In this document: positions 1-64,000 of the stretch, in pieces
Layout: each line of letters starts with the position of its first letter
Numbering within the stretch: the first letter of the stretch is position 1
Assembly: GCA_045544955.1 (NCBI GenBank)
Contig: JAZPZY010000046.1
Location: 128-64,127, forward strand
Length of the DNA: 64,000 bases
Origin: Eubacteriales bacterium
Lineage (GTDB): Bacteria > Bacillota > Clostridia > Oscillospirales > CAG-272
Direction of reading: 5' to 3'
Position numbers and translations under genes: made by a program
The notes under the pieces: generated by a model
The model's input: the letters and a program-made list of their open reading frames with translations, nothing else
What the model was told of the DNA's origin: nothing
Databases searched by the model: none

Positions 1-11
1 TGGATTTTTAT

Positions 12-455
12 TTAGTTTTTTGTTGAAAACTGGGATTCGTACCCGGTTTTTTTGTTATCCCGGCTCCCTTTGATATAACGAACACCACAGTAAACAAGTG
101 CGCATATACAGTAAACGAACGTGAACAGCAAGAGAATCGTCAGGATGGAAGCCCCCCGTTTGTAAAATCCGCTCCAAAAGATAAATACTACGTAAAACAC
201 AAGCGTCGTAACGGCATAGTGCAGGAGCAGTTTTATAAATCCGTGAAACCTTGCGTTAAGAACGAGGACATTTGCAGCCGCAAGAAGCAGGGAAAAGATT
301 AGAACCATATACATCATGCCTATGGTGGGGATCCACGCCCTCTCTATATCGGATACGATCATACCTCCGGTATAGAGCAGAAGGGTGATGCCGGTATAAA
401 GCAGGCATCCCTGTGAAACGATTTTTTTGAAAACACTGCATTGTTGTTTTTTCAA
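12..455 (-). CDS. Hypothetical membrane protein, about 4 TM helices
   Basis: Four hydrophobic segments and a basic C-tail. The ORF track starts at 515, but a sigmaA-type promoter occupies 487-515, so the in-frame TTG at 455 (after purine-rich GAAAGAGAG) is the more likely start. Confidence 0.65.
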   Translation of the reverse strand: MKKQQCSVFKKIVSQGCLLYTGITLLLYTGGMIVSDIERAWIPTIGMMYMVLIFSLLLAAANVLVLNARFHGFIKLLLHYAVTTLVFYVVFIFWSGFYKRGASILTILLLFTFVYCICALVYCGVRYIKGSRDNKKTGYESQFSTKN

Positions 456-486
456 AACTATTCTCTCTTTCAATTTCTTACTTTTC

Positions 487-515
487 AGCATAGCACGAAA
501 TGAAAGAAATTGCAA
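487..515 (-). promoter_or_regulatory. SigmaA-type promoter
   Basis: TTGCAA-17 bp-TATGCT with extended -10 TG on the minus strand. Confidence 0.5.
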
Positions 516-578
516 GTGTGAAAATCATATTTTCTTGCTTTGAAAACGATTTTACAAAAAATTCATTTGTATGGCGGA

Positions 579-1556
579 TCAATCCCAGAAGGCGCGGGGG
601 AGGCGGACGGTGTTTGCAAAAAACTCTCCATCTTGATTCTTAGATACCGTGCTTTTGTTTTGCGACAGAAATTTCGTAAGTTCATACATGTCGATCCAGA
701 TCTGATTCCAGTCGTCTTTTTGCTCCGGATCAAAAATGAGTTGCATACCGTAATGCAGATGCGGAACGTCGATGTTGTTCGTGTTTTCCTTTTTGCTGTA
801 TCCTGTCATCCCGAGATATCCAATCACCTCACCTGCGTCTACAATCTTTCCTTCGTAAATGTCGCAGTATGGGTGATTTTTTCGCAAATGAGCATAGTAG
901 TAATATCGTCTTCCATCAAAGGAGCGTATACCGATTCGCCAGCCGCCGTACTGATTCCAGCCGCAGGCCTCCACATACCCGGCCTCTACGGCAATGATGG
1001 GCGTGCCTACCGCGCCCATAAGGTCGTGTCCAAGATGATGCCGTTTGTAACCGTAAGAACGTGATGCGCCGAAATCGTCGTAGTGGCTGTAACTGTATCC
1101 TTTGGCGATTGGAGAAAAGGCGAGTAGGCCGTATCCGGTGTGTTGTTCACCGGATGCGGAGATTTCCGTATACTCGCCAAGCATGCCGTCCAATACAGCT
1201 CCATAGGCTCTGCAATAATAACCGAACAGTTTTTCGTTTTTGGCAATGCAGGAAAAGGATGCCCCTTCCGAATGTGCCTGTACTGCATCGGCGAGGTCTG
1301 CCTCCTTATACCTCTTGAAATCACCGCCGTATTTTACTGCAAGTGCTGAAAGTAATTCTATCCAGCTGAGCGGTGCATCCGTGCCATGTGCGGCTATGTC
1401 AGCTTTCATTGCATCCTGTAAGGCTTCGGACGTCACGTTAAAATCTACCCATTTAATAGGAGCAGTTGCATGCACGTGGTTGATGAACAGTGCGGCAATC
1501 AGTAAAAATTTTATAACGGCATCCAGATGTTTCTGCCGTTTTGTTATTCGTATCAT
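579..1556 (-). CDS. Secreted M23-family Zn metallopeptidase, probably sporulation-related
   Basis: N-terminal signal/TM segment; HxxxD (HLGHD), YYAHL and HxH (HLHY) motifs. Confidence 0.85.
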   Translation of the reverse strand: MIRITKRQKHLDAVIKFLLIAALFINHVHATAPIKWVDFNVTSEALQDAMKADIAAHGTDAPLSWIELLSALAVKYGGDFKRYKEADLADAVQAHSEGASFSCIAKNEKLFGYYCRAYGAVLDGMLGEYTEISASGEQHTGYGLLAFSPIAKGYSYSHYDDFGASRSYGYKRHHLGHDLMGAVGTPIIAVEAGYVEACGWNQYGGWRIGIRSFDGRRYYYYAHLRKNHPYCDIYEGKIVDAGEVIGYLGMTGYSKKENTNNIDVPHLHYGMQLIFDPEQKDDWNQIWIDMYELTKFLSQNKSTVSKNQDGEFFANTVRLPRAFWD

Positions 1557-1615
1557 GTATATTCATCCCTTTGTCCGTTCTTCGTTATACAGTTCTTGCG
1601 CATAATCTCTTTTGC

Positions 1616-1648
1616 ATTACTATGCGCAAAGTGTTCCTTTTCTATGAC
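1616..1648 (-). promoter_or_regulatory. Sporulation sigma (sigmaE/sigmaG-like) promoter for the M23 peptidase
   Basis: GTCATA-18 bp-CATAGTAAT on the minus strand. Confidence 0.45.
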
Positions 1649-1727
1649 TGCTTCATATTGCCAGGCGTTTTGCGACTTCGTATTGCATAAAACAGGGAAA
1701 TATACATGAATATTTCGCACGGGATTG

Positions 1728-1756
1728 TTGACTTTTCTGTGAAAAAAATGTATAAT
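1728..1756 (+). promoter_or_regulatory. SigmaA promoter of the nusB operon
   Basis: TTGACT-17 bp-TATAAT. Confidence 0.75.
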
Positions 1757-1844
1757 ATGCAGAGACGTGTATCCATATGTGATGATACGCTGACGAAAGA
1801 AAATTTCCGAAAGGATTTGCCGCAATGCGGCACAGATCTGACAT

Positions 1845-2285
1845 ATGACAAGACATGCGGAAAGAGAAATTGTTTTTCAGATTCTTTTTGAAAACGAGTT
1901 TCACGCAGACAACTCCTCATCTGAAATATTCAAGAACAGTCTGGCAGCAGCCGATATAAAAGAAAGTGCATACATCCGGGATACTTTTTTCGGAACCGTC
2001 GAGAATCGGGAGGAGATTGATGCCTGGATCTCGGAGTGCGCCCATAAGTGGAAACTTTCCCGTATGGCGGCAGTTACGCGTACACTGCTTCGCCTTGCTG
2101 TATACGAAATGACATGGGGCGGCGTGCCGGCAAAAGCTGCCATCAACGAGTCCGTGGAAATTGCAAAAATATACGACGATGATGCGGCACCGGCTTTTAT
2201 AAACGGTATCCTGAACCAGATTGCCCGTAAAAACGGCTTAATCGGTGGGGACACTGGTGAATCTGCCGGCGGGGACGCAAAGTGA
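1845..2285 (+). CDS. nusB: Transcription antitermination factor NusB
   Basis: N-terminal RHAERE..FQILF; AAINESVEIAKIY; FINGIL; position upstream of xseA. Confidence 0.93.
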   Translation: MTRHAEREIVFQILFENEFHADNSSSEIFKNSLAAADIKESAYIRDTFFGTVENREEIDAWISECAHKWKLSRMAAVTRTLLRLAVYEMTWGGVPAKAAINESVEIAKIYDDDAAPAFINGILNQIARKNGLIGGDTGESAGGDAK

Positions 2286-3271
2286 AGAAAAGACTCTTTT
2301 GCGGTGTCGATACCAGTAACTACACCACGTCTGTTTCGCTCTGCGGGGCGGACGGTACTGTATATCTAAATTACAAAAAGCTTCTTCCGGTGGCTGAAGG
2401 TGAGCGTGGCTTGCGGCAAAGCGATGCGGTGTTTCATCACGTGAAACAGCTGCAGCAAGCGGCGCAGGCTCTCCGAGAGACGTTGTCCGAACTGACCGAG
2501 GATGCCGAAATTGCAGCCGTTGGTGTTTCCGATAAGCCCCGGGATGTGGAAGGATCCTACATGCCGTGCTTTCTCAGCGGTGTTTCAGCTGCAGAAATGA
2601 TGGGGGCTTCGCTTTCCGTTCCCGTGTATCGGTTTTCGCATCAGGCAGGGCATATTATGGCGGCTCTTTTCTCGGCCGACAGAGAAGAGTGGATGGACCG
2701 TGATTTTGCCACTTTTCACGTTTCCGGCGGTACTACGGAGATTCTGTACGTACGTAAATCTGCCGAAACGGTTTTTTCAGTTGAGAAAATCGGCGGAACG
2801 AAGGATATCAACGCAGGTCAGTCTATTGACCGCGTTGGTGTTGCCATGGGGCTTTCCTTTCCTGCCGGAGCAGTGATGGAAAAACTGGCGGATACGTACG
2901 GCGGGAAATTTCCGTCGTATAAAGCATCCGTAGACGGAACGTGGTGCAACCTGTCCGGCCTTGAAAACAAAGCGGTGCAGTTGTATACTTCTACAAGCGA
3001 TACGGCACTTGTGAGTGCCTACGTGCTTCGTGCCGTTGGTGCTACCCTTGCCGCTATGCGAGAAGGAGTGCGTGCCATGTACGACGACATTCCCATTCTG
3101 TATGCTGGCGGTGTTATGAGCTGCGACCGAATTAAGAAGATGCTGGCGGATGAAAACTCCGCTTTTGCAGAGCCCCAGTATTCTTCCGATAATGCTGTCG
3201 GTGCGGCTTTTCTTGCACGGTACAGATTGCAGAATGATAAGTTTACAGAAACGGCGGTGAAAAACGGATGA
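2282..3271 (+). CDS. TsaD/Kae1-like (peptidase M22 family) paralog
   Basis: GVDTSNYTTS, HQAGH, HVSGGTT, GQSIDRVG, SGLE, GGV and SDNA motifs of the ASKHA/TsaD family. Confidence 0.8.
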   Translation: MKKRLFCGVDTSNYTTSVSLCGADGTVYLNYKKLLPVAEGERGLRQSDAVFHHVKQLQQAAQALRETLSELTEDAEIAAVGVSDKPRDVEGSYMPCFLSGVSAAEMMGASLSVPVYRFSHQAGHIMAALFSADREEWMDRDFATFHVSGGTTEILYVRKSAETVFSVEKIGGTKDINAGQSIDRVGVAMGLSFPAGAVMEKLADTYGGKFPSYKASVDGTWCNLSGLENKAVQLYTSTSDTALVSAYVLRAVGATLAAMREGVRAMYDDIPILYAGGVMSCDRIKKMLADENSAFAEPQYSSDNAVGAAFLARYRLQNDKFTETAVKNG

Positions 3272-4518
3272 CGGACGTTGTGCAGATTACGGATGCCGGC
3301 CGTTTTGCGTCTGCCATTACCGTAACGCAGCTGAACGAATTCATAAAAGGTGTGATTGATTCTACCGCACCACTTACGGATGTGTACGTGAAAGGGGAAA
3401 TATCCAATTTCAAAAACCATTATGGTACGGGACATTTTTATTTCACTTTGAAAGATGATGGCGGTCTGATCCGTTCCGTTATGTTCCGTTCCAGTGCGGG
3501 AAAATTGAAATTCATGCCCGAAGATGGCATGAAGGTGATTGCCCATGGCCGCGTTTCGGCTTTTGTGCGAGACGGGCAGTATCAGCTTTACGCCGATAGC
3601 CTGGAACCGGACGGTGTGGGGGCTTTGTATATTGCCTTCGAACAGCTGAAGAAAAAATTGGAGGCAGAAGGCCTGTTTTCCCCCGCACGCAAAAAAAAGA
3701 TTCCCAAAATCCCCACAAGAGTTGGCATTATCACTTCTGCTACCGGTGCAGCTGTACGGGATATGATTCACGTGGCGGGGCGGCGGTTTCCTTATGCTAA
3801 ACTTGCTCTGTTTCCGTCGCTCGTGCAGGGCCCGGATGCACCGGCTCAATTGATTTCCGGCATCCGCTATTTCAACGAGACGGGCAGTGCAGACGTGATC
3901 ATTATCGGACGGGGCGGCGGCTCTCTGGAAGATCTGTGGGCCTTCAACGATGAAACGCTTGCACGCACGGTAGCGGCGTCACGGATACCGGTCATTTCCG
4001 CTGTCGGTCACGAAACGGATTTTACCATCTGTGATTTCGCCGCCGATCTCCGTGCACCTACCCCGTCAGCAGCGGCTGAACTTGCCTTGCCGGAAACGGA
4101 AGAACTGAAGCGGAAGATCAACAACATTATTTCCCGGGAAAATGCGGTGCTTTCGCAGATCATCACGAGAAAAAAGGAACACCTTGACCGTCTTTCCGTT
4201 TCCCGCGCACTGACGAATCCAATGAATTTCCTGGACGACAAGCGTATGCTCGTGGCTTCCATGGCAGAACGTCTGTCTCTTTCTGCCGGCACGCAGCTGA
4301 CTCTGCGAAGTGCCCGTCTGGGCAGCGTTGTGGGAAAACTGGAGGCTTTAAATCCGCTCTCCGTTCTCTCCCGCGGCTTTTCCGCCGTCTACGATAACGA
4401 AGGTACGATCGTGAAAAAAACTGTACAGCTTCGCGTGGGCAATAAGATCACCTTACGTTTGGCTGACGGCGAGGCGGATGCCGAAGTGCGTGACGTACGG
4501 CAGCATGTGAATGATTAA
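3268..4518 (+). CDS. xseA: Exodeoxyribonuclease VII large subunit
   Basis: GEISNF..GHFYFTLKD OB fold; RGGGSLEDLWAFN; GHETDFT; RAPTPSAAAE. Confidence 0.97.
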   Translation: MTDVVQITDAGRFASAITVTQLNEFIKGVIDSTAPLTDVYVKGEISNFKNHYGTGHFYFTLKDDGGLIRSVMFRSSAGKLKFMPEDGMKVIAHGRVSAFVRDGQYQLYADSLEPDGVGALYIAFEQLKKKLEAEGLFSPARKKKIPKIPTRVGIITSATGAAVRDMIHVAGRRFPYAKLALFPSLVQGPDAPAQLISGIRYFNETGSADVIIIGRGGGSLEDLWAFNDETLARTVAASRIPVISAVGHETDFTICDFAADLRAPTPSAAAELALPETEELKRKINNIISRENAVLSQIITRKKEHLDRLSVSRALTNPMNFLDDKRMLVASMAERLSLSAGTQLTLRSARLGSVVGKLEALNPLSVLSRGFSAVYDNEGTIVKKTVQLRVGNKITLRLADGEADAEVRDVRQHVND

Positions 4519-4540
4519 CGATTGATGAGGATATAGCACC

Positions 4541-4786
4541 ATGAAAATAGATGAATCCATGACCTTTGAAACGGCTATTGCACGGCTGGAAGAAATCGTG
4601 CATTTGCTGGAAAGCGGCAACGCACCGCTTGATGTTTCTCTTTCTCTCTATGAAGAAGGCGTGGCGCTGGTTCGGCTTTGCAACACACGGCTTGATAATG
4701 CACAGCAGCGTGTGAAGATTCTTACGGTAGGCGAGGACGGAACGCTCAAAGAGCAGGATATGCCGCCCATGCAGGGAGGGAAATAA
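4541..4786 (+). CDS. xseB: Exodeoxyribonuclease VII small subunit
   Basis: FETAIARLEEIV..LESG..PL..SL.LYEEG motif; follows xseA. Confidence 0.95.
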   Translation: MKIDESMTFETAIARLEEIVHLLESGNAPLDVSLSLYEEGVALVRLCNTRLDNAQQRVKILTVGEDGTLKEQDMPPMQGGK

Positions 4787-4790
4787 GAAA

Positions 4791-5672
4791 ATGACCCATT
4801 TAAAGAAAGCACTTGCAGAAAATGCGTCACTAACGGAGGAGGCACTGCAGCATTATTTGTCCGAAACCTATTCCGGTGATACCATGCTTTCAGAGGCTAT
4901 GAGATACGCCACACTCGGCGGCGGAAAGCGTATTCGCGCCTTTTTGACCATTGAATTCTGCCGCTTGTTCGGCGGGGACGTGGAGAGAGCCATTCCGTTT
5001 GCCTGTGCTATAGAGATGATTCACGGCTATTCGCTCGTGCACGACGATATGCCGTGCATGGATAATGATGACATGCGGCGCGGAAAGCCGTCCTGTCACC
5101 GTGCGTTTGGTGAAGCCAATGCACTTCTGGCGGGGGATACGCTTCTGACGCAGGCCTTTGAGGTTGCTCTTGTCAATCCGTACGTTTCAGATCGGTCACG
5201 CGTGCTGGCTGCAAAAGCGTTGGCCCAGGGGGCCGGAGCTTTGGGCATGGCGGGCGGTCAGTTTTACGATCTTTCCGACACGTGCGGCTCCTATGAGGAA
5301 CTCGTCCGTCTCCAGCAGATGAAGACGGGAGCTTTGATCAAAACGGCTTGTCTGCTCGGTTATTATGCTGCTTGTGAGAATCCTGCGGCCGCCGATGAGG
5401 AAAATATTGCCCGCTATGCAGCCGGTATCGGTTTTGCATTCCAGATCGTAGACGATCTGCTGGACGTGCGCAGCGATACCGCCACGCTAGGAAAGCCGGT
5501 TGGAAGTGATGCCAAAAACGATAAGAAAACCATTCTGTCGTTTCTTTCCATTCCTGAGGCAGAAAAACTGGCGTCGGAATGTACTGAGAACGCAAAGAAC
5601 GCTCTTTCCGGCTACGACGGTGCCGGGATTCTCTGTGACCTTGCTGATCATCTGCTTCAGCGTTCTTACTAA
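4791..5672 (+). CDS. ispA: Farnesyl/geranylgeranyl diphosphate synthase
   Basis: GGKRIR, HDDMPCMDNDDMRRG, KTG, FQIVDDLLD motifs. Confidence 0.93.
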   Translation: MTHLKKALAENASLTEEALQHYLSETYSGDTMLSEAMRYATLGGGKRIRAFLTIEFCRLFGGDVERAIPFACAIEMIHGYSLVHDDMPCMDNDDMRRGKPSCHRAFGEANALLAGDTLLTQAFEVALVNPYVSDRSRVLAAKALAQGAGALGMAGGQFYDLSDTCGSYEELVRLQQMKTGALIKTACLLGYYAACENPAAADEENIARYAAGIGFAFQIVDDLLDVRSDTATLGKPVGSDAKNDKKTILSFLSIPEAEKLASECTENAKNALSGYDGAGILCDLADHLLQRSY

Positions 5673-5696
5673 TATTGTATTGCGAGTATTAAATTC

Positions 5697-6149
5697 ATGA
5701 GTTTGATTTCTGAAGCTCTTTCCAATCACATGCTGGTGTGCGGTGTGGTTTCCTATTTTGCCGCACAGTTTTTAAAGATATTGATCGCCCTTGTGCGTGA
5801 GAAAAGATTGGATCTGTCTCTGCTCTTTGCCTCCGGCGGAATGCCGTCGTCCCACTCTTCCACTGTGGCCGCTCTCTGTATTTCTGCAGGACGCGTGTAC
5901 GGTGTCGGATCTCCGTTTTTTGCCATTTCGCTGATTCTTGCCTCCATCGTAATGTATGACGCAGCCGGTGTCCGAAGGGCGACGGGAGAGCACGCCAAAA
6001 TTCTCAATAAATTATTGGAGGATCTGACCTCCGGGGATCAGGCACGGACGGAAGAAGGGCTGAAAGAACTGATCGGACACACGCCGTTGCAGGTTGTTAT
6101 GGGGGCGCTTCTCGGAATAGCTATCCCATTTATAATTCCTCTTCCGTAA
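5697..6149 (+). CDS. Divergent PAP2 family (DUF212) membrane protein
   Basis: GGMPSSHS, VMYDAAGVRR, LKELIGHTP motifs. Confidence 0.9.
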   Translation: MSLISEALSNHMLVCGVVSYFAAQFLKILIALVREKRLDLSLLFASGGMPSSHSSTVAALCISAGRVYGVGSPFFAISLILASIVMYDAAGVRRATGEHAKILNKLLEDLTSGDQARTEEGLKELIGHTPLQVVMGALLGIAIPFIIPLP

Positions 6150-6156
6150 AAACAGG

Positions 6157-6954
6157 TTGAACTGTATGAGATTAGATGCTTATCTTGCGGCAAGCGGTCT
6201 GGCGAGAAGCCGGACTCATGCACAAAAACTGATTGAGGGCGGTTTTATAACGGTTGACGGCAAGACCGTCACTAAGGTTTCTTACCCCGTTGAAGAATCG
6301 CCAGGCACACAGATTGCGGTCACCGGTGAACCCTATCCCTTTGTCGGACGGGGCGGTATGAAGCTGGAAGCTGCTTTAACGACTTTTTCTGTGGACGTAT
6401 CGGGAATGACCGCCGTGGACGTGGGTGCTTCCACGGGCGGGTTTACCGATTGCCTTTTACGGCGGGGGGCCAAGCAGGTTTTTGCGGTAGATTCCGGCTC
6501 CGGACAGCTTCATGAATCGCTGAAAAATGATTTGCGCGTTGTTAACATGGAAAAGTTCAACGCCCGCACGCTGTCGCCCGTTTCCCTGGGTGTACTTTGT
6601 GATATTGCCGTGGTGGATCTATCCTTCATTTCACAGACGTACGTGCTTGAAAATATCGCTTCCGTCCTCGTGCCGGAGGGAATATACATCGGGCTTGTGA
6701 AGCCGCAGTTTGAATGTGGCCGTGCTGCATTGGATCACCGTGGAATCGTCCGTGACGTTTCCATGCATGCTGCCGCTGTCAGGCGTGTGGCAGAATGTGC
6801 CGTTTCTGTTGGTATGATGCCGGAAAAACTGATGGTATCACCGATTTTGGGCGGGGACGGAAATAGGGAATATCTTATGTTCTGCAAACGAAGTAACACG
6901 GCGTGTCACTTTGATGATTTCGAAAAACAATTAAATGAGTTGGTGAAACGTTGA
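6157..6954 (+). CDS. tlyA: TlyA-family rRNA 2'-O-methyltransferase
   Basis: S4 domain (RLD..L...GLARSR), RGGMKL, DVGASTGGFTD, DLSFIS, LVKPQFE, GGDGNREY. Confidence 0.92.
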   Translation: MNCMRLDAYLAASGLARSRTHAQKLIEGGFITVDGKTVTKVSYPVEESPGTQIAVTGEPYPFVGRGGMKLEAALTTFSVDVSGMTAVDVGASTGGFTDCLLRRGAKQVFAVDSGSGQLHESLKNDLRVVNMEKFNARTLSPVSLGVLCDIAVVDLSFISQTYVLENIASVLVPEGIYIGLVKPQFECGRAALDHRGIVRDVSMHAAAVRRVAECAVSVGMMPEKLMVSPILGGDGNREYLMFCKRSNTACHFDDFEKQLNELVKR

Positions 6955-7820
6955 ATACAGTGCTGAAAAATGTAGTTTTGCTTCCGAATCTTTCAAAGCA
7001 AATCGATCCTGTACTGGTACAGAAACTGATCCTCCGCATGAAAGAGGCCGGATGCGTAATTCGCTCGGATGTAGCTTGCAGGGAGTTCCTTTCTCCTATT
7101 GCGGAGTGTGCGTATTTCGAGGATGACAGTGCCCTTATGGATGGAGCTGACGTGATATTCGTTTTGGGCGGGGACGGATCGATAATCCAGGCAGCTCACC
7201 GCAGTGTTGGTCTTGGCATCCCTATCGTTGCTATCAATTGCGGCCGTCTTGGATACATGGCTGAGATAGAGATCGGTGAGCTGGAACTGGTGGATCAAGT
7301 GCTTGCCGGCGTGGGCACTATCGAAGAGAGAATGATGCTACACGTTGAAGTGCACCGAGGCGAGGGTATCCTTACATTTACCGCCCCGGCTTTGAACGAC
7401 GTGGTCCTTACCAACGGCCCGATTCCGCGTCTTTTGTATTTTGCCCTGGTTTGCGACGGTGAACTGGTGGAGCACTGCTATGCGGATGGTATGATTTTGT
7501 CTACGCCTACCGGATCAACGGCTTATTCCATGGCGGCAGGCGGCCCGGTACTTGATCCTAGACTTGACTGCATTTGTGCAACGCCCATCTGTCCGCAGAC
7601 GATGAATAATCATCCTATTATCTTTTCCGGAAACTCCGTACTTGAAATACGAAATATTAAAAGCAACGGAAATGTGATCTATCTCTCCGAGGACGGCAGA
7701 GAGTCCATGTCCCTGCAGGAAAACGATTGTATACGGATTACCCATTCTTCCTGCCGGATTCCGCTGATTCGCATAAAGAAGGGCGGCTCGCTCAGTGCCC
7801 TTAGAAGAAAACTTTCATAA
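6951..7820 (+). CDS. nadK: NAD(+) kinase
   Basis: LGGDGS, ALND, DGMILSTPTGSTAYSMAAGGP. Confidence 0.95.
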   Translation: MNTVLKNVVLLPNLSKQIDPVLVQKLILRMKEAGCVIRSDVACREFLSPIAECAYFEDDSALMDGADVIFVLGGDGSIIQAAHRSVGLGIPIVAINCGRLGYMAEIEIGELELVDQVLAGVGTIEERMMLHVEVHRGEGILTFTAPALNDVVLTNGPIPRLLYFALVCDGELVEHCYADGMILSTPTGSTAYSMAAGGPVLDPRLDCICATPICPQTMNNHPIIFSGNSVLEIRNIKSNGNVIYLSEDGRESMSLQENDCIRITHSSCRIPLIRIKKGGSLSALRRKLS

Positions 7821-7864
7821 TACGATGGACCCGTGTGAAAAATACATATCGCTCGGAGGATTAT

Positions 7865-8317
7865 ATGAAATCGAAACGACACAACAAAATTATGGAGATC
7901 ATTGCAGCACACGATATTGAAACCCAGGAAGAATTGATCGATCAGCTGAAAAGGGAGGGCTTTGACGTTACGCAGGCCACGATCTCCCGTGATATTCGTG
8001 AGCTGAAGCTGTCAAAGGTCATGTGTGAGTCAGGTAATTACAAATACGTGCTTCCTAAGACCGGTGTGCACGACGGTCAGCACGTGTATTCAAAAGCCCT
8101 GACCGGATCTATCAAAAGCGTGGACTGTGCCATGAACGATATCGTCATCAAAACGTATCCCGGGATGGCCAACGCAGTGGCCGCCGGAATCGATACGCTG
8201 CATGAGGAAGATATTCTGGGGTGCGTTGCCGGCGACGATACGATCATTATTATTGCTCACAGCACGGAAGCCGCATCCGGTATCTGCAAACGCTTACGGA
8301 AGATTGCTGCTGAATAA
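7865..8317 (+). CDS. argR: Arginine repressor
   Basis: TQEEL, VTQATISRDIREL, GCVAGDDT; ATG at 7865 follows GGAGG. Confidence 0.95.
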   Translation: MKSKRHNKIMEIIAAHDIETQEELIDQLKREGFDVTQATISRDIRELKLSKVMCESGNYKYVLPKTGVHDGQHVYSKALTGSIKSVDCAMNDIVIKTYPGMANAVAAGIDTLHEEDILGCVAGDDTIIIIAHSTEAASGICKRLRKIAAE

Positions 8318-8323
8318 ACGAAT

Positions 8324-10018
8324 ATGCTGCAGTCACTATACATTGAAAACATCGCCGTAGCTCGGAGGGTAAATATTGATTTTACCGACGGGTTTACCGT
8401 ACTCACCGGTGAGACCGGTGCGGGAAAATCGGTGCTGATCGACAGTCTGTCTTTGATTACCGGCGGAAAGTTTCAGCGCGAGATGATCCGTACCGGGGAG
8501 GAACGTGCTCTTGTTTCCGCCGTTTTTTCCAATATAGACAAAGCCTCTTTGCCGGATGAATGTGACATTGAACCGGACGAAAACGGCGAGATAGAAGTTC
8601 AGCGAACACTGACCGCTGATGGACGTTCTACCGTAAAGCTCAACCGACGCAGTGTGCCGCTGTCGCTCCTTCGGGAGATTGGCCCTGCACTTATCGGTAT
8701 TCAGTCCCAGAGCGAATCCCGCAGTCTTCTGGATAAATCTTTTCATCTTGCTATGCTGGATGAGTATGCGGAGGCGGAAGCGGTTCAGACCGAGTATGGG
8801 GAACTTTATAAGAAGTGGATGCGTTACCGTGCGGCACTGGATGAATTGAAAAATTCTTTGCGGCAGAAAAACATGCTGTCCGATATTCTTGAATATCAGG
8901 TGAAGGAGATCGACAGTGCCAAACTTTCGGATCCGCAGGAAGACGAGAAACTGTCAGTTCTCCGCACAAAAATCAAAAGCATTGAGCGTATTCAAAAGTA
9001 TTCCGGATTCGTGTATCACGCACTTTCTCAAAACGATAAAGGCGTGTCTGCCGCCGTTCTTCTGCAGAAATCGGCCGCTGCATTGCGTCAGCTTGCAGAC
9101 GTGATGCCGCAAGCGGAGGAGTTGGCCGTTCGGCTGGAGAATTACCGCTATGAGATTGCGGATATAGGTGAAACCGCCTATGCACTCATCAGTGACAGTG
9201 AAATCACAAATCCCGAGGCACAGCTTAATACCATCGAAGCACGTCTCAGTCTGATCGAAAGGCTGAAAAGAAAGTACGGCGAAACCATCGAGGCCATTCT
9301 TACGTTCCGTGCGGAATCGGCAGCAAAGCTTTCGGATCTTTCAAAAGGCGAGGACCGGATAGAAGAATTGGAATCCGAGATCGCAGGCCTTAGTGCAGCG
9401 CTTTCCAAAGCTGCCGGTGCGCTTTCACAAATCCGACGTGACGCGGCAGAAAAGATCAGCCGTGAGGTGTGTGATACTCTCTCTTATCTTGATATGCCGA
9501 AGGTCCGCTTTGTTGTGGACGTCCGAAGACGGTTCGACAGCAGCGGTACAGAAGATTTCGGACCGCACGGCTCGGATGACGTTTCCTTCCTCATCTCAAC
9601 GAATCCCGGCGAGCCGCCCATGCCCCTTGCGAAAATCGCCTCCGGCGGTGAAATGTCCCGGGTGATGCTGGCGCTTTGCTGCGTACTCAATACAAAACGC
9701 GGTGCGGGCACGGTGGTGTTTGACGAGATCGACGCCGGTGTATCCGGCGGTACTTCCGAAAAAATCGGTATGAAACTGAAGGAACTTTCCGGGACGGTGC
9801 AGGTGATCTCCGTTACCCACTCTCCCCAGATTGCCGCATTGGCTGATTCCCATCTGCGGATTCGGAAATCTGTTGTAAATGATCGGGCGGAAAGTGCTGT
9901 GGAAGTGTTGGATGCGGACGGGCGCGTTGCTGAAATCGCACGGATCATTGGCGGCGTTTCCGTAACCGACATGCAGCGGGATGCCGCACGTGAAATGATT
10001 GAAAACAATAATAAATAA
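8324..10018 (+). CDS. recN: DNA repair protein RecN
   Basis: LTGETGAGKS Walker A, coiled coil, ASGGEMSR signature, FDEIDAGVSG, VTHSPQIAA. Confidence 0.96.
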   Translation: MLQSLYIENIAVARRVNIDFTDGFTVLTGETGAGKSVLIDSLSLITGGKFQREMIRTGEERALVSAVFSNIDKASLPDECDIEPDENGEIEVQRTLTADGRSTVKLNRRSVPLSLLREIGPALIGIQSQSESRSLLDKSFHLAMLDEYAEAEAVQTEYGELYKKWMRYRAALDELKNSLRQKNMLSDILEYQVKEIDSAKLSDPQEDEKLSVLRTKIKSIERIQKYSGFVYHALSQNDKGVSAAVLLQKSAAALRQLADVMPQAEELAVRLENYRYEIADIGETAYALISDSEITNPEAQLNTIEARLSLIERLKRKYGETIEAILTFRAESAAKLSDLSKGEDRIEELESEIAGLSAALSKAAGALSQIRRDAAEKISREVCDTLSYLDMPKVRFVVDVRRRFDSSGTEDFGPHGSDDVSFLISTNPGEPPMPLAKIASGGEMSRVMLALCCVLNTKRGAGTVVFDEIDAGVSGGTSEKIGMKLKELSGTVQVISVTHSPQIAALADSHLRIRKSVVNDRAESAVEVLDADGRVAEIARIIGGVSVTDMQRDAAREMIENNNK

Positions 10019-10057
10019 ATTATTTACAAAGGAGCCGGCGTTACGCCGGGATATGAC

Positions 10058-11284
10058 ATGACTATTTTTGACGAACTGAAAGCACGCGGTCTGATTGCGC
10101 AGATGACCAACGAAGACGAAATCAAGGAACTGATCAATAACGGAAAGGCCGTTTTCTATATCGGATTTGATCCTACGGCCGATTCTCTCCACGTTGGTCA
10201 CTTCATGGCACTTTGCCTTATGAAGAGACTGCAGATGGCCGGCAACCGTCCTATTGCCCTGATTGGCGGCGGCACTGCCATGATCGGGGATCCTTCCGGA
10301 CGTACGGATATGCGTTCCATGATGACTAGAGAAACGATTCAGCACAACTGCGACTGCTTCAAAAAGCAGATGGAGCGTTTCATTGAATTTGGCGAAGGCA
10401 AGGCACAGATGGTGAACAACGCTGACTGGCTGATGGATCTTAACTACATCGAGGTTCTTCGTGAAGTGGGTGCCTGCTTCTCCGTAAACAATATGCTTCG
10501 TGCGGAGTGCTATAAGCAGCGTATGGAGAAGGGTCTGTCCTTCCTTGAATTCAACTACATGATCATGCAGTCCTACGACTTCTATTACCTGTATAAGAAT
10601 TACGACTGCAACTTCCAGTTCGGCGGAAACGACCAGTGGTCCAATATGCTGGGCGGTACGGAGCTGATCCGCCGTAAACTGGGCAAAGACGCACACGCCA
10701 TGACCATCACGCTTCTTCTCAATTCGGAAGGCAAAAAGATGGGCAAGACGGCCTCCGGTGCCGTTTGGCTGAATCCTAATAAGACCTCTCCCTACGATTT
10801 CTATCAGTACTGGCGTAACGTAGGCGACGACGACGTGCTCAAGTGTATCCGCATGCTTACGTTCCTGCCCCTGGAACAGATTGACGCTATGGACTCCTGG
10901 GAAGGAAGCCAGCTGAACACGGCAAAGGAAATTCTTGCTTACGAGTTGACCAAACTGGTTCACGGGGAAGAGGAGGCGGAAAAGGCACAGAGTGCGGCAA
11001 AGGCTTTGTTTGTAAGCGGCGGTGCCTCCGCAGATATGCCTGCAACCGAACTCACCGCAGCCGACCTGAAGGAAGGCACTGTGCAGGTTGCCGATCTTCT
11101 GGTTATTGGTAAAATGGCACCTTCCAAGGGCGAGGCCAAACGGCTGATCCAGCAGGGCGGTATTCTTGTCGGTGACGATAAGGTAGAGCGTTTTGATGCG
11201 ACGCTTGCGGAAGAGCAGCTGAAGGGCGACGGCGTAATCGTGAAAAAAGGCAAGAAGACGTATCGCCGCTTCTTTATAAAGTAA
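10058..11284 (+). CDS. tyrS: Tyrosyl-tRNA synthetase
   Basis: GFDPTADSLHVGH (HIGH), GGNDQW, KMGKT, C-terminal S4 domain. Confidence 0.97.
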   Translation: MTIFDELKARGLIAQMTNEDEIKELINNGKAVFYIGFDPTADSLHVGHFMALCLMKRLQMAGNRPIALIGGGTAMIGDPSGRTDMRSMMTRETIQHNCDCFKKQMERFIEFGEGKAQMVNNADWLMDLNYIEVLREVGACFSVNNMLRAECYKQRMEKGLSFLEFNYMIMQSYDFYYLYKNYDCNFQFGGNDQWSNMLGGTELIRRKLGKDAHAMTITLLLNSEGKKMGKTASGAVWLNPNKTSPYDFYQYWRNVGDDDVLKCIRMLTFLPLEQIDAMDSWEGSQLNTAKEILAYELTKLVHGEEEAEKAQSAAKALFVSGGASADMPATELTAADLKEGTVQVADLLVIGKMAPSKGEAKRLIQQGGILVGDDKVERFDATLAEEQLKGDGVIVKKGKKTYRRFFIK

Positions 11285-11991
11285 TGGCAGTCTACAAATA
11301 CTTGCTTCTGGATGCCGATAATACACTGTTTGATTTTGACCGCGCGGAGGAAACGGCGTTTTATGCCGTTTTCTCCGCTTTGGGAATTCCGGTAACCCCG
11401 GCTGTTTACAAACGGTATCACGAAATCAACGACGATTTATGGCGGAAACTGGAGCGAAAAGAAGTAACGCGCGAACGGCTGAAGGATCTCCGGTATGAAC
11501 TTTTGCTTGATGAGATGGGTATTTCCAATACTGATTTAGCAAAAAAAATCAGTCGGTCGTATTTTTCTATGATCGGTCAGCAGCGGTTTCTTTTGCCGGG
11601 TGCTCTCGACGTTTGCCGAAACCTCAGCGAAGCCTATCCGATGTATATTATCACAAACGGAAGCTACAAGCCGCAGCGATCCCGTTTTATCGGATCTGGA
11701 CTTGAGCCGTACTTTCGGGACGTTTTTATTTCCGAAAAAATAGGTGCCGAAAAACCGTCGTCCGCTTTTTTTAACCACGTAATGCAGTCGGTCGGTGATG
11801 CGGATACGTCCCGGTATCTGGTTGTGGGGGATTCGCTTACTTCGGATATGGACGGAGCGATTCTGGCGGGAATGGATGCCGTCTGGCTGGACCGTAGCGG
11901 AAGTCGGAATACACGCGGACGGGATATTCCGTATATTATAGATGATATACGGGAGCTTCCTGCACTGTTGCTGCGTATAACCGAGAAATGA
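11284..11991 (+). CDS. YjjG-family HAD nucleotidase
   Basis: DADNTL motif I, ITNG, EKP, VGDSLTSD motif IV. Confidence 0.88.
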   Translation: MAVYKYLLLDADNTLFDFDRAEETAFYAVFSALGIPVTPAVYKRYHEINDDLWRKLERKEVTRERLKDLRYELLLDEMGISNTDLAKKISRSYFSMIGQQRFLLPGALDVCRNLSEAYPMYIITNGSYKPQRSRFIGSGLEPYFRDVFISEKIGAEKPSSAFFNHVMQSVGDADTSRYLVVGDSLTSDMDGAILAGMDAVWLDRSGSRNTRGRDIPYIIDDIRELPALLLRITEK

Positions 11992-12923
11992 GGTCAGTTG
12001 TTATGGAGAAAGAACGGACATTATTTTTGCGTAATTTGGAACAACGGGATGATGTGGTCGTCCGATGTAATGAGCCTATGGCACCGTATACTTCTTTTCG
12101 TATTGGCGGTGCTGCTGATTTTTATATTGAACCGAAATCCTGCGATGCTTTGCGTTTCGTTTTCTGCCTTGCACGGCAATTTGGCATAAAAACGCAGATG
12201 ATCGGCCGTGGAAGCAATCTGCTGATTTCCGATGCAGGTTTTCGCGGGGCAATGGTATCTTCCGCATCTCTGAAGGAACTTAGTCAAAACCGAAATGTGA
12301 TAACGGCCGGTGCCGGCGTATCGCTGACTGCCCTTGCGAAGTTTGCCTGTGATGCATCGCTTTCAGGTCTTGCTTTCGCGCACGGAATTCCCGGAAGCGT
12401 GGGCGGTGCTGTATTTATGAATGCCGGAGCGTACGGCGGGGAAATGGCCCAGGTCCTTTTGGAGAGTACGTACTATGACACCCAAAATGACACATTCGGG
12501 ACACTGACAGCAGAGGAGCATTCCTTCGCATACAGACACAGCATTTACAAAGAGCACCCGGAATGGGTGATTCTGGCTTCATCCTTCCGTCTGTCTGACG
12601 GTGACTCTGAAAAAATCCATTCCGAAATGGAAGAACTGATGCGGCGTCGAATAGAGAAGCAGCCACTGGAATATCCCAGTGCCGGCAGTACGTTCAAGCG
12701 CTATCCCGGCTATTTCACGGGGCAGTTGATCGAAGAGGCAGGCTTGAAGGGCCTTTCCGTCGGTGGAGCTAAAGTCTCCGAGAAACACGCTGGTTTTGTC
12801 ATTAACACCGGCGGAGCCAGTGCGGTCGATGTGCTCACACTGATTGGTTTGATTCAGGAAAAAATTTACCGTCTTCACGGAATTAATATAGAACCGGAGA
12901 TCATTTACATCCCGGAATCATGA
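11988..12923 (+). CDS. murB: UDP-N-acetylenolpyruvoylglucosamine reductase (start may be 12003)
   Basis: SFRIGGAAD, GRGSNLL, GIPGSVGGAVFMNAGAYG, PSAGSTFK, KHAGF. Confidence 0.96.
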   Translation: MRSVVMEKERTLFLRNLEQRDDVVVRCNEPMAPYTSFRIGGAADFYIEPKSCDALRFVFCLARQFGIKTQMIGRGSNLLISDAGFRGAMVSSASLKELSQNRNVITAGAGVSLTALAKFACDASLSGLAFAHGIPGSVGGAVFMNAGAYGGEMAQVLLESTYYDTQNDTFGTLTAEEHSFAYRHSIYKEHPEWVILASSFRLSDGDSEKIHSEMEELMRRRIEKQPLEYPSAGSTFKRYPGYFTGQLIEEAGLKGLSVGGAKVSEKHAGFVINTGGASAVDVLTLIGLIQEKIYRLHGINIEPEIIYIPES

Positions 12924-12927
12924 GAAA

Positions 12928-13674
12928 ATGACACAAGATACGATTCAAAAATCCTATGCGGATGCACTGCGTGATACGCTTGCGTCCCTTCCTGTAAAGA
13001 AGAAATGCTGTGCCTATTCCGTTAAAGATGCGGATGCCATTGCCGCATTGTCTTCTGTAATGCGGCCGGATGCAATCCGTTCTGCGGCAGAGCGGTGCAA
13101 ATGTCCTTCCTGTCTGCCGCATTTCATAGCACGCCTGTTTTTGCTGTTCGGTTCCGTCACTGATCCGTCCAAAAGAAATCATCTGGAGTTTTCCTTTGAA
13201 ACACGCGAAGAGTGCGAAGTCCTTGACAAAATCCTTACGGAGCAGGGAATAAGCGGCCGCTGCACACAGCGTAAAAAGCACTATATATACTATCTGAAAG
13301 ATGGCGAGGCTATCGCTGATTTCCTCGCCTATATCGGTGCCAATGCGGCGGCTTTTGATTTTATGAACACCCGGATCGAACGGGAGTTCCGCAATAACGT
13401 AAATCGCCAGGTGAACTGCGATACTGCAAACATCGACAAATCGCTTCGGGCGGCTGAAGAGCAAATAAGCGTGATTTCAGCACTGAAGGAATCCGGCAAA
13501 CTGCAGAGCCTTCCGCCCACTCTTTACCAGACGGCCGTGCTTCGTCTGCAATACAGCCAGATGTCCATGAAAGAATTGGGCAACGCACACGAGCCGCCGA
13601 TTACGAAATCCGGCGTCAGCCATCGCCTTGCCAAAATCATGGATCTCGCAATTTCCATGGGGATAAAACCGTAA
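12928..13674 (+). CDS. whiA: DNA-binding protein WhiA, short variant
   Basis: GSVTDP..HLEF, YYLKDGEAIADFL, NNVNRQVNCDTAN and C-terminal HTH (KSGVSHRL). Confidence 0.88.
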   Translation: MTQDTIQKSYADALRDTLASLPVKKKCCAYSVKDADAIAALSSVMRPDAIRSAAERCKCPSCLPHFIARLFLLFGSVTDPSKRNHLEFSFETREECEVLDKILTEQGISGRCTQRKKHYIYYLKDGEAIADFLAYIGANAAAFDFMNTRIEREFRNNVNRQVNCDTANIDKSLRAAEEQISVISALKESGKLQSLPPTLYQTAVLRLQYSQMSMKELGNAHEPPITKSGVSHRLAKIMDLAISMGIKP

Positions 13675-13706
13675 CCGAATAAATACCAGATTATAAGGAG
13701 ACCGCT

Positions 13707-16700
13707 ATGGGACAGTTTGTACATTTGCATCTGCACAGTGAATACAGCTTGCTGGACGGTGCCTGCCGCATCGCGGACATTCCGAAAATAGCAAAAGAGA
13801 TGGGGCACACCGCCGTTGCGTTGACCGATCACGGGGCTATGTACGGTGCGGTTGCTTTCTACCGTGCCTGTATAGAGGAAGGGATAAAGCCGATTATCGG
13901 CTGTGAGGTGTATGTGGCACGCCGCAGCCGCTTTGATAAAACCCATGATCTGGATTCCTCCAGTTATCATTTGGTCCTTTTGGCCGAGAATGAAACCGGC
14001 TATCGGAATCTGATCTCCATGGTCTCAAAGGCGTATACAGAGGGATTTTATTCCAAGCCCCGTATTGATATGGAGCTTCTCAAAGAGCATCACGAGGGAC
14101 TCATCGCGCTTTCTGCCTGTCTTGCCGGTTATATCCCCCGCTGTATCGTTTCCGGTGAATATGAGGAGGCGGAAAATTATGCCCGACTGATGCGTGACCT
14201 GTTCGGTAAAGATCGGTTTTATTTGGAAATACAGGATCACGGAATTGCCGAGCAGAAAACCGTAAACCGTGCGGTGCGGGAAATTTCCGAAAAATTGGGA
14301 ATCGGCCTTGTGGCCACCAATGACGTTCATTATCTGCGACGCGGAGACGCTGATACACAGGCAATTCTCATGTGCATCCAAACGAATAACGTCATCACAG
14401 ACGGGCGGCCGATCGGATTTGAAACGGACGAGTTTTACTATAAAAATACGTGGGAAATGGAAAAACTGTTTTCCGATTACCCGGGTGCTTTGGAAAATAC
14501 GGTGAAAATTGCGGATATGTGCAATTTTCACTTCACGTTCGGTCATACGGAGCTGCCCCGTTTCCGCCCGGAAAACGGTATGGAGCCCGGAAAATATCTG
14601 GCCGATCTTGCAGAACGGTCTTTTCACGAAAGAATCCGCACGGGACATATTCAGCTTGATGCTTCTTATCCGGAGGTCGCCTACCGCCAGCGGATGGCGT
14701 ACGAATTGTCCGTTATTGAAAAAATGGGGTACAGTGAATACTACCTCATCGTATGGGATTTTGTAAATCATGCAAAATCTGTAGGCATTCCGGTAGGTCC
14801 CGGCCGTGGTTCCGGTGCGGGAAGCATGATTGCCTATCTGATCGGCATTACGGACGTAGATCCGCTTCGCTTTGATCTGTTGTTTGAACGGTTTCTGAAT
14901 CCGGAACGCGTCAGCATGCCTGACTTTGATATTGATTTCTGCTACGATCGCCGGGATGAAGCGATCGCATATGTGCGTGACAAATACGGCGAGGATCATA
15001 CGGCACAGATTATTACCTTCGGTACGATGGCGGCACGTGCCGTTATCCGTGACGTAGGACGTGCTCTGGGGATGTCCTACGCTGACGTAGACGAAGTGGC
15101 AAAGCTGATTCCCCGTGCTCTCGGAATCACACTGAAGGATGCACTAGCTCTGGCCCCTCTGAAAACCATGTATGAGGAAAACGAGCAGGTGCGTCGGCTC
15201 GTGGATACGGCCATGGCACTGGAAGGTATGCCGAGACACGCCTCCACCCATGCGGCCGGTGTTGTGATTACGGAACGTCCCGTTTCCGATTACGTACCTC
15301 TTGCGGTGAATAACGGGATCGTGGTTACGCAGTTCGATATGAACACGGTGGCTGATCTGGGGCTTTTGAAATTCGATTTTCTCGCTCTTAGGTATCTGAC
15401 CATCATTGCACAGGCTGAATCCCAGATACGGGAACGAAATCCGGGTTTTGATATTTCAGCCATACCTACTGACGATAAACGTACCTTTGACCTAATCTCC
15501 GCCGGAAAAACGGACGGCGTTTTTCAGCTGGAATCCGGCGGAATGCGTCAGACGCTGATGCAGATGAAGCCACAGCGTATTGACGATATTATCGCTTCCA
15601 TTGCTCTGTACCGGCCCGGTCCCATGGACTCGATCCCGAAATATATTGAGAACAGCAGGGACCGGTCGAAGATTCGGTATGCAACGCCGCTTCTGGCACC
15701 GATTTTGGACGTGACCAACGGCTGTATCGTCTATCAGGAACAGGTTATGCAGATATTCCAGGTTGTAGCCGGCTATACGCTGGGACGTGCGGACGTGGTG
15801 CGTCGTGCCATATCCAAAAAGAAGCTGGATGTACTTGAAAACGAACGGGCAGCGTTCCTTGCCGGTGCGGAAAAGCACGGGGTGGATGAAAGTGCCGCAA
15901 GGGAACTGTTTGAAGAGATCGTCGGATTTGCCAACTATGCGTTTAACAAAAGCCATGCGGCGGCGTACGGTATTTTATCGTACCGGACGGCCTATCTGAA
16001 AGCCCACTATCCGCGTGAGTACGAAAGTGCTCTGCTTACTTCCGTGTTGGGTTCATCCGATAAAATGGCGGAATATATTGCGGAATGTACGAGGATCGGC
16101 ATCCGGATTCTGCCTCCGCACGTCAATGACAGTGCGTGGGATTTTCACGTAGACGGAAAAAACATCCGCTTCGGTCTGCTCGCCCTGAAGAACCTTGGCA
16201 GACAGTTCGTGGATTCCCTGATTGCCGAGAGATCACGCGGCGGCCGATTCTGCTCGTTTGACGATTTTATCAGCCGTATGAGTGATGTCTCTATGAACAA
16301 GCGTCAGTTGGAAATGCTGATAAAATCCGGTGCCCTGGACGGGCTGGGTGCTAAACGCAGTCAGATGCTGACGGTGTACGAGGCTGTGCTTGATGCCCGT
16401 TCATCAGCAGGCCGCTCCATGCTGGACGGACAGCTTGATCTGTTTTCGTCCGCATCGGTACAGCAGGCGTATACGCCGCCCGCCATTACGCTCCCCGATA
16501 TTCCGGAATATGGCGGCAGAGATCTTCTCCGCCTTGAAAAAGAAAGCTCCGGACTGTATTTTTCCGGCCATATCCTGGATGAATACGACAGGCATTTGAC
16601 CACCTTTACGCCTGATTCGATTTCCGCTATCAAGGCCTCCTTTCAGCCAATGGACGATATGGCGTATGATACTTCGCCCTCGGATGAACAGCAGGCGGAA

Positions 16701-17291
16701 TATTCGGACAAGCAGCGTGTAACCGTCGCAGGACTGATCACACGGCGGCAGAACAAGGCCACACGCAGCGGAGAGCAAATGGCGTTTCTGACCATTGAGG
16801 ACCGAACCGGTGAGATAGAGGTCATCGTTTTCCCAAAGGTACTGAACACGGCCGGTGCGTACCTTACGGTCAATTCTGCCGTGGCGGTATGGGGCAATCT
16901 TTCTCCTCGTGATGATGAGGAGCCAAAGGTGCTCTTGCAAAGTGCAGAATTGCTTATTGAAAACAGTGCGTACTCTCCCCCGGCTGCATCTCCATCGGAT
17001 ACAGGCAGAGCGAGTGATCTAACGCCTCCTTTGGCAAAATCGGATGAACCGACGGTGAAAAGAAACGCTTCCCCCTCCAAGTTGTTTTTGAAAGTTGACA
17101 GCATGGATAGCCTTCTTTGTCGCCGGGTGCAAAGTTTCCTTCATATTTTCACGGGATCGGTTCCAGTGGTATTTTACGATATGGCGAAAGGGAAATATCT
17201 GCAGGCGGAGCATTTCGGCACTACGCCTACGCCGTTCGTTTTGCAGGAGCTTGCCGAATTTCTCGGTGAGGATGCCGTGGTCCTTCGTTAA
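13707..17291 (+). CDS. dnaE: DNA polymerase III alpha subunit
   Basis: HLHLHSEYSLLDG PHP domain, GPGRGSGAGS, MPDFDIDF, YAFNKSHA, OB fold. Confidence 0.98.
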   Translation: MGQFVHLHLHSEYSLLDGACRIADIPKIAKEMGHTAVALTDHGAMYGAVAFYRACIEEGIKPIIGCEVYVARRSRFDKTHDLDSSSYHLVLLAENETGYRNLISMVSKAYTEGFYSKPRIDMELLKEHHEGLIALSACLAGYIPRCIVSGEYEEAENYARLMRDLFGKDRFYLEIQDHGIAEQKTVNRAVREISEKLGIGLVATNDVHYLRRGDADTQAILMCIQTNNVITDGRPIGFETDEFYYKNTWEMEKLFSDYPGALENTVKIADMCNFHFTFGHTELPRFRPENGMEPGKYLADLAERSFHERIRTGHIQLDASYPEVAYRQRMAYELSVIEKMGYSEYYLIVWDFVNHAKSVGIPVGPGRGSGAGSMIAYLIGITDVDPLRFDLLFERFLNPERVSMPDFDIDFCYDRRDEAIAYVRDKYGEDHTAQIITFGTMAARAVIRDVGRALGMSYADVDEVAKLIPRALGITLKDALALAPLKTMYEENEQVRRLVDTAMALEGMPRHASTHAAGVVITERPVSDYVPLAVNNGIVVTQFDMNTVADLGLLKFDFLALRYLTIIAQAESQIRERNPGFDISAIPTDDKRTFDLISAGKTDGVFQLESGGMRQTLMQMKPQRIDDIIASIALYRPGPMDSIPKYIENSRDRSKIRYATPLLAPILDVTNGCIVYQEQVMQIFQVVAGYTLGRADVVRRAISKKKLDVLENERAAFLAGAEKHGVDESAARELFEEIVGFANYAFNKSHAAAYGILSYRTAYLKAHYPREYESALLTSVLGSSDKMAEYIAECTRIGIRILPPHVNDSAWDFHVDGKNIRFGLLALKNLGRQFVDSLIAERSRGGRFCSFDDFISRMSDVSMNKRQLEMLIKSGALDGLGAKRSQMLTVYEAVLDARSSAGRSMLDGQLDLFSSASVQQAYTPPAITLPDIPEYGGRDLLRLEKESSGLYFSGHILDEYDRHLTTFTPDSISAIKASFQPMDDMAYDTSPSDEQQAEYSDKQRVTVAGLITRRQNKATRSGEQMAFLTIEDRTGEIEVIVFPKVLNTAGAYLTVNSAVAVWGNLSPRDDEEPKVLLQSAELLIENSAYSPPAASPSDTGRASDLTPPLAKSDEPTVKRNASPSKLFLKVDSMDSLLCRRVQSFLHIFTGSVPVVFYDMAKGKYLQAEHFGTTPTPFVLQELAEFLGEDAVVLR

Positions 17292-17295
17292 TTTT

Positions 17296-17670
17296 TCAGG
17301 CGGTAAAGTCCTGAATCAGCTTTTGAAGCGTATCTTCACCACAGACGGTAATACCCGTTTTTAATGAGATGCGGTCTGCTTTCGGAAGCGTGAATACGTA
17401 TACGTCCAGTACCTGCGCTGGTACGGCAGAATCTTCTTTGTATACGCCGATACGTCCCTCGTATTCTTTGAGAATAAATTTTGCTTGTTTCTCTCTGTTT
17501 CCGCTTTCCGATACCCGTATAAGTTTGCTCGCATATCCGTCTTTTGCTGCGGCATCGCACGTCGGCGGGGAAGCGGTGAACTGAAGCGGCAGACTGACGA
17601 AAGAAGCCAGCAGTGCAATACTGCCGGCCATAAGAAGATATTTTCTCGTGGAAATGAATTTTTTCTGCAT
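17296..17670 (-). CDS. BofC C-terminal-domain-like secreted protein
   Basis: Signal/TM segment, then ILKEYEGRIGVY....LPKADRISLKTGI....L..LIQDF pattern typical of clostridial BofC_C proteins; GGAG SD. Confidence 0.7.
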   Translation of the reverse strand: MQKKFISTRKYLLMAGSIALLASFVSLPLQFTASPPTCDAAAKDGYASKLIRVSESGNREKQAKFILKEYEGRIGVYKEDSAVPAQVLDVYVFTLPKADRISLKTGITVCGEDTLQKLIQDFTA

Positions 17671-17829
17671 ATTCCGACTCCTGTATTTTTTATTTTCCCT
17701 AATATTATAGGCTTATCTTCACACTCTATTCAAAATATTGCTGTATAATAGTGTTAAAACAACACAGCAGTTCTGCTTCTTTTTCTGCTTGGATTACAGC
17801 GGATTCTGAAAGGATTGGATATAAAATTC

Positions 17830-20553
17830 ATGACGAACAAAAACAATATGGGTAAGGCACCCGGTGGCATCGACTGGGGACGGGAGGTCCTGCGTGCTTT
17901 TGCACTGATTGGTAAGGTACTTCTGCGTCTTCTTTCATACGTATTGAACATCGTACTGACCGTTTTGCTGATCGGTCTTATCACCGGTATCATCGTATGC
18001 GGTGCCTTTGCCATCTATATCGAGAACTACGTGGATCCAACGCTGGATACCTCTCTTTTGATTGCTGCGGGAACGGATACCACGACGCGTATTTACTACA
18101 TGGATTATGAAACGGAAGAGGATCGCCAGAACCGCAACGGAACGGCTGTGGAGTTGGAAGACGAGCGGATCTATGCTTCCGAAAACAGTTTGTGGGGCTC
18201 GTATACGCAGTTCCCGAAATATCTGTATCAGTCGTTTATTGCCATTGAGGATCACCGGTTTTATAAGCATAACGGTGTGGACTGGATCGGTACAAGCAAG
18301 GCGGTTGTGAACTTCTTCCTCGGTTTTGAAGAAATACGAGGTGCCTCCACTATCACTCAGCAGCTTGTTAAGAACCTGACGCAGGAAGATGAAGTGCGAA
18401 TACAGCGCAAGGTGCAGGAAATTCTCCGTGCTCTTAATCTGGAAAAGGAGCGGAGCAAGGAAGAAATACTGGAGTTGTATCTGAATAAAATTTACCTTTC
18501 TAACAACTGTACTGGTGTCCGTGCGGCTGCGAACTATTTCTTTGGCAAAGAACTGGGGGATCTCACCCTTATAGAATGCGCCACGCTTGCTGCCATTGTG
18601 AAAAACCCCTCATATTATGACCCGGTCCGTTTCCCTGAGAATAACGCTGAACGCCGCTGGTGGGTGCTGGAGCGTATGTGGGAGGAAGGGTATATAACCC
18701 TTGCTGAAAAACAGAAAGCTCAAAATGAAGAGCCAGTTCTCGTTCTGAATAATGACAGCAAAGAAGATGATCCGGATACCGTCTTCTCATGGTACAAAGA
18801 ATCCCTCTTTATCGACGTACGCGACGCTTTGATGGAAAAATACGGATACGATCAGTACGCCGCCAGCCTTATGATCTGGTCGGGCGGATTGAAGATTTAT
18901 ACCGTTATGGATCCTGATGTACAGGCGGTTTTGGAAGAGGTATACGAAAATGATACGGAATATTTCCCCTATTCCAACGACGGTTTGCAGCCGGAATCGG
19001 CCATGGTTGTCGTGGATCCGTATACCGGTGACGTCCTCGGACTGGTGGGCGGCCGCGGTGAAAAGATGAACAACCGCATTCTGAACCGTGCCACAGAGGC
19101 CACCCGTTCTCCCGGTTCTTCTATTAAGCCGCTGGCTGTTTATGCACCGGCACTGGATGCCGGACTTATAACCTTTGGCTCCGTGCTGGATGACGTTCCC
19201 GTAACGTTTGGCGACTACGATGAAGACTGGGACGTTGTTGAGACGGCTGCAAATGGTACTACCATAAAAAAGACTGCACCTGTAGCATGGCCTTCCAATC
19301 TGCCGCACACGTACGCCGGACTGACAACGGTTAACCAGGCAATTATTACCTCAAAGAACACGATCGCAGTACGTGTTTTACAAGAATTGACGATTGATAA
19401 ATCTTTTGATTTTGTAAAAAATCAATTAGGAATCGGCAATTTCATCGAGTCGTATACAACTTCAAGCGGAACGGTACTCAGCGATAAGGGATTAGCGCCG
19501 CTGGCTCTTGGCCAGATGTGCTTCGGTCTTACCGTGGAAGAGATTACTGCAGCATACTCCATTTTCCAGAACAACGGCGTATACAACAAGCCCCGTACTT
19601 TCTTGTATGTGTATGACAGTGAAGATAATCTTATTTTGGAAAATGAATCCGAGTCGCGCATTGTCATCAGTGATCAGACTGCGTCCATCATGACGATCAT
19701 GATGGAAAACGTGATGAATCAGGGGACCGGCACTTCCGTAACCCTTCGGAAAACGGTAGACGTTGCCGGCAAGACTGGTACGGCCGGTAACGATTTTGAC
19801 CGCTGGTTCGTAGGTTATACGCCGTATTACGTGGGCGGCGTATGGTTCGGTTATGATATGAACCAGACGCTCAGCGATTTTGCACGAAATCCTTCCTGCC
19901 TCGTGTGGGATACCGTTATGACCAAACTGCATCAGAAGTATATTGACGATGCCCAGAATGGCGGCGCTCCGCTGAAGACGTTTACTCCTGCTGCCGGTGT
20001 GATAGAATGTGAATATTGTCTTGATTCCGGTATGAAGCCGGCGGCTGCCTGCAAACTGGATCCCCGCGGGCACAGAATTGCTGTTGGCTACTTCACCAAA
20101 GACAGTATGCCGGAGGAAGAGTGTGACGTACACACTCTTGTAAAATACGATACGGTTGTTGGTGGTGTCGTCCTCAATGTGGAAGACTATACCGGCGATA
20201 TAACCAACCTGAAAGACGTTGCCCTGATCCGCGTAGATAACCGCGCATTCCCCATAGAAATCACGGTTACAGATGCGCAGTATGTTTACCGCGATCTTCC
20301 TGATGACGTTTTGCCGGGCGGTGGTTGGGCAGAACCGTTTTTCCAGAACGTGCTCCCCAAGGGTGTATACGTGGGAGAAACGAACGTATGGAGTTTTTAC
20401 AACAAATTCTGTTACGATCACTTTGATTTCTATCGCTGGTTTGCAGAACATCCGGAGTGGAATGCCGGAAGCGAAGAAACGGATGAAGGTGAAGACGTCC
20501 CTGACGACGAATCACCGATCGATGAAGACACGATCTACAGTCATGAAGAATAG
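17830..20553 (+). CDS. Class A penicillin-binding protein (PBP1A family)
   Basis: TM anchor; transglycosylase EDHRFYKHNG and GASTITQQLVKN; transpeptidase SSIK, SKN, KTGT; Cys-containing and acidic C-terminal extension. Confidence 0.95.
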   Translation: MTNKNNMGKAPGGIDWGREVLRAFALIGKVLLRLLSYVLNIVLTVLLIGLITGIIVCGAFAIYIENYVDPTLDTSLLIAAGTDTTTRIYYMDYETEEDRQNRNGTAVELEDERIYASENSLWGSYTQFPKYLYQSFIAIEDHRFYKHNGVDWIGTSKAVVNFFLGFEEIRGASTITQQLVKNLTQEDEVRIQRKVQEILRALNLEKERSKEEILELYLNKIYLSNNCTGVRAAANYFFGKELGDLTLIECATLAAIVKNPSYYDPVRFPENNAERRWWVLERMWEEGYITLAEKQKAQNEEPVLVLNNDSKEDDPDTVFSWYKESLFIDVRDALMEKYGYDQYAASLMIWSGGLKIYTVMDPDVQAVLEEVYENDTEYFPYSNDGLQPESAMVVVDPYTGDVLGLVGGRGEKMNNRILNRATEATRSPGSSIKPLAVYAPALDAGLITFGSVLDDVPVTFGDYDEDWDVVETAANGTTIKKTAPVAWPSNLPHTYAGLTTVNQAIITSKNTIAVRVLQELTIDKSFDFVKNQLGIGNFIESYTTSSGTVLSDKGLAPLALGQMCFGLTVEEITAAYSIFQNNGVYNKPRTFLYVYDSEDNLILENESESRIVISDQTASIMTIMMENVMNQGTGTSVTLRKTVDVAGKTGTAGNDFDRWFVGYTPYYVGGVWFGYDMNQTLSDFARNPSCLVWDTVMTKLHQKYIDDAQNGGAPLKTFTPAAGVIECEYCLDSGMKPAAACKLDPRGHRIAVGYFTKDSMPEEECDVHTLVKYDTVVGGVVLNVEDYTGDITNLKDVALIRVDNRAFPIEITVTDAQYVYRDLPDDVLPGGGWAEPFFQNVLPKGVYVGETNVWSFYNKFCYDHFDFYRWFAEHPEWNAGSEETDEGEDVPDDESPIDEDTIYSHEE

Positions 20554-20608
20554 CGCTCGTTCTGTTTGACAAACTTATAAATATTTGCAAAAATTATCCC
20601 GCACAGAC

Positions 20609-20637
20609 TTGACAATTTTGTGATTTTGTTGTATACT
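20609..20637 (+). promoter_or_regulatory. SigmaA promoter
   Basis: TTGACA-17 bp-TATACT. Confidence 0.75.
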
Positions 20638-20675
20638 TTACTAAACCGATTGGTTAAATTTTGGAGGTATCTATT

Positions 20676-21128
20676 ATGAAAAAAATCAGAATTCTTGCTT
20701 TGGCAGTTGCTCTGCTGATGCTGTCCGCTTGTGTAGTCGGATGCACGAAAGTTGAAAAAGTTACGGTTAACGCAGTCGTAACTGTTGTTGATGGTGAAGA
20801 AAACATCCTTGGCCCTGTTAACGTTGCCGTTGAATCTACTGCTGACGTTCCGGTAACCGTTCTTATGGCTCTTACCACTGCTCTTGACAATAACGAGATT
20901 GTTTACACCTGCACTGAAGACCAGCTCTCCATCTCTTCCATCGCTGACCGCGGTGACAAGAATGAGGACGGAATGGAGTACTTCTGGGAATACACCATCA
21001 ACGGTGAAGAAGTTGAAACCGGTCGCGCAGGCACCAACACCTTTGAGGAAGGTGCGCAGATCGTATTTACGTATGTTTCTGAGTCTACCGAAGATCTTGC
21101 AAAGGCCGACGAAGAAGGCGACGAATAA
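20676..21128 (+). CDS. Acidic lipoprotein with DUF4430 (transcobalamin C-terminal-like beta-grasp) domain
   Basis: GGAGG SD, lipobox LSAC/VVGC, ISSI...YFWEYTING...AG......G.QIVFTY pattern. Confidence 0.7.
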   Translation: MKKIRILALAVALLMLSACVVGCTKVEKVTVNAVVTVVDGEENILGPVNVAVESTADVPVTVLMALTTALDNNEIVYTCTEDQLSISSIADRGDKNEDGMEYFWEYTINGEEVETGRAGTNTFEEGAQIVFTYVSESTEDLAKADEEGDE

Positions 21129-21141
21129 TTTTAAGCACAAG

Positions 21142-21175
21142 AAAAGTCCGATGCATTTACGTGCACCGGACTTTT
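21142..21175. terminator. Intrinsic terminator hairpin 1 between convergent genes
   Basis: AAAAGTCCGATGCA-loop-TGCACCGGACTTTT. Confidence 0.7.
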
Positions 21176-21191
21176 AACACTTTTTACATAG

Positions 21192-21225
21192 AAAAGAGGT
21201 GCCGTATGTACGGCACCTCTTTTTT
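21192..21225. terminator. Bidirectional intrinsic terminator hairpin 2
   Basis: AAAAGAGGTGCCGT-loop-ACGGCACCTCTTTTTT. Confidence 0.8.
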
Positions 21226-21233
21226 GCAGGATT

Positions 21234-22598
21234 TTATTTTGATTTTGCAAGCTCGTCGATTAGCTCGTGTGCTGCGGCGACAATTGCATCGTCTACCGTG
21301 CATTTGTAATTGGAGGCACGGGATTCGTATCCGCCGGCGTCATAGGCGACCTTTGTGGGGAAATAGCCAGCAGCACCGTTTATTAAAGCGCAGGGCATGA
21401 CCAGGGGGAATTTGTCAGTGTCCTTTATTCTCACGCCGATCTCGGTAAAGGGTTCTCCGGGGATGCCGATCATAGCGACGTCACCAATGCGTACGCCGGT
21501 GATGTTCACATGGGATTCCGTGGGGCCGTTTTCCAGTCTGCAAATACGGTATGCCTCCGCTACTACCGTAGTCAGTTCCATGCCGGTGTAGGGAATCAGA
21601 TCGTCACGACCCATGTCGTGATATTTTTTGTATTCACGCGCTAGCGGAAGCTGATCCGTCGTAGGTACATTCATCGGCAGTGCCATTGATTTTTTGATGA
21701 TGTCAATGGTGTCCACGTCCACGTAGTTCACTTTATCGTATACCTGAAGCACTGTACCTGCAAGAGCACGGCCAATGAAACGAGCCATGCCGGGACTCTT
21801 CATTTCATTATCAAAGCTGATCTCTGTGTCATTCATATCGCCGCCGGTGGGGTGAACGTTGGTACTGCCCACATCTCCCTCTGCACCGTTGAAGAAAATG
21901 CACTTGGTGCCGTCCAGTGCCTTTTCCAGTGTTCTCCGCATCCAACCTGGCCAGTCGGAGGAGATCAGATCGCCGTTTATCGTGTCACCGTGCAGACCGT
22001 AGTTGACAAGCACCAGAGAATCCGCTCCCTCCCTGTCAAAACGGAGAACATGTACGCGCTGATCCAGCGTTCCGATGGGATGATCGATATTGGGGTCATC
22101 AACGGGCGGGCAGGTCTGGGCGGAACCGTCTTTCATTTTGTAAAGGCGGATGTACGCCACGCGATCCGGTGCATAGCCGGTTATGTACCCCATTTTTGTT
22201 GGACGCAGATCGTTCAGTGCCAGTTTTACGGCATCTGCAATGCGTTCCGATAAGAAAGCACAGTAGGCGGTAATCTGTTCTTCATCGCATGCAAACGTAG
22301 TGGGGGTGAGAGCCGGTCCGGTATGGGTGTGCGTGGAAGAAATAAAGATGCAGTTTTTATCAATGCCGGTTCGGGCTTCAATCTTATCACATAATTGATT
22401 TGCGAATGACTCTCTCATATGAAGGGTGTCAACAGAAATGAGTGCGATCTTCTTGTCATCAACGGAGAGAACGAGAGCCGATGCTGTCAGATCGTCTAAA
22501 TAACCGCTGGCGTATCTGGCCACATAATAGCCTCCTACTGCGATTCCAAGGGGCGGATTGATGTTCACAGTGGCATAGCCGGTTTGAAATTGTGTCAT
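21234..22598 (-). CDS. Neutral/alkaline ceramidase-like metallohydrolase, copy 1
   Basis: STHTHTGP, NYGLH, ISSDWPG, FFNGAEGD, IPGEPF, GYFPT...Y..GGYE family motifs. Confidence 0.8.
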   Translation of the reverse strand: MTQFQTGYATVNINPPLGIAVGGYYVARYASGYLDDLTASALVLSVDDKKIALISVDTLHMRESFANQLCDKIEARTGIDKNCIFISSTHTHTGPALTPTTFACDEEQITAYCAFLSERIADAVKLALNDLRPTKMGYITGYAPDRVAYIRLYKMKDGSAQTCPPVDDPNIDHPIGTLDQRVHVLRFDREGADSLVLVNYGLHGDTINGDLISSDWPGWMRRTLEKALDGTKCIFFNGAEGDVGSTNVHPTGGDMNDTEISFDNEMKSPGMARFIGRALAGTVLQVYDKVNYVDVDTIDIIKKSMALPMNVPTTDQLPLAREYKKYHDMGRDDLIPYTGMELTTVVAEAYRICRLENGPTESHVNITGVRIGDVAMIGIPGEPFTEIGVRIKDTDKFPLVMPCALINGAAGYFPTKVAYDAGGYESRASNYKCTVDDAIVAAAHELIDELAKSK

Positions 22599-22640
22599 GA
22601 TAAATTTCCTTTGCTGTAAATATATTGGTTGGACGATTTG

Positions 22641-22669
22641 AGTATATCACAGACGATGCAAAAAGTCAA
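22641..22669 (-). promoter_or_regulatory. SigmaA promoter of ceramidase-like copy 1
   Basis: TTGACT-17 bp-(TGTGA)TATACT. Confidence 0.75.
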
Positions 22670-22694
22670 TAATTACTGCCTCGTTTGTTTGTTG

Positions 22695-24062
22695 TTATTT
22701 TTCGCTTGTAAGCTGATGGATCAGCTCTTGAGCCGCATTCACAATGGCGTCTCCTACCGTGTGTTTGTAATTGGAAGAGCGTGCTTCGTATCCGCCGGCA
22801 TCATAGGCGTCTTTGGTGGGGAAGTACCCGGCGTATCCGTTCACCAGAGCACAGGGCATGATCAAGGGCAGCTCATCGGATTCCTTTATTCTTACGCCGA
22901 GCTCGGTAAAAGGCTCACCGGGAATACCGATCATGGCTACGTCACCAATGCGGACACCGGTCATGTCCACAGGAGATTCCGCCGGCCCGTTTTCAAGACT
23001 GCAGATGCGATATGCTTCTGCTACTACGGTGGTAAGCTCCATACCGGTGTAGGGAATCAGATCATCCCGTCCCATGTCGTGATACTTTTTGTACTCACGG
23101 GCCAGCGGCAGCTGATCCGGCGTCGGTATGTTCATGGGAAGCGCGACCGTCTTTTTCATGATTTCGATAGTGTCTACGTCCACGTAGTTCACTTTGTCAT
23201 ATACCTGAAGCACAGTACCGGCGATGGCACGTCCGATAAAGCGGGCCATGCCGGGACTTTTCATTTCATTGTCAAAACTGATCTCCGTATCGTTCATGTC
23301 ACCACCGGTGGGATGAACGTTGGTACTGCCAACGTCGCCCTCCGCACCGTTGAAGAAGATGCACTTTGTGCCGTCCAGTGCTTTTTCCAGTGTTCTTTTC
23401 ATCCAGCCCGGCCAGTCGGAGGAGATCATCTCACCGTTTACGGTGTCTGCGTGCAGTCCGTAGTTCACAAGCACAAGGGAATCCGTGCCTTCTCTGTCAA
23501 ACCGGACGATGTGCACACGCTGATCCAGCGTGCCGATCGGGTGATCGATGTTCGGATCATTCACCGGTGGACAGGTCTGAGTGGAGCCGTCTTTCATTTT
23601 GTAAAGGCGAATGTACGCTACTCGGTCCGGTGCGTATCCTGTTATGTATCCCATCTTTGTGGGACGCAGATCGTTCAATGCCAGACTCACCGCATCTGCA
23701 ATACGATTGAGAAAGAAATCAAGGTAACTGTCAATCTGTTCTGCGTCTGCGTCAAAATAGTCCGGCTTCAGGAGGTGCGGACCAGTATGCGTATGCGTGC
23801 AAGAAATGAAAATACTGTCCCGATCAAATCCGGTGCTTTCTGCAATTCGGTCACAGATCATTTGGGTGAGTGGATCCGGCATTTCACAGATATCGGCAGA
23901 GAGTAGCAGGATTTTCTTGCATTCCAGTGAAAGAACAAGAGCGGAGACCGTGAGATCATCGAGAAAGCCTTTCGCGTATCTTGGGACGTAGTATCCGCTT
24001 ACAGCGATACCGAGGGGCGGGTTGATATTCACAGCGGCGTAGCCGGTCTGAAACGTTTTCAT
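22695..24062 (-). CDS. Neutral/alkaline ceramidase-like metallohydrolase, copy 2 (tandem paralog)
   Basis: Same motifs as copy 1; central region nearly identical in protein sequence. Confidence 0.8.
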   Translation of the reverse strand: MKTFQTGYAAVNINPPLGIAVSGYYVPRYAKGFLDDLTVSALVLSLECKKILLLSADICEMPDPLTQMICDRIAESTGFDRDSIFISCTHTHTGPHLLKPDYFDADAEQIDSYLDFFLNRIADAVSLALNDLRPTKMGYITGYAPDRVAYIRLYKMKDGSTQTCPPVNDPNIDHPIGTLDQRVHIVRFDREGTDSLVLVNYGLHADTVNGEMISSDWPGWMKRTLEKALDGTKCIFFNGAEGDVGSTNVHPTGGDMNDTEISFDNEMKSPGMARFIGRAIAGTVLQVYDKVNYVDVDTIEIMKKTVALPMNIPTPDQLPLAREYKKYHDMGRDDLIPYTGMELTTVVAEAYRICSLENGPAESPVDMTGVRIGDVAMIGIPGEPFTELGVRIKESDELPLIMPCALVNGYAGYFPTKDAYDAGGYEARSSNYKHTVGDAIVNAAQELIHQLTSEK

Positions 24063-24104
24063 AGCATATCCTCGTTTTACAGAAATTTATTTGCCTGTGA
24101 TTTG

Positions 24105-24133
24105 AGTATATCACACTCGCTGAAAATAGTCAA
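24105..24133 (-). promoter_or_regulatory. SigmaA promoter of ceramidase-like copy 2
   Basis: TTGACT-17 bp-(TGTGA)TATACT; same boxes as the copy 1 promoter. Confidence 0.75.
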
Positions 24134-24162
24134 TAACTTCGACACAAATGAGCCCGTTTCCT

Positions 24163-24206
24163 TGATAAAAGATACCTGCAGATTTTTCTGCAGGTATCTT
24201 TTATCA
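24163..24206. terminator. 20-bp perfect hairpin terminator overlapping the LysM-GH18 stop codon
   Basis: TGATAAAAGATACCTGCAGA-TTTT-TCTGCAGGTATCTTTTATCA. Confidence 0.8.
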
Positions 24207-25508
24207 GTATAACTTTTCTACGGAATAAAGTGCATTCAGCACGAGCCACAACTGCGGGAAGTACTTCATGATCTGCCAGATACTGCCACCTCTTAATCCG
24301 TATTCATCTAGCAATCGGAGCTTTGCATCAACGCTGCGTGCGTCCTCAAACCAAACCTCGTGTTCCACATTTTGGTTGGCAGCTGTATCAAATTCGTTAT
24401 AGGTAAAGTACGGCGTTTGGGCGGTATCGTCAAATCGAATCTCTGCATTTTTCTCCGCCGCAAGATGAACTGCTGCTACGTTTGACAGTGCCTGCGCCTT
24501 TGATTCTCCACGCACATACGGCAGCGTCCAGTTGTATGCGTAATTAGGAATACCGAGGAAAATTTTATCCGGCGGAATTTCGCTGACACCGTACTCGACC
24601 ACACGTCGTACGTATTCAATGGGGGCGATTGCCAGTGGAGGACCGTACGTATATCCCCATTCATACGTCATAAGTAAAACGAAGTCTGCCGCATTTCCGA
24701 CGGCGGGATAATTGTGTCCTTCGTAAAGAAGTCCTTTTTGTTCTGCGGACGTTTTCGGTGCAAGGGAGGTGAAAAGAATATAGCCCTCCGGCTCCAGCCG
24801 GGAACGGAGCTTTTCCAGAAAGACCGGATAAACGTCTTTATACTGGGCAGGTATATATTCAAAATCCACATCAAGACCACCGTATCCTTTTTGCCGGATG
24901 GTGGCAAGGGCGTTTTCGATCACTGTTTCCTGCAGTGCCGGATCGGCCATAAGCGAAGCAACCAGTTCGTTTGAAAAAGTGCCGTTTTCCGTCAGTGAAG
25001 TCAGCATCATGAGGGGAACCGTGTTGTATTCTTTGGCGATGCTGATCAGTTCGTCATCACCACCGACTGGCGGAATCAGTGAACCGTCGGGACGAAATCC
25101 GTAGGTGAAAATAGAGAGATACGTCAAATAGGGAAGCGTGGTGCGAAGGACGGATCTGTCTATGTACGGATAGGCATATCCGTTCACACGCAGTGTCCCA
25201 AGCGGCGGCATTTCGTACGAAATATTCAGAGTTTGCCCCGGATAGATATAAGACCGCCCCCGCAGTGCAGGATTGTTCTGCCACAGGCTGAGAATGGACA
25301 CGCCGTAGGCTTTTGCGATGGATTCCAGGGTATCACCGCCCCGCACAGTGTACGTAACGGTGGGATAGAGCAGTACAAGGGACTGACCTATCACCAGTTT
25401 TCCGGGATTCGTCAGGTCGTTGTCGATGATGATCCGTGTGGGCGTAGTGCCGTTTTTTTGTGCGATAGAGTATACGCTGTCACCCGGCTGTACGGTATAT
25501 AGAAGCAT
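24204..25508 (-). CDS. 2xLysM + GH18 spore cortex/germination hydrolase (YaaH/SleL-like)
   Basis: Two LysM repeats (YTVQPGDS, YTVRGGDT), GLDVDFEY, LMTYEWGY, HEVWFEDARS; ATG at 25508 after a G-rich SD. Confidence 0.9.
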   Translation of the reverse strand: MLLYTVQPGDSVYSIAQKNGTTPTRIIIDNDLTNPGKLVIGQSLVLLYPTVTYTVRGGDTLESIAKAYGVSILSLWQNNPALRGRSYIYPGQTLNISYEMPPLGTLRVNGYAYPYIDRSVLRTTLPYLTYLSIFTYGFRPDGSLIPPVGGDDELISIAKEYNTVPLMMLTSLTENGTFSNELVASLMADPALQETVIENALATIRQKGYGGLDVDFEYIPAQYKDVYPVFLEKLRSRLEPEGYILFTSLAPKTSAEQKGLLYEGHNYPAVGNAADFVLLMTYEWGYTYGPPLAIAPIEYVRRVVEYGVSEIPPDKIFLGIPNYAYNWTLPYVRGESKAQALSNVAAVHLAAEKNAEIRFDDTAQTPYFTYNEFDTAANQNVEHEVWFEDARSVDAKLRLLDEYGLRGGSIWQIMKYFPQLWLVLNALYSVEKLY

Positions 25509-25545
25509 CCGTAATCCCCCCCGTAGAGATGTTATTTTCATAATC

Positions 25546-25572
25546 AGCATATGTTCCTTTTTGAAATACGTT
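25546..25572 (-). promoter_or_regulatory. Possible mother-cell sigma (sigmaK/sigmaE-like) promoter
   Basis: AC-16 bp-CATATGCT (CATAnnnT) upstream of a spore hydrolase gene. Confidence 0.35.
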
Positions 25573-25681
25573 CATAACTGAATAAAATAAATCAATTTCC
25601 GCACAATACACATGATACGGTATATGCCGATAAAGCAATTCTATGCCGGAAACGGTGCGATAAGAACAAAGGAGTCAAACT

Positions 25682-26935
25682 ATGCGGATTAAAAATGTGA
25701 TCGGTCGTGAGATACTCGATTCCCGGGGCAATCCGACGGTGGAGGCAACGGTAATTTTGGAAAATGGAACCAGCGGTACTGCGTCCGTTCCGTCCGGCGC
25801 CTCTACCGGTACGTACGAGGCGGTGGAACTGCGTGACGGTGATAAAGAGCGTTACGGCGGAAAAGGGGTGCTGACGGCCGTACGAAATATGAATACGACA
25901 GTGCGGGATGCCATTTGCGGGAGAAGCGCTTCCTTTTGGACTGTCGATAAACTTCTTCGGAAACTGGACGGCACGGATAACAAAGGAAAACTGGGTGCAA
26001 ATGCGATTCTGGCGGTTTCAATAGCTTGTGCACGGGCCTCAGCACAGTCTCTTTCCTTGCCTCTGTATCGTTATCTCGGCGGAATGAACGGTGTCCGATT
26101 GCCAGTGCCTATGATGAACATTCTGAATGGCGGCGCTCACGCCGCCAATAATTTGGACGTTCAGGAGTTTATGATCGTCCCCGTGGGCTTTTCAACGTTT
26201 TCTGAAGCATTGCGTGCCGGTACGGAAATCTATCACGCATTGGGGGCACAGCTTCAAAGAAAAGGCAAAAACACAGCAGTAGGAGACGAGGGCGGCTTCG
26301 CACCGGATCTCGCTGACACCCGTGAAGCCATTGAAGTGATCATTGAGGCCATTCGCAACGCCGGTTATGATATGGATCGGGTGAAGATCGCACTGGATGT
26401 TGCCGCCAGCGAATGGGCGGAAAAGGATAAATACAAACTGCCGAAAGCCGGAAAAAACATGACTTCTGAAAAACTCGTTTCCGAATGGAAAGAGCTTGTT
26501 CACGAGTATCCGATCCTTTCTATCGAAGACGGTGTTGGGGAGCATGACGGTGCAGGGTGGCAAATGCTTACTCGCGTTCTTGGACAGCAGTGTATGCTGG
26601 TAGGTGACGATTATTTCGTCACCAATCCGGCAAGACTGAAGGCAGGGATCGAGGCGAAATCTGCCAATGCAATTCTGATAAAGCCGAATCAGATCGGCAC
26701 TCTGTCCGAAACAATGACCGTGATCCGAATGGCACAGAATGCAGGATACCGTACGGTAATATCACACCGTTCCGGAGAAACGGGGGATACCCTTATTGCG
26801 GATCTTGCCGTGGCCGTAAACGCAGGATTTATTAAAACCGGCGCACCCTGCCGGTATGAGCGAACGGCAAAATATAACCGGCTTCTGAAGATCGAGGATG
26901 AATTGGGTACGCACGGCATCTACGGAGAAAGATAG
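25682..26935 (+). CDS. eno: Enolase
   Basis: [59 protein letters not shown]. Confidence 0.97.
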
Positions 26936-26980
26936 TATATTATACAAAGCCGTAAAAAGGAAAATCAGTGAAAATTCCTC

Positions 26981-27009
26981 TTGCAATTTCTGTTAGAATA
27001 TGATATAAT
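26981..27009 (+). promoter_or_regulatory. SigmaA promoter of SRP RNA/dnaX
   Basis: TTGCAA-17 bp-TATAAT with extended -10 TG. Confidence 0.75.
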
Positions 27010-27036
27010 AACAAGCGATATATGCAAGCCGTAAAA

Positions 27037-27312
27037 TAAGGTCATACCAGCCGGGGGAGCAGCGGGTCCTTGTACCTGAAATCCGCTATAGCAGGGGTGG
27101 ATTCCTATTTTAAGGGCTGTGCCCGTGTGGTCTGCACTGTAGCAGTCTGTGTTGAGGAATGGGTCTTGCGCGATCGGCGGCTGTGAACCATGTCAGGTGG
27201 GGAACCAAGCAGCATTAAGCAGTTTAGCCGATGCGCCGCAAGGACGCCTGTTCTGAGCAGGCTTTACAGCGGCGCGTATGTGTGCAGTTCGATTTTTAGG
27301 TGTATGACCTTA
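27037..27312 (+). ncRNA. ffs: Large bacterial signal recognition particle RNA with Alu domain
   Basis: Alu-like GGGGAGCAGCGG..TGTACCTGAAATCCGCTATAGCAGGG; domain IV TGAACCATGTCAGGTGG-GGAA-CCAAGCAGCATTAAG; 5'/3' ends pair; directly upstream of dnaX. Confidence 0.93.
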
Positions 27313-27358
27313 CTTTGCGGCTTGCATTTATTCTATATTTCGAGAGGAGCACGTTTTC

Positions 27359-28933
27359 ATGTATCAGGCCTTATACAGAAAATACCGGCCGGCTGTGTTC
27401 GACGACGTTTGCGGACAGGATCATATTACTTCCGTTTTGAAATACCAGACGGCAAACGGACGTGTTTCTCACGCCTACCTTTTCTGCGGCTCACGGGGAA
27501 CGGGTAAAACCACTTGCGCTAAAATTCTGGCAAAGGCCGTAAACTGCGAGAATCCGCAAGATGGCAATCCCTGCTGTCAGTGTGCTTCGTGCCGCTCCAT
27601 TGATAACGCGAGTGCTACGGACGTTTTGGAGATGGACGCTGCGTCCAATAACGGCGTCGACTATATCCGCGACATACGGGACGAAGTTGCCTACACACCC
27701 GCTATGCTGAAGCGGCGTGTGTATATTATCGACGAGGTACATATGCTGTCTGCCAGCGCGTTTAACGCACTGCTTAAAACGCTGGAAGAGCCACCGGAGC
27801 ACGTTGTGTTTATTTTGGCCACGACGGAAATGCACAAACTGCCTAACACGATCGTCTCACGCTGTCAGCGTTTTGACTTCCGTCGGATTTCCATTCCCGT
27901 GCTGGCTGAGCGACTTGACTACGTGGCGGCGAAGGAACAGATACCATTGGAAAAGGAGGCCGCACAGCAAATTGCCCGTCAGGCACAGGGCGGTATGCGT
28001 GACGCTATCAACCTGTTTGAACTTTGCAGTGGCGGCGGTGCGGCTGTCACACTTTCACGTGTGGGAGAAGTGCTCGGCCTCAGCGGATACGATTTTCTTC
28101 ACAATGCGGCACTCCGGCTTGCGGCGGGTGACATGAAATCTTTGTTTCGTATTATCGCTGACGTTGTTTCTTCGTCCAAGGATATTTCTGTTTTCTGGCA
28201 GGAACTTACTTCTTTCTACCGGGATATGATGGTTGCTAAGTACGCGGACGAGCCAGCCTCCTATCTGGATCTTACGGAACAGGAAACGGCGCTTCTATTG
28301 GATGCCGTTACTAAATTTAATATAAAAACGCTGACATACCACTGTGGGATTCTAGATCAGGCTATGCAGAACATGCAGCGCTCCCCGCAGATGAAACGTA
28401 CCATTGCCGAGTTTGCCTTTATGCGGATGTGCGATCCTCTTCTGGATAACTCGCCTGAAGCACTGGCCGCGAGAATCGGCCAGCTTGAGGATCGGCTCGC
28501 TATGCTCGAGATCAGTGGCATTCCTTCCGCTCCGTCTTCTCATGAACCGCCGGTGCACGATACGGGCAATACAGTGCCTTCCGTGGTAAGTACGCCGGCA
28601 CCGTCTGAACCGGATGTGAACGGTGACGCAGAGTTTGATCCTGTGCCGGATATGAGTGAAGTTCTCGAAAAGTTGGGAAAGATCGACAAGCGGGCACAGA
28701 GTTTTCTTATCAATGCAAATATGCTCGTGTCAGCTGACGGAAAAAACGTGCGTATTCACACAGGTGACGATTTTTCCGCACGCATGCTGATGGATGAGAG
28801 TGCGAAAGCTGCGATTTCCCGTGCACTGGTTCTTTGCCGCGTTACGGCTGGAACGGTGGAGATCCAGGTTGTAACAGATAAAAAAAATGCTGCCATTGAT
28901 CCGGCAGCGGAAGACCTATATAAAAATTTATAA
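27359..28933 (+). CDS. dnaX: DNA polymerase III gamma/tau subunit
   Basis: YQALYRKYRP, GSRGTGKTT, Zn-binding Cys cluster, DEVHMLS, SRC. Confidence 0.97.
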   Translation: MYQALYRKYRPAVFDDVCGQDHITSVLKYQTANGRVSHAYLFCGSRGTGKTTCAKILAKAVNCENPQDGNPCCQCASCRSIDNASATDVLEMDAASNNGVDYIRDIRDEVAYTPAMLKRRVYIIDEVHMLSASAFNALLKTLEEPPEHVVFILATTEMHKLPNTIVSRCQRFDFRRISIPVLAERLDYVAAKEQIPLEKEAAQQIARQAQGGMRDAINLFELCSGGGAAVTLSRVGEVLGLSGYDFLHNAALRLAAGDMKSLFRIIADVVSSSKDISVFWQELTSFYRDMMVAKYADEPASYLDLTEQETALLLDAVTKFNIKTLTYHCGILDQAMQNMQRSPQMKRTIAEFAFMRMCDPLLDNSPEALAARIGQLEDRLAMLEISGIPSAPSSHEPPVHDTGNTVPSVVSTPAPSEPDVNGDAEFDPVPDMSEVLEKLGKIDKRAQSFLINANMLVSADGKNVRIHTGDDFSARMLMDESAKAAISRALVLCRVTAGTVEIQVVTDKKNAAIDPAAEDLYKNL

Positions 28934-28947
28934 CCATTTCGGAGGAA

Positions 28948-29310
28948 ATGAACATGAAAGCAAGACTCCCCAAGGGTATGGGCGGCGGTCCGCAGAATAT
29001 GCAGGGCATGCTTCGCCAGGCGCAGAAGATGCAGGAAGATATGGCTACACTCCAGGAAGAACTGGATTCCCGGGAGTATGAAGTGTCTGCAGGCGGCGGT
29101 GTGGTTACCGTAAAGATTACCGGTAAGCTTGAAATCAAATCCATTGACCTGAAGCCGGAAATCGTTGATCCCGACGACATTGAGACACTTTCTGATATCC
29201 TTGTTGCCGGCGTAAACGAGGCAATCAAGAAGGTGAACGAAACCAATAGCGAAGAGATGGCGAAGGTTACCGGCTCTATCAACATCCCCGGTATGCCAGG
29301 CATGTTTTGA
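28948..29310 (+). CDS. YbaB/EbfC nucleoid-associated protein
   Basis: QAQKMQ, AGGGVV.V.ITG, DPDDIETL.D; dnaX-ybaB-recR synteny. Confidence 0.93.
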   Translation: MNMKARLPKGMGGGPQNMQGMLRQAQKMQEDMATLQEELDSREYEVSAGGGVVTVKITGKLEIKSIDLKPEIVDPDDIETLSDILVAGVNEAIKKVNETNSEEMAKVTGSINIPGMPGMF

Positions 29311-29312
29311 GT

Positions 29313-29915
29313 ATGACGGAGTACATTGAACCCCTGCAGCGATTGGCGGATAAATTCCGCAAATTGGACGGTATCGGTGCCAAAACAGCCGTGCGGCTGG
29401 CATTCTGTGTTATGAATTTTTCGGAAGAAGAAGTGCGTGACTTTGCTGATGCACTGATTGCAGCCAAGACGGATATTTGCCTTTGCGAGCGTTGTCAGAA
29501 TATTACCACGGAGACTCTATGCTCGGTATGCCGTTCCGAGGACCGGGATGAGAGCGTGATCTGCGTGGTGGAAGATCCCCGTGCCGTGATTGCTATCGAG
29601 AAGATGCATGGCTACCGCGGCGTCTATCACGTTTTGCACGGTGCTATCTCTCCTATGCGTCGTATCGGACCGGATCAGCTGAAGATCCGGGAACTGATGG
29701 CACGTATCGAGGAAGGCGGCGTGGGTGAAGTAATCCTTGCCACCAATTCCACCGTAGAAGGAGAAGCGACCGCTATGTACCTCTCCCGGCAGATTGCTCC
29801 TTACGGGGTGAAGATCAGCCGCATTGCCAACGGCGTTCCCGTTGGCGGTGATCTGGAGTATACGGACGAGATCACCCTAAAGCGAGCTTTGGATGGCCGC
29901 TATGATATGAATTGA
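29313..29915 (+). CDS. recR: Recombination mediator RecR
   Basis: GIGAKTA HhH, C4 Zn finger, Toprim EVILATN..VEGEATA, GVPVGGDLEY. Confidence 0.97.
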   Translation: MTEYIEPLQRLADKFRKLDGIGAKTAVRLAFCVMNFSEEEVRDFADALIAAKTDICLCERCQNITTETLCSVCRSEDRDESVICVVEDPRAVIAIEKMHGYRGVYHVLHGAISPMRRIGPDQLKIRELMARIEEGGVGEVILATNSTVEGEATAMYLSRQIAPYGVKISRIANGVPVGGDLEYTDEITLKRALDGRYDMN

Positions 29916-29918
29916 CTG

Positions 29919-29953
29919 AAAAAACTGCTGCACACAGATGCAGCAGTTTTTTT
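29919..29953. terminator. Bidirectional intrinsic terminator
   Basis: AAAAAACTGCTGCA-loop-TGCAGCAGTTTTTTT between convergent recR and radC. Confidence 0.85.
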
Positions 29954-30671
29954 ATCGAGTTGTCATCGGAAATCCGGACACCCTTTTTCTCATGGCGGTA
30001 TCAAGGCAGGGAACTGCATTCAATTCATGCACAATGACATGTTCCAGAAGCGTTACGTGATTAGTCTCTAAATAGCGGAAAATTTCCTGAGTAAGAAAGA
30101 TATCTTCAGAAGACGGACGCATGGCACCGTCCACGTGATTGTGCATCAAAACAACGTAGGAGGCCTCCATCTGTTGGCAAAGACGGAGAATTTCTTCCGG
30201 GTAGGATTCCGGCCTTCGAAGATGTTCTTCTGCCAATGTGCGGACGGTGATGATCCTGCGCTGGGCATCCATCAAAAGTACGGCGACGGTGGCTGCCGGT
30301 TTGCCGAGGAACCATTCAGTAACGTACAAATATAGCCTTTCCCACGTAACGAGCGGCTCACTTCCGATTTCTTTCAGCTTTGCCGCCCGGACACTGTCAG
30401 CTACGGTACGGATGAGTGCAGCACTGGCGGGTCCGACTCCCGGCACTTTGCAAAGCTCTTCTTCCTTTGCGTTCAGAACGGCATACAAGGAGCCAAATTG
30501 TTTCAGCAGATTATGTGCAATCGGATTCGTGTTTGCACGGGGAATGGCGTGAAACAGCAACAGCTCCAATACCTCGTGTTCTTCAAAATCGTCAAAACCG
30601 CATCGCTTATATCGGCTTCGCAGCCGGGCACGGTGCCCGGCATGCACGTTTTGCGGATCGGATTTACTCAT
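29952..30671 (-). CDS. radC: RadC/UPF0758 family JAB-domain protein
   Basis: [20 protein letters not shown], HhH VPGVGP, HNH....PS.ED. Confidence 0.85.
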
Positions 30672-31734
30672 GTTCATCCTCACTGATGTTTATTTGACTG
30701 TCTGTGCCCATGGTTGTTGACGGACGGTAGGGAATACCCAAATGATCGTAGCCCAGCTTTGTTACACATCTGCCTCGGGGCGTACGGCTCAAAAAGCCGA
30801 TCTGCATAAGATAAGGCTCGTACACGTCTTCCAGAGTGATTGCCTCTTCGCCGACTGTTGCTGCCAACGTTTCCAGGCCAACTGGCCCGCCGCCGTAAAT
30901 GTCGATAATCGTGCGAAGCATTCGCCGGTCGATATTGTCAAGACCCAGTTCATCCACTTCCAGCATGGACAGCGCGTCTCTTGCCGAGGCCTCTGTAATG
31001 GTTCCGTCTCCCCGTACCTGTGCAAAATCACGAACACGTTTTAAAAAGCGGTTGGCGATACGAGGCGTTCCGCGGGAACGGGAGGCGATCTCAAGTGCAC
31101 CGTCATCCGTGATGGGAACGTTAAGAATACCCGCACTTCTGCGTACGATCTGTGCCAACTCTTCAGTTGTATACAGTTCCAGCTTTAATAGCACACCAAA
31201 CCGGTCACGCAGGGGTGTTGTCAGCTGACCGGCTCTCGTTGTAGCACCTACCAGGGTAAAATGAGGCAGCGGTACCCGGATGCTCCGCGCGGATGGGCCT
31301 TTGCCGATGATAATGTCCAGTGCGTAGTCTTCCATGGCTGGGTACAGGATTTCCTCTACGGAACGGGAGAGACGGTGAATCTCATCGATAAACAGCACGT
31401 CTCCTTCACCCAGATTGGTAAGGAGCGCGGCAAGATCTCCCTGCTTTTCAATGGCAGGACCTGACGTAATCCGGAGATTTACACCAAGTTCGGAGGCGAT
31501 GATGGCGGAAAGCGTCGTTTTACCGAGTCCAGGCGGTCCGTACAACAGTACGTGATCCAGACATTCACCGCGCAGCTTTGCAGCCTCAATATATATTTTC
31601 AAAATCTCTTTGGATTTGGTCTGTCCAACGTACTCTTCGAGAGAGTGAGGGCGGAGACTCAGTTCATTATCGCCGTCCTCGGACAGGCAATCTGTGGTGA
31701 CGATGCGGTTTTCAAAATCAAATTCCGTATCCAT
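30664..31734 (-). CDS. ruvB: Holliday junction branch migration ATPase RuvB
   Basis: [53 protein letters not shown]. Confidence 0.98.
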
Positions 31735-31772
31735 GAAAAACTCCTTTTTTTACATTGGGAAAAGCGGTTGGA

Positions 31773-32396
31773 TTATTTCATCAGCACAGCAAGGGCAGAG
31801 CGGATTATATCCTCCAGGGCGGCGGATGTGTCCACTTTGGTGAGTGCTGTCGTCACTTCCGGCTTTCCGTATCCGAGCACAAGAAGCGCTGCTTTGGCGT
31901 CCTCCAGTTTTCCGCTTCTCTCGGCGGAAGTCTGCTGCGGCACGTCCGGGGAGAATGACGATCCACCTCCAGGGAAGGATTTGGCAATTTTATCTTTCAG
32001 ATCCAGAATAATCCGTGCGGCCGTTTTCGGTCCGACGTTCGGTGCTTTGGCGATGGCCTTGGCATCCTCCGCCGCCACTGCTGCCGAGAGTTTTTCCGGT
32101 GTCATTAAGGATAGAATGGACACGGCGGCTTTTGGGCCGACACCGGAAACGGTTATAAGCATCTTGAACATGGACAGTTCTTCCGTGGTGAAAAAGCCGA
32201 AAAGATCAATGCCGTCTTCCCGTACCTGCATGTGCGTATACAACCGCACCTGCTGCGGCTTTTCGGCAGCCAGCGGCAGTTTTGTCAGCGTGTTGGATGT
32301 AACGGTGACTTTATAGCCAACGCCGCCGCATTCCACGACGGCCACGGATGCCATGGCATCCGTGTAAATCAAATTCCCGGTAAGACAGTATATCAT
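31773..32396 (-). CDS. ruvA: Holliday junction binding protein RuvA
   Basis: GVGY, VRED...LFGF, VSGVGPK, VGPKTA.RIILDLK, AL..LGY. Confidence 0.96.
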   Translation of the reverse strand: MIYCLTGNLIYTDAMASVAVVECGGVGYKVTVTSNTLTKLPLAAEKPQQVRLYTHMQVREDGIDLFGFFTTEELSMFKMLITVSGVGPKAAVSILSLMTPEKLSAAVAAEDAKAIAKAPNVGPKTAARIILDLKDKIAKSFPGGGSSFSPDVPQQTSAERSGKLEDAKAALLVLGYGKPEVTTALTKVDTSAALEDIIRSALAVLMK

Positions 32397-35167
32397 ACGT
32401 CAGTTGTACCCCGTTTCTGTTTTCTTCGTTTGAGCAAAATTTCCCCGGTGCATATGGCGGCAAACACGGCGATTCCGGCAATGCTGATGACTGTGCCGTA
32501 TTTGACGCAGTCCGGTCTGTATTCAATAGAAATCGTGTGCTGACCGTCAGAGGGCAGGGTAAAGCCCATCAGTGCATCAAGGAGTACGCATGTCTCCACT
32601 TCTTTGCCGTCAACCTTCACAACCCAGCCGGCATCGTAGGGGATAGATGTGAACATTAGCGTTTGATTACTGTCTGCATTCACTGTGCCGTAGAAGGAAT
32701 CCTCCGTGTACGAATCAATCACAAAGGGAGAGGCGGATAAAGTGTTCATGGATTCCTTGAACAGTGCCTCGTCCAGATAGTAGAAGAACGGTTCATTGGT
32801 GGCAAGATACAGATCGTCACTGCGCAGTTTCAGGGCAATATCGATCTCTTGCCCGGCCTCAAACGGGCCGGCCGTGCGGATGGCGAAAGTTTCGTTTCCG
32901 AAGAAAGTGCCCACGTTATTACCGTCAATGATAAGATCTGCTTCCCGGGGATAGTCACTGGGGAAATAGACGTAAATGTAACCGCTTTGCGGTACTGTAA
33001 TGGTGAAGATCACTTTCGCATAGTCACCGGTGCGCTCCGGTGCGTACTTTTTATGTCCGACAACCATGGAGGAGATGCAGTTTTCATAGTCAATATCATC
33101 GGTACGGATTGCCTGGAATACTTTTACCTGCTTTCCGGCTCCGGTCATCTCGCCGATAAGATAATTCATCCGTTCAAAGGGGGAAGTGTACAGGGGATCT
33201 CCCAGGTTGAAGGTGCCGAGCGAGCGGTCTACGCCGAATGCAACGGGAAGTGCGTACGGATTTTCGTATACGATCAGATCGCCGTTGTTGGAGAATTCAC
33301 TGTAAAGCGCGGAAATGCGGTCGTCCGGTTCAGCGATCACGTACTTGATTCCGGTGATAGCATCCAGCACGGGGGTGCTTCCGTAATACTTTGTCCAGTG
33401 GGATTTGGACGTCATACCCAGTCGATTCAGAAACTCTATAACGCTGGCGTTTAGGGTGGATGTGGAGTTGGAAAGCCCGCGCATGCCCAGTGCCAGATTG
33501 TCGTTGGAGTTTCTGTGAATTGTTTTTTCCATTCGGTAGAAGGAATCGTCTTTTGCCTTAACATCGTCTACTACCGGCTGTATCCGATCCATCACGGAAC
33601 GGTAAGAATCACGTGAGGACACCACCACGTCCGCGTCAAGACAGATAATGTTGTGATAACCGGCACAGAACATTTCCAGGCATACGACGATGGCCATGAT
33701 CAGGGATGCAGTATGCCGTACGTCTTCCGCTTTCATAACGGAGGCTCGCAGAATAAAGAGATACAGTACACAGAACGCAAGAGAACCCCACACAGCCACC
33801 AGATCCGGCAGATTATCAAAATCCATCTTCTGCATGATCAGAAGAATGGCGGAAACGGCACCGGCGGCGGCAACCACGTATCTAAATCCGATTTCCCGGA
33901 TTTTTTCAAACGCTTTGAAAGCCATCAGGATGAACACAAAGCACAGCATGAAGCTGTATCGGTAGTTCAGCCAGTTGGGACGCTGAAATCCGTGCCAGAT
34001 CAGATCAAGTGTGCTGGCATTGAAGCTGACGATGAAAAATAGAATCAGAACGCCGGTAGCGACTTTCTCACGCGTTTTTACGTGGGGAGCAAAGAAATAC
34101 AGCGGCATGAGAAGAAGAGTCAGCATACCGGTATACAGCAGCGGAAGTCCTTCGGGACGAACCGTATCGTACGAGCCGAAGTACATCATGGAGATCATAT
34201 CGAGAAAATCAAATTTCTGCGTAAGGCCGAACGAAGGATTGGAAAACGTAGTTTTTCCAAAAGTGAGGGAATAATAGGCGGGAAGAATGATTATAGCCGC
34301 CATGGAAAGGGCGATGACGGAAAAAAGAGCGATGCGGCCGAGAGACAGGGCAAAGTGATGGCTTTTGCCGTGCGGATTTCTTTCTTCCGGCGTGCGGCTG
34401 AAGAAGTAGTAGAAGAAATACACCGCAACGAAAATGCAAGTCATATAGCCGATGTAGTAATTGCTTATGACCGCGAGAGCAAGCGTTACAACGAACAGCT
34501 TGTATTTCCCGTGCTTAATGATGGATTCTATGCCCAGAAGGATCAGGGGGAGGAAAATGACGTTATCGATCCACATGGTGTTATGCTGATAAACCACAGC
34601 GTACGCTGTCAGAGCGTACATGGTGGAGAAGATAACAGCAGCAACCGGATTTCTCTCTCTTGTCTTATGCAGGTAAACTCCAAAGGTTAAACCGCAAAGT
34701 CCCGTTTTCAAAACGAAAAGAACGAGCAGAGCCTCCGTCATCATTTCCTTGGGAAACAGAGCTACGATAAAAGACAGTGGGCTGGCGAGATAATAGGCGA
34801 TGATTCCCATAAATTCTCCGCCAAGAGTACGCCCGAAAGAGTAGATGAAGCTGCCCTCTCCCAGAAGAAGATCACGCAGTGCCTCAAAATAGAAGATATA
34901 CTGACCGTTCAGATCCAGTACGAGCACCGATTCCTCACCGAAAGGGTAGACACCCATGCCAATATGGATAAGCAGCATGAGGGCGGCGGGTACAAGAAAA
35001 CAGGCAAGAAGATATTTGTGACTTTCAAAGAAGGCTCGAACGGCTTCCTTTTTACTTGTCTTTTTTGTATAATAGGCTTCCGGATTCTCCGAAGATACGG
35101 CTTCCGGAGTCTCATCCGGCAAAAAATCGGTTTCAGAAGAGGTAATTTTTTCGTCAGACATTTTCAT
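32393..35167 (-). CDS. yfhO: YfhO-family multi-TM (GT-C type) glycosyltransferase
   Basis: DLNGQY, YYLASP, NYYIGYM, WHGFQRPNWLNYRYSF, SIPYD.GW...VDG. Confidence 0.9.
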   Translation of the reverse strand: MKMSDEKITSSETDFLPDETPEAVSSENPEAYYTKKTSKKEAVRAFFESHKYLLACFLVPAALMLLIHIGMGVYPFGEESVLVLDLNGQYIFYFEALRDLLLGEGSFIYSFGRTLGGEFMGIIAYYLASPLSFIVALFPKEMMTEALLVLFVLKTGLCGLTFGVYLHKTRERNPVAAVIFSTMYALTAYAVVYQHNTMWIDNVIFLPLILLGIESIIKHGKYKLFVVTLALAVISNYYIGYMTCIFVAVYFFYYFFSRTPEERNPHGKSHHFALSLGRIALFSVIALSMAAIIILPAYYSLTFGKTTFSNPSFGLTQKFDFLDMISMMYFGSYDTVRPEGLPLLYTGMLTLLLMPLYFFAPHVKTREKVATGVLILFFIVSFNASTLDLIWHGFQRPNWLNYRYSFMLCFVFILMAFKAFEKIREIGFRYVVAAAGAVSAILLIMQKMDFDNLPDLVAVWGSLAFCVLYLFILRASVMKAEDVRHTASLIMAIVVCLEMFCAGYHNIICLDADVVVSSRDSYRSVMDRIQPVVDDVKAKDDSFYRMEKTIHRNSNDNLALGMRGLSNSTSTLNASVIEFLNRLGMTSKSHWTKYYGSTPVLDAITGIKYVIAEPDDRISALYSEFSNNGDLIVYENPYALPVAFGVDRSLGTFNLGDPLYTSPFERMNYLIGEMTGAGKQVKVFQAIRTDDIDYENCISSMVVGHKKYAPERTGDYAKVIFTITVPQSGYIYVYFPSDYPREADLIIDGNNVGTFFGNETFAIRTAGPFEAGQEIDIALKLRSDDLYLATNEPFFYYLDEALFKESMNTLSASPFVIDSYTEDSFYGTVNADSNQTLMFTSIPYDAGWVVKVDGKEVETCVLLDALMGFTLPSDGQHTISIEYRPDCVKYGTVISIAGIAVFAAICTGEILLKRRKQKRGTTDV

Positions 35168-35363
35168 TTTCCTCCGCGGGAATAATTTTTTTAATCGCTT
35201 TTTCTAATTTGAGCCGTGGCAGTACCATGTCTCTGCCGCATCCGCTGCATACGATCCGGATATCACTGCCGATCCGGTGCACGGTGAATAATTTGGCTCC
35301 GCACGGATGTGTTTTTTTCAGTTCCAGCGTGTCTCCCACGCAGATTCTCGGGATACTGTTCAT
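35154..35363 (-). CDS. DUF951 family protein
   Basis: GD.LELKK.HPCG....R.GSDIRI.C.GC motif. Confidence 0.9.
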   Translation of the reverse strand: MNSIPRICVGDTLELKKTHPCGAKLFTVHRIGSDIRIVCSGCGRDMVLPRLKLEKAIKKIIPAEENENV

Positions 35364-35396
35364 GATGTGCTCCTTGAAAAAAGAAAATCACATCTT

Positions 35397-35425
35397 ATTA
35401 TACCATGTTTTGGTCAGGTTGTAAA
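35397..35425 (-). promoter_or_regulatory. SigmaA promoter of DUF951-yfhO-ruvA-ruvB-radC
   Basis: TTTACA-17 bp-TATAAT with extended -10 TG. Confidence 0.7.
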
Positions 35426-35497
35426 TCCTATTCATCCGTAAATCCAGAGAAAATATTGTTAACACAGAGAAAATATGAGTTTTTTGCATAAATGGTT

Positions 35498-35526
35498 TTG
35501 ACTTGCAAGCAATTCTGTGATATAAT
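35498..35526 (+). promoter_or_regulatory. SigmaA promoter of the ruvC operon
   Basis: TTGACT-17 bp-TATAAT with extended -10 TG. Confidence 0.78.
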
Positions 35527-35576
35527 ATACTGATTAGATATTTATACACGACATATTCGGTGAACGGGAGGTTTTT

Positions 35577-36110
35577 ATGGTAATTCTCGGTATCGATCCC
35601 GGACTGGCTATCGTTGGCTGGGGCGTTCTGTCTTACAACGGTTCCCGCTTTCAGCCGATGGCGTACGGATCTATACAGACAAAAGCAGGTTTACCAGTGG
35701 AAGAGCGCCTTTCGCAGATTTACGAAGGTCTTGCCTCCCTAATTCTGAAATATAAGCCGGATGCAGTGGCAGTGGAAGAACTGTTCTTTACTTCCAACAT
35801 CACCACGGGCATCGTTGTGGCAGAAGCGCGCGGAACGATTCTGCTGTGTGCTCACCGTCACGGTGTTCCCATTTACGAGTACACGCCTATGCAGGTGAAG
35901 CAGGCAGTCGTCGGGTACGGCAAGGCGGAAAAGAAGCAGGTTATTTCCATGGTCACTATGCTTCTCGGGTTATCGGCACCGCCGAAGCCGGACGATACAG
36001 CCGATGCTCTTGCCATCGCAATCTGCCACGCGCATACCGGTGCCTCAGGCATCGGTCAATACTACAACCGCCCAACAAAAATCGGCGGAATCTCCAAAGA
36101 AAAACGGTGA
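35577..36110 (+). CDS. ruvC: Holliday junction resolvase RuvC
   Basis: ILGIDPG, AVEELFF, EY.P.QVKQAVVGYGKAEK, DDTADALAIA. Confidence 0.97.
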   Translation: MVILGIDPGLAIVGWGVLSYNGSRFQPMAYGSIQTKAGLPVEERLSQIYEGLASLILKYKPDAVAVEELFFTSNITTGIVVAEARGTILLCAHRHGVPIYEYTPMQVKQAVVGYGKAEKKQVISMVTMLLGLSAPPKPDDTADALAIAICHAHTGASGIGQYYNRPTKIGGISKEKR

Positions 36111-36115
36111 AGCAG

Positions 36116-37021
36116 ATGTTTCAAAACGACAGTTGGATTGATTATGAACTTTTGGATGCTGCCCAGGGAGAGCGTTTGGAACGCTGGGGCAAGTACATCC
36201 TTATCCGTCCGGATCCGCAGGTGATCTGGCATTCGCCTAAAAAGCATCCGATGTGGAATAAGGCGGACGGCGTGTACCGTCGCTCCAAAAGCGGCGGAGG
36301 CAGCTGGGTTGTGGCCAAAATGCCTGCCGATTGGAATATTTCCTACGGCGAGCTTACGTTTAAACTTCGTCCTATGGGATTCAAGCACACGGGGCTTTTT
36401 CCGGAGCAGGCCGTAAACTGGGATTGGTTCTCCGCTATTCTCAAAAACGCACGTAAGGCTCAGCCGGATTATCAGCCGAAAGTGCTGAATCTGTTTGCTT
36501 ATACCGGCGGTGCTACCGCCGCTGCCGCCAAAGCCGGTGCGGCCGTATGTCATGTGGATGCCTCCAAGGGTATGGTCAACGCCGCAAAGGAAAACCTCCG
36601 GCTTTCCGGCTTGGGGGATGCACCGGTACGCTACATCGTGGACGATTGCCGGAAATTCGTTGAACGGGAAATCCGCCGCGGAAACCGGTATGACGGCGTT
36701 ATCATGGATCCGCCTTCGTACGGACGAGGGCCGAACGGGGAAGTGTGGAAGCTGGAGGAATGTGCCTACGATCTCCTGCAGCTCGTAGTACGGGTTCTGA
36801 CGGAAAAGCCACTGTTCTTCCTGATCAATTCATACACTACCGGCCTTTCCCCAGCTTCTATGGGATACATGCTTATGGAGCTTATGCCGCAGGCAAAAAC
36901 AGGCGTTTTGTCAACGGGCGAGTTGGGACTTCCGGTTATGAAAAGCGGACTGTATCTTCCGGCAGGTGCCAGTGCACGCTGGCAGAGAAGTGATACGGTG
37001 CAGGAGAAGGACGATGAGTGA
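36116..37021 (+). CDS. Class I SAM-dependent methyltransferase (RlmI/RlmK-like)
   Basis: KHTGLFPEQ, VLNLFAYTG, HVDAS, MDPPSYG; the upstream extension in the ORF track overlaps ruvC and is not credible. Confidence 0.85.
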   Translation: MFQNDSWIDYELLDAAQGERLERWGKYILIRPDPQVIWHSPKKHPMWNKADGVYRRSKSGGGSWVVAKMPADWNISYGELTFKLRPMGFKHTGLFPEQAVNWDWFSAILKNARKAQPDYQPKVLNLFAYTGGATAAAAKAGAAVCHVDASKGMVNAAKENLRLSGLGDAPVRYIVDDCRKFVEREIRRGNRYDGVIMDPPSYGRGPNGEVWKLEECAYDLLQLVVRVLTEKPLFFLINSYTTGLSPASMGYMLMELMPQAKTGVLSTGELGLPVMKSGLYLPAGASARWQRSDTVQEKDDE

Positions 37022-37910
37022 TACGCAAAAAAAGCCGATTATCGAGGTTCGTGATCTTTCGTTTGCCTATCCCGATGAGGAGGGAAACTCTTCCGGTAAA
37101 GCACTCGATCACGTCAATCTTTCTATTGAAGAAGGTTCATTCGTTGCCATTCTCGGTCACAACGGAAGCGGAAAATCCACGCTGGCCAAAATGATGAGCA
37201 TGATTCTTATGCCGGACAGCGGCAGTGTGTATATTGATGGAAAAAACATGACCGCTGAGGATATTACGGAAGAGGACGTGCTGGACGCACGCCGCAAGGT
37301 AGGGATGGTATTTCAGAATCCGGATAACCAGATCGTCGCTACCGTCGTAGAAGAGGACGTGGCGTTTGGACCGGAGAATCTGGGTCTGCCCTCTGCGGAG
37401 ATCCGCCGCCGTGTGGATGAAGCCTTACAGATGGTGGGCATGACGAAATATGCACGTCATGCACCGTACAAGCTCTCCGGCGGTCAGAAGCAGCGCGTGG
37501 CCATTGCCGGAATTATAGCTATGCGTCGCCGCTGTATTATCTTTGACGAGAGTACTGCCATGCTGGATCCCTCCGGACGGCGTGAAGTAATGGATACCAT
37601 TGAGCGGCTGAACAGGGAAGAGAACATTACCGTTCTCCATATAACCCACTATATGAACGAGGCCGTTCGTGCCGATCGGGTAGTAGTAATGGATAAGGGA
37701 CGGATTTTGATGGACGGAACGCCGGCCGAAATCTTTAGCCACCCGGAAGAACTCTGGCGCGTGCGGCTTGACGTGCCGCAGACGACGGAACTGTTGTACA
37801 GAATGAAACAAAGCGGCTATGACGTCCGTTTGGATATTTTTGATCCCGACGGCTGTGCCGCAGAAATTTCGGCTGCGATCAAAAAAAGAAGGACGCAGAC
37901 CGACCGTTAA
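37014..37910 (+). CDS. ecfA1: ECF transporter ATPase A
   Basis: GHNGSGKST, VFQNPDNQ, LSGGQKQR, DESTAMLDP. Confidence 0.93.
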   Translation: MSDTQKKPIIEVRDLSFAYPDEEGNSSGKALDHVNLSIEEGSFVAILGHNGSGKSTLAKMMSMILMPDSGSVYIDGKNMTAEDITEEDVLDARRKVGMVFQNPDNQIVATVVEEDVAFGPENLGLPSAEIRRRVDEALQMVGMTKYARHAPYKLSGGQKQRVAIAGIIAMRRRCIIFDESTAMLDPSGRREVMDTIERLNREENITVLHITHYMNEAVRADRVVVMDKGRILMDGTPAEIFSHPEELWRVRLDVPQTTELLYRMKQSGYDVRLDIFDPDGCAAEISAAIKKRRTQTDR

Positions 37911-37957
37911 TTTTTTCGAAAGGATTCTCACAGCGTATTCACTGTGGGCGTAGAAAC

Positions 37958-38821
37958 ATGGCTCAGGTTGAACTGAAAAATATATCGTTTGTTTATGGTG
38001 CAGGAGAACCGTATGAGATCCGGGCACTGGACAACGTATGCCTTACCTTGGGCGGCTCTGTCATGACCGGCATCATGGGACATACCGGAAGCGGAAAATC
38101 CACACTGGTACAGCTTTTGAACGGTATTCTGAAACCGACCGAGGGGCAGATCCTGCTGGACGGAACGGATATCTGGGCAGAACCGAAAAAGATCCGTGAC
38201 GTTCGTTTTAAGGTCGGCGTGGTCATGCAGTACCCGGAGTACCAGCTGTTTGATGAAACGGTCCGGGAAGATATTGCTTTCGGACCCAGGAACATGGGCA
38301 TGTCCCAGGATGAGATTCAAACGCGCGTGCTGGAAGCCGCCAGGTTTGCCGGGCTGGATGAGGCGCTTCTTGACAAATCTCCCTTTGATCTGTCGGGCGG
38401 ACAGAAACGCCGGGCGGCTTTAGCGGGTGTGATTGCCATGCAGCCGGAGATCCTCGTGCTAGATGAGCCTGCCGCCGGTCTGGATCCGGGCGGACGGAAT
38501 GAAATACTCAGCAGTATCAAGGAATATCAAAGGTCCAGCGGAACCTCCGTGATTATCGTAAGCCATAGCATGGAGGACATGGCGCTTTACTGCGACCGCG
38601 TTATTGTGATGGCTTCCGGGCGGGTGTTCATGGACGGCACCTGTGCTGACGTTTTCAGCCGATACGATGAACTGATTTCCGTCGGTCTTGACGTGCCGCA
38701 GATCACCTATGTAGCAGCGGCACTGCAGAAGAACGGACTTGATATAGGCAGAGATGTATATACCGTGAAATTTGCCGCTTCCCGTATTCTGGAAAAAACG
38801 GAAAAGGAGGCGGAGAAATGA
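37958..38821 (+). CDS. ecfA2: ECF transporter ATPase A'
   Basis: GHTGSGKST, QYPEYQLF, SPFDLSGGQKRR, DEPAAGLDP. Confidence 0.93.
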   Translation: MAQVELKNISFVYGAGEPYEIRALDNVCLTLGGSVMTGIMGHTGSGKSTLVQLLNGILKPTEGQILLDGTDIWAEPKKIRDVRFKVGVVMQYPEYQLFDETVREDIAFGPRNMGMSQDEIQTRVLEAARFAGLDEALLDKSPFDLSGGQKRRAALAGVIAMQPEILVLDEPAAGLDPGGRNEILSSIKEYQRSSGTSVIIVSHSMEDMALYCDRVIVMASGRVFMDGTCADVFSRYDELISVGLDVPQITYVAAALQKNGLDIGRDVYTVKFAASRILEKTEKEAEK

Positions 38822-39642
38822 ATCTGGATATTTCATTCGGGCAGTACTGCGAGGGGAGATCTCTCCTTCACCTTATGGATCCCCGGGCAAAGATCATTGC
38901 ATCGATTCTCTATATCGTGGTGATCTTCCTTGCCGATAATTTGGTTTCTTTTGGGCTTTTGCTGCTGTCTGCCGTGGCACTGGTGATGATTTCCGGCATT
39001 TCACCAAGGATCATCCTAAAAGGCATGAAAGCACTCACTCTAATCATCATTTTCACTTCTGTCATCAACATTTTCTGGATGACAGGGGAAACGCTTCTCG
39101 TTTCCTTCGGAATCATTCACATCTATCTTGAGGGTATATTGAACGCGTTTATGATCGCTTTGCGTATTATTATCCTTCTGGTAGGCACCTCCGTTTTCAT
39201 GACGTATACCACCACGCCGATCGCTTTGACGGACGGACTTGAGCAGCTGCTCGCCCCTCTCAAAAAGCTGCATCTGCCCGTGCACGAATTTTCCATGATG
39301 ATGACTATTGCTCTGCGTTTTATTCCTACGCTTGTGGAAGAAACGCAAAAGATCATGAATGCACAGAAAGCGAGAGGTGCGGATTTTTCCACCGGTTCGC
39401 TTATGCAACGTGCGAAAGCACTGATTCCCATACTTGTGCCGCTGTTTATCTCTGCATTTCGACGTGCGGAGGAGTTGGCGACGGCTATGGAATGTCGCTG
39501 CTACACCGGCGGCGACGGGCGGACGAGAATGAACGTTCTCCACGCAGGCGCAAAAGATATTTTACTGTGCGTGGGCGTTCTTCTTCTGGGTGTCGCTGTA
39601 TTATTTACAAACGGACTCGGCGGACATACGCTGTCTTTCTGA
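38818..39642 (+). CDS. ecfT: ECF transporter T component
   Basis: DPRAKI, IALRFIPTL, AQKARG, AMECRCY. Confidence 0.93.
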   Translation: MNLDISFGQYCEGRSLLHLMDPRAKIIASILYIVVIFLADNLVSFGLLLLSAVALVMISGISPRIILKGMKALTLIIIFTSVINIFWMTGETLLVSFGIIHIYLEGILNAFMIALRIIILLVGTSVFMTYTTTPIALTDGLEQLLAPLKKLHLPVHEFSMMMTIALRFIPTLVEETQKIMNAQKARGADFSTGSLMQRAKALIPILVPLFISAFRRAEELATAMECRCYTGGDGRTRMNVLHAGAKDILLCVGVLLLGVAVLFTNGLGGHTLSF

Positions 39643-39648
39643 AACAAT

Positions 39649-40443
39649 ATGAATATTTTACTGAAACTGTCTTTTGACGGCAGAAACTATTGCGGATTTC
39701 AATCGCAGCCGAACGGCCGTGCCATACAGAACGTGCTGACGGATGTTTTTTCAGATCTTTTTGGTTTCCCCTGTGCGATTACCGGATGCAGCCGCACTGA
39801 CAGCGGTGTGCATGCTCTGCAGTTTTGTGCCCTTCTGTCGCCGCGTGAAAAAACGGCGGATGACACCTGGTGTTCCATTCCCGTTGGCAAAGTACACCGT
39901 GCCGCGAATTGCCGTCTGCCGGATGATATTGCCGTCACTGCAGCGGCTTCCGTTCCCGATAATTTTCACCCCCGGTATGACGTGATCAAGAAAGAATACG
40001 TGTACCGTATTTTCGATTCCCCTTTTCGCAGCCCGTTCCTTTCCGGCCGTGCATATCATACGCCCCGCCGGATAGATGAAGAGGCGGTGCGGCGTATGAA
40101 CGATGCGGCAGCCCTGTTTGTTGGCGAGCATAACTTTGCTGCATTTATGGCGACAGGCTCGAAGATTACCGAGCCGCACCGGATGGTTTACACTGCAACG
40201 GTTCGAAGAGAGGCCGACGGCCTTTTGACATACCGTGTGGAAGCCAACGGATTTCTGTATAACATGGTACGGATCATGGCTGGAACGCTTCTGGAAATTG
40301 CCGCTGACAGCCGCCGTGCCGACGATGTTGTGGAGGCGCTTGCCACCGGGGATCGCACGAAAGCCGGTTTTACGGCCCCGCCGGAAGGGCTGTATCTGTC
40401 GCAAGTTACCTATAATCGGGAGATTCACTGGCTTTGTGAATAA
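39649..40443 (+). CDS. truA: tRNA pseudouridine(38-40) synthase
   Basis: SRTDSGVHA, GFLYNMVR, APPEGLYL. Confidence 0.96.
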   Translation: MNILLKLSFDGRNYCGFQSQPNGRAIQNVLTDVFSDLFGFPCAITGCSRTDSGVHALQFCALLSPREKTADDTWCSIPVGKVHRAANCRLPDDIAVTAAASVPDNFHPRYDVIKKEYVYRIFDSPFRSPFLSGRAYHTPRRIDEEAVRRMNDAAALFVGEHNFAAFMATGSKITEPHRMVYTATVRREADGLLTYRVEANGFLYNMVRIMAGTLLEIAADSRRADDVVEALATGDRTKAGFTAPPEGLYLSQVTYNREIHWLCE

Positions 40444-40475
40444 TCACTGACTGCAGACAAAAGGAGGATGCATTT

Positions 40476-41666
40476 ATGGAAAACAAACTACAGCGTGCGG
40501 ATGCTGGCGGAAAACCTGCATATAATACCTATTATATGCGTGTGAGCGCTTGGTACCGGATCGGCAAATGGCTGTTGCTTCTGTTTTTTACCGTGTATCT
40601 GACTGTTATGATGCTTTCTCACAGAGAAAGTATTACCTACGAAAATCTCCTCTATTTGCTGCGTGATTTTAACGTAACCTCTAGCGTAGAGGGAGGCTTT
40701 TCCTCGATTTCCTATGATGAGCAGCCGAATATGACTTTTGCTTCGTACAAAGGAGAGTTGGTCGCAGCCGGCTCTACGGAGATCCTGTTTTTTGACGGTA
40801 AAGGCGGTGTGGTTCTTCGGGACAGTTCCGCCTGCGAAACGCCAGTGCTTGCATCCGGCGATAAGTACCTTCTTGTATACGACGAGGGGGGAACCACATT
40901 CGCTCTATATACGGCCGTCGCTTGTGTCATGCGTGGAGAAACGGATAGTTCCATACAAAGTGGTGCGATGAGTGATACCGGCGCCTTTGCAATAGCCACC
41001 CGCTCGCAGGATACCAAATATCTGGTTACGCTGTACAGTTCATCTTATCGGAAAATTGCCAGCTATTACCGGGATGCATACGTTACCGATATTACGCTTT
41101 CCTCGGACGGCGAGCGGCTGGCAATTCTTGAAATTGCCGACAGAAACGGTGTTCTTGACGGTGTGGTTACACTGTGCAGAAGCAATTCCTCCGAAACACA
41201 GGAAATCGTTCTTTCCAATCAGATCCCTCTTGCCGCTTCCTATCTCAAGGACGGCACGCTTTCCGTAGTGACAGACAGTGCGGTTCATTTTTATGACAGC
41301 AGCGGACAGGTGAAAAACGTCTTTACGTTTTCGTCTATGACGCTGTCATGGATGTCCTTTTCCGACACACGTGTTGCCGTTGTGTGTAACGAGGATATTC
41401 TCGGCACATCCAGCCGTGTGGCGGTGCTTGACAGTAACGGAAACGTCAGTGCAGATACGGTGCTTCACGAAAAGATCCATTCGGTTACTGCCTCGGACGG
41501 ACAGTACGCGGCCTATGTGCAGGGGCAGAATTCCATCCTGTATCTTGCACAAACGGGCGCGGAATCGCTCGCGGCATCCTGCGCCGGTAATCTTTTGCAT
41601 ATTTGTGAGATATCCGCACTTCCCGTGTTCTGTTTTCCTACCGTTGCACGGGCGGCTGACACATAA
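40476..41666 (+). CDS. Membrane-anchored beta-propeller-like protein (DUF5711-like)
   Basis: Single N-terminal TM followed by repetitive short beta-strand pattern; upstream of a CvpA-like gene. Confidence 0.6.
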   Translation: MENKLQRADAGGKPAYNTYYMRVSAWYRIGKWLLLLFFTVYLTVMMLSHRESITYENLLYLLRDFNVTSSVEGGFSSISYDEQPNMTFASYKGELVAAGSTEILFFDGKGGVVLRDSSACETPVLASGDKYLLVYDEGGTTFALYTAVACVMRGETDSSIQSGAMSDTGAFAIATRSQDTKYLVTLYSSSYRKIASYYRDAYVTDITLSSDGERLAILEIADRNGVLDGVVTLCRSNSSETQEIVLSNQIPLAASYLKDGTLSVVTDSAVHFYDSSGQVKNVFTFSSMTLSWMSFSDTRVAVVCNEDILGTSSRVAVLDSNGNVSADTVLHEKIHSVTASDGQYAAYVQGQNSILYLAQTGAESLAASCAGNLLHICEISALPVFCFPTVARAADT

Positions 41667-41692
41667 GAATTCTATTAGTGACGAGGTGCATT

Positions 41693-42418
41693 ATGAATTT
41701 CATCTTTGACGGTATTCTTCTGATTGTTTTCTTCACAGTCGTCATTACTGGTGCAAAACGAGGCTTTATCAAGTCGATCATGGGAATATGTACGCTTATT
41801 GCCGCATTGTTTGTTGCGTTTGCATTTACGCCTCCTGTGGCAAAATTTATTGAAGAAATCCCCGCGGTCCGTGAGATTTCCGAAGGAATAACGGAGACGA
41901 TTCAATCTCTGACTGAAACCGATACTCAAACCTACGATTTACAACGATTGTTTTCTGATATGCCGGATTCCTTCCGGCAGATTTTGGAGAGATACGGTGC
42001 GGACGAGTCCAAACTGGCTGCGGCACTGTCGCCGCAGCCGGAAGCGGACAGGAGCGACGTGGATACTCTCGCTTCGTTGATTGCCTCACCTGTGGTGAAC
42101 GCAATTTCCGGCGTTCTTGCTTTTTTGCTTTTGTTTGTTGTCACCGTGATCGCCTTGAAATTGATTACTTGGCTGCTTGATATGCTTTTCCAACTGCCGG
42201 TCCTGAAGACGGCCAATACGATGCTGGGTTTTGTGGTCGGCGTTATCAGTGCACTGGTCTGGCTATGGATATTGAGTGCACTTTCCGTAATATTTATTCG
42301 TGCGATGGCTTCCGTTTCGCCTGCCTACTTCAATGAAACTCTTATTGAAAACACAGTAATTTTGAAGTTTTTCGCCGATGACAATTTTGGCAATATTCTT
42401 CGCATGGTGATCGGCTGA
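41693..42418 (+). CDS. CvpA-family membrane protein
   Basis: D.IL......GAKRGFIKS; PVLKTAN.MLGF..G; 4 TM helices. Confidence 0.8.
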   Translation: MNFIFDGILLIVFFTVVITGAKRGFIKSIMGICTLIAALFVAFAFTPPVAKFIEEIPAVREISEGITETIQSLTETDTQTYDLQRLFSDMPDSFRQILERYGADESKLAAALSPQPEADRSDVDTLASLIASPVVNAISGVLAFLLLFVVTVIALKLITWLLDMLFQLPVLKTANTMLGFVVGVISALVWLWILSALSVIFIRAMASVSPAYFNETLIENTVILKFFADDNFGNILRMVIG

Positions 42419-42491
42419 CCGGAATCATGTGAAGTTTCACAGTTTAAAACACAGAAAGGGACCGCTTCCGGGCGGATGCAGGTTATAGAAT

Positions 42492-44813
42492 ATGGTACTT
42501 TGTTCCCGGTGCAAGAAAAGAATTGCCGTTGTATTTGTTGCTCATCTGGAAAACGGGCAGCAGAAACAGGACGGCCTCTGTATTCAATGTGCCAAAGAAC
42601 TGGGTATTGGCCCGGTTAACGATATAATCAAAAAAATGGGTTTGTCCGATGAAGATCTGGAACGGATGAACACCGAAATAGAAGGCATGCTGGAGGCTTC
42701 GGATGAAGAAACATCTGACAGTGATGAATCCGCCGACGAGGCAGGCGAAAGTGATGCTCCAGCAGAAAGCCGCGCACCTGCTATTGATTTCGGCAAAATG
42801 TTCGGCTCCATCCCCATGATGCCGCTCGGACATATGAAGCAGGATAAAAAGAACACAAAGAATAAGGATGCGGGTGAGAAAAAGAAAGAATATAAGTATC
42901 TCACCACCTACTGTCAGAATCTGACTGACCGTGCCAAAAACGGTCTTCTGGACTGCGTTGTGGGCCGGGAACGGGAACTTGACCGCGTGATCCAGATTCT
43001 TTGCCGCCGACAGAAAAACAATCCGTGCCTTATCGGTGAGCCCGGCGTGGGAAAAACAGCGATCGCAGAAGCTCTCGCACAAAAAATCGTTGCCGGTGAC
43101 GTTCCGTATCGCTTGAAAGACTGTCAGATCTGCCTTGTAGATATGACTGCACTTGTGGCCGGCACACAGTTCCGGGGACAGTTCGAATCCCGTATGCTCG
43201 GGCTTCTCGCTGACGTAAAAGCCGCCGGAAACGTAATTCTTGTTATTGATGAGGTACACAGCATCGTCGGAGCCGGTGATGCGGAGGGTAGTATGAACGC
43301 TGCCAATATTCTGAAACCCGCGCTCTCTCGTGGGGAGATTCAGGTGATCGGTGCGACGACGCTGACTGAATATCGCAAACACATTGAAAAAGACACCGCC
43401 CTTGAGCGTCGTTTTCAGCCGGTAACGGTAAACGAACCCAGCATGGCGGATACGGAAGACATCCTTGCCGGTATAAAGCATTACTACGAGGAGTATCACA
43501 GCATCCGTATTCCGGAATCCGTACTGCATGCGGCAGTAACTTTGAGTGAAAGGTATATCACGGACCGCTATCTGCCGGATAAGGCGATTGATCTTATTGA
43601 TGAGGCCGCCTCGCATATTTCTTTATCGTCGGACGCTTTGAACGAGAAGCGTGCACTGGCTGACCGTCGTCGGGCACTGGAAAAGGATCTGGAAGCTTTA
43701 GAAGCGAAGGTAGCGGAAGCCGAACCGGATGAAGAAACCTACAAAAAACTGGCAGACGGCAAGGTGGAGATGATTCGTCTGGAGGAGAGACACACCCTTC
43801 TTACAGATGAATGTGACAAAATCGAAATGCACGTCTCGGATCTGGCCGACGTAATCGAGATATGGACCGGCATTCCTGCGTCTACTATCACAGAAGATGA
43901 GTTCGATCGGCTGGCAAAACTGGAAGAGCGGCTTTCCGCACGTATCGTCGGACAGCCGGAGGCGGTTTCCGCCGTATCCCGAGCAATCCGCCGTAACCGC
44001 GCCGGAATTTCCTACAAACGCAAGCCCGTATCCTTTATTTTTGCCGGCCCTACCGGCGTCGGAAAAACCGAATTGGTAAAAGTGCTGGCAGAGGACCTGT
44101 TTTCTTCGCCTGAAACGCTCATTCGTCTTGATATGAGTGAGTTTATGGATAAGTTTTCAGTCTCCCGCATTATCGGCGCGCCGCCCGGATATGTTGGATA
44201 CGACGATGCCGGACAGCTGACGGAAAAGATCCGCCGCCGTCCGTATTCTGTCGTATTGTTTGACGAAATAGAAAAAGCACATCCGGACGTTATGAATATT
44301 CTGCTTCAGATACTGGATGACGGTCGTATTACGGACGCACACGGAAAAACGGTCAGTTTCGAAAACACAGTGATTGTCATGACCACCAATGCTGGCTCTG
44401 CCGCTCAATCTGCGCCAGCCGGCTTCTCCGACAATCCGAATGTACAAGCGAAAGAGCGTACAGAACGCGCGCTGGCAGAATTTCTGCGTCCTGAGTTTTT
44501 GAACAGAATTGACGAGATCATTACTTTCCGTTCCTTGGATAAACAGAATTTTGTTTCCATTGCCGCGCTTATGCTGTCAGAATGCGCTGTTGCTCTAAGC
44601 GAGAAAGGTATCCGACTGACGTGGACTGACGAGGCAGTGCAGTACATTGCAGAAAATTCATATTCTGTAAAGTACGGAGCTCGTAATATGCGCCGCTATA
44701 TCCAAACGGAGGTCGAAGATAGGATCGCGTCAGCCATTATTGCCGCCTATGGAAAAATAACAGCCGTAGACGTGGACGTATGTGACGGTATGCTGACCGT
44801 CCGCGGAATCTGA
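42492..44813 (+). CDS. Clp/Hsp100 ATPase with N-terminal C4 Zn finger (ClpE/ClpC-like)
   Basis: CSRC...CIQC N-terminus; GEPGVGKT and GPTGVGKT Walker A motifs; GAPPGYVGY; PAGF loop at the ClpP-docking position. Confidence 0.93.
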
Positions 44814-44821
44814 TACGAACT

Positions 44822-47494
44822 ATGAAAGAAAAGAAAGCCAATCTTTGGCACGCCATGGAAACGGGGGACGTGCTGTCATCTCTCCGTACGGACGTCCACA
44901 GAGGATTATCTGGCAAACAGGCGTCTCTGCGCCGCAGACGATGCGGCGGTGACAACGCTATCTGGCGCGTTCACCGTGCTTCTACCGTCCACACGGCCTT
45001 TGGTGAGTTTCTGGATTTGTCTGCAATACTTCTTTTAATTACTTCAATTGTTTCGGCTATATTTGAGCGTACGACGGAAGCCCTTCTGCTGACTGGCATT
45101 CTTCTTGTGTCTGCTACCGTGCGCACCGTGATATTTCTGGCAGCGCAGCGTGTATTTGAAGATGCTGCCCGCGCAAATATTCCGCGCGCCTCTGTTATTC
45201 GGGACGGCAAGTCTCTTACTGTATCCGCCGACTCGGTAGTGCCTGGTGATATTTTATATATTACTGCAGGCGATCCTGTTCCGGCAGATGTACGCCTCTT
45301 GTTCGGCGAGGTGCTGGTTGCCGAATCTTTCGTAACAGAGAACAGCCGCCTGCAGAAAAAATCGGCATCCGGCGTCTGTCCTTCAGATGCTGCCTGCGAA
45401 GTACGCAGTAATATTCTATTTGCCGGCTCAACGGTGATCAGCGGTTCAGCGCGGGGCGTGGTTTTCGCCAGCGGGGAAGACACCTATATTTTTGCAAAGC
45501 ACGGGTATATCTCTGTCCCTGCAGGAGAAGATCTATCCGTTTTACACAAACTTTCCGGCTGGTGCCGCAATGTTTCGCTGATCATGATTGCGGCCATCCT
45601 TGTCATTTCGTTAGGCGGTTTATTTATTGGACGCGGTGAACTCACGCTGGATGTGCTCTTTTTATCGGCAGTTTCACTGGCAGTAGCATCTATGAGCGAG
45701 TTTCTTTGCGTAATTGCCGCGATTATTCTTTCCGTATCAGTACAGCGCCTTCGCACACGAAGCGGAGGTACGACGATTTTGCGCGCTGCTGATTCCATTG
45801 AATCGTTTGCAAAAGCAAAATTCGTAATCTTCTCTGACGCGAGCCTTCTGCAATCCGGCCACATCCAGTTACATTCAGCTTATATAAATGGGGCAGAGTT
45901 GACAACAGCGGAGGAACTTCGAGAAGAAGATACGCTTCGCGTTTTAACTTTGGCTCTGCTATGCCGGTTCGGATCCCTCCGTCCGCTTTCCGACGGAGCA
46001 GCCAATATCACACCAGACGTGTGTACGGAGGGCATCCGCAGGGTATACGAACAGTACCCTGAGGAGCAACGAAACCGCATTTCCGTTCCGAACGTAATTG
46101 CAGAAAATCACAGTGAAAATGTACACACAATTCTCACAAATGGTTCAGAGGGAACTATTGCATACGTGTCCGGTGAAATCGAGAGCATTTTGCCATTCTG
46201 TTCATTCGTGCAGACGAAAGACGGTGTGCATCCCTTGCGTGAGGCTGAACGCCGTGCGCTGACAGAGCGAGCGCGTTGGATGGACGGTCAGTCTATCCGC
46301 ACGGCGGCAGTGGCGGTACGTGTCTCTCTCTATGACAATTTGTCAAAAATCAACGTAGTACAGACAAAAATGATCTTCCTGGGGTATTGTGCTTTTGTTA
46401 ATCCGGTGGACGCCGATTTTGCGCTGATAATTTCACAATGCCGCATGAGTGACGTTCGGCTCATTGTGTTTTCAAAAGATGAAAAAGAACGGCTTTTGGT
46501 TACTAAAGCAGGTATCCTTGATGAAGATTCTCCCGTGCTGACTTCCGCCCAGGATGTAATTGCTTTTGCCGGTGATTTCCCGTCACGGCTCTCTTCTGAT
46601 GATATTTCACCCAAAGGCGCCTGCGTGCTTGCTTCCGATCGATCAGCACGTGCAGAATTCGTACGTGCGATTTCCAAGCAATGTCCGAATACCGTTTACG
46701 TCGGAGATACGATTCGTGATATTCCGCTGTTCAATCATGTCTCCGCCTCTGTTGCGGCAGAAAACACGTTTTTTTCGGCGCCGCAATGCCTGCTGAGTGC
46801 GGCAGACGTATCGGTGTCCAATAAGGAAACGCCGGGAACTTCCTGTGCAGCAAGCGTTTTTGAAATCATTTCTGCATGCAAAAGTGCTTTCCTTCATCTT
46901 CGAGATGCTACGGACTACCTTTTGACGGTGCAGGCTTTCCGAATGACGCTGATGTTTGCTGCCGCTTTTCTAGGTATGCCGCTGCATACACCCGGACAGA
47001 CTTTGTGGTGGGGACTGATTCTTGATTTTTCCGCTGTACTTACATTCGCCTTTGCCGGCACTTCTGATAACGCGATGTGCATACACGAAGCGCAATTATC
47101 GTTTCCCACGATACGCAAAGGAGTAGTTTTCCCTGTATCGCTTGGGGTTCTCAGCGGATTGATACTCAGCCTGGCAAATGCTTACATGATACGCGGCTAT
47201 ACAGAAGAAGCAGCTCTCTCTTTTTCCTATATAGGTGGGGTGGTTGTCTCTTTTCTTCTGCTACTGTCCGTCTTCATATCCAGGCGGATGCCCAGGAAAC
47301 GTTCTTTTCGAATGAACGCCGCTATGCTTGTGTACCTTATTCTTTTTGCACTTACAGTAGTATTTTCGTGGGAGTTAGTACATTGGCAGGGAATCGTTCT
47401 TTTGCTATTGATTTGCACGGTGCCGTCGCTGATTCGATTGCTTTACGTTCACCTTTTTTCAGAATCAGAATGGCGCCAATCTTTCAAAAAATGA
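44822..47494 (+). CDS. P-type ATPase (type IIA Ca2+-pump-like) with degenerate catalytic motifs
   Basis: VPGD..PAD actuator domain, NILFAGS.V..G.ARGVV, about 10 TM; DKTGT, TGES, KGA and GDGxND all altered. Confidence 0.8.
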   Translation: MKEKKANLWHAMETGDVLSSLRTDVHRGLSGKQASLRRRRCGGDNAIWRVHRASTVHTAFGEFLDLSAILLLITSIVSAIFERTTEALLLTGILLVSATVRTVIFLAAQRVFEDAARANIPRASVIRDGKSLTVSADSVVPGDILYITAGDPVPADVRLLFGEVLVAESFVTENSRLQKKSASGVCPSDAACEVRSNILFAGSTVISGSARGVVFASGEDTYIFAKHGYISVPAGEDLSVLHKLSGWCRNVSLIMIAAILVISLGGLFIGRGELTLDVLFLSAVSLAVASMSEFLCVIAAIILSVSVQRLRTRSGGTTILRAADSIESFAKAKFVIFSDASLLQSGHIQLHSAYINGAELTTAEELREEDTLRVLTLALLCRFGSLRPLSDGAANITPDVCTEGIRRVYEQYPEEQRNRISVPNVIAENHSENVHTILTNGSEGTIAYVSGEIESILPFCSFVQTKDGVHPLREAERRALTERARWMDGQSIRTAAVAVRVSLYDNLSKINVVQTKMIFLGYCAFVNPVDADFALIISQCRMSDVRLIVFSKDEKERLLVTKAGILDEDSPVLTSAQDVIAFAGDFPSRLSSDDISPKGACVLASDRSARAEFVRAISKQCPNTVYVGDTIRDIPLFNHVSASVAAENTFFSAPQCLLSAADVSVSNKETPGTSCAASVFEIISACKSAFLHLRDATDYLLTVQAFRMTLMFAAAFLGMPLHTPGQTLWWGLILDFSAVLTFAFAGTSDNAMCIHEAQLSFPTIRKGVVFPVSLGVLSGLILSLANAYMIRGYTEEAALSFSYIGGVVVSFLLLLSVFISRRMPRKRSFRMNAAMLVYLILFALTVVFSWELVHWQGIVLLLLICTVPSLIRLLYVHLFSESEWRQSFKK

Positions 47495-47586
47495 ACATTT
47501 TTATCATTTTTCTCACAGTTTGGTGAGAACTTGATGAAAAAACAATTGTTTATGTGATTTTCAGCATAAAATCTTTGACATAACTC

Positions 47587-47615
47587 TTGTAATTTCACAT
47601 GAAATGCGATATAAT
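47587..47615 (+). promoter_or_regulatory. SigmaA promoter of the mrp-hydrogenase locus, with palindrome in the spacer
   Basis: TTGTAA-17 bp-TATAAT; ATTTCA-CA-TGAAAT at 47592-47605. Confidence 0.65.
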
Positions 47616-47652
47616 TATAACGTATGAATTTTTATGAAAGTGAGATATCCAT

Positions 47653-48501
47653 ATGGTGGAAAAACAGGAAGAATGTACCCATGACTGTTCTACATGTTCT
47701 GCCAACTGTTCCTCACGGGGCAGTGCAGAAATTGAAAAGGATCCGCTGCATCCTCAGAGTACGGTTAAACACGTAATCGGTATCGTCAGCGGAAAAGGCG
47801 GCGTTGGTAAGTCCATCGTTACGTCTATGATGTCCGTTCTCATGCGTCGCCGTGATAACGGCGTTGCCATTTTGGACGCTGACATCACCGGCCCCTCTAT
47901 TCCGAAATCGTTTGGAACAAAGGGCGATGTTCTCAGCGACGGAAACGGCTTGATTCCGCTCACCACTACTACCGGTATTCAGATGATGTCAGTAAATCTT
48001 CTTCTGGAGGATGAAACGAGACCGGTCGTGTGGCGGGGCCCGGTAATTGCCGGCACCGTCAAGCAGTTCTGGACCGACGTGATTTGGACGGACGTGAATT
48101 ATATGTTTGTGGATATGCCTCCGGGAACCGGCGACGTACCGCTTACCGTTTTTCAGTCTCTGCCGCTCGACGGTATTATTATCGTAACCACGCCGCAGGA
48201 ACTGGTTTCCATGATCGTCAAGAAAGCCCTAAACATGGCGAAGCTAATGAACATTCCCGTTATCGGTCTCATTGAGAACATGTCTTACGTGAAATGCCCG
48301 GACTGCGGCAAGGAACTTCACGTGTTCGGTGAGAGCCGTGCGGAAGAGGTTTGTGCGGAATACGGTATTCCTCTGCTTGGTCGTGTACCGCTGGATCCCA
48401 AACTCTCCTCTCTCTGCGACAAGGGCATCATTGAACTGATGGAGAATGATTATCTTGACAAAGCTGCGGATGCAGTCAGTGCATTCTGCGAAAATAAATA
48501 A
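47653..48501 (+). CDS. Mrp/NBP35/ApbC Fe-S cluster carrier ATPase
   Basis: N-terminal CxxxCxxCxxxC, SGKGGVGKS, WRGP, DMPPGTGD, ENMS..CPDC. Confidence 0.93.
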   Translation: MVEKQEECTHDCSTCSANCSSRGSAEIEKDPLHPQSTVKHVIGIVSGKGGVGKSIVTSMMSVLMRRRDNGVAILDADITGPSIPKSFGTKGDVLSDGNGLIPLTTTTGIQMMSVNLLLEDETRPVVWRGPVIAGTVKQFWTDVIWTDVNYMFVDMPPGTGDVPLTVFQSLPLDGIIIVTTPQELVSMIVKKALNMAKLMNIPVIGLIENMSYVKCPDCGKELHVFGESRAEEVCAEYGIPLLGRVPLDPKLSSLCDKGIIELMENDYLDKAADAVSAFCENK

Positions 48502-48589
48502 GTGCATGAAGCCGCTTTGCGGCGTTACATATGCTACAGCAACCCCAGAAAAAATCTGTCTTATGACAATGTAGGAGGAAAAACAAGTC

Positions 48590-49087
48590 ATGAAAAAGAA
48601 ATTGACCTCTGTGCCGTTTTCCGGTACGCCGGAGCAGAAAAGTGCTCTGGATGCAGTAATCGCACAGCACAAGGATGAACCCGGTGCTCTTATGCCGGTT
48701 CTCCAGAAAGCACAGGATATTTACGGTTACCTGCCCGTAGAAGTTCAGCAGATGATCGCTGATGGTCTCGATGTACCCGTATCTGAGGTGTTCGGCGTTG
48801 CAACGTTCTACTCTCAGTTCCTTCTGAACCCCAAGGGACAGTATCCCGTTGCTATCTGCCTCGGTACTGCCTGCTACGTTAAGGGCGCCGGCAAACTGAT
48901 GGAAGAGATGGAATCTCTCCTCGGCATCGAAAACGGCGGTCTGACCCCCGATTTCAAGTTCAGCCTGGAAGCTACCCGCTGCATCGGTGCATGCGGTCTG
49001 GCTCCTGTTCTTACCATTGGTGAGGACGTATACGGACGTCTTACGCCCGATATGCTGAAAGGCATCCTGGCAAAATATCAGAACTGA
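48590..49087 (+). CDS. hydC: Bifurcating [FeFe]-hydrogenase NuoE-like 2Fe-2S subunit (HydC/HndA)
   Basis: VATFYSQF, CLGTAC, RCIGACGLAP. Confidence 0.92.
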   Translation: MKKKLTSVPFSGTPEQKSALDAVIAQHKDEPGALMPVLQKAQDIYGYLPVEVQQMIADGLDVPVSEVFGVATFYSQFLLNPKGQYPVAICLGTACYVKGAGKLMEEMESLLGIENGGLTPDFKFSLEATRCIGACGLAPVLTIGEDVYGRLTPDMLKGILAKYQN

Positions 49088-49135
49088 TTTTTCTCTCGCA
49101 TAACGAATTTATTCTTGCGAAAGGATGGGTTTCAT

Positions 49136-49495
49136 ATGAAAATCCGTGAAATTCAGCAGTTGCTGAACGCCACGCTTCTGTGCGGAGAAGAGAACCTCGA
49201 CCACGATGTGTTTTCTGCCTGCTGCAGCGATATGATGAGCGATGTTTTGGCTTATGTGAAGGATCAGGGCGTTTTGATTACTGGCCTTATCAATCCGCAG
49301 GTAATCCGGACTGCCAGCATGATGGACATGGTCTGCATCGTCTTCGTACGCAGCAAAGCTCCCACTGAAGAAATGATTGAGCTCGCCGATACGAGCGGGA
49401 TCGTACTGATGAAATCCGATATGCGTGCCTATGAGGCATGCGGACATCTCTACACCTCAGGCCTTCGCGGAAATGCGGGTAAAGGCCATGAGTGA
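49136..49495 (+). CDS. Stand-alone DRTGG-domain protein
   Basis: SDMMSDVLA, LITGL.N.QVIRTA. Confidence 0.85.
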   Translation: MKIREIQQLLNATLLCGEENLDHDVFSACCSDMMSDVLAYVKDQGVLITGLINPQVIRTASMMDMVCIVFVRSKAPTEEMIELADTSGIVLMKSDMRAYEACGHLYTSGLRGNAGKGHE

Positions 49496-49913
49496 GCCTC
49501 TGAACTTTCATTTTAACGTGGATGGAGAAGACTTTTCTTCTGCCGGTGAGGCATCCGTTGTCGTGAAAAAGAAGCTGAGACAGCTTGGTTTCTCTCCCGA
49601 TATCATACGCCGCGTTTCTATCGCGATGTACGAAGGCGAGATCAACATGGTTATTCATGCCGACGGCGGAGTTGCTGACGTAAGCGTTGACGATAACGAA
49701 ATCGTTATCGTGCTGAAGGATCGCGGTCCCGGCATCCCAGACGTGGCTCTTGCCATGCAGGAGGGGTACTCCACCGCATGTGATAATATCAGATCGCTCG
49801 GCTTTGGAGCCGGTATGGGACTTCCCAATATGAAGAAATATACCGACTTCATGCAAATCGATTCTGAAGTGGGCGTCGGTACAACGGTAACGATGAAAAT
49901 CAAACTGAACTGA
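49488..49913 (+). CDS. RsbT/RsbW-like Ser/Thr kinase (anti-sigma regulatory factor family)
   Basis: YEGEINMVIHA N-box, DRGPGI, GAGMGLPN. Confidence 0.88.
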   Translation: MSEPLNFHFNVDGEDFSSAGEASVVVKKKLRQLGFSPDIIRRVSIAMYEGEINMVIHADGGVADVSVDDNEIVIVLKDRGPGIPDVALAMQEGYSTACDNIRSLGFGAGMGLPNMKKYTDFMQIDSEVGVGTTVTMKIKLN

Positions 49914-49936
49914 CCCCGCCGACGAAAGGTTAGGGT

Positions 49937-51295
49937 TTGGACATGGATACATACAAACATTCCGTTTCCCTTGACGAGAACAAATGCAAAGGATGTACCA
50001 CCTGTCTGAAGCGTTGTCCTACGGAGGCGATACGCATCCGTGACGGACACGCGGTAATTCGCTCCGCACGCTGTATTGATTGCGGTGAATGCATTCGCGT
50101 TTGCCCTCATAAGGCTAAAAAACCTGTGCACGATACCCTGGAATCCCTGCAGAATTACAAATTCAAAATCGCACTTCCTGCGCCGTCTCTGTACGGTCAG
50201 TTTGCAAATCTGGATAACATCGGCTATATCCTTGGCGGACTGAAAAAAATCGGATTTGATTCCGTTTTTGAGGTTGCACGTGCCGCAGAAATCGTTTCTG
50301 CGTACACCCGGCTGTATCTCAGCCGGTCCGACATTGTAAAACCGGTAATCAGCTCCGCCTGTCCCGTGATTTCCAGAATTATCAGTATGAATTTCCCGTT
50401 CCTTTGTGAACACGTCATACCGATACTGGCGCCCATTGATATTGCCGCCGGACTGGCAAAAAAGGAAGCTTTGCGTGATCATCCCGAGCTCTCTCCCGAA
50501 GATATCGGCATCTTTTTCATCTCCCCTTGTCCGGCGAAAGTCAGTTACGTAAAGAACGGCTTTGCTGGTGAGAAAAATTGCATCGACCATGTTCTCTCCG
50601 TCCGTGACGTGTATTTTGCATTGCTGGACGCTATGCGTCAGCTGCGTGATACGGGAACGGATGAAGCGACCGAAGCCGGTATGATCGGCATCGGCTGGGC
50701 GGCAACGGGTGGTGAATCGGCGGCTGTTTTCAACGAACGCTATCTTGCGGCGGACGGCATTGAAAACTGCATCCGTGTGCTGGAGCAGATCGATAACGAT
50801 GACATCCACAACCTGGATTACGTTGAGTTGAATGCATGCAACGGCGGTTGTGTCGGCGGTGCCATGACGGTAACTAATCCGTACATTGCACAGGCAAGAT
50901 TGCAGTCTCTGCGACGCTATCTGCCAGTTTCTCCGAATCGTCCCAGCGAATCGGAGATTCCCGACAGTGCCATGGCCTCCGGCGGTATTCAGTACGTTCC
51001 TAGTGCTAAACTGTCAGAGAATCGTGAAGAAGCAATGCAGATGATGCGTGATATCGAATCCATCTGTAAAAGCTTGCCCGGCATTGATTGCGGCTCCTGC
51101 GGTGCTCCTACGTGCATGGCGTTCGCCGAAGACGTGATCAAGGGGGATACCAATTCCGATGAGTGCACCGTTATCATGCGAACGCTGTTCCATGAATATT
51201 TGAAAGAGCACGAGGAAAAAGCAATTCTTGAGGGACTGAAACCTTTGGTCCCCAAGCGTAAGGATGAGTCAAAAAAGCCGCACGAACAAAACTGA
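49937..51295 (+). CDS. Group D (putative sensory) [FeFe]-hydrogenase with 2x[4Fe-4S] and C-terminal FeS domain
   Basis: CKGCTTC..RCP and CIDCGEC..VCP; H-cluster motifs SSACP, SPCPAK, ELNACNGGCVGG; LPGIDCGSCGAPTC. Confidence 0.88.
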   Translation: MDMDTYKHSVSLDENKCKGCTTCLKRCPTEAIRIRDGHAVIRSARCIDCGECIRVCPHKAKKPVHDTLESLQNYKFKIALPAPSLYGQFANLDNIGYILGGLKKIGFDSVFEVARAAEIVSAYTRLYLSRSDIVKPVISSACPVISRIISMNFPFLCEHVIPILAPIDIAAGLAKKEALRDHPELSPEDIGIFFISPCPAKVSYVKNGFAGEKNCIDHVLSVRDVYFALLDAMRQLRDTGTDEATEAGMIGIGWAATGGESAAVFNERYLAADGIENCIRVLEQIDNDDIHNLDYVELNACNGGCVGGAMTVTNPYIAQARLQSLRRYLPVSPNRPSESEIPDSAMASGGIQYVPSAKLSENREEAMQMMRDIESICKSLPGIDCGSCGAPTCMAFAEDVIKGDTNSDECTVIMRTLFHEYLKEHEEKAILEGLKPLVPKRKDESKKPHEQN

Positions 51296-51310
51296 TCCTG
51301 GAGGAATACC

Positions 51311-51631
51311 ATGCAGTTCTCTGATCTGATGAATACGCTCTCTCTTACGCACGTCGCCGGTGATATCCCCGAGGAATTTGACGGCGTGTATGCAGGAGAT
51401 CTGCTCAGCCGGGCTATGAGTCATGTGGAAGCCGGCAATTTGTGGCTTACCATCATGAACAACATGAACGTTGTGGCCGTAGCTTCGCTGACGGAAGCGT
51501 CTGCCGTTATTTTGGCTGAAGGCGTGACTTTGATGACGGATGCACTGGCGGCCGCCGCAGAACAGAACGTGTGCGTTTTTTCCTCTGATTTGAGCGTATA
51601 CGAACTTTGCCTCCAAATCGGAGCACTATAA
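51311..51631 (+). CDS. Second stand-alone DRTGG-domain protein
   Basis: YAGDLLS.AM, WLTI..N.NVVAVASL. Confidence 0.85.
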   Translation: MQFSDLMNTLSLTHVAGDIPEEFDGVYAGDLLSRAMSHVEAGNLWLTIMNNMNVVAVASLTEASAVILAEGVTLMTDALAAAAEQNVCVFSSDLSVYELCLQIGAL

Positions 51632-51638
51632 CGTGAGC

Positions 51639-52391
51639 ATGAATCGCTATTATTACGATCTGCACATTCATTCGTGTCTGTCACCCTGCGGTGACGACGA
51701 CGCCACGCCGGCGAATATCGCCGGAATAGCGGCGCTGAACGGATTACAGATTGCAGCCTTAACAGACCACAATACCACGGCAAACTGTCCTGCGTTTTTT
51801 GAAGCGGCAAGAGCATACGGCGTGATCCCTATTGCGGGGATGGAACTGACTACGTCGGAGGATATTCACGTAATCTGTCTCTTTCCCACGCTTGATTCGG
51901 CTCTGGCTTTTGACAGGGAAGTGTCAAAGCACCGCATACGGATCCGGAATAAACCCGCCGTTTTCGGAAACCAGCACATTATGAACGCCGACGACGAAGT
52001 GATCGGTGAGGAGGCAGATCTGCTGATCAACGCTACCACGCTTTCGCTTGACGATGCTTACGATCTAACGCTTTCCCACGGCGGTGCCTGTTATCCGGCA
52101 CACATCGACCGTCCCTCCAACGGCATGATTTCCGTTCTTGGTGCTTTTCCGGAATCCCCCGCATACAGTGCTTATGAACTGAACCGTGCAGAAGAGGACG
52201 AAGCGTACCGCGCCCGGTTCCCCTTAATCCGTGGGCTGCGTCGCGTAGTCTCCTCGGATGCACATGATCTTGGGGCCGTATCAGAGGCTGTCAACAGCTT
52301 CTGCATCGAGGATGAACCGTATTCGTCGGCTTTGGTAGCGTCTCGCTTGATTTCCTATTTACGCGGAGAGGAAGGGTTCGTCTGTGATTGA
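51639..52391 (+). CDS. PHP-family phosphoesterase
   Basis: DLHIHSCLSPC, LTDHN, GME, PAHIDR, SSDAH. Confidence 0.9.
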   Translation: MNRYYYDLHIHSCLSPCGDDDATPANIAGIAALNGLQIAALTDHNTTANCPAFFEAARAYGVIPIAGMELTTSEDIHVICLFPTLDSALAFDREVSKHRIRIRNKPAVFGNQHIMNADDEVIGEEADLLINATTLSLDDAYDLTLSHGGACYPAHIDRPSNGMISVLGAFPESPAYSAYELNRAEEDEAYRARFPLIRGLRRVVSSDAHDLGAVSEAVNSFCIEDEPYSSALVASRLISYLRGEEGFVCD

Positions 52392-52935
52392 GTTTTCCCT
52401 GTACGTGCTGGATATTACCATGAACTCGGTGCGTGCCGGTTCAACCAGAATCGAAATCACGCTTCGCGAAGAAGGCGAGTTCCTGTATTTCACCGTCTCC
52501 GATAACGGATGCGGAATGACGCCGGAACAGCTTCAAAAACTTGGAAATCCTTTTTTCACCACAAGAAAAACACGAAACGTTGGCCTCGGGATTCCGTTTT
52601 TGAAAATGCTCGCCGAGATGACCGGCGGGGAAGTGCAGATCACTTCCGTGCACGAATCGGTCAGCGAGGCACACGGAACCACAACCTCCGCCAGTTTCGG
52701 ACGCAACCACATCGATTTTATTCCTCTGGGAGATATGGTAGACACGGTGAAAACACTGGTTCACGGCTCTCCCGATATTGATTTTATTTATACCCACCAG
52801 ACGGAAAAAGGCACCGTGTCTTTGGACACGTCCGAGATCCGTCAGATCCTCGGTGAGGATATTTCTTTGGCGGAGCCGGAAATCCTTGCATGGCTGGAAG
52901 GCAACCTCAGAGAACAGTACAACTCGATACAATAA
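52384..52935 (+). CDS. Stand-alone HATPase_c (histidine-kinase-like ATP-binding) protein
   Basis: DITMNS.RA N-box, DNGCGM, PFFTT, GLGIP; no DHp or sensor domain. Confidence 0.88.
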   Translation: MIEFSLYVLDITMNSVRAGSTRIEITLREEGEFLYFTVSDNGCGMTPEQLQKLGNPFFTTRKTRNVGLGIPFLKMLAEMTGGEVQITSVHESVSEAHGTTTSASFGRNHIDFIPLGDMVDTVKTLVHGSPDIDFIYTHQTEKGTVSLDTSEIRQILGEDISLAEPEILAWLEGNLREQYNSIQ

Positions 52936-52965
52936 AATTTACATATTTATGAAAGGAACAACCAA

Positions 52966-53337
52966 ATGAAGTCTTTAGAAGAATTGATGGCGATCAAGGC
53001 AAAAATGCAGGACAAGGTTGCAATCCGCAAGGGTTCCGGTGAAACCAGAATCGTTGTAGGTATGGCTACCTGCGGTATTGCCGCCGGTGCAAGACCGGTG
53101 CTCAACGCATTCGTGGAGGCTGTCAACGAAGCAGGTCTCGCTGACACCGTTTCCGTTACCCAGACCGGCTGTATCGGTATCTGCCAGTACGAGCCCGTAG
53201 TTGAAGTGTACGAAAAGGGTGAGGAAAAGGTTACCTATGTTAAGATGACGCCCGCTAAGGCGAAGGAAGTAATCGAAAAACATATTAAGGGCGGCAAGGT
53301 CGTGGCTGAATACACTATCGGCGCGGCTAAAGCCTGA
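52966..53337 (+). CDS. Thioredoxin-like 2Fe-2S subunit (HydD/HndB)
   Basis: VGMATCGIAAGA, TGCIGIC.YEP. Confidence 0.9.
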   Translation: MKSLEELMAIKAKMQDKVAIRKGSGETRIVVGMATCGIAAGARPVLNAFVEAVNEAGLADTVSVTQTGCIGICQYEPVVEVYEKGEEKVTYVKMTPAKAKEVIEKHIKGGKVVAEYTIGAAKA

Positions 53338-53358
53338 ACCACAGGAGGATAAAACTAT

Positions 53359-55152
53359 ATGATTCGCTCTCATGTACTGATCTGCGGCGGTACCGGTTGT
53401 ACTTCTTCCGGCAGCGTTGCACTCCGTGACAGACTTGCGGAGGAACTCAAAGCAAAGGGCCTTGAGGAAGAGATCAAAATCGTTATGACCGGTTGCTTTG
53501 GTCTTTGTGCTCTCGGTCCGATCATGATCGTGTATCCCGAAGGCACGTTCTACAGCCAGGTTACCACTGACGACATTCCCGAAATCGTTGAGGAGCACCT
53601 TCTGAAGGGACGTATCGTTGATCGCCTTGTTTACAACGATAAGGCGGCCGACGCTGAAGAGCATTCCTCTTCGCTCTCCGATACGCAGTTCTATAAGAAA
53701 CAGAAGCGCGTTGCTCTCCGTAACTGCGGTGTTATTAACCCCGAAACAATTGACGAGTACTTCGCTATGGACGGTTATTTCGCACTGGCCAAGGTTGTGA
53801 AGGAAATGACGCCGGAAGACGTTATCAACACCATCCTTGCCTCCGGTCTCCGCGGACGCGGCGGCGGCGGATTCCCCACCGGCCGTAAGTGGCAGTTTGC
53901 CCGCGCATCCGTCGCTGACAAGAAATACGTAGTATGTAACGCCGACGAAGGTGACCCGGGTGCGTTCATGGACCGTTCCGTGCTGGAGGGTGACCCCCAC
54001 GCTCTGATCGAGGCTATGGCAATCGCTGCATACGCTATCGGCGCTGACGAAGGTTGGGTTTACGTTCGTGCAGAGTATCCGATCGCTGTAAGAAGACTTT
54101 CCATCGCTATTGAGCAGGCAAGAGAATACGGACTGCTCGGCAAGAACATCTTCGGTTCCGACTTCAACTTCGATCTGCATATCCGTCTCGGCGCCGGCGC
54201 ATTCGTGTGCGGTGAGGAAACGGCTCTGCTGACCTCCGTTGAAGGTAACCGCGGTGAGCCTCGTCCCCGTCCTCCGTTCCCGGCTGTTAAGGGTCTGTGG
54301 GGCAAGCCTACCATCATCAACAACGTTGAAACCTACGCCAACATTCCCCAGATCATCCTGAAGGGTGCCGATTGGTTCTCTTCCATGGGTACCGAGAAGT
54401 CCAAGGGTACGAAGGTATTCGCTCTGGGCGGCAAGATCACCAACACCGGTCTTGTGGAAGTTCCCATGGGTACCACGCTTCGTGAAATCGTTGAGGAGAT
54501 CGGCGGCGGCGTTCCGAACGGCAAGACGTTTAAGGCTGCACAGACCGGTGGTCCTTCCGGCGGTTGTATTCCGGCTTCTCTTATCGACGTAGCCATCGAC
54601 TACGATAACCTGATCGAAATCGGTTCCATGATGGGCTCCGGCGGTCTGATCGTCATGGACGAAGACACCTGTATGGTTGACCTTGCCAAGTTCTTCCTGG
54701 AGTTCACCGTGGATGAATCCTGCGGTAAGTGTGCTCCGTGCCGTATCGGTACCGTTCGCATGCTGGAGATCCTGAACAAGATCTGCGACGGCAACGGCGA
54801 GATGGAAGATCTGGACAAGCTGGAAGAGCTGGCTAACTACGTAAAGAGTGCTTCTCTCTGCGGTCTGGGTCAGACGGCTCCTAACCCGATTCTCTCCACG
54901 CTCCGTTATTTCCGTGACGAGTATATTGCTCATATCGTGGACAAGAAGTGTCCTGCCGGCGTTTGCAAAAAACTGCTTAACTACACCATCGATCCCGATA
55001 AGTGTAAGGGTTGTACTCTGTGTGCACGTGCTTGTCCCGCCGGTGCCATTACCGGTAAGGTTAAGGAAGCACACGTTATCGATCCCGCTAAGTGCGTGAA
55101 GTGCGGCGCTTGTATGGAAAAATGTAAGTTTGGCGCTATCTCCAGAAAGTAA
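53359..55152 (+). CDS. hydB: Bifurcating [FeFe]-hydrogenase NuoF-like FMN/NADH subunit (HydB/HndC)
   Basis: N-terminal 2Fe-2S, LRGRGGGGFPTG, CNADEGDPGAFMDR, GAFVCGEETAL, ESCGKCAPCR, C-terminal 2x[4Fe-4S]. Confidence 0.95.
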   Translation: MIRSHVLICGGTGCTSSGSVALRDRLAEELKAKGLEEEIKIVMTGCFGLCALGPIMIVYPEGTFYSQVTTDDIPEIVEEHLLKGRIVDRLVYNDKAADAEEHSSSLSDTQFYKKQKRVALRNCGVINPETIDEYFAMDGYFALAKVVKEMTPEDVINTILASGLRGRGGGGFPTGRKWQFARASVADKKYVVCNADEGDPGAFMDRSVLEGDPHALIEAMAIAAYAIGADEGWVYVRAEYPIAVRRLSIAIEQAREYGLLGKNIFGSDFNFDLHIRLGAGAFVCGEETALLTSVEGNRGEPRPRPPFPAVKGLWGKPTIINNVETYANIPQIILKGADWFSSMGTEKSKGTKVFALGGKITNTGLVEVPMGTTLREIVEEIGGGVPNGKTFKAAQTGGPSGGCIPASLIDVAIDYDNLIEIGSMMGSGGLIVMDEDTCMVDLAKFFLEFTVDESCGKCAPCRIGTVRMLEILNKICDGNGEMEDLDKLEELANYVKSASLCGLGQTAPNPILSTLRYFRDEYIAHIVDKKCPAGVCKKLLNYTIDPDKCKGCTLCARACPAGAITGKVKEAHVIDPAKCVKCGACMEKCKFGAISRK

Positions 55153-55170
55153 GAAAGGAGCTTTAACGAA

Positions 55171-56907
55171 ATGGATATGGTAAAAGTCAAAATTAACGGC
55201 ATTGAGGTTGAAGTTCCCAAGAACGCAACCGTTCTGGATGCCGCCAGAGTTGCCGGTATTAATATTCCGACGCTCTGCTATCTGAAAGATATCAATGAAA
55301 TCGGTGCTTGCCGTCTCTGCCTTGTTGAGGTAGTCGGTGCACGCGGTCTCGTTACCTCCTGCGTATATCCCGTAACGGATGGCATGGAGATCTTCACCAA
55401 CACCGAAAAGGTAAAGGCTGCCCGCAAGATGAACCTGGAACTGGTTCTCTCCGCTCACAACAAAAAGTGCCTTTCCTGCGTTCGCTCCACTACCTGTGAG
55501 CTGCAGAAGCTGGCTAACGAGTACGGTGTGGACGAGAACTACTTCAAGTCTGACGACTGCGAATGCGAAATCGATACTTCTTCTGTTTCCATTATCCGTG
55601 ACAACAGCAAGTGTATCCTTTGCCGCCGTTGCGTAGCTGCTTGTAACAACGTGCAGGGCATTGGTGCCATCGGCATGACCAACCGTGGTTACGATACCGA
55701 GGTTGCCTCTCCCAACGGCCTGAAACTGGCTGAAACCGCTTGTATCAACTGCGGTCAGTGCATCGTTGCATGTCCCACTGGTGCGCTCTACGAGCGTGAC
55801 GATACTGATGCAGTATTTGCTGCCATCAACGATCCTACAAAGCATGTGGCTATTTGCGCCGCACCTTCTGTTCGTGCTACCATCGGCGAGTGCTTCGGCT
55901 ACGAGCCCGGCACCGATGTAGAGGGACAGATGGTTGCCGCTATGAAGCGTCTCGGCTTCGATGGCGTATACGATATGAACTTCACTGCAGACCTTACCAT
56001 TATGGAAGAGGCTACCGAGTTCCTCGGCCGTGTGAAGAATGGCGGCGTTCTGCCGATGATCACTTCCTGCTCTCCCGGATGGGTTAAGTACTGCGAGCAT
56101 TTCTTCCCCGAAATGACGGACAACCTTTCCACCTGTAAGTCTCCTCAGCAGATGTTCGGTGCTATCTATAAGGCATACTATGCAAAGAAGATGGGCATCG
56201 ATCCCAAGGACGTTGTATTCGTATCTGCCATTCCGTGTACCGCAAAGAAATTTGAGGTAACCCGTGACGGTCAGGACGTGGAAGGCGTTCCGGGCGTGGA
56301 TTACGCAATCACCACCCGTGAGCTCGCCCGCATGATCGACGTTGCCGGCATCGATTTCCGAGCTCTCGCTGATGAGAAATTCGATTCTCCCGTTGACATC
56401 GGTTCCGGTGCAGGCGTTATCTTCGGTGCTACCGGCGGCGTTATGGAGGCTGCTCTCCGTACGGCTGCTGAGGTTATCCTCGGTACCGAGCTGAAGGAAG
56501 TTGACTTCAACGACGTTCGCGGTACGGAAGGCATTAAGTTTGCCACCTACAAGCTGGGCGATATGGAACTGAACGTGGCCGTAGCCAGCGGTACCGGCAA
56601 TGCCTGCAAGCTCCTCAAGGGCGTACAGGACGGTACCTACAAGGTTGACTTCATCGAAATCATGGGCTGTCCCGGCGGCTGTGTAAACGGCGGGGGTCAG
56701 CCGTATCAGCCGGCTTCCGTTCGCAACAGTGTGGATCTGAAAGCAAAGCGTGCTGCAGTTCTGTACAATGCAGATAAGAAGATGGATCTCCGTAAGTCTC
56801 ACGAGAACTCCATCATCAAGAAGCTGTACGAGGACTTCCTTGGTGAGCCCAACAGCCACCTGGCACACGAGCTGCTTCACACTCATTATGTAAAGCGCGG
56901 TAAGTAA
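55171..56907 (+). CDS. hydA: Group A3 [FeFe]-hydrogenase catalytic subunit (HydA/HndD)
   Basis: 2Fe-2S, His-ligated 4Fe-4S (HNKKC..C), 2x[4Fe-4S]; TSCSPGW, IPCTAKKFE, EIMGCPGGCVNGGGQP. Confidence 0.96.
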   Translation: MDMVKVKINGIEVEVPKNATVLDAARVAGINIPTLCYLKDINEIGACRLCLVEVVGARGLVTSCVYPVTDGMEIFTNTEKVKAARKMNLELVLSAHNKKCLSCVRSTTCELQKLANEYGVDENYFKSDDCECEIDTSSVSIIRDNSKCILCRRCVAACNNVQGIGAIGMTNRGYDTEVASPNGLKLAETACINCGQCIVACPTGALYERDDTDAVFAAINDPTKHVAICAAPSVRATIGECFGYEPGTDVEGQMVAAMKRLGFDGVYDMNFTADLTIMEEATEFLGRVKNGGVLPMITSCSPGWVKYCEHFFPEMTDNLSTCKSPQQMFGAIYKAYYAKKMGIDPKDVVFVSAIPCTAKKFEVTRDGQDVEGVPGVDYAITTRELARMIDVAGIDFRALADEKFDSPVDIGSGAGVIFGATGGVMEAALRTAAEVILGTELKEVDFNDVRGTEGIKFATYKLGDMELNVAVASGTGNACKLLKGVQDGTYKVDFIEIMGCPGGCVNGGGQPYQPASVRNSVDLKAKRAAVLYNADKKMDLRKSHENSIIKKLYEDFLGEPNSHLAHELLHTHYVKRGK

Positions 56908-56919
56908 TCGTTTTCACTC

Positions 56920-56950
56920 AAAAAGCCGTCGGGATTTCCGACGGCTTTTT
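56920..56950 (+). terminator. Intrinsic terminator of the hydrogenase operon
   Basis: AAAAAGCCGTCGG-loop-CCGACGGCTTTTT. Confidence 0.85.
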
Positions 56951-57003
56951 GCTGTGTCGATCATTAAATAATTGCATTTTTTTAATGAATTTACCTGTAT
57001 CTA

Positions 57004-57031
57004 TTGCTTTTTATCGCGAATATGTTATAAT
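57004..57031 (+). promoter_or_regulatory. SigmaA promoter
   Basis: TTGCTT-16 bp-TATAAT with extended -10 TG. Confidence 0.6.
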
Positions 57032-57070
57032 GTTACCGACAAGTCCAAATAGAAATTTTAGGAGGATATT

Positions 57071-58246
57071 ATGGATAAGGTCAGATTTGGTGTCATTGGT
57101 ATCGGCAACATGGGCACCTCTCATATTAAGAATTTCTTTGCCGGAAAAGTAGAAAACGGTGTTATTACCGCCGTTTGTGATCTGAAGCAGGAAAGACTGG
57201 ACGCGATCCGTGAAACGTGCGGCGATAATGTGCAGTATTTCCTGGATTATCACGATCTTCTGAAGTGCGACGATGTAGATGCCGTTGTTATCGCAACGCC
57301 GCACTATCTCCATCCTGTGATCGGTATCGAAGCTTTTAAGGCCGGCAAGCACGTACTCACCGAGAAACCGGTAGGCGTTTACACCAAAAAGGTGGAAGAG
57401 TTCATGGCTGCCGCCCGTGAAAGCGGCAAGGTGTTCGGTATCATGTACAACCAGCGTACGAACCCTGCCTTCCAGAAAATGCGTGAAATCGTACAGTCCG
57501 GTCAGCTTGGCGAACTGAAAAGGTGCATCTGGATCGTTACCAACTGGTACCGTACGCAGGCTTACTACAACAGCGGCGGATGGCGTGCTACCTGGGAAGG
57601 CGAAGGCGGCGGCGTTCTTCTGAATCAGTGCCCTCATAACCTGGATATCTGGCAGTGGATCTTCGGTATGCCCAACAGAATCCGTGCTTTCTGCTCTTTT
57701 GGTAAGTACCACGATATCGAAGTTGACGACGACGTAACCGCATACGCTGAGTACCCGAACGGCGCTACCGGTGTGTTTATCACGACTACCGGTGAGTCCT
57801 CCGGTACCAACCGTCTGGAGATCAGCGGTTCTCTTGGTAAGTTGATTTATGAGCCCACAACCGGTATTCTTGAATACACCAAGTTTGAAATAGACGAGCG
57901 TAAGTTCTGTTTTGAGTGCCCCGATAGTTTCAAGCAGATTCCTTGCACCGTCGAGCAGATCAAGTTTGACAGCACCGGTCCCGCCCACATGGGTATCTTC
58001 CAGAACTTCACCAATCATCTTTTGAACGGTGAACCGCTTCTGGCTCCCGGCTACGAAGGCATCAACGGTCTGTCTATCTCCAACGCAATGATGCTCTCCA
58101 CCTGGAAGAACGATTTCGTTGACATTCCCAACGATGGCACCGAATTCCTTGCACACCTCGAGGAGAAGATCAAGAACTCCACCGTTAAAAAGGCAGACGT
58201 CGCAGGCGGCGTTGCCAACCTTGACGGCACTTACGGAACTAAGTAA
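57071..58246 (+). CDS. Gfo/Idh/MocA-family oxidoreductase
   Basis: GVIGIGNMG Rossmann fold, IATPHYLH, KHVLTEKP, GGGVLLNQCPHNLD. Confidence 0.92.
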   Translation: MDKVRFGVIGIGNMGTSHIKNFFAGKVENGVITAVCDLKQERLDAIRETCGDNVQYFLDYHDLLKCDDVDAVVIATPHYLHPVIGIEAFKAGKHVLTEKPVGVYTKKVEEFMAAARESGKVFGIMYNQRTNPAFQKMREIVQSGQLGELKRCIWIVTNWYRTQAYYNSGGWRATWEGEGGGVLLNQCPHNLDIWQWIFGMPNRIRAFCSFGKYHDIEVDDDVTAYAEYPNGATGVFITTTGESSGTNRLEISGSLGKLIYEPTTGILEYTKFEIDERKFCFECPDSFKQIPCTVEQIKFDSTGPAHMGIFQNFTNHLLNGEPLLAPGYEGINGLSISNAMMLSTWKNDFVDIPNDGTEFLAHLEEKIKNSTVKKADVAGGVANLDGTYGTK

Positions 58247-58258
58247 TTTATAAGTCAC

Positions 58259-58291
58259 AAACCGTATGCAGAAAGCATACGGTTTTTCTTT
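58259..58291 (+). terminator. Intrinsic terminator
   Basis: AAACCGTATGC-AGAAA-GCATACGGTTTTTCTTT. Confidence 0.85.
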
Positions 58292-58296
58292 CGCTC

Positions 58297-58325
58297 TTGA
58301 CAATTGATGTCCAGTTTGTTATAAT
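58297..58325 (+). promoter_or_regulatory. Perfect-consensus sigmaA promoter
   Basis: TTGACA-17 bp-TATAAT with extended -10 TG. Confidence 0.85.
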
Positions 58326-58330
58326 GTAGT

Positions 58331-58435
58331 TGTGAATAGGGGCGGGCACCCATAAGAAAAAACGGCATTCACATTCCACAATCGAATCAACACAAGGGGG
58401 AGACACCCATCGAAAAAAATATTATTGTGATTGAT
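58331..58435 (+). promoter_or_regulatory. Tandem structured 5' leader: two copies of AGGGG-N4-CACCCAT-(N1-2)-GAAAAAA, each inside a closing stem
   Basis: Copies at 58338-58362 and 58395-58419 (57-nt period); closing stems TGTGAAT/ATTCACA and ATCAACACAA/TTGTGATTGAT. Confidence 0.6.
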
Positions 58436-58837
58436 GAGCAGGGAAATGAGTATGAAGCGACCTATCCCAAGCGGGCAAAAGGTCTTGTGAAAAACGGCAG
58501 GGCACGCTTCATTAATGAAAATACAATTTGCCTTGCGTGCCCTCCGGATACAAATTTGGAGGATAAACAAATGGAAACTAATAGATTAACATCGAGAGAA
58601 ATATTTGCACAACTCACCATACTGCAAAAACAACTAACCGAAAACAGCCAAACCTCGTTGCACCGTTTAGGTGATGCGCTCTCTTCTCTTGAAGGCGAGG
58701 AGAACGACGCCAAGTACGAACAAGTTGCCGAAATTTGCGATGTTTTCAAAACGAGAGAGCTAACACTTTTCAAATTGCTAGAAATGTACGAAAAAATGTA
58801 CGATGATATTCAGCATCGCGAAAATACAAAAACCTAA
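58409..58837 (+). CDS. Hypothetical protein: PLMP/RRXRR-like N-terminal domain plus helical C-terminal domain; probable ATC start and internal ATG start at 58571
   Basis: GGGGGAG-6 nt-ATC in frame; the ORF-track GTG at 58427 has no SD; internal GGAGG-8 nt-ATG. Confidence 0.7.
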   Translation: MEKNIIVIDEQGNEYEATYPKRAKGLVKNGRARFINENTICLACPPDTNLEDKQMETNRLTSREIFAQLTILQKQLTENSQTSLHRLGDALSSLEGEENDAKYEQVAEICDVFKTRELTLFKLLEMYEKMYDDIQHRENTKT

Positions 58838-58896
58838 TCCGTACAAGATACATTCTAAGAACTGTTGCCTGATGCCAACACACGCCTAAAGAAACC

Positions 58897-58925
58897 GAGC
58901 TCGTATGGAAAATCCATACGGGCTC
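58897..58925. terminator. 13-bp hairpin after the hypothetical gene (terminator or 5' stabiliser of the next mRNA)
   Basis: GAGCTCGTATGGA-AAA-TCCATACGGGCTC; no good U tract on the plus strand. Confidence 0.45.
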
Positions 58926-58956
58926 ACTCTATATATCGCACAACCTGGAGGATATT

Positions 58957-59994
58957 ATGGACTTCACAAGACTTAACAAACAGATCGACGATTACTGCGA
59001 AAAGGAATGCATCATGGGCGTTCTCCGCGTGACGGTGCATGATCAAATCATTTATAAAAGAGAATTCGGTGTCGCCGACATCGAAACGGGTGAGAGATTC
59101 TCCGATACGTCTGCATTCACGTTTTATTCAATCTCCAAACCGCTCTGCATGCTCGGAATCATGAAACTGGTCGATGCCGGGCTTGTGGATCTCGACGTGC
59201 ATCCATCAGTATATTTGCCGGAGGCGAAATGGTTTGACAAGCGAATTACGCTTCGCATGATGTTTCACCACACAAGCGGCTTGCCGGAACTGCGGGAGAT
59301 TCCCGATTTTCTTGCAAAGACGGCCGGGGAACCGTATTCACTGGCGGCACGCAAGGGAATTTCCATGCTGGCAGACTATCCAATGCATTTTGAGCCGGGC
59401 ACACGTGGGGAGTACGCCAACGTAAACATCATGACGGCGGCACTGATTATTGAAAACGTTACCGGAATTCCTTATGCAAAATATATGGAAAAGGAAGTTT
59501 TCACACCGCTGAAAATGGAGCGTACCGTGGTGGATGATCCTGTTATGTTCATTCCCAACCGAGTAAGCGGCCATAATCTGGATAGCGGAAAACTTGTAAA
59601 GGTGCCTAAATCCTACGGCAGTATGTTCGGTGCCGGCGATATTGTCGGCACGGCAGACGATCTTTACCGCTTGAACCATGCGATCAAGTACAAACTCCTT
59701 ATCAGCGAAGACGCCTGGAACGCCGTCCTCACGCCTTCGCCGCTTAGTAAGATGGGACTCGGATGCACAATCACGCAGTGGCACGGTAAGCATCGCATTA
59801 CCCATAACGGTGGTGCTTCCGGATTCCGGACGCTGCACGTACAACTGCCAGACGATGACTTTGACGTAATTTTTCTGTCAAACAGCGGCTTTGGCAACGC
59901 ACGCAACGATATCCTTGAAATGATTCACGATGCATGTTACGGGAGCGATCAACCGCTGGGCGATACCTTTGAGATGGATAAAGGATATATTTAA
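58957..59994 (+). CDS. Serine hydrolase, beta-lactamase/class C-like family (cytoplasmic)
   Basis: SISK (SxxK), HTSGL, YAN (YxN), HNGG; no signal peptide. Confidence 0.88.
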   Translation: MDFTRLNKQIDDYCEKECIMGVLRVTVHDQIIYKREFGVADIETGERFSDTSAFTFYSISKPLCMLGIMKLVDAGLVDLDVHPSVYLPEAKWFDKRITLRMMFHHTSGLPELREIPDFLAKTAGEPYSLAARKGISMLADYPMHFEPGTRGEYANVNIMTAALIIENVTGIPYAKYMEKEVFTPLKMERTVVDDPVMFIPNRVSGHNLDSGKLVKVPKSYGSMFGAGDIVGTADDLYRLNHAIKYKLLISEDAWNAVLTPSPLSKMGLGCTITQWHGKHRITHNGGASGFRTLHVQLPDDDFDVIFLSNSGFGNARNDILEMIHDACYGSDQPLGDTFEMDKGYI

Positions 59995-60002
59995 TTTTTG
60001 CG

Positions 60003-60039
60003 AAAAAGAACCGGCTTTCATAGGAAAGCCGGTTCTTTT
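60003..60039. terminator. Bidirectional intrinsic terminator
   Basis: AAAAAGAACCGGCTTTC-ATAG-GAAAGCCGGTTCTTTT; a second GC hairpin lies at about 60050-60073. Confidence 0.85.
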
Positions 60040-60089
60040 CAATCTCGAAGCAGGGCGGATCTAACCGCCCTGCGATGGAGTGCCTTAAT

Positions 60090-60650
60090 TTAAAGCAGTT
60101 CCTTTTTTGTAACCTTTTTATACACAAATTTTACGACCCATACACCGAGAAAAGCAAACAGGATACCAAGCAGTGCACCTGCAAGCACGTCAGTGGGGTA
60201 ATGCACGTACAGATACAGGCGTGAAAGCGCAACCAGGATGGCAGCAATCATGGCAGGGATACCAAGGCGTTTGTCACGGATCAAAAGCACGGTAGCACCT
60301 TCCAGGGAAGCAAGCGTATGGCCGGAAGGGAAGGAGTAATCCGACAGTCGTTCTACCAACAGCGGAATCTCGCGGAGTGTATTGAAATCGTAGGGGCGAA
60401 TTCTGCCCACAAGCGGTTTCAACGTCATGTTTCCCACAAGAAAACCAAACAGAAGTGCGGCCCCCATCATAGCACCGGTAGCACGCGTTTTTTTGAACAG
60501 AAGCAAAACCGCCGCAAGAAGGATCCAAAACAGGCCGTGATCACCGAGTTTAGTTATAAGAGGGAAGAACCAATCTAAAAATGCACACTGGAACGTATCC
60601 TGGATCCAGTCCAGAATACTGATTTCCATTTTGGTTAATTGCTCAAACAT
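60090..60650 (-). CDS. PAP2-family membrane phosphatase (undecaprenyl-PP phosphatase-like)
   Basis: K....R.RP, SFPSGH, SRLYLYVHYPTD. Confidence 0.9.
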   Translation of the reverse strand: MFEQLTKMEISILDWIQDTFQCAFLDWFFPLITKLGDHGLFWILLAAVLLLFKKTRATGAMMGAALLFGFLVGNMTLKPLVGRIRPYDFNTLREIPLLVERLSDYSFPSGHTLASLEGATVLLIRDKRLGIPAMIAAILVALSRLYLYVHYPTDVLAGALLGILFAFLGVWVVKFVYKKVTKKELL

Positions 60651-60667
60651 ACTGCAATGATGCTCCT

Positions 60668-61753
60668 TTAATGATTATATCTGTTATAGATAAGGAATTT
60701 ATCGTCAACACGACGCAAGAAATAGGTTATGTCTATATAATCCCTGTAATCTTCTGCTGCAGTTCGTTTTAGAACATGGGTAAAGGCAATACGGCAGGAG
60801 AAGGTATTCTCGTCGTACTCATAGAACTCTGAAACGCGAACGTTTTCAAAATCATAGGAATTGTGCTTGATAACGAAATACGTCTCAGAAGTACGAAGAT
60901 TGCCGTATAGTTCACTTTGCGGATCCAGATAGACGGCCGGCGTGCGGAACATGGCATCATTCTGCATGTACATGGAGATCGCCTTCGCGGCTTCGATAAC
61001 GTATTCTCTGTGTTCTGCGGCGAGAGATTCGCTGTAAAGCACGTCTGCGTGCAGAGCGCCGTTATCAAGTGAGGTCAAGGGACATTCACGGCCGTCCGGG
61101 GCCTTTACTGAAACGTTGTCCGGCGGAAGATACAAACCGTCCGCTCTATATTCAACGTATACGATGCCCTCAACGCCCGCAGGCATGAAATCACAGGATT
61201 TGTCTTTCGTTTCCGTTCCGGTGAGCAGGGAATCATCCAGTTCAACACCGTTCACAAGAACGGTGTACCCGCGCGGCACGGTTACGGAAACGGATTCAAC
61301 AGGGGAGCAGTACAGTTCAAAATCCGTCACCTCGTAGAGAGTGAATCCTTTTTCTGTTTTTCGCTCCGATTCGTTCAGCGTAAATGAGGAAAACTTGATC
61401 CCATCCGCTTTAACTATATATCGGATCGATGTGTCAAGTCCGGTGGTAATGGCGGAAAAAGAGACGGATTTGCCTTCAGTGAAGGAGGAAAGGTAACGGC
61501 ATAGAGCGTCCTTGGTTTCATAGGGAGAAAGGGGAACGTCACATTTGCTTACTAATTCGGAAAAATCGCCGGAAGCATAATACTTTTCAAAAATGCGCTC
61601 TGCCTCATACTGCGGACGGGCTGACTCATAATCAGCAAGATAGGTTTGCGCGATGCCGATCCCTATATGGACAGCAATCACCGCAAGAATAATGCAAATG
61701 AAGTATACCGCGTAAAATATGGGGATACGTTTCTTGTGCTTCATCATTATCAT
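60668..61753 (-). CDS. Hypothetical membrane-anchored extracellular protein
   Basis: 361-aa ORF with N-terminal TM, overlapping the upstream stop; inside an apparent operon. Confidence 0.7.
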   Translation of the reverse strand: MIMMKHKKRIPIFYAVYFICIILAVIAVHIGIGIAQTYLADYESARPQYEAERIFEKYYASGDFSELVSKCDVPLSPYETKDALCRYLSSFTEGKSVSFSAITTGLDTSIRYIVKADGIKFSSFTLNESERKTEKGFTLYEVTDFELYCSPVESVSVTVPRGYTVLVNGVELDDSLLTGTETKDKSCDFMPAGVEGIVYVEYRADGLYLPPDNVSVKAPDGRECPLTSLDNGALHADVLYSESLAAEHREYVIEAAKAISMYMQNDAMFRTPAVYLDPQSELYGNLRTSETYFVIKHNSYDFENVRVSEFYEYDENTFSCRIAFTHVLKRTAAEDYRDYIDITYFLRRVDDKFLIYNRYNH

Positions 61754-63045
61754 CCCTCCAACCCAACCGGTTCGGGGGTTACCATAAAGAACGTTGGCAT
61801 CCGCCGCGGTGTCGTAAAAGCTTTATATTTGTTCACAAGCCCTTTTAACTGATACTGGTCAAGAAGGGAAACGTCCATGTCATATTTGGTGTAGTAATCT
61901 TCATAGTACATCAAAGCAGAGGATCCGCCGTCAAGCATGCCTGCGGTGATAGCACCGTACGACACCATAATGTCGATAACGTCGTTATGCGTTGCGCCCA
62001 GACTGCTGGCGGAACGCCCATCCGTTACAAGAAGAATGACCGCCCCGTCGGCACGCTGTCCGATAGCCGTGCGCTGTGCCGTACCCGTGTTGCTGTCTGC
62101 GTAATGCAAATGCACGTTATCACCGTCGTGGTTGATCAGCACGTTGCCCGTTTGAAATGAAACGGCATCACGGATAAAGAGTTTGTCCGCACGCTCCTGT
62201 GTCATTCCTTCCGAAACCACGAGGTTATTGTCTTTATCAAATCCGATAAAAGTTTTCCAGGTATAATTGTCTTTCCATACGCACGCTCCTTTGGAATAGG
62301 TCAATCCAATAGGCGTATCTCCCGTACCCGTTCCACCAATATCGGAAAACTCACCGGCGTTGATTCCTGCGACAGCACCCTCTCGCGCTGCCACATCAAA
62401 AATCCGGGCGCCTGCCTGCCCGCTTTTGTAGTCGCTCGAGGTTCCGACGAACAAACGGGACGGATCACGGACGATCAACACGTACGCTTTATAGGTTGAA
62501 CCGCTGATCGTTTCAAATAACATGCCGTCCTGCGCATTTGCCCACTCGTCGATAGACTCTGTACCGTCTTCTTCCGCACCGGACTGCTTCTGTGCAGAGG
62601 AATAATCCGCCAGCGACATCACGTCTGTACTGATCACCTTACTGTCTGCAAGAATTTGCTCCACGGTTGCATCATCCAGAAAGAGACCTGGAACCCATTT
62701 GGTGGCACTGGCCTGCAGCGCAGATAAAACGAGAAGATTCCGCACCGTAGGACTGGGGCCGTTGGCAACCGCACCACAGAGTGCAAATAACGCGTACACA
62801 AGCAAAATGACGACGGTAACACAAACGAGAGCAGTGCGACGCAGCACGCAACCGATTGTCAATCCCTTGCGTCTTTTTTCTTTAGCATGAGATGGGGTCG
62901 CTTTCACTTTTTTACGGGGAGCTTTATCCTCAACAAAGTATTCATTGGTGTGTTCTGTGACAGGGATTCTTCTTTTTCCCTTGGGAGTTTTATATACGTC
63001 CGGCACGTAAGTGCCGGAGGCTGAAAAAGCTTTCTTTGGATTCAA
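61750..63045 (-). CDS. Phosphodiester glycosidase family (NAGPA/DUF2233) membrane-anchored protein
   Basis: AGINAG.F, QRTAIGQRADG...LLVTDGR, LDGGSS. Confidence 0.88.
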   Translation of the reverse strand: MNPKKAFSASGTYVPDVYKTPKGKRRIPVTEHTNEYFVEDKAPRKKVKATPSHAKEKRRKGLTIGCVLRRTALVCVTVVILLVYALFALCGAVANGPSPTVRNLLVLSALQASATKWVPGLFLDDATVEQILADSKVISTDVMSLADYSSAQKQSGAEEDGTESIDEWANAQDGMLFETISGSTYKAYVLIVRDPSRLFVGTSSDYKSGQAGARIFDVAAREGAVAGINAGEFSDIGGTGTGDTPIGLTYSKGACVWKDNYTWKTFIGFDKDNNLVVSEGMTQERADKLFIRDAVSFQTGNVLINHDGDNVHLHYADSNTGTAQRTAIGQRADGAVILLVTDGRSASSLGATHNDVIDIMVSYGAITAGMLDGGSSALMYYEDYYTKYDMDVSLLDQYQLKGLVNKYKAFTTPRRMPTFFMVTPEPVGLEG

Positions 63046-63081
63046 ATCAAAATACCTTCTATTATTTTAAATTTCTGATGT

Positions 63082-64000
63082 TTATGCTGAGTATTTTTGA
63101 GAATTGTCAGCAAATACCCATTCACGCTGCACACGGAAGCTGAGCAAAAACAGCACAGTGTCCACAGCCAATTTCACGATAGTTTTCACAAGAGCGTATT
63201 CGCCACCAACCATGTTAAAGATAAAGGAAAACAGGCCTATCGTCCCCGAAGAGGCAAGCATAATTACAATAGCCAACACATAATACCGAACTAAAGAGGT
63301 TTTTGATGGAGCACGGCTCTTGAATACTGCCTTCTTATTCAGCGAATAGTTTACGGCTGAGGAAACAACACGAGCCGTAACGCCGTATAGCACGTCCGAC
63401 CAGGCACCAAACGCCAGGAATGACAACCTTGCCAGCAAATAATACACACCCTGATCCACAAGCGCCGAAATAGCAGAACAGGAGATAAACTTCAGAATTA
63501 AACCGTAAATCCGTATAGAATCACGGATGGGGCGGAAATGTGACGTTTTGTTCTCCTCGATGTAAACGGTATGTATTTTCTCTTCCCGGTAGGGAATCGA
63601 AAGCGAACTCATCATGAGAAGCATGTTGGTTTCATACTCATAGCGGTCCCCGTCCACGGACAGCATATCCGGTAAAAATCTTGCCGGGATGGCGCGAAGG
63701 CCGGTTTGTGTATCCGAAATGCGCAGACCGCAGAATAAACGAAACACGAGGGAAGTGGTCCTATTTCCGAAACGGCTACGCGGCGGAACGTGCGGTTCGG
63801 AAAAATCACGCACGCCCAAAATCAGCGCATCGGTTTCAATCATAGCCTCGGCACAGCGCATCACGTCCTCGGCAATATGCTGGCCGTCTCCATCTACCGT
63901 GATCACGCCTTCTGTTTTGCGATTTTCGTTTAGAAAATACTGAAACGCTGTTTTCAGCGCCGCACCTTTTCCGCGGTTTACTTCATGGGTAAGCAAAGTG
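63082..64000 (-). CDS. GT2 polyprenyl-phosphate glycosyltransferase fused to a GtrA flippase domain (5' end outside the window)
   Basis: NRGKGAALK, TVDGDGQH, DTQTGLR, RYEYE, SHFRP.RDS; C-terminal 4-TM GtrA pattern (ARVVSS.VNY.LNK..VF; QREWVF). Confidence 0.9.
   Translation of the reverse strand, partial: TLLTHEVNRGKGAALKTAFQYFLNENRKTEGVITVDGDGQHIAEDVMRCAEAMIETDALILGVRDFSEPHVPPRSRFGNRTTSLVFRLFCGLRISDTQTGLRAIPARFLPDMLSVDGDRYEYETNMLLMMSSLSIPYREEKIHTVYIEENKTSHFRPIRDSIRIYGLILKFISCSAISALVDQGVYYLLARLSFLAFGAWSDVLYGVTARVVSSAVNYSLNKKAVFKSRAPSKTSLVRYYVLAIVIMLASSGTIGLFSFIFNMVGGEYALVKTIVKLAVDTVLFLLSFRVQREWVFADNSQKYSA

What the first reader, a model, noticed from the sequence alone, without database searches (positions are those of the whole stretch)
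58297..58925. Candidate undescribed self-regulating module: tandem RNA motif, non-AUG start, PLMP/IF3-N-like domain and internal second start
Seen in sequence: an insulated unit with an upstream terminator (58259-58291), a perfect sigmaA promoter (58297-58325) and a downstream hairpin (58897-58925). Its roughly 100-nt leader consists of two copies of one structured motif. The second copy contains the SD and an in-frame ATC. The first ~50 aa resemble a small RNA-binding fold, and the boundary to the C-terminal helical domain encodes a new GGAGG SD plus ATG. Inference: a portable regulatory cassette. A poorly initiated long isoform carrying the RNA-binding domain would bind the repeated leader motif and control output of the efficiently initiated ~88-aa cargo protein. 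I know of no named system with this layout.
Basis: partly seen in the sequence, partly recalled or inferred. Interest (0 to 1): 0.82.

Follow-up and report, generated by a model that had tools for sequence, protein, structure and literature searches.

The report
Twin-hairpin leader with PLMP-like gene
A small stand-alone gene of gut Clostridia starts inside the second of two conserved RNA hairpins, mostly at a non-AUG codon, encodes a domain like the RNA-hairpin-binding PLMP domain of IscB/IsrB, has a second conserved internal start, and probably controls its own translation.

Summary
The promoter, tandem 25-nt motif, in-frame ATC, internal GGAGG+ATG and both flanking hairpins are at the stated coordinates.

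Comparative data show that the layout is conserved. About 100 related loci keep two copies of a covarying hairpin motif that matches no Rfam family. The second copy holds the SD and the start codon. That codon is ATC, ATA or ATT in 88 of 97 rows, and ATG in 7 of 8 distant homologs.

The first 48 codons are translated. They fold like the PLMP domain of IscB/IsrB, and more weakly like IF3-N.

The internal SD is under nucleotide-level selection: GAG in 87 of 87, against 30% elsewhere.

The RNA motif and the N-domain occur in exactly the same 16 of 61 related genomes.

Self-regulation by the N-domain binding its own leader is the best reading. It is supported by published IsrB/IscB structures, in which PLMP binds tandem SD-bearing hairpins. 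It remains untested. The C-terminal domain has no known function.

The parts
58259..58291 (+). Intrinsic terminator of the preceding Gfo/Idh/MocA oxidoreductase gene. It insulates the unit upstream.
   Evidence: 11-bp stem plus T-run. The upstream gene was identified by Pfam.
58297..58325 (+). Sigma-A-type promoter: TTGACA, 17 nt, TG-n-TATAAT.
   Evidence: 12 of 12 consensus matches. A promoter-like site was found in 77 of 82 distinct related leaders. Its -10 box ends 12-14 nt before the GGGG of copy 1 in 73 of those 77.
58331..58373 (+). Hairpin motif copy 1, at or next to the predicted 5' end of the mRNA. P1 pairs 58331-58337 with 58367-58373. P2 pairs GGG 58339-58341 with CCC 58349-58351. 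An AUAAGAAAAAAC tail follows.
   Evidence: R1 hit of 53.8 bits, E 1e-10. The MFE fold reproduces P1 and P2. P1 covaries across loci.
58386..58435 (+). Hairpin motif copy 2, which contains the ribosome-binding site. P1' pairs 58386-58395 with 58425-58435, and its 3' arm is made of codons 6-9. P2' pairs GGG 58396-58398 with CCC 58406-58408.
   Evidence: R1 hit of 23.3 bits, E 0.007. MFE fold. In the flank-swap test, own pairing was -6.43 against -4.65 kcal/mol swapped, with 0 of 1000 permutations as low.
58394..58402 (+). SD1 (AAGGGGGAG), partly inside the 5' arm of P2'.
   Evidence: Read from sequence. Predicted mean unpaired probability of the G-run was 0.24 over 81 leaders.
58409..58411 (+). 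Probable start codon of the long isoform, ATC, 8 nt after the G-run.
   Evidence: The same position is ATC 70, ATA 16, ATG 8, ATT 2 in 97 rows, and ATG in 7 of 8 distant homologs. No in-frame ATG/GTG/TTG exists before codon 44 in 23 of 96 loci.
58409..58837 (+). Long ORF of 142 aa (stop TAA at 58835-58837). The window's own gene call in the protein collection starts at GTG 58427 (136 aa).
   Evidence: P0001.
58409..58552 (+). N-domain of about 48 aa, a PLMP-like beta-beta-alpha-beta-beta fold with the basic helix PKRAKGLVKNGRA.
   Evidence: Codon-position entropy was 0.23/0.17/0.73. The AF2 model has pLDDT 85.3. The top 9 Foldseek hits and top 5 VIA hits are IscB/IsrB chains. The VIA rows (Z 5.3-6.9) align to about residues 1-54 of those chains, and IF3-N scores Z 3.3-3.7.
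58495..58546 (+). Conserved hairpin H3 inside the CDS. CGGCAGGGCACGC (58495-58507) pairs with GCGTGCCCTCCG (58535-58546). Its 3' arm overlaps the CCTCC (58541-58545) of the Pro-Pro codons.
   Evidence: RNAalifold consensus on 48 sequences. Synonymous sites are frozen, with entropy 0 for the AGG and CGC Arg codons. Pro codon 44 is CCT 53, CCG 35, CCC 0, against 16% CCT at other Pro codons.
58558..58573 (+). Internal ribosome-binding site: GGAGG at 58558-58562, an 8-nt spacer, then in-frame ATG at 58571-58573.
   Evidence: An SD-like element plus a start was found in 79 of 80 distinct segments. The Glu codon is GAG in 87 of 87, against GAA 1305: GAG 560 elsewhere. The preceding codon always ends in G, although the residue is L, M, V, S, T or E. 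The spacer is 8 nt in 81 of 87. The site is kept in 8 of 8 distant homologs whose linker residues differ.
58571..58837 (+). Short isoform of 88 aa: a helical C-terminal domain of no known family.
   Evidence: AF2 pLDDT is 83-96 and the domain is helical. No Pfam or NCBIfam family matched. No Foldseek match reached E <= 0.001. The ESM Atlas holds exactly this 88-aa sequence.
58897..58925 (+). Downstream hairpin, a possible transcript end or stabiliser. It is not a canonical intrinsic terminator.
   Evidence: 13-nt arms, 92% complementary. It has no T-run and is not listed among terminator-like sites.

Best explanation
This is a monocistronic module that probably regulates itself.

Shown:
- The mRNA starts with two copies of a roughly 45-nt hairpin motif. 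Each copy has a covarying P1 stem enclosing a GGGG...CCC mini-hairpin, followed by an AU-N3-AAAAAAC tail.
- The second copy contains the Shine-Dalgarno sequence and the start codon, and codons 6-9 form its 3' arm.
- In this clade the start codon is near-cognate (AUC in the window). Deep branches use AUG at the same place.
- The ORF first encodes a 48-aa basic PLMP-like domain. A linker follows whose nucleotides form a conserved second ribosome-binding site (GGAGGA, 8 nt, AUG). A divergent helical domain comes last.
- The gene therefore has the signals for two products, of 142 aa and 88 aa.

Inferred:
- The PLMP-like domain of the long product binds the twin hairpins of its own leader. This mirrors the PLMP domain of IsrB/IscB, which binds the tandem terminal hairpins of omega-RNA that carry the SD of its own gene.
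- Binding stabilises the fold that hides SD1 and the start codon, which gives negative feedback on the long isoform.
- The weak AUC start keeps the long isoform scarce.
- The short isoform starts at SD2. SD2 is predicted to be masked by CCUCC from the Pro-Pro codons, so its output may depend on ribosomes translating the N-domain.
For: The RNA motif is real.
- Model R1 found 191 hits in 99 loci, essentially two per locus at the expected places.
- All 7 P1 pairs show double changes. The covariation score was 0.339 against 0.134 in shuffles, with 0 of 500 as high, and the slid controls were lower.
- Own-flank pairing beat swapped flanks for both copies, 0 of 1000 permutations each.

The motif is tied to the N-domain.
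- R1 hits the window's own 2.69-Mb genome only twice, both in this leader.
- Motif and protein are found in the same 16 of 61 related genomes.
- Distant N-domain genes with other C-termini keep the tandem motif.

The start lies inside copy 2.
- In the close clade the codon is ATC/ATA/ATT in 88 of 97 rows and ATG in 8. It is ATG at the identical position in 7 of 8 distant homologs.
- 23 of 96 loci have no other in-frame start.
- A canonical start 3 codons upstream occurs in only 19 of 82 leaders, at a variable loop position.

The N-domain is translated and PLMP-like.

Published precedent, read as passages.
- The IsrB PLMP domain is IF3-N-like and binds the tandem hairpins SL7/SL8. [quoted passage not shown]
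- In IscB the terminal hairpins are recognised by the PLMP domain (PMC9640706).

SD2 is selected at the nucleotide level and is predicted to be masked, with mean unpaired probability 0.17 in 81 leaders.
Against: - No binding, expression or isoform data exist.
- The similarity to PLMP is below family thresholds by sequence. Pfam RRXRR scored E 0.008-0.2 and 12-17 bits against a cut-off of 25. The PDB profile hit to TbaIscB had E 0.22.
- The fold-search scores are modest for a 50-residue domain: Foldseek E 0.08-0.4 and VIA Z below 7.
- The PLMP tetrapeptide itself is absent.
- In IscB, recognition of the hairpins is described as mainly sequence-independent. That fits poorly with about 20 near-invariant nucleotides in this motif, and such conservation is typical of small-molecule aptamers.
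- The thermodynamic stability of the window's leader is unremarkable, z -0.5.
- Masking of SD2 rests on in-silico folding only, and 35 of 89 sequences have CCG rather than CCT at Pro44.
- Deep branches use AUG, so weak initiation is not essential to the module.
Confidence: 0.5

Rival explanations
1. The twin hairpins are a tandem riboswitch, or the binding site of another cellular factor such as a ribosomal protein, IF3 or a tRNA-related factor. A ligand stabilises P2'/P1' and shuts off SD1. The N-domain protein is the regulated product, not the regulator.
For: About 20 near-invariant nucleotides sit in loop and tail positions, flanked by a covarying stem. That pattern is typical of aptamers. 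Tandem small hairpins with the SD in the second one recall the guanidine-II architecture (recalled, not tested). The near-cognate start would make the gene sensitive to initiation fidelity, as for infC (recalled). tRNA genes lie within 1.5 kb upstream on the same strand in 20 of 81 loci. Translation-related neighbours recur: QueA in 10 loci, a translational GTPase in 8 and MiaA in 4.
Against: The motif is found only with this one protein family: 2 hits in the own genome, both here, and the same 16 of 61 genomes. The family has no enzyme or transporter features. The product carries a fold whose solved relatives bind exactly this kind of RNA. There is no Rfam match.
Confidence: 0.2
2. The leader is not only a regulatory site but the stable RNA partner of the protein. 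Together they form a minimal PLMP-RNA particle, a free-standing counterpart of the PLMP/omega-RNA terminal-hairpin contact, and the variable C-terminal domain supplies the activity.
For: N-domain and motif co-vary in presence across Clostridia while C-termini change. Hairpin 1 lies at the 5' end of the transcript in 73 of 77 promoter-bearing leaders, a position that can stabilise an RNA (the stabilising effect is recalled). In OMEGA systems the RNA partner is likewise encoded directly upstream of the protein, overlapping its SD.
Against: No evidence exists that the leader accumulates as a separate RNA. The leader is short (about 100 nt) and has no guide-like variable segment. The C-domains have no recognisable catalytic family.
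Confidence: 0.15
3. The arrangement is ordinary. Translation starts at a nearby canonical codon (GTG 58427 here, as the gene caller chose). The hairpins only stabilise the mRNA, and the internal Met with its SD-like codons is a by-product of a conserved L-E-E/D-x-x-M peptide.
For: The gene call P0001 starts at GTG 58427. 62 of 96 loci have some canonical codon within 12 codons of position 0. A 5'-terminal hairpin is a known stabiliser in Firmicutes (recalled).
Against: GTG 58427 lies about 25 nt after SD1 and would cut strand beta-1 of the domain. 23 of 96 loci have no canonical start at all before codon 44, although the domain shows coding periodicity. Distant homologs put ATG exactly at position 0. 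At SD2 the residue before Glu varies (L/M/V/S/T/E) while the G is kept in 87 of 87, Leu is TTG in 74 of 74, and Glu is GAG in 87 of 87. The distant linkers SERTENM and KEKETKEM still carry AAAGGA or AAGGAG before the ATG.
Confidence: 0.08

Closest known systems
PLMP domain of IsrB/IscB (OMEGA nucleases) bound to the tandem terminal hairpins of omega-RNA
   Same: A small beta-beta-alpha-beta-beta domain at the N-terminus with a basic helix of the form P-x-[KR]-A-[KR]-x-L-[LV]-K-x-G-[KR]-A (alignment; fold). Directly upstream of the gene lie two tandem hairpins, one of which holds the gene's own SD.
   Different: There is no RuvC, bridge helix, HNH or TI domain, and no long omega-RNA scaffold or guide. 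The PLMP tetrapeptide is replaced (E-Y-E-A in the window). Here the second hairpin also contains the start codon and the first nine codons. Sequence similarity is below family thresholds. The gene is not in an IS200/605-like context.
infC (IF3) autoregulation through a near-cognate AUU start codon (recalled, not checked in a paper here)
   Same: A conserved non-AUG start of the AUH type on a gene whose product contains an IF3-N-like fold. A weak start serves as a regulatory lever.
   Different: The fold match to IF3-N is weak, Z 3.3-3.7, and no IF3 family hit was found by Pfam. There is no IF3 C-domain, which does the codon discrimination (recalled). Deep branches of this family use AUG.
Translational operators that include the start site, such as the MS2/Q-beta coat protein-replicase hairpin and ribosomal-protein leaders (recalled)
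   Same: A hairpin containing the SD and start codon as the proposed binding site of a small RNA-binding protein. The feedback acts on translation.
   Different: Here the operator is duplicated in tandem. The regulator would be encoded by the regulated ORF itself. A second, internal start gives an isoform that lacks the RNA-binding domain.
Tandem mini-hairpin riboswitches, such as guanidine-II / mini-ykkC (recalled)
   Same: Two similar small hairpins in series, with the SD associated with the second one.
   Different: There is no Rfam match at E <= 10. The conserved part here is a 25-nt internal region, not a tetraloop. The motif is associated with one protein family only.
Genes with in-frame internal initiation, such as infB IF2 alpha/beta, clpB and cheA (recalled)
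   Same: A conserved internal SD plus start codon in frame, giving an N-terminally truncated isoform.
   Different: Here the internal start separates a putative RNA-binding domain from the rest of the protein, and it is combined with a structured leader and a near-cognate first start.

Membership tests
PLMP domain (N-terminal domain of IscB/IsrB; N-terminal part of Pfam RRXRR PF14239) | Four-stranded beta-sheet plus one alpha-helix (IF3-N-like fold) | tested here: met
   AF2 of residues 1-50 gave pLDDT 85.3 with elements E5-9, E14-18, H20-28, E32-36, E39-42. Foldseek ranks 1-9 are all IscB/IsrB chains, with probability 0.93-1.00, TMq 0.63-0.75 and 24-29% identity, but E 0.08-0.4. VIA wide ranks 1-5 are IscB/IsrB chains aligned over about residues 1-54, Z 5.3-6.9, above IF3-N at Z 3.7.
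PLMP domain (N-terminal domain of IscB/IsrB; N-terminal part of Pfam RRXRR PF14239) | Sequence match above the family threshold | tested here: not met
   RRXRR scored E 0.03-0.05 and 13.8-14.7 bits against a cut-off of 25 for the window protein. It scored E 0.008-0.2 in 6 of 8 relatives, always at profile positions 1-3 to 36-52. The PDB profile search hit TbaIscB at E 0.22 over 28 residues.
PLMP domain (N-terminal domain of IscB/IsrB; N-terminal part of Pfam RRXRR PF14239) | The P-L-M-P tetrapeptide in strand beta-2 | tested here: not met
   In the HMMER alignment to TbaIscB, the chain's PLMP aligns with E-Y-E-A of the family consensus.
PLMP domain (N-terminal domain of IscB/IsrB; N-terminal part of Pfam RRXRR PF14239) | Followed by RuvC/bridge-helix nuclease domains | tested here: not met
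   No RuvC or HNH family was found in the window protein or in 8 relatives. The C-domain is a helical bundle.
PLMP domain (N-terminal domain of IscB/IsrB; N-terminal part of Pfam RRXRR PF14239) | Contacts tandem terminal RNA hairpins that carry the gene's SD | not testable with these tools
   Tandem hairpins with the SD are present. Binding itself needs an experiment. The available complex predictor takes proteins only.
IF3 N-terminal domain | Fold and sequence family of IF3_N, linked to an IF3 C-domain | tested here: inconclusive
   1tif_A and 5me1_Y scored Z 3.7 and mitochondrial IF3 (6rw4_8) Z 3.3, ranked below the IscB/IsrB rows. No IF3 family appeared among the Pfam hits at E <= 10. No IF3 C-domain is present.
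Any described RNA family (Rfam 15) | Covariance-model match | tested here: not met
   No relevant hit at E <= 10 on window 57800-59400. The only two hits were an S-element inside the CDS (E 1.8) and an archaeal snoRNA (E 1). In 16 related loci only tRNAs passed gathering thresholds.
Autoregulatory translational operator (the protein represses its own mRNA) | The structured element overlaps the SD and start codon and always accompanies the gene | tested here: met
   Copy 2 spans the SD, the start codon and codons 1-9. Co-occurrence was 16 of 16 genomes that have the protein, with 0 hits in the 45 that lack it.
Autoregulatory translational operator (the protein represses its own mRNA) | The gene product binds the element and lowers its own translation | not testable with these tools
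   This needs EMSA and reporter assays.
Dual-isoform gene with in-frame internal initiation | Conserved internal SD at the right spacing before an in-frame start codon, under nucleotide-level selection | tested here: met
   79 of 80 distinct segments carry it. GAG in 87 of 87, TTG in 74 of 74 Leu, 8-nt spacer in 81 of 87. Kept in 8 of 8 distant homologs.
Dual-isoform gene with in-frame internal initiation | Two protein species detected | not testable with these tools
   No RNA or protein data are available. No RNA run was listed.

The most novel reading that the evidence does not exclude
This is a free-standing PLMP-RNA module. A 48-aa PLMP-type domain recognises a dedicated twin-hairpin RNA encoded at the 5' end of its own mRNA. 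That would make it a minimal, nuclease-free relative (or precursor) of the contact between IscB/IsrB and the SD-bearing terminal hairpins of omega-RNA. The contact would set, through a near-cognate start and a translationally coupled internal start, the ratio of an RNA-tethered long isoform to a free short isoform of a divergent, sometimes unrelated, C-terminal part.
Probability: 0.3. Interest if true: 0.85.

Novelty: new variant of a known kind. Interest (0 to 1): 0.72.

Why it matters
If the N-domain binds its leader, four things follow.

1. It would show what a PLMP domain does on its own. That bears on how IscB/IsrB, and so the Cas9 lineage, acquired this domain, and on why it contacts the SD of its own gene.
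2. It adds an undescribed, widespread structured RNA motif of gut and rumen Clostridia. There are 913 protein clusters at 50% identity, and no Rfam family matches.
3. It gives a compact natural example of three translational devices in about 250 nt: an operator that contains the start codon, a conserved AUC/AUA start, and a masked internal start.
4. It corrects annotation. Gene callers give this family at least four different N-termini.

Tried and rejected
Translation from copy 1 (a longer ORF or a leader peptide) was rejected. The window is open in frame from 58340, but copy1-copy2 spacing in relatives is 45-86 nt with no preference for multiples of three.

ATG/GTG three codons upstream (the 'MTPIEKN' calls) as the true start was rejected. 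That codon is a variable loop position: GCG 43, GTG 14, GAG 13, ACG 6, ATG 4, TCG 1, TTG 1 of 82. It also directly abuts the G-run.

A conserved operon or mobile-element context was not found. 346 flanking ORFs fell into 254 clusters, and the largest covers 10 loci. The Pfam hits of recurrent neighbours are housekeeping genes.

A known function for the C-domain was not found. Pfam, NCBIfam, Foldseek and the ESM Atlas gave nothing above noise.

C-domain homodimer: complex prediction on residues 55-142, two copies, returned 'no answer' with score 0.09. It counts neither for nor against.

Expression: the look-up of sequencing runs listed no RNA holder.

Thermodynamic stability of the leader is not above shuffles: z -0.5 for 116 nt and -1.16 for 271 nt.

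RNAalifold on the gapless MAFFT alignment A2 found only P2. P1 was recovered after I supplied the structure for the model. The pair counts therefore lean towards that structure, and the flank-swap test is the independent check.

An idea that the variable loop of copy 2 pairs with the 3' arm of H3 was dropped after inspection showed no consistent covariation (alignment).

In one search the script took TTG for L010. By eye the start there is the ATG two codons later, so the tally is ATG 73, GTG 5, TTG 1.

Literature. The searches 'PLMP domain' (12 papers), 'RRXRR' (32 papers, 15 listed) and 'AUC start codon' + 'bacteria' (8 papers) showed, in their listings, no paper on a stand-alone PLMP-like protein with such a leader. 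I read only listings for these. Supplementary files were not consulted.
Full report
**1. What is in the window**

The unit lies between two unrelated genes. Upstream is a Gfo/Idh/MocA oxidoreductase gene (57071-58246). Downstream is a beta-lactamase-family hydrolase gene (58957-59994).

- The terminator of the upstream gene is at 58259-58285 plus a T-run.
- A 12-of-12 sigma-A promoter with an extended -10 lies at 58297-58325.
- A 25-nt element occurs twice, at 58338-58362 and 58395-58419. The pattern GGGG-N4-CACCCAT-N3-AAAAA matches twice in the 64 kb and never in 100 shuffles.
- The frame is open from 58340 to TAA at 58835-58837, with no ATG/GTG/TTG before GTG 58427.
- The G-run AAGGGGGAG (58394-58402) is followed, 8 nt after its fifth G, by ATC 58409.
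- GGAGG (58558-58562), 8 nt and ATG 58571 lie in frame inside the ORF.
- A hairpin without a T-run follows at 58897-58925.

**2. The family**

The 142-aa translation has 2231 relatives at E <= 0.01 among 2243 candidates. None carries an informative name, and the few names given are 'hypothetical protein'. An N-domain profile finds 913 clusters at 50% identity, 658 of them at E <= 1e-10. The domain is always at the N-terminus, and protein lengths run from 53 to 301 aa.

Carriers are gut and rumen Clostridia MAGs by record title. The distribution is patchy:
- 16 of 61 close relatives;
- 12 of 400 genomes drawn across the class.

Within the genus the upstream oxidoreductase gene is conserved, but the module sits on other contigs, so it is not syntenic.

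**3. The leader RNA**

Aligning the upstream regions of 19 loci showed the same layout in 18 of them:
- a promoter;
- a stem arm, GGGG-R-N-G-R-Y-A-CCC-AU-N3-AAAAAAC, and the complementary arm;
- 20-40 nt of spacer;
- a second copy, whose CCC is followed by the first codon of the ORF.

With 80 more loci, a strict pattern finds copy 1 in 92 of 96. Two of the four misses (L071, L076) carry degenerate versions.

I built covariance model R1 from 85 distinct copy-1 sequences, with a structure that I supplied.
- It finds 191 hits in 99 loci, essentially copy 1 (40-72 bits) and copy 2 (20-38 bits) of each locus.
- On the model-fitted alignment all 7 P1 pairs have changes on both sides. The covariation score is 0.339 against 0.134 in shuffles (0 of 500 as high), and 0.08-0.21 when partners are slid. 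P2 (GGG/CCC) is invariant.
- Because that alignment leans towards the structure, I also compared each locus's own 5' and 3' flanks with swapped partners. Copy 1 gave -7.16 against -4.38 kcal/mol, and copy 2 gave -6.43 against -4.65. In both cases 0 of 1000 permutations were as low. Relatedness inflates such tests, but the stems visibly change: gtgaat/attcac, gcgaat/attcgc, gctaat/attagc, ggcgg/ccgcc, ctgcag.

The window's MFE fold reproduces both copies, although its stability is not above shuffles.

A promoter-like site precedes copy 1 in 77 of 82 distinct leaders. Its -10 box ends 12-14 nt before the GGGG in 73 of them. Hairpin 1 therefore sits at the 5' end of the mRNA.

Rfam has nothing like this motif.

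**4. The start codon**

The codon after CACCC in copy 2 is ATC 70, ATA 16, ATG 8, ATT 2 in 97 rows. One further row, L016, was offset by the alignment, and its ATG lies three codons upstream. L020 is a second fetch of the place of L013.

- 23 of 96 loci have no in-frame ATG/GTG/TTG at all between the upstream stop and codon 44. 34 of 96 have none within 12 codons of position 0.
- The 'M' of many database entries (MTPIEKN...) is an ATG or GTG at a variable loop position of P2'. It is present in only 19 of 82 leaders.
- Eight distant homologs from other Clostridia families keep the tandem motif and have ATG exactly at position 0 in 7 cases and ATA in 1.

Position 0 is therefore the family's start. 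The clade of this window has replaced AUG with near-cognate AUC or AUA.

**5. The N-domain**

Codon-position entropy over codons 0-47 is 0.23, 0.17 and 0.73 for positions 1, 2 and 3, so the region is translated and under purifying selection. The peptide is extremely conserved (T-Y-P-K-R-A-K-G-L-V-K-N-G-R-A-R-F), even where the rest of the protein is 35-50% identical.

- By sequence it only grazes Pfam RRXRR (E 0.03-0.2) and the PLMP stretch of TbaIscB (E 0.22).
- By structure, the AF2 model of residues 1-50 has pLDDT 85.3 and is beta-beta-alpha-beta-beta.
- The nine best Foldseek PDB hits are all IscB/IsrB chains, with probability 0.93-1.0 and rmsd down to 1.8 Å.
- An exhaustive VIA search puts five IscB/IsrB chains first (Z 5.3-6.9, aligned over about residues 1-54). 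IF3 N-domains follow at Z 3.3-3.7.

These scores are modest, as expected for 50 residues. The ranking is clean, and it matches the published statement that PLMP is IF3-N-like.

**6. The internal start**

In 79 of 80 distinct linker sequences, an SD-like element precedes an in-frame ATG (73), GTG (5) or TTG (1) (with one call corrected by eye). The selection is on nucleotides, not on residues:
- the Glu codon is GAG in 87 of 87, while other Glu codons in the same genes are GAA 1305 : GAG 560;
- the preceding residue is L, M, V, S, T or E, but its codon always ends in G, and Leu is TTG in 74 of 74;
- the spacer is 8 nt in 81 of 87.

Distant homologs with unrelated linker peptides still have GGAGGA, AAAGGA or AAGGAG 6-10 nt before an in-frame ATG at codons 52-59, in 8 of 8 cases.

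**7. Extra RNA structure in the CDS**

RNAalifold on 48 sequences predicts a hairpin (H3) between the G-R-A-R codons and the A-C-P-P codons. In the window it pairs 58495-58507 with 58535-58546. The synonymous sites there are frozen, with entropy 0 for the AGG and CGC Arg codons.

Its 3' arm overlaps the CCNCC of the Pro-Pro codons. In partition-function folds of 81 leaders, this CCNCC is the main predicted partner of SD2. Mean unpaired probability is 0.17 for SD2 and 0.24 for SD1. Pro44 is CCT 53, CCG 35, CCC 0, whereas other Pro codons are 16% CCT and 32% CCC.

This suggests that SD2 is masked until ribosomes, or an alternative fold, free it. That is an inference from folding only.

**8. Association and mechanism**

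R1 hits the window's genome only at this leader. Among 61 relatives it hits exactly the 16 genomes that have the protein. The single extra hit (L119) is a degenerate lone copy in front of a lipoprotein gene, apparently a relic.

The motif travels with the N-domain when the C-terminal part differs:
- helical domains that share only a last helix (R-E-x-T...Y-E-K-M-Y);
- an unrelated, longer part of about 270-320 aa (L016, L019, L138 and the IMG/VR contigs).

Two structure papers, read as passages, report three points.
- The PLMP domain binds the tandem terminal hairpins of omega-RNA.
- In IsrB one of those hairpins holds the SD of isrB.
- This may regulate IsrB expression (PMC9581776; PMC9640706).

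The simplest reading is that the N-domain binds its own twin hairpins, closes the fold that hides SD1 and the start codon, and so limits the long isoform. I put this at about 0.5.

The high nucleotide conservation of the loop keeps a ligand-sensing or other-factor reading alive, at about 0.2. A stable RNP reading is at about 0.15. An 'ordinary gene' reading is largely excluded, at about 0.08.

**9. What stays unknown**

- The function of the C-terminal domain.
- Whether two isoforms are actually made.
- Whether the protein binds RNA.
- The role of copy 1: cooperative site, 5' stabiliser or both.

Noticed in passing
L004, L005, L006, L010, L017, L022, L026, L030-L037, L041, L049, L061, L063, L064 (upstream flanks): tRNA genes lie within 1.5 kb upstream of the module, on the same strand, in 20 of 81 loci scanned. 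There are at least six different arrays: Val-Asp-Phe-Gly-Cys, Gly-Arg-His, Thr-Tyr, Leu, Arg and Thr. This probably explains why many copies sit near contig ends. Recurrent neighbours include QueA, MiaA and a translational GTPase. It could reflect integration hot spots or a link to translation.
   Followed up: partly
L119:1501-1551 (-), G048:C41: A lone, degenerate copy-1-like hairpin with its promoter sits directly before a lipoprotein-like ORF (MKKIVCFVLAGILLLSCAAC...). There is no copy 2 and no N-domain. It is probably a relic left by a rearrangement.
   Followed up: partly
L018 (G008:C48) and L140 (G180:C1): These are decayed paralogs. L018 lacks the leader motif, and its protein match spans an in-frame TAG that cuts its ORF to 85 aa. 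L140 keeps both motif copies, but its ORF is out of register and ends after about 70 aa.
   Followed up: no
L153-L157, L159, L161 (IMG/VR contigs): Seven of ten viral-collection contigs that match the motif pattern carry the full tandem leader, an ATA start, the N-domain, an internal GGAGG+ATG and a large C-terminal part of about 270 aa. A neighbouring gene is an unannotated 365-aa ORF, which I did not scan, so the 'viral' label of these contigs is uncertain.
   Followed up: partly
window 52975-56886 (-): An open frame of 1303 aa runs antisense to the 578-aa gene at 55171-56907 and to sequence upstream of it. It is probably a composition artefact of the sense genes. I did not examine it.
   Followed up: no
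window 58280-58290 / 58354-58364: The T-run of the upstream terminator is 91% complementary to the A-tail of hairpin copy 1 (inverted repeat I4). This is most likely a chance pairing of T-run and A-run. It would matter only for read-through transcripts.
   Followed up: no
window 58409-58837 versus homologs (alignment A1): The window's protein is a short form. 13 of the 19 homologs aligned carry about 35-55 further C-terminal residues after the shared Y-E-K-M-Y-D-D helix. Six of the 19 end where the window protein does.
   Followed up: no
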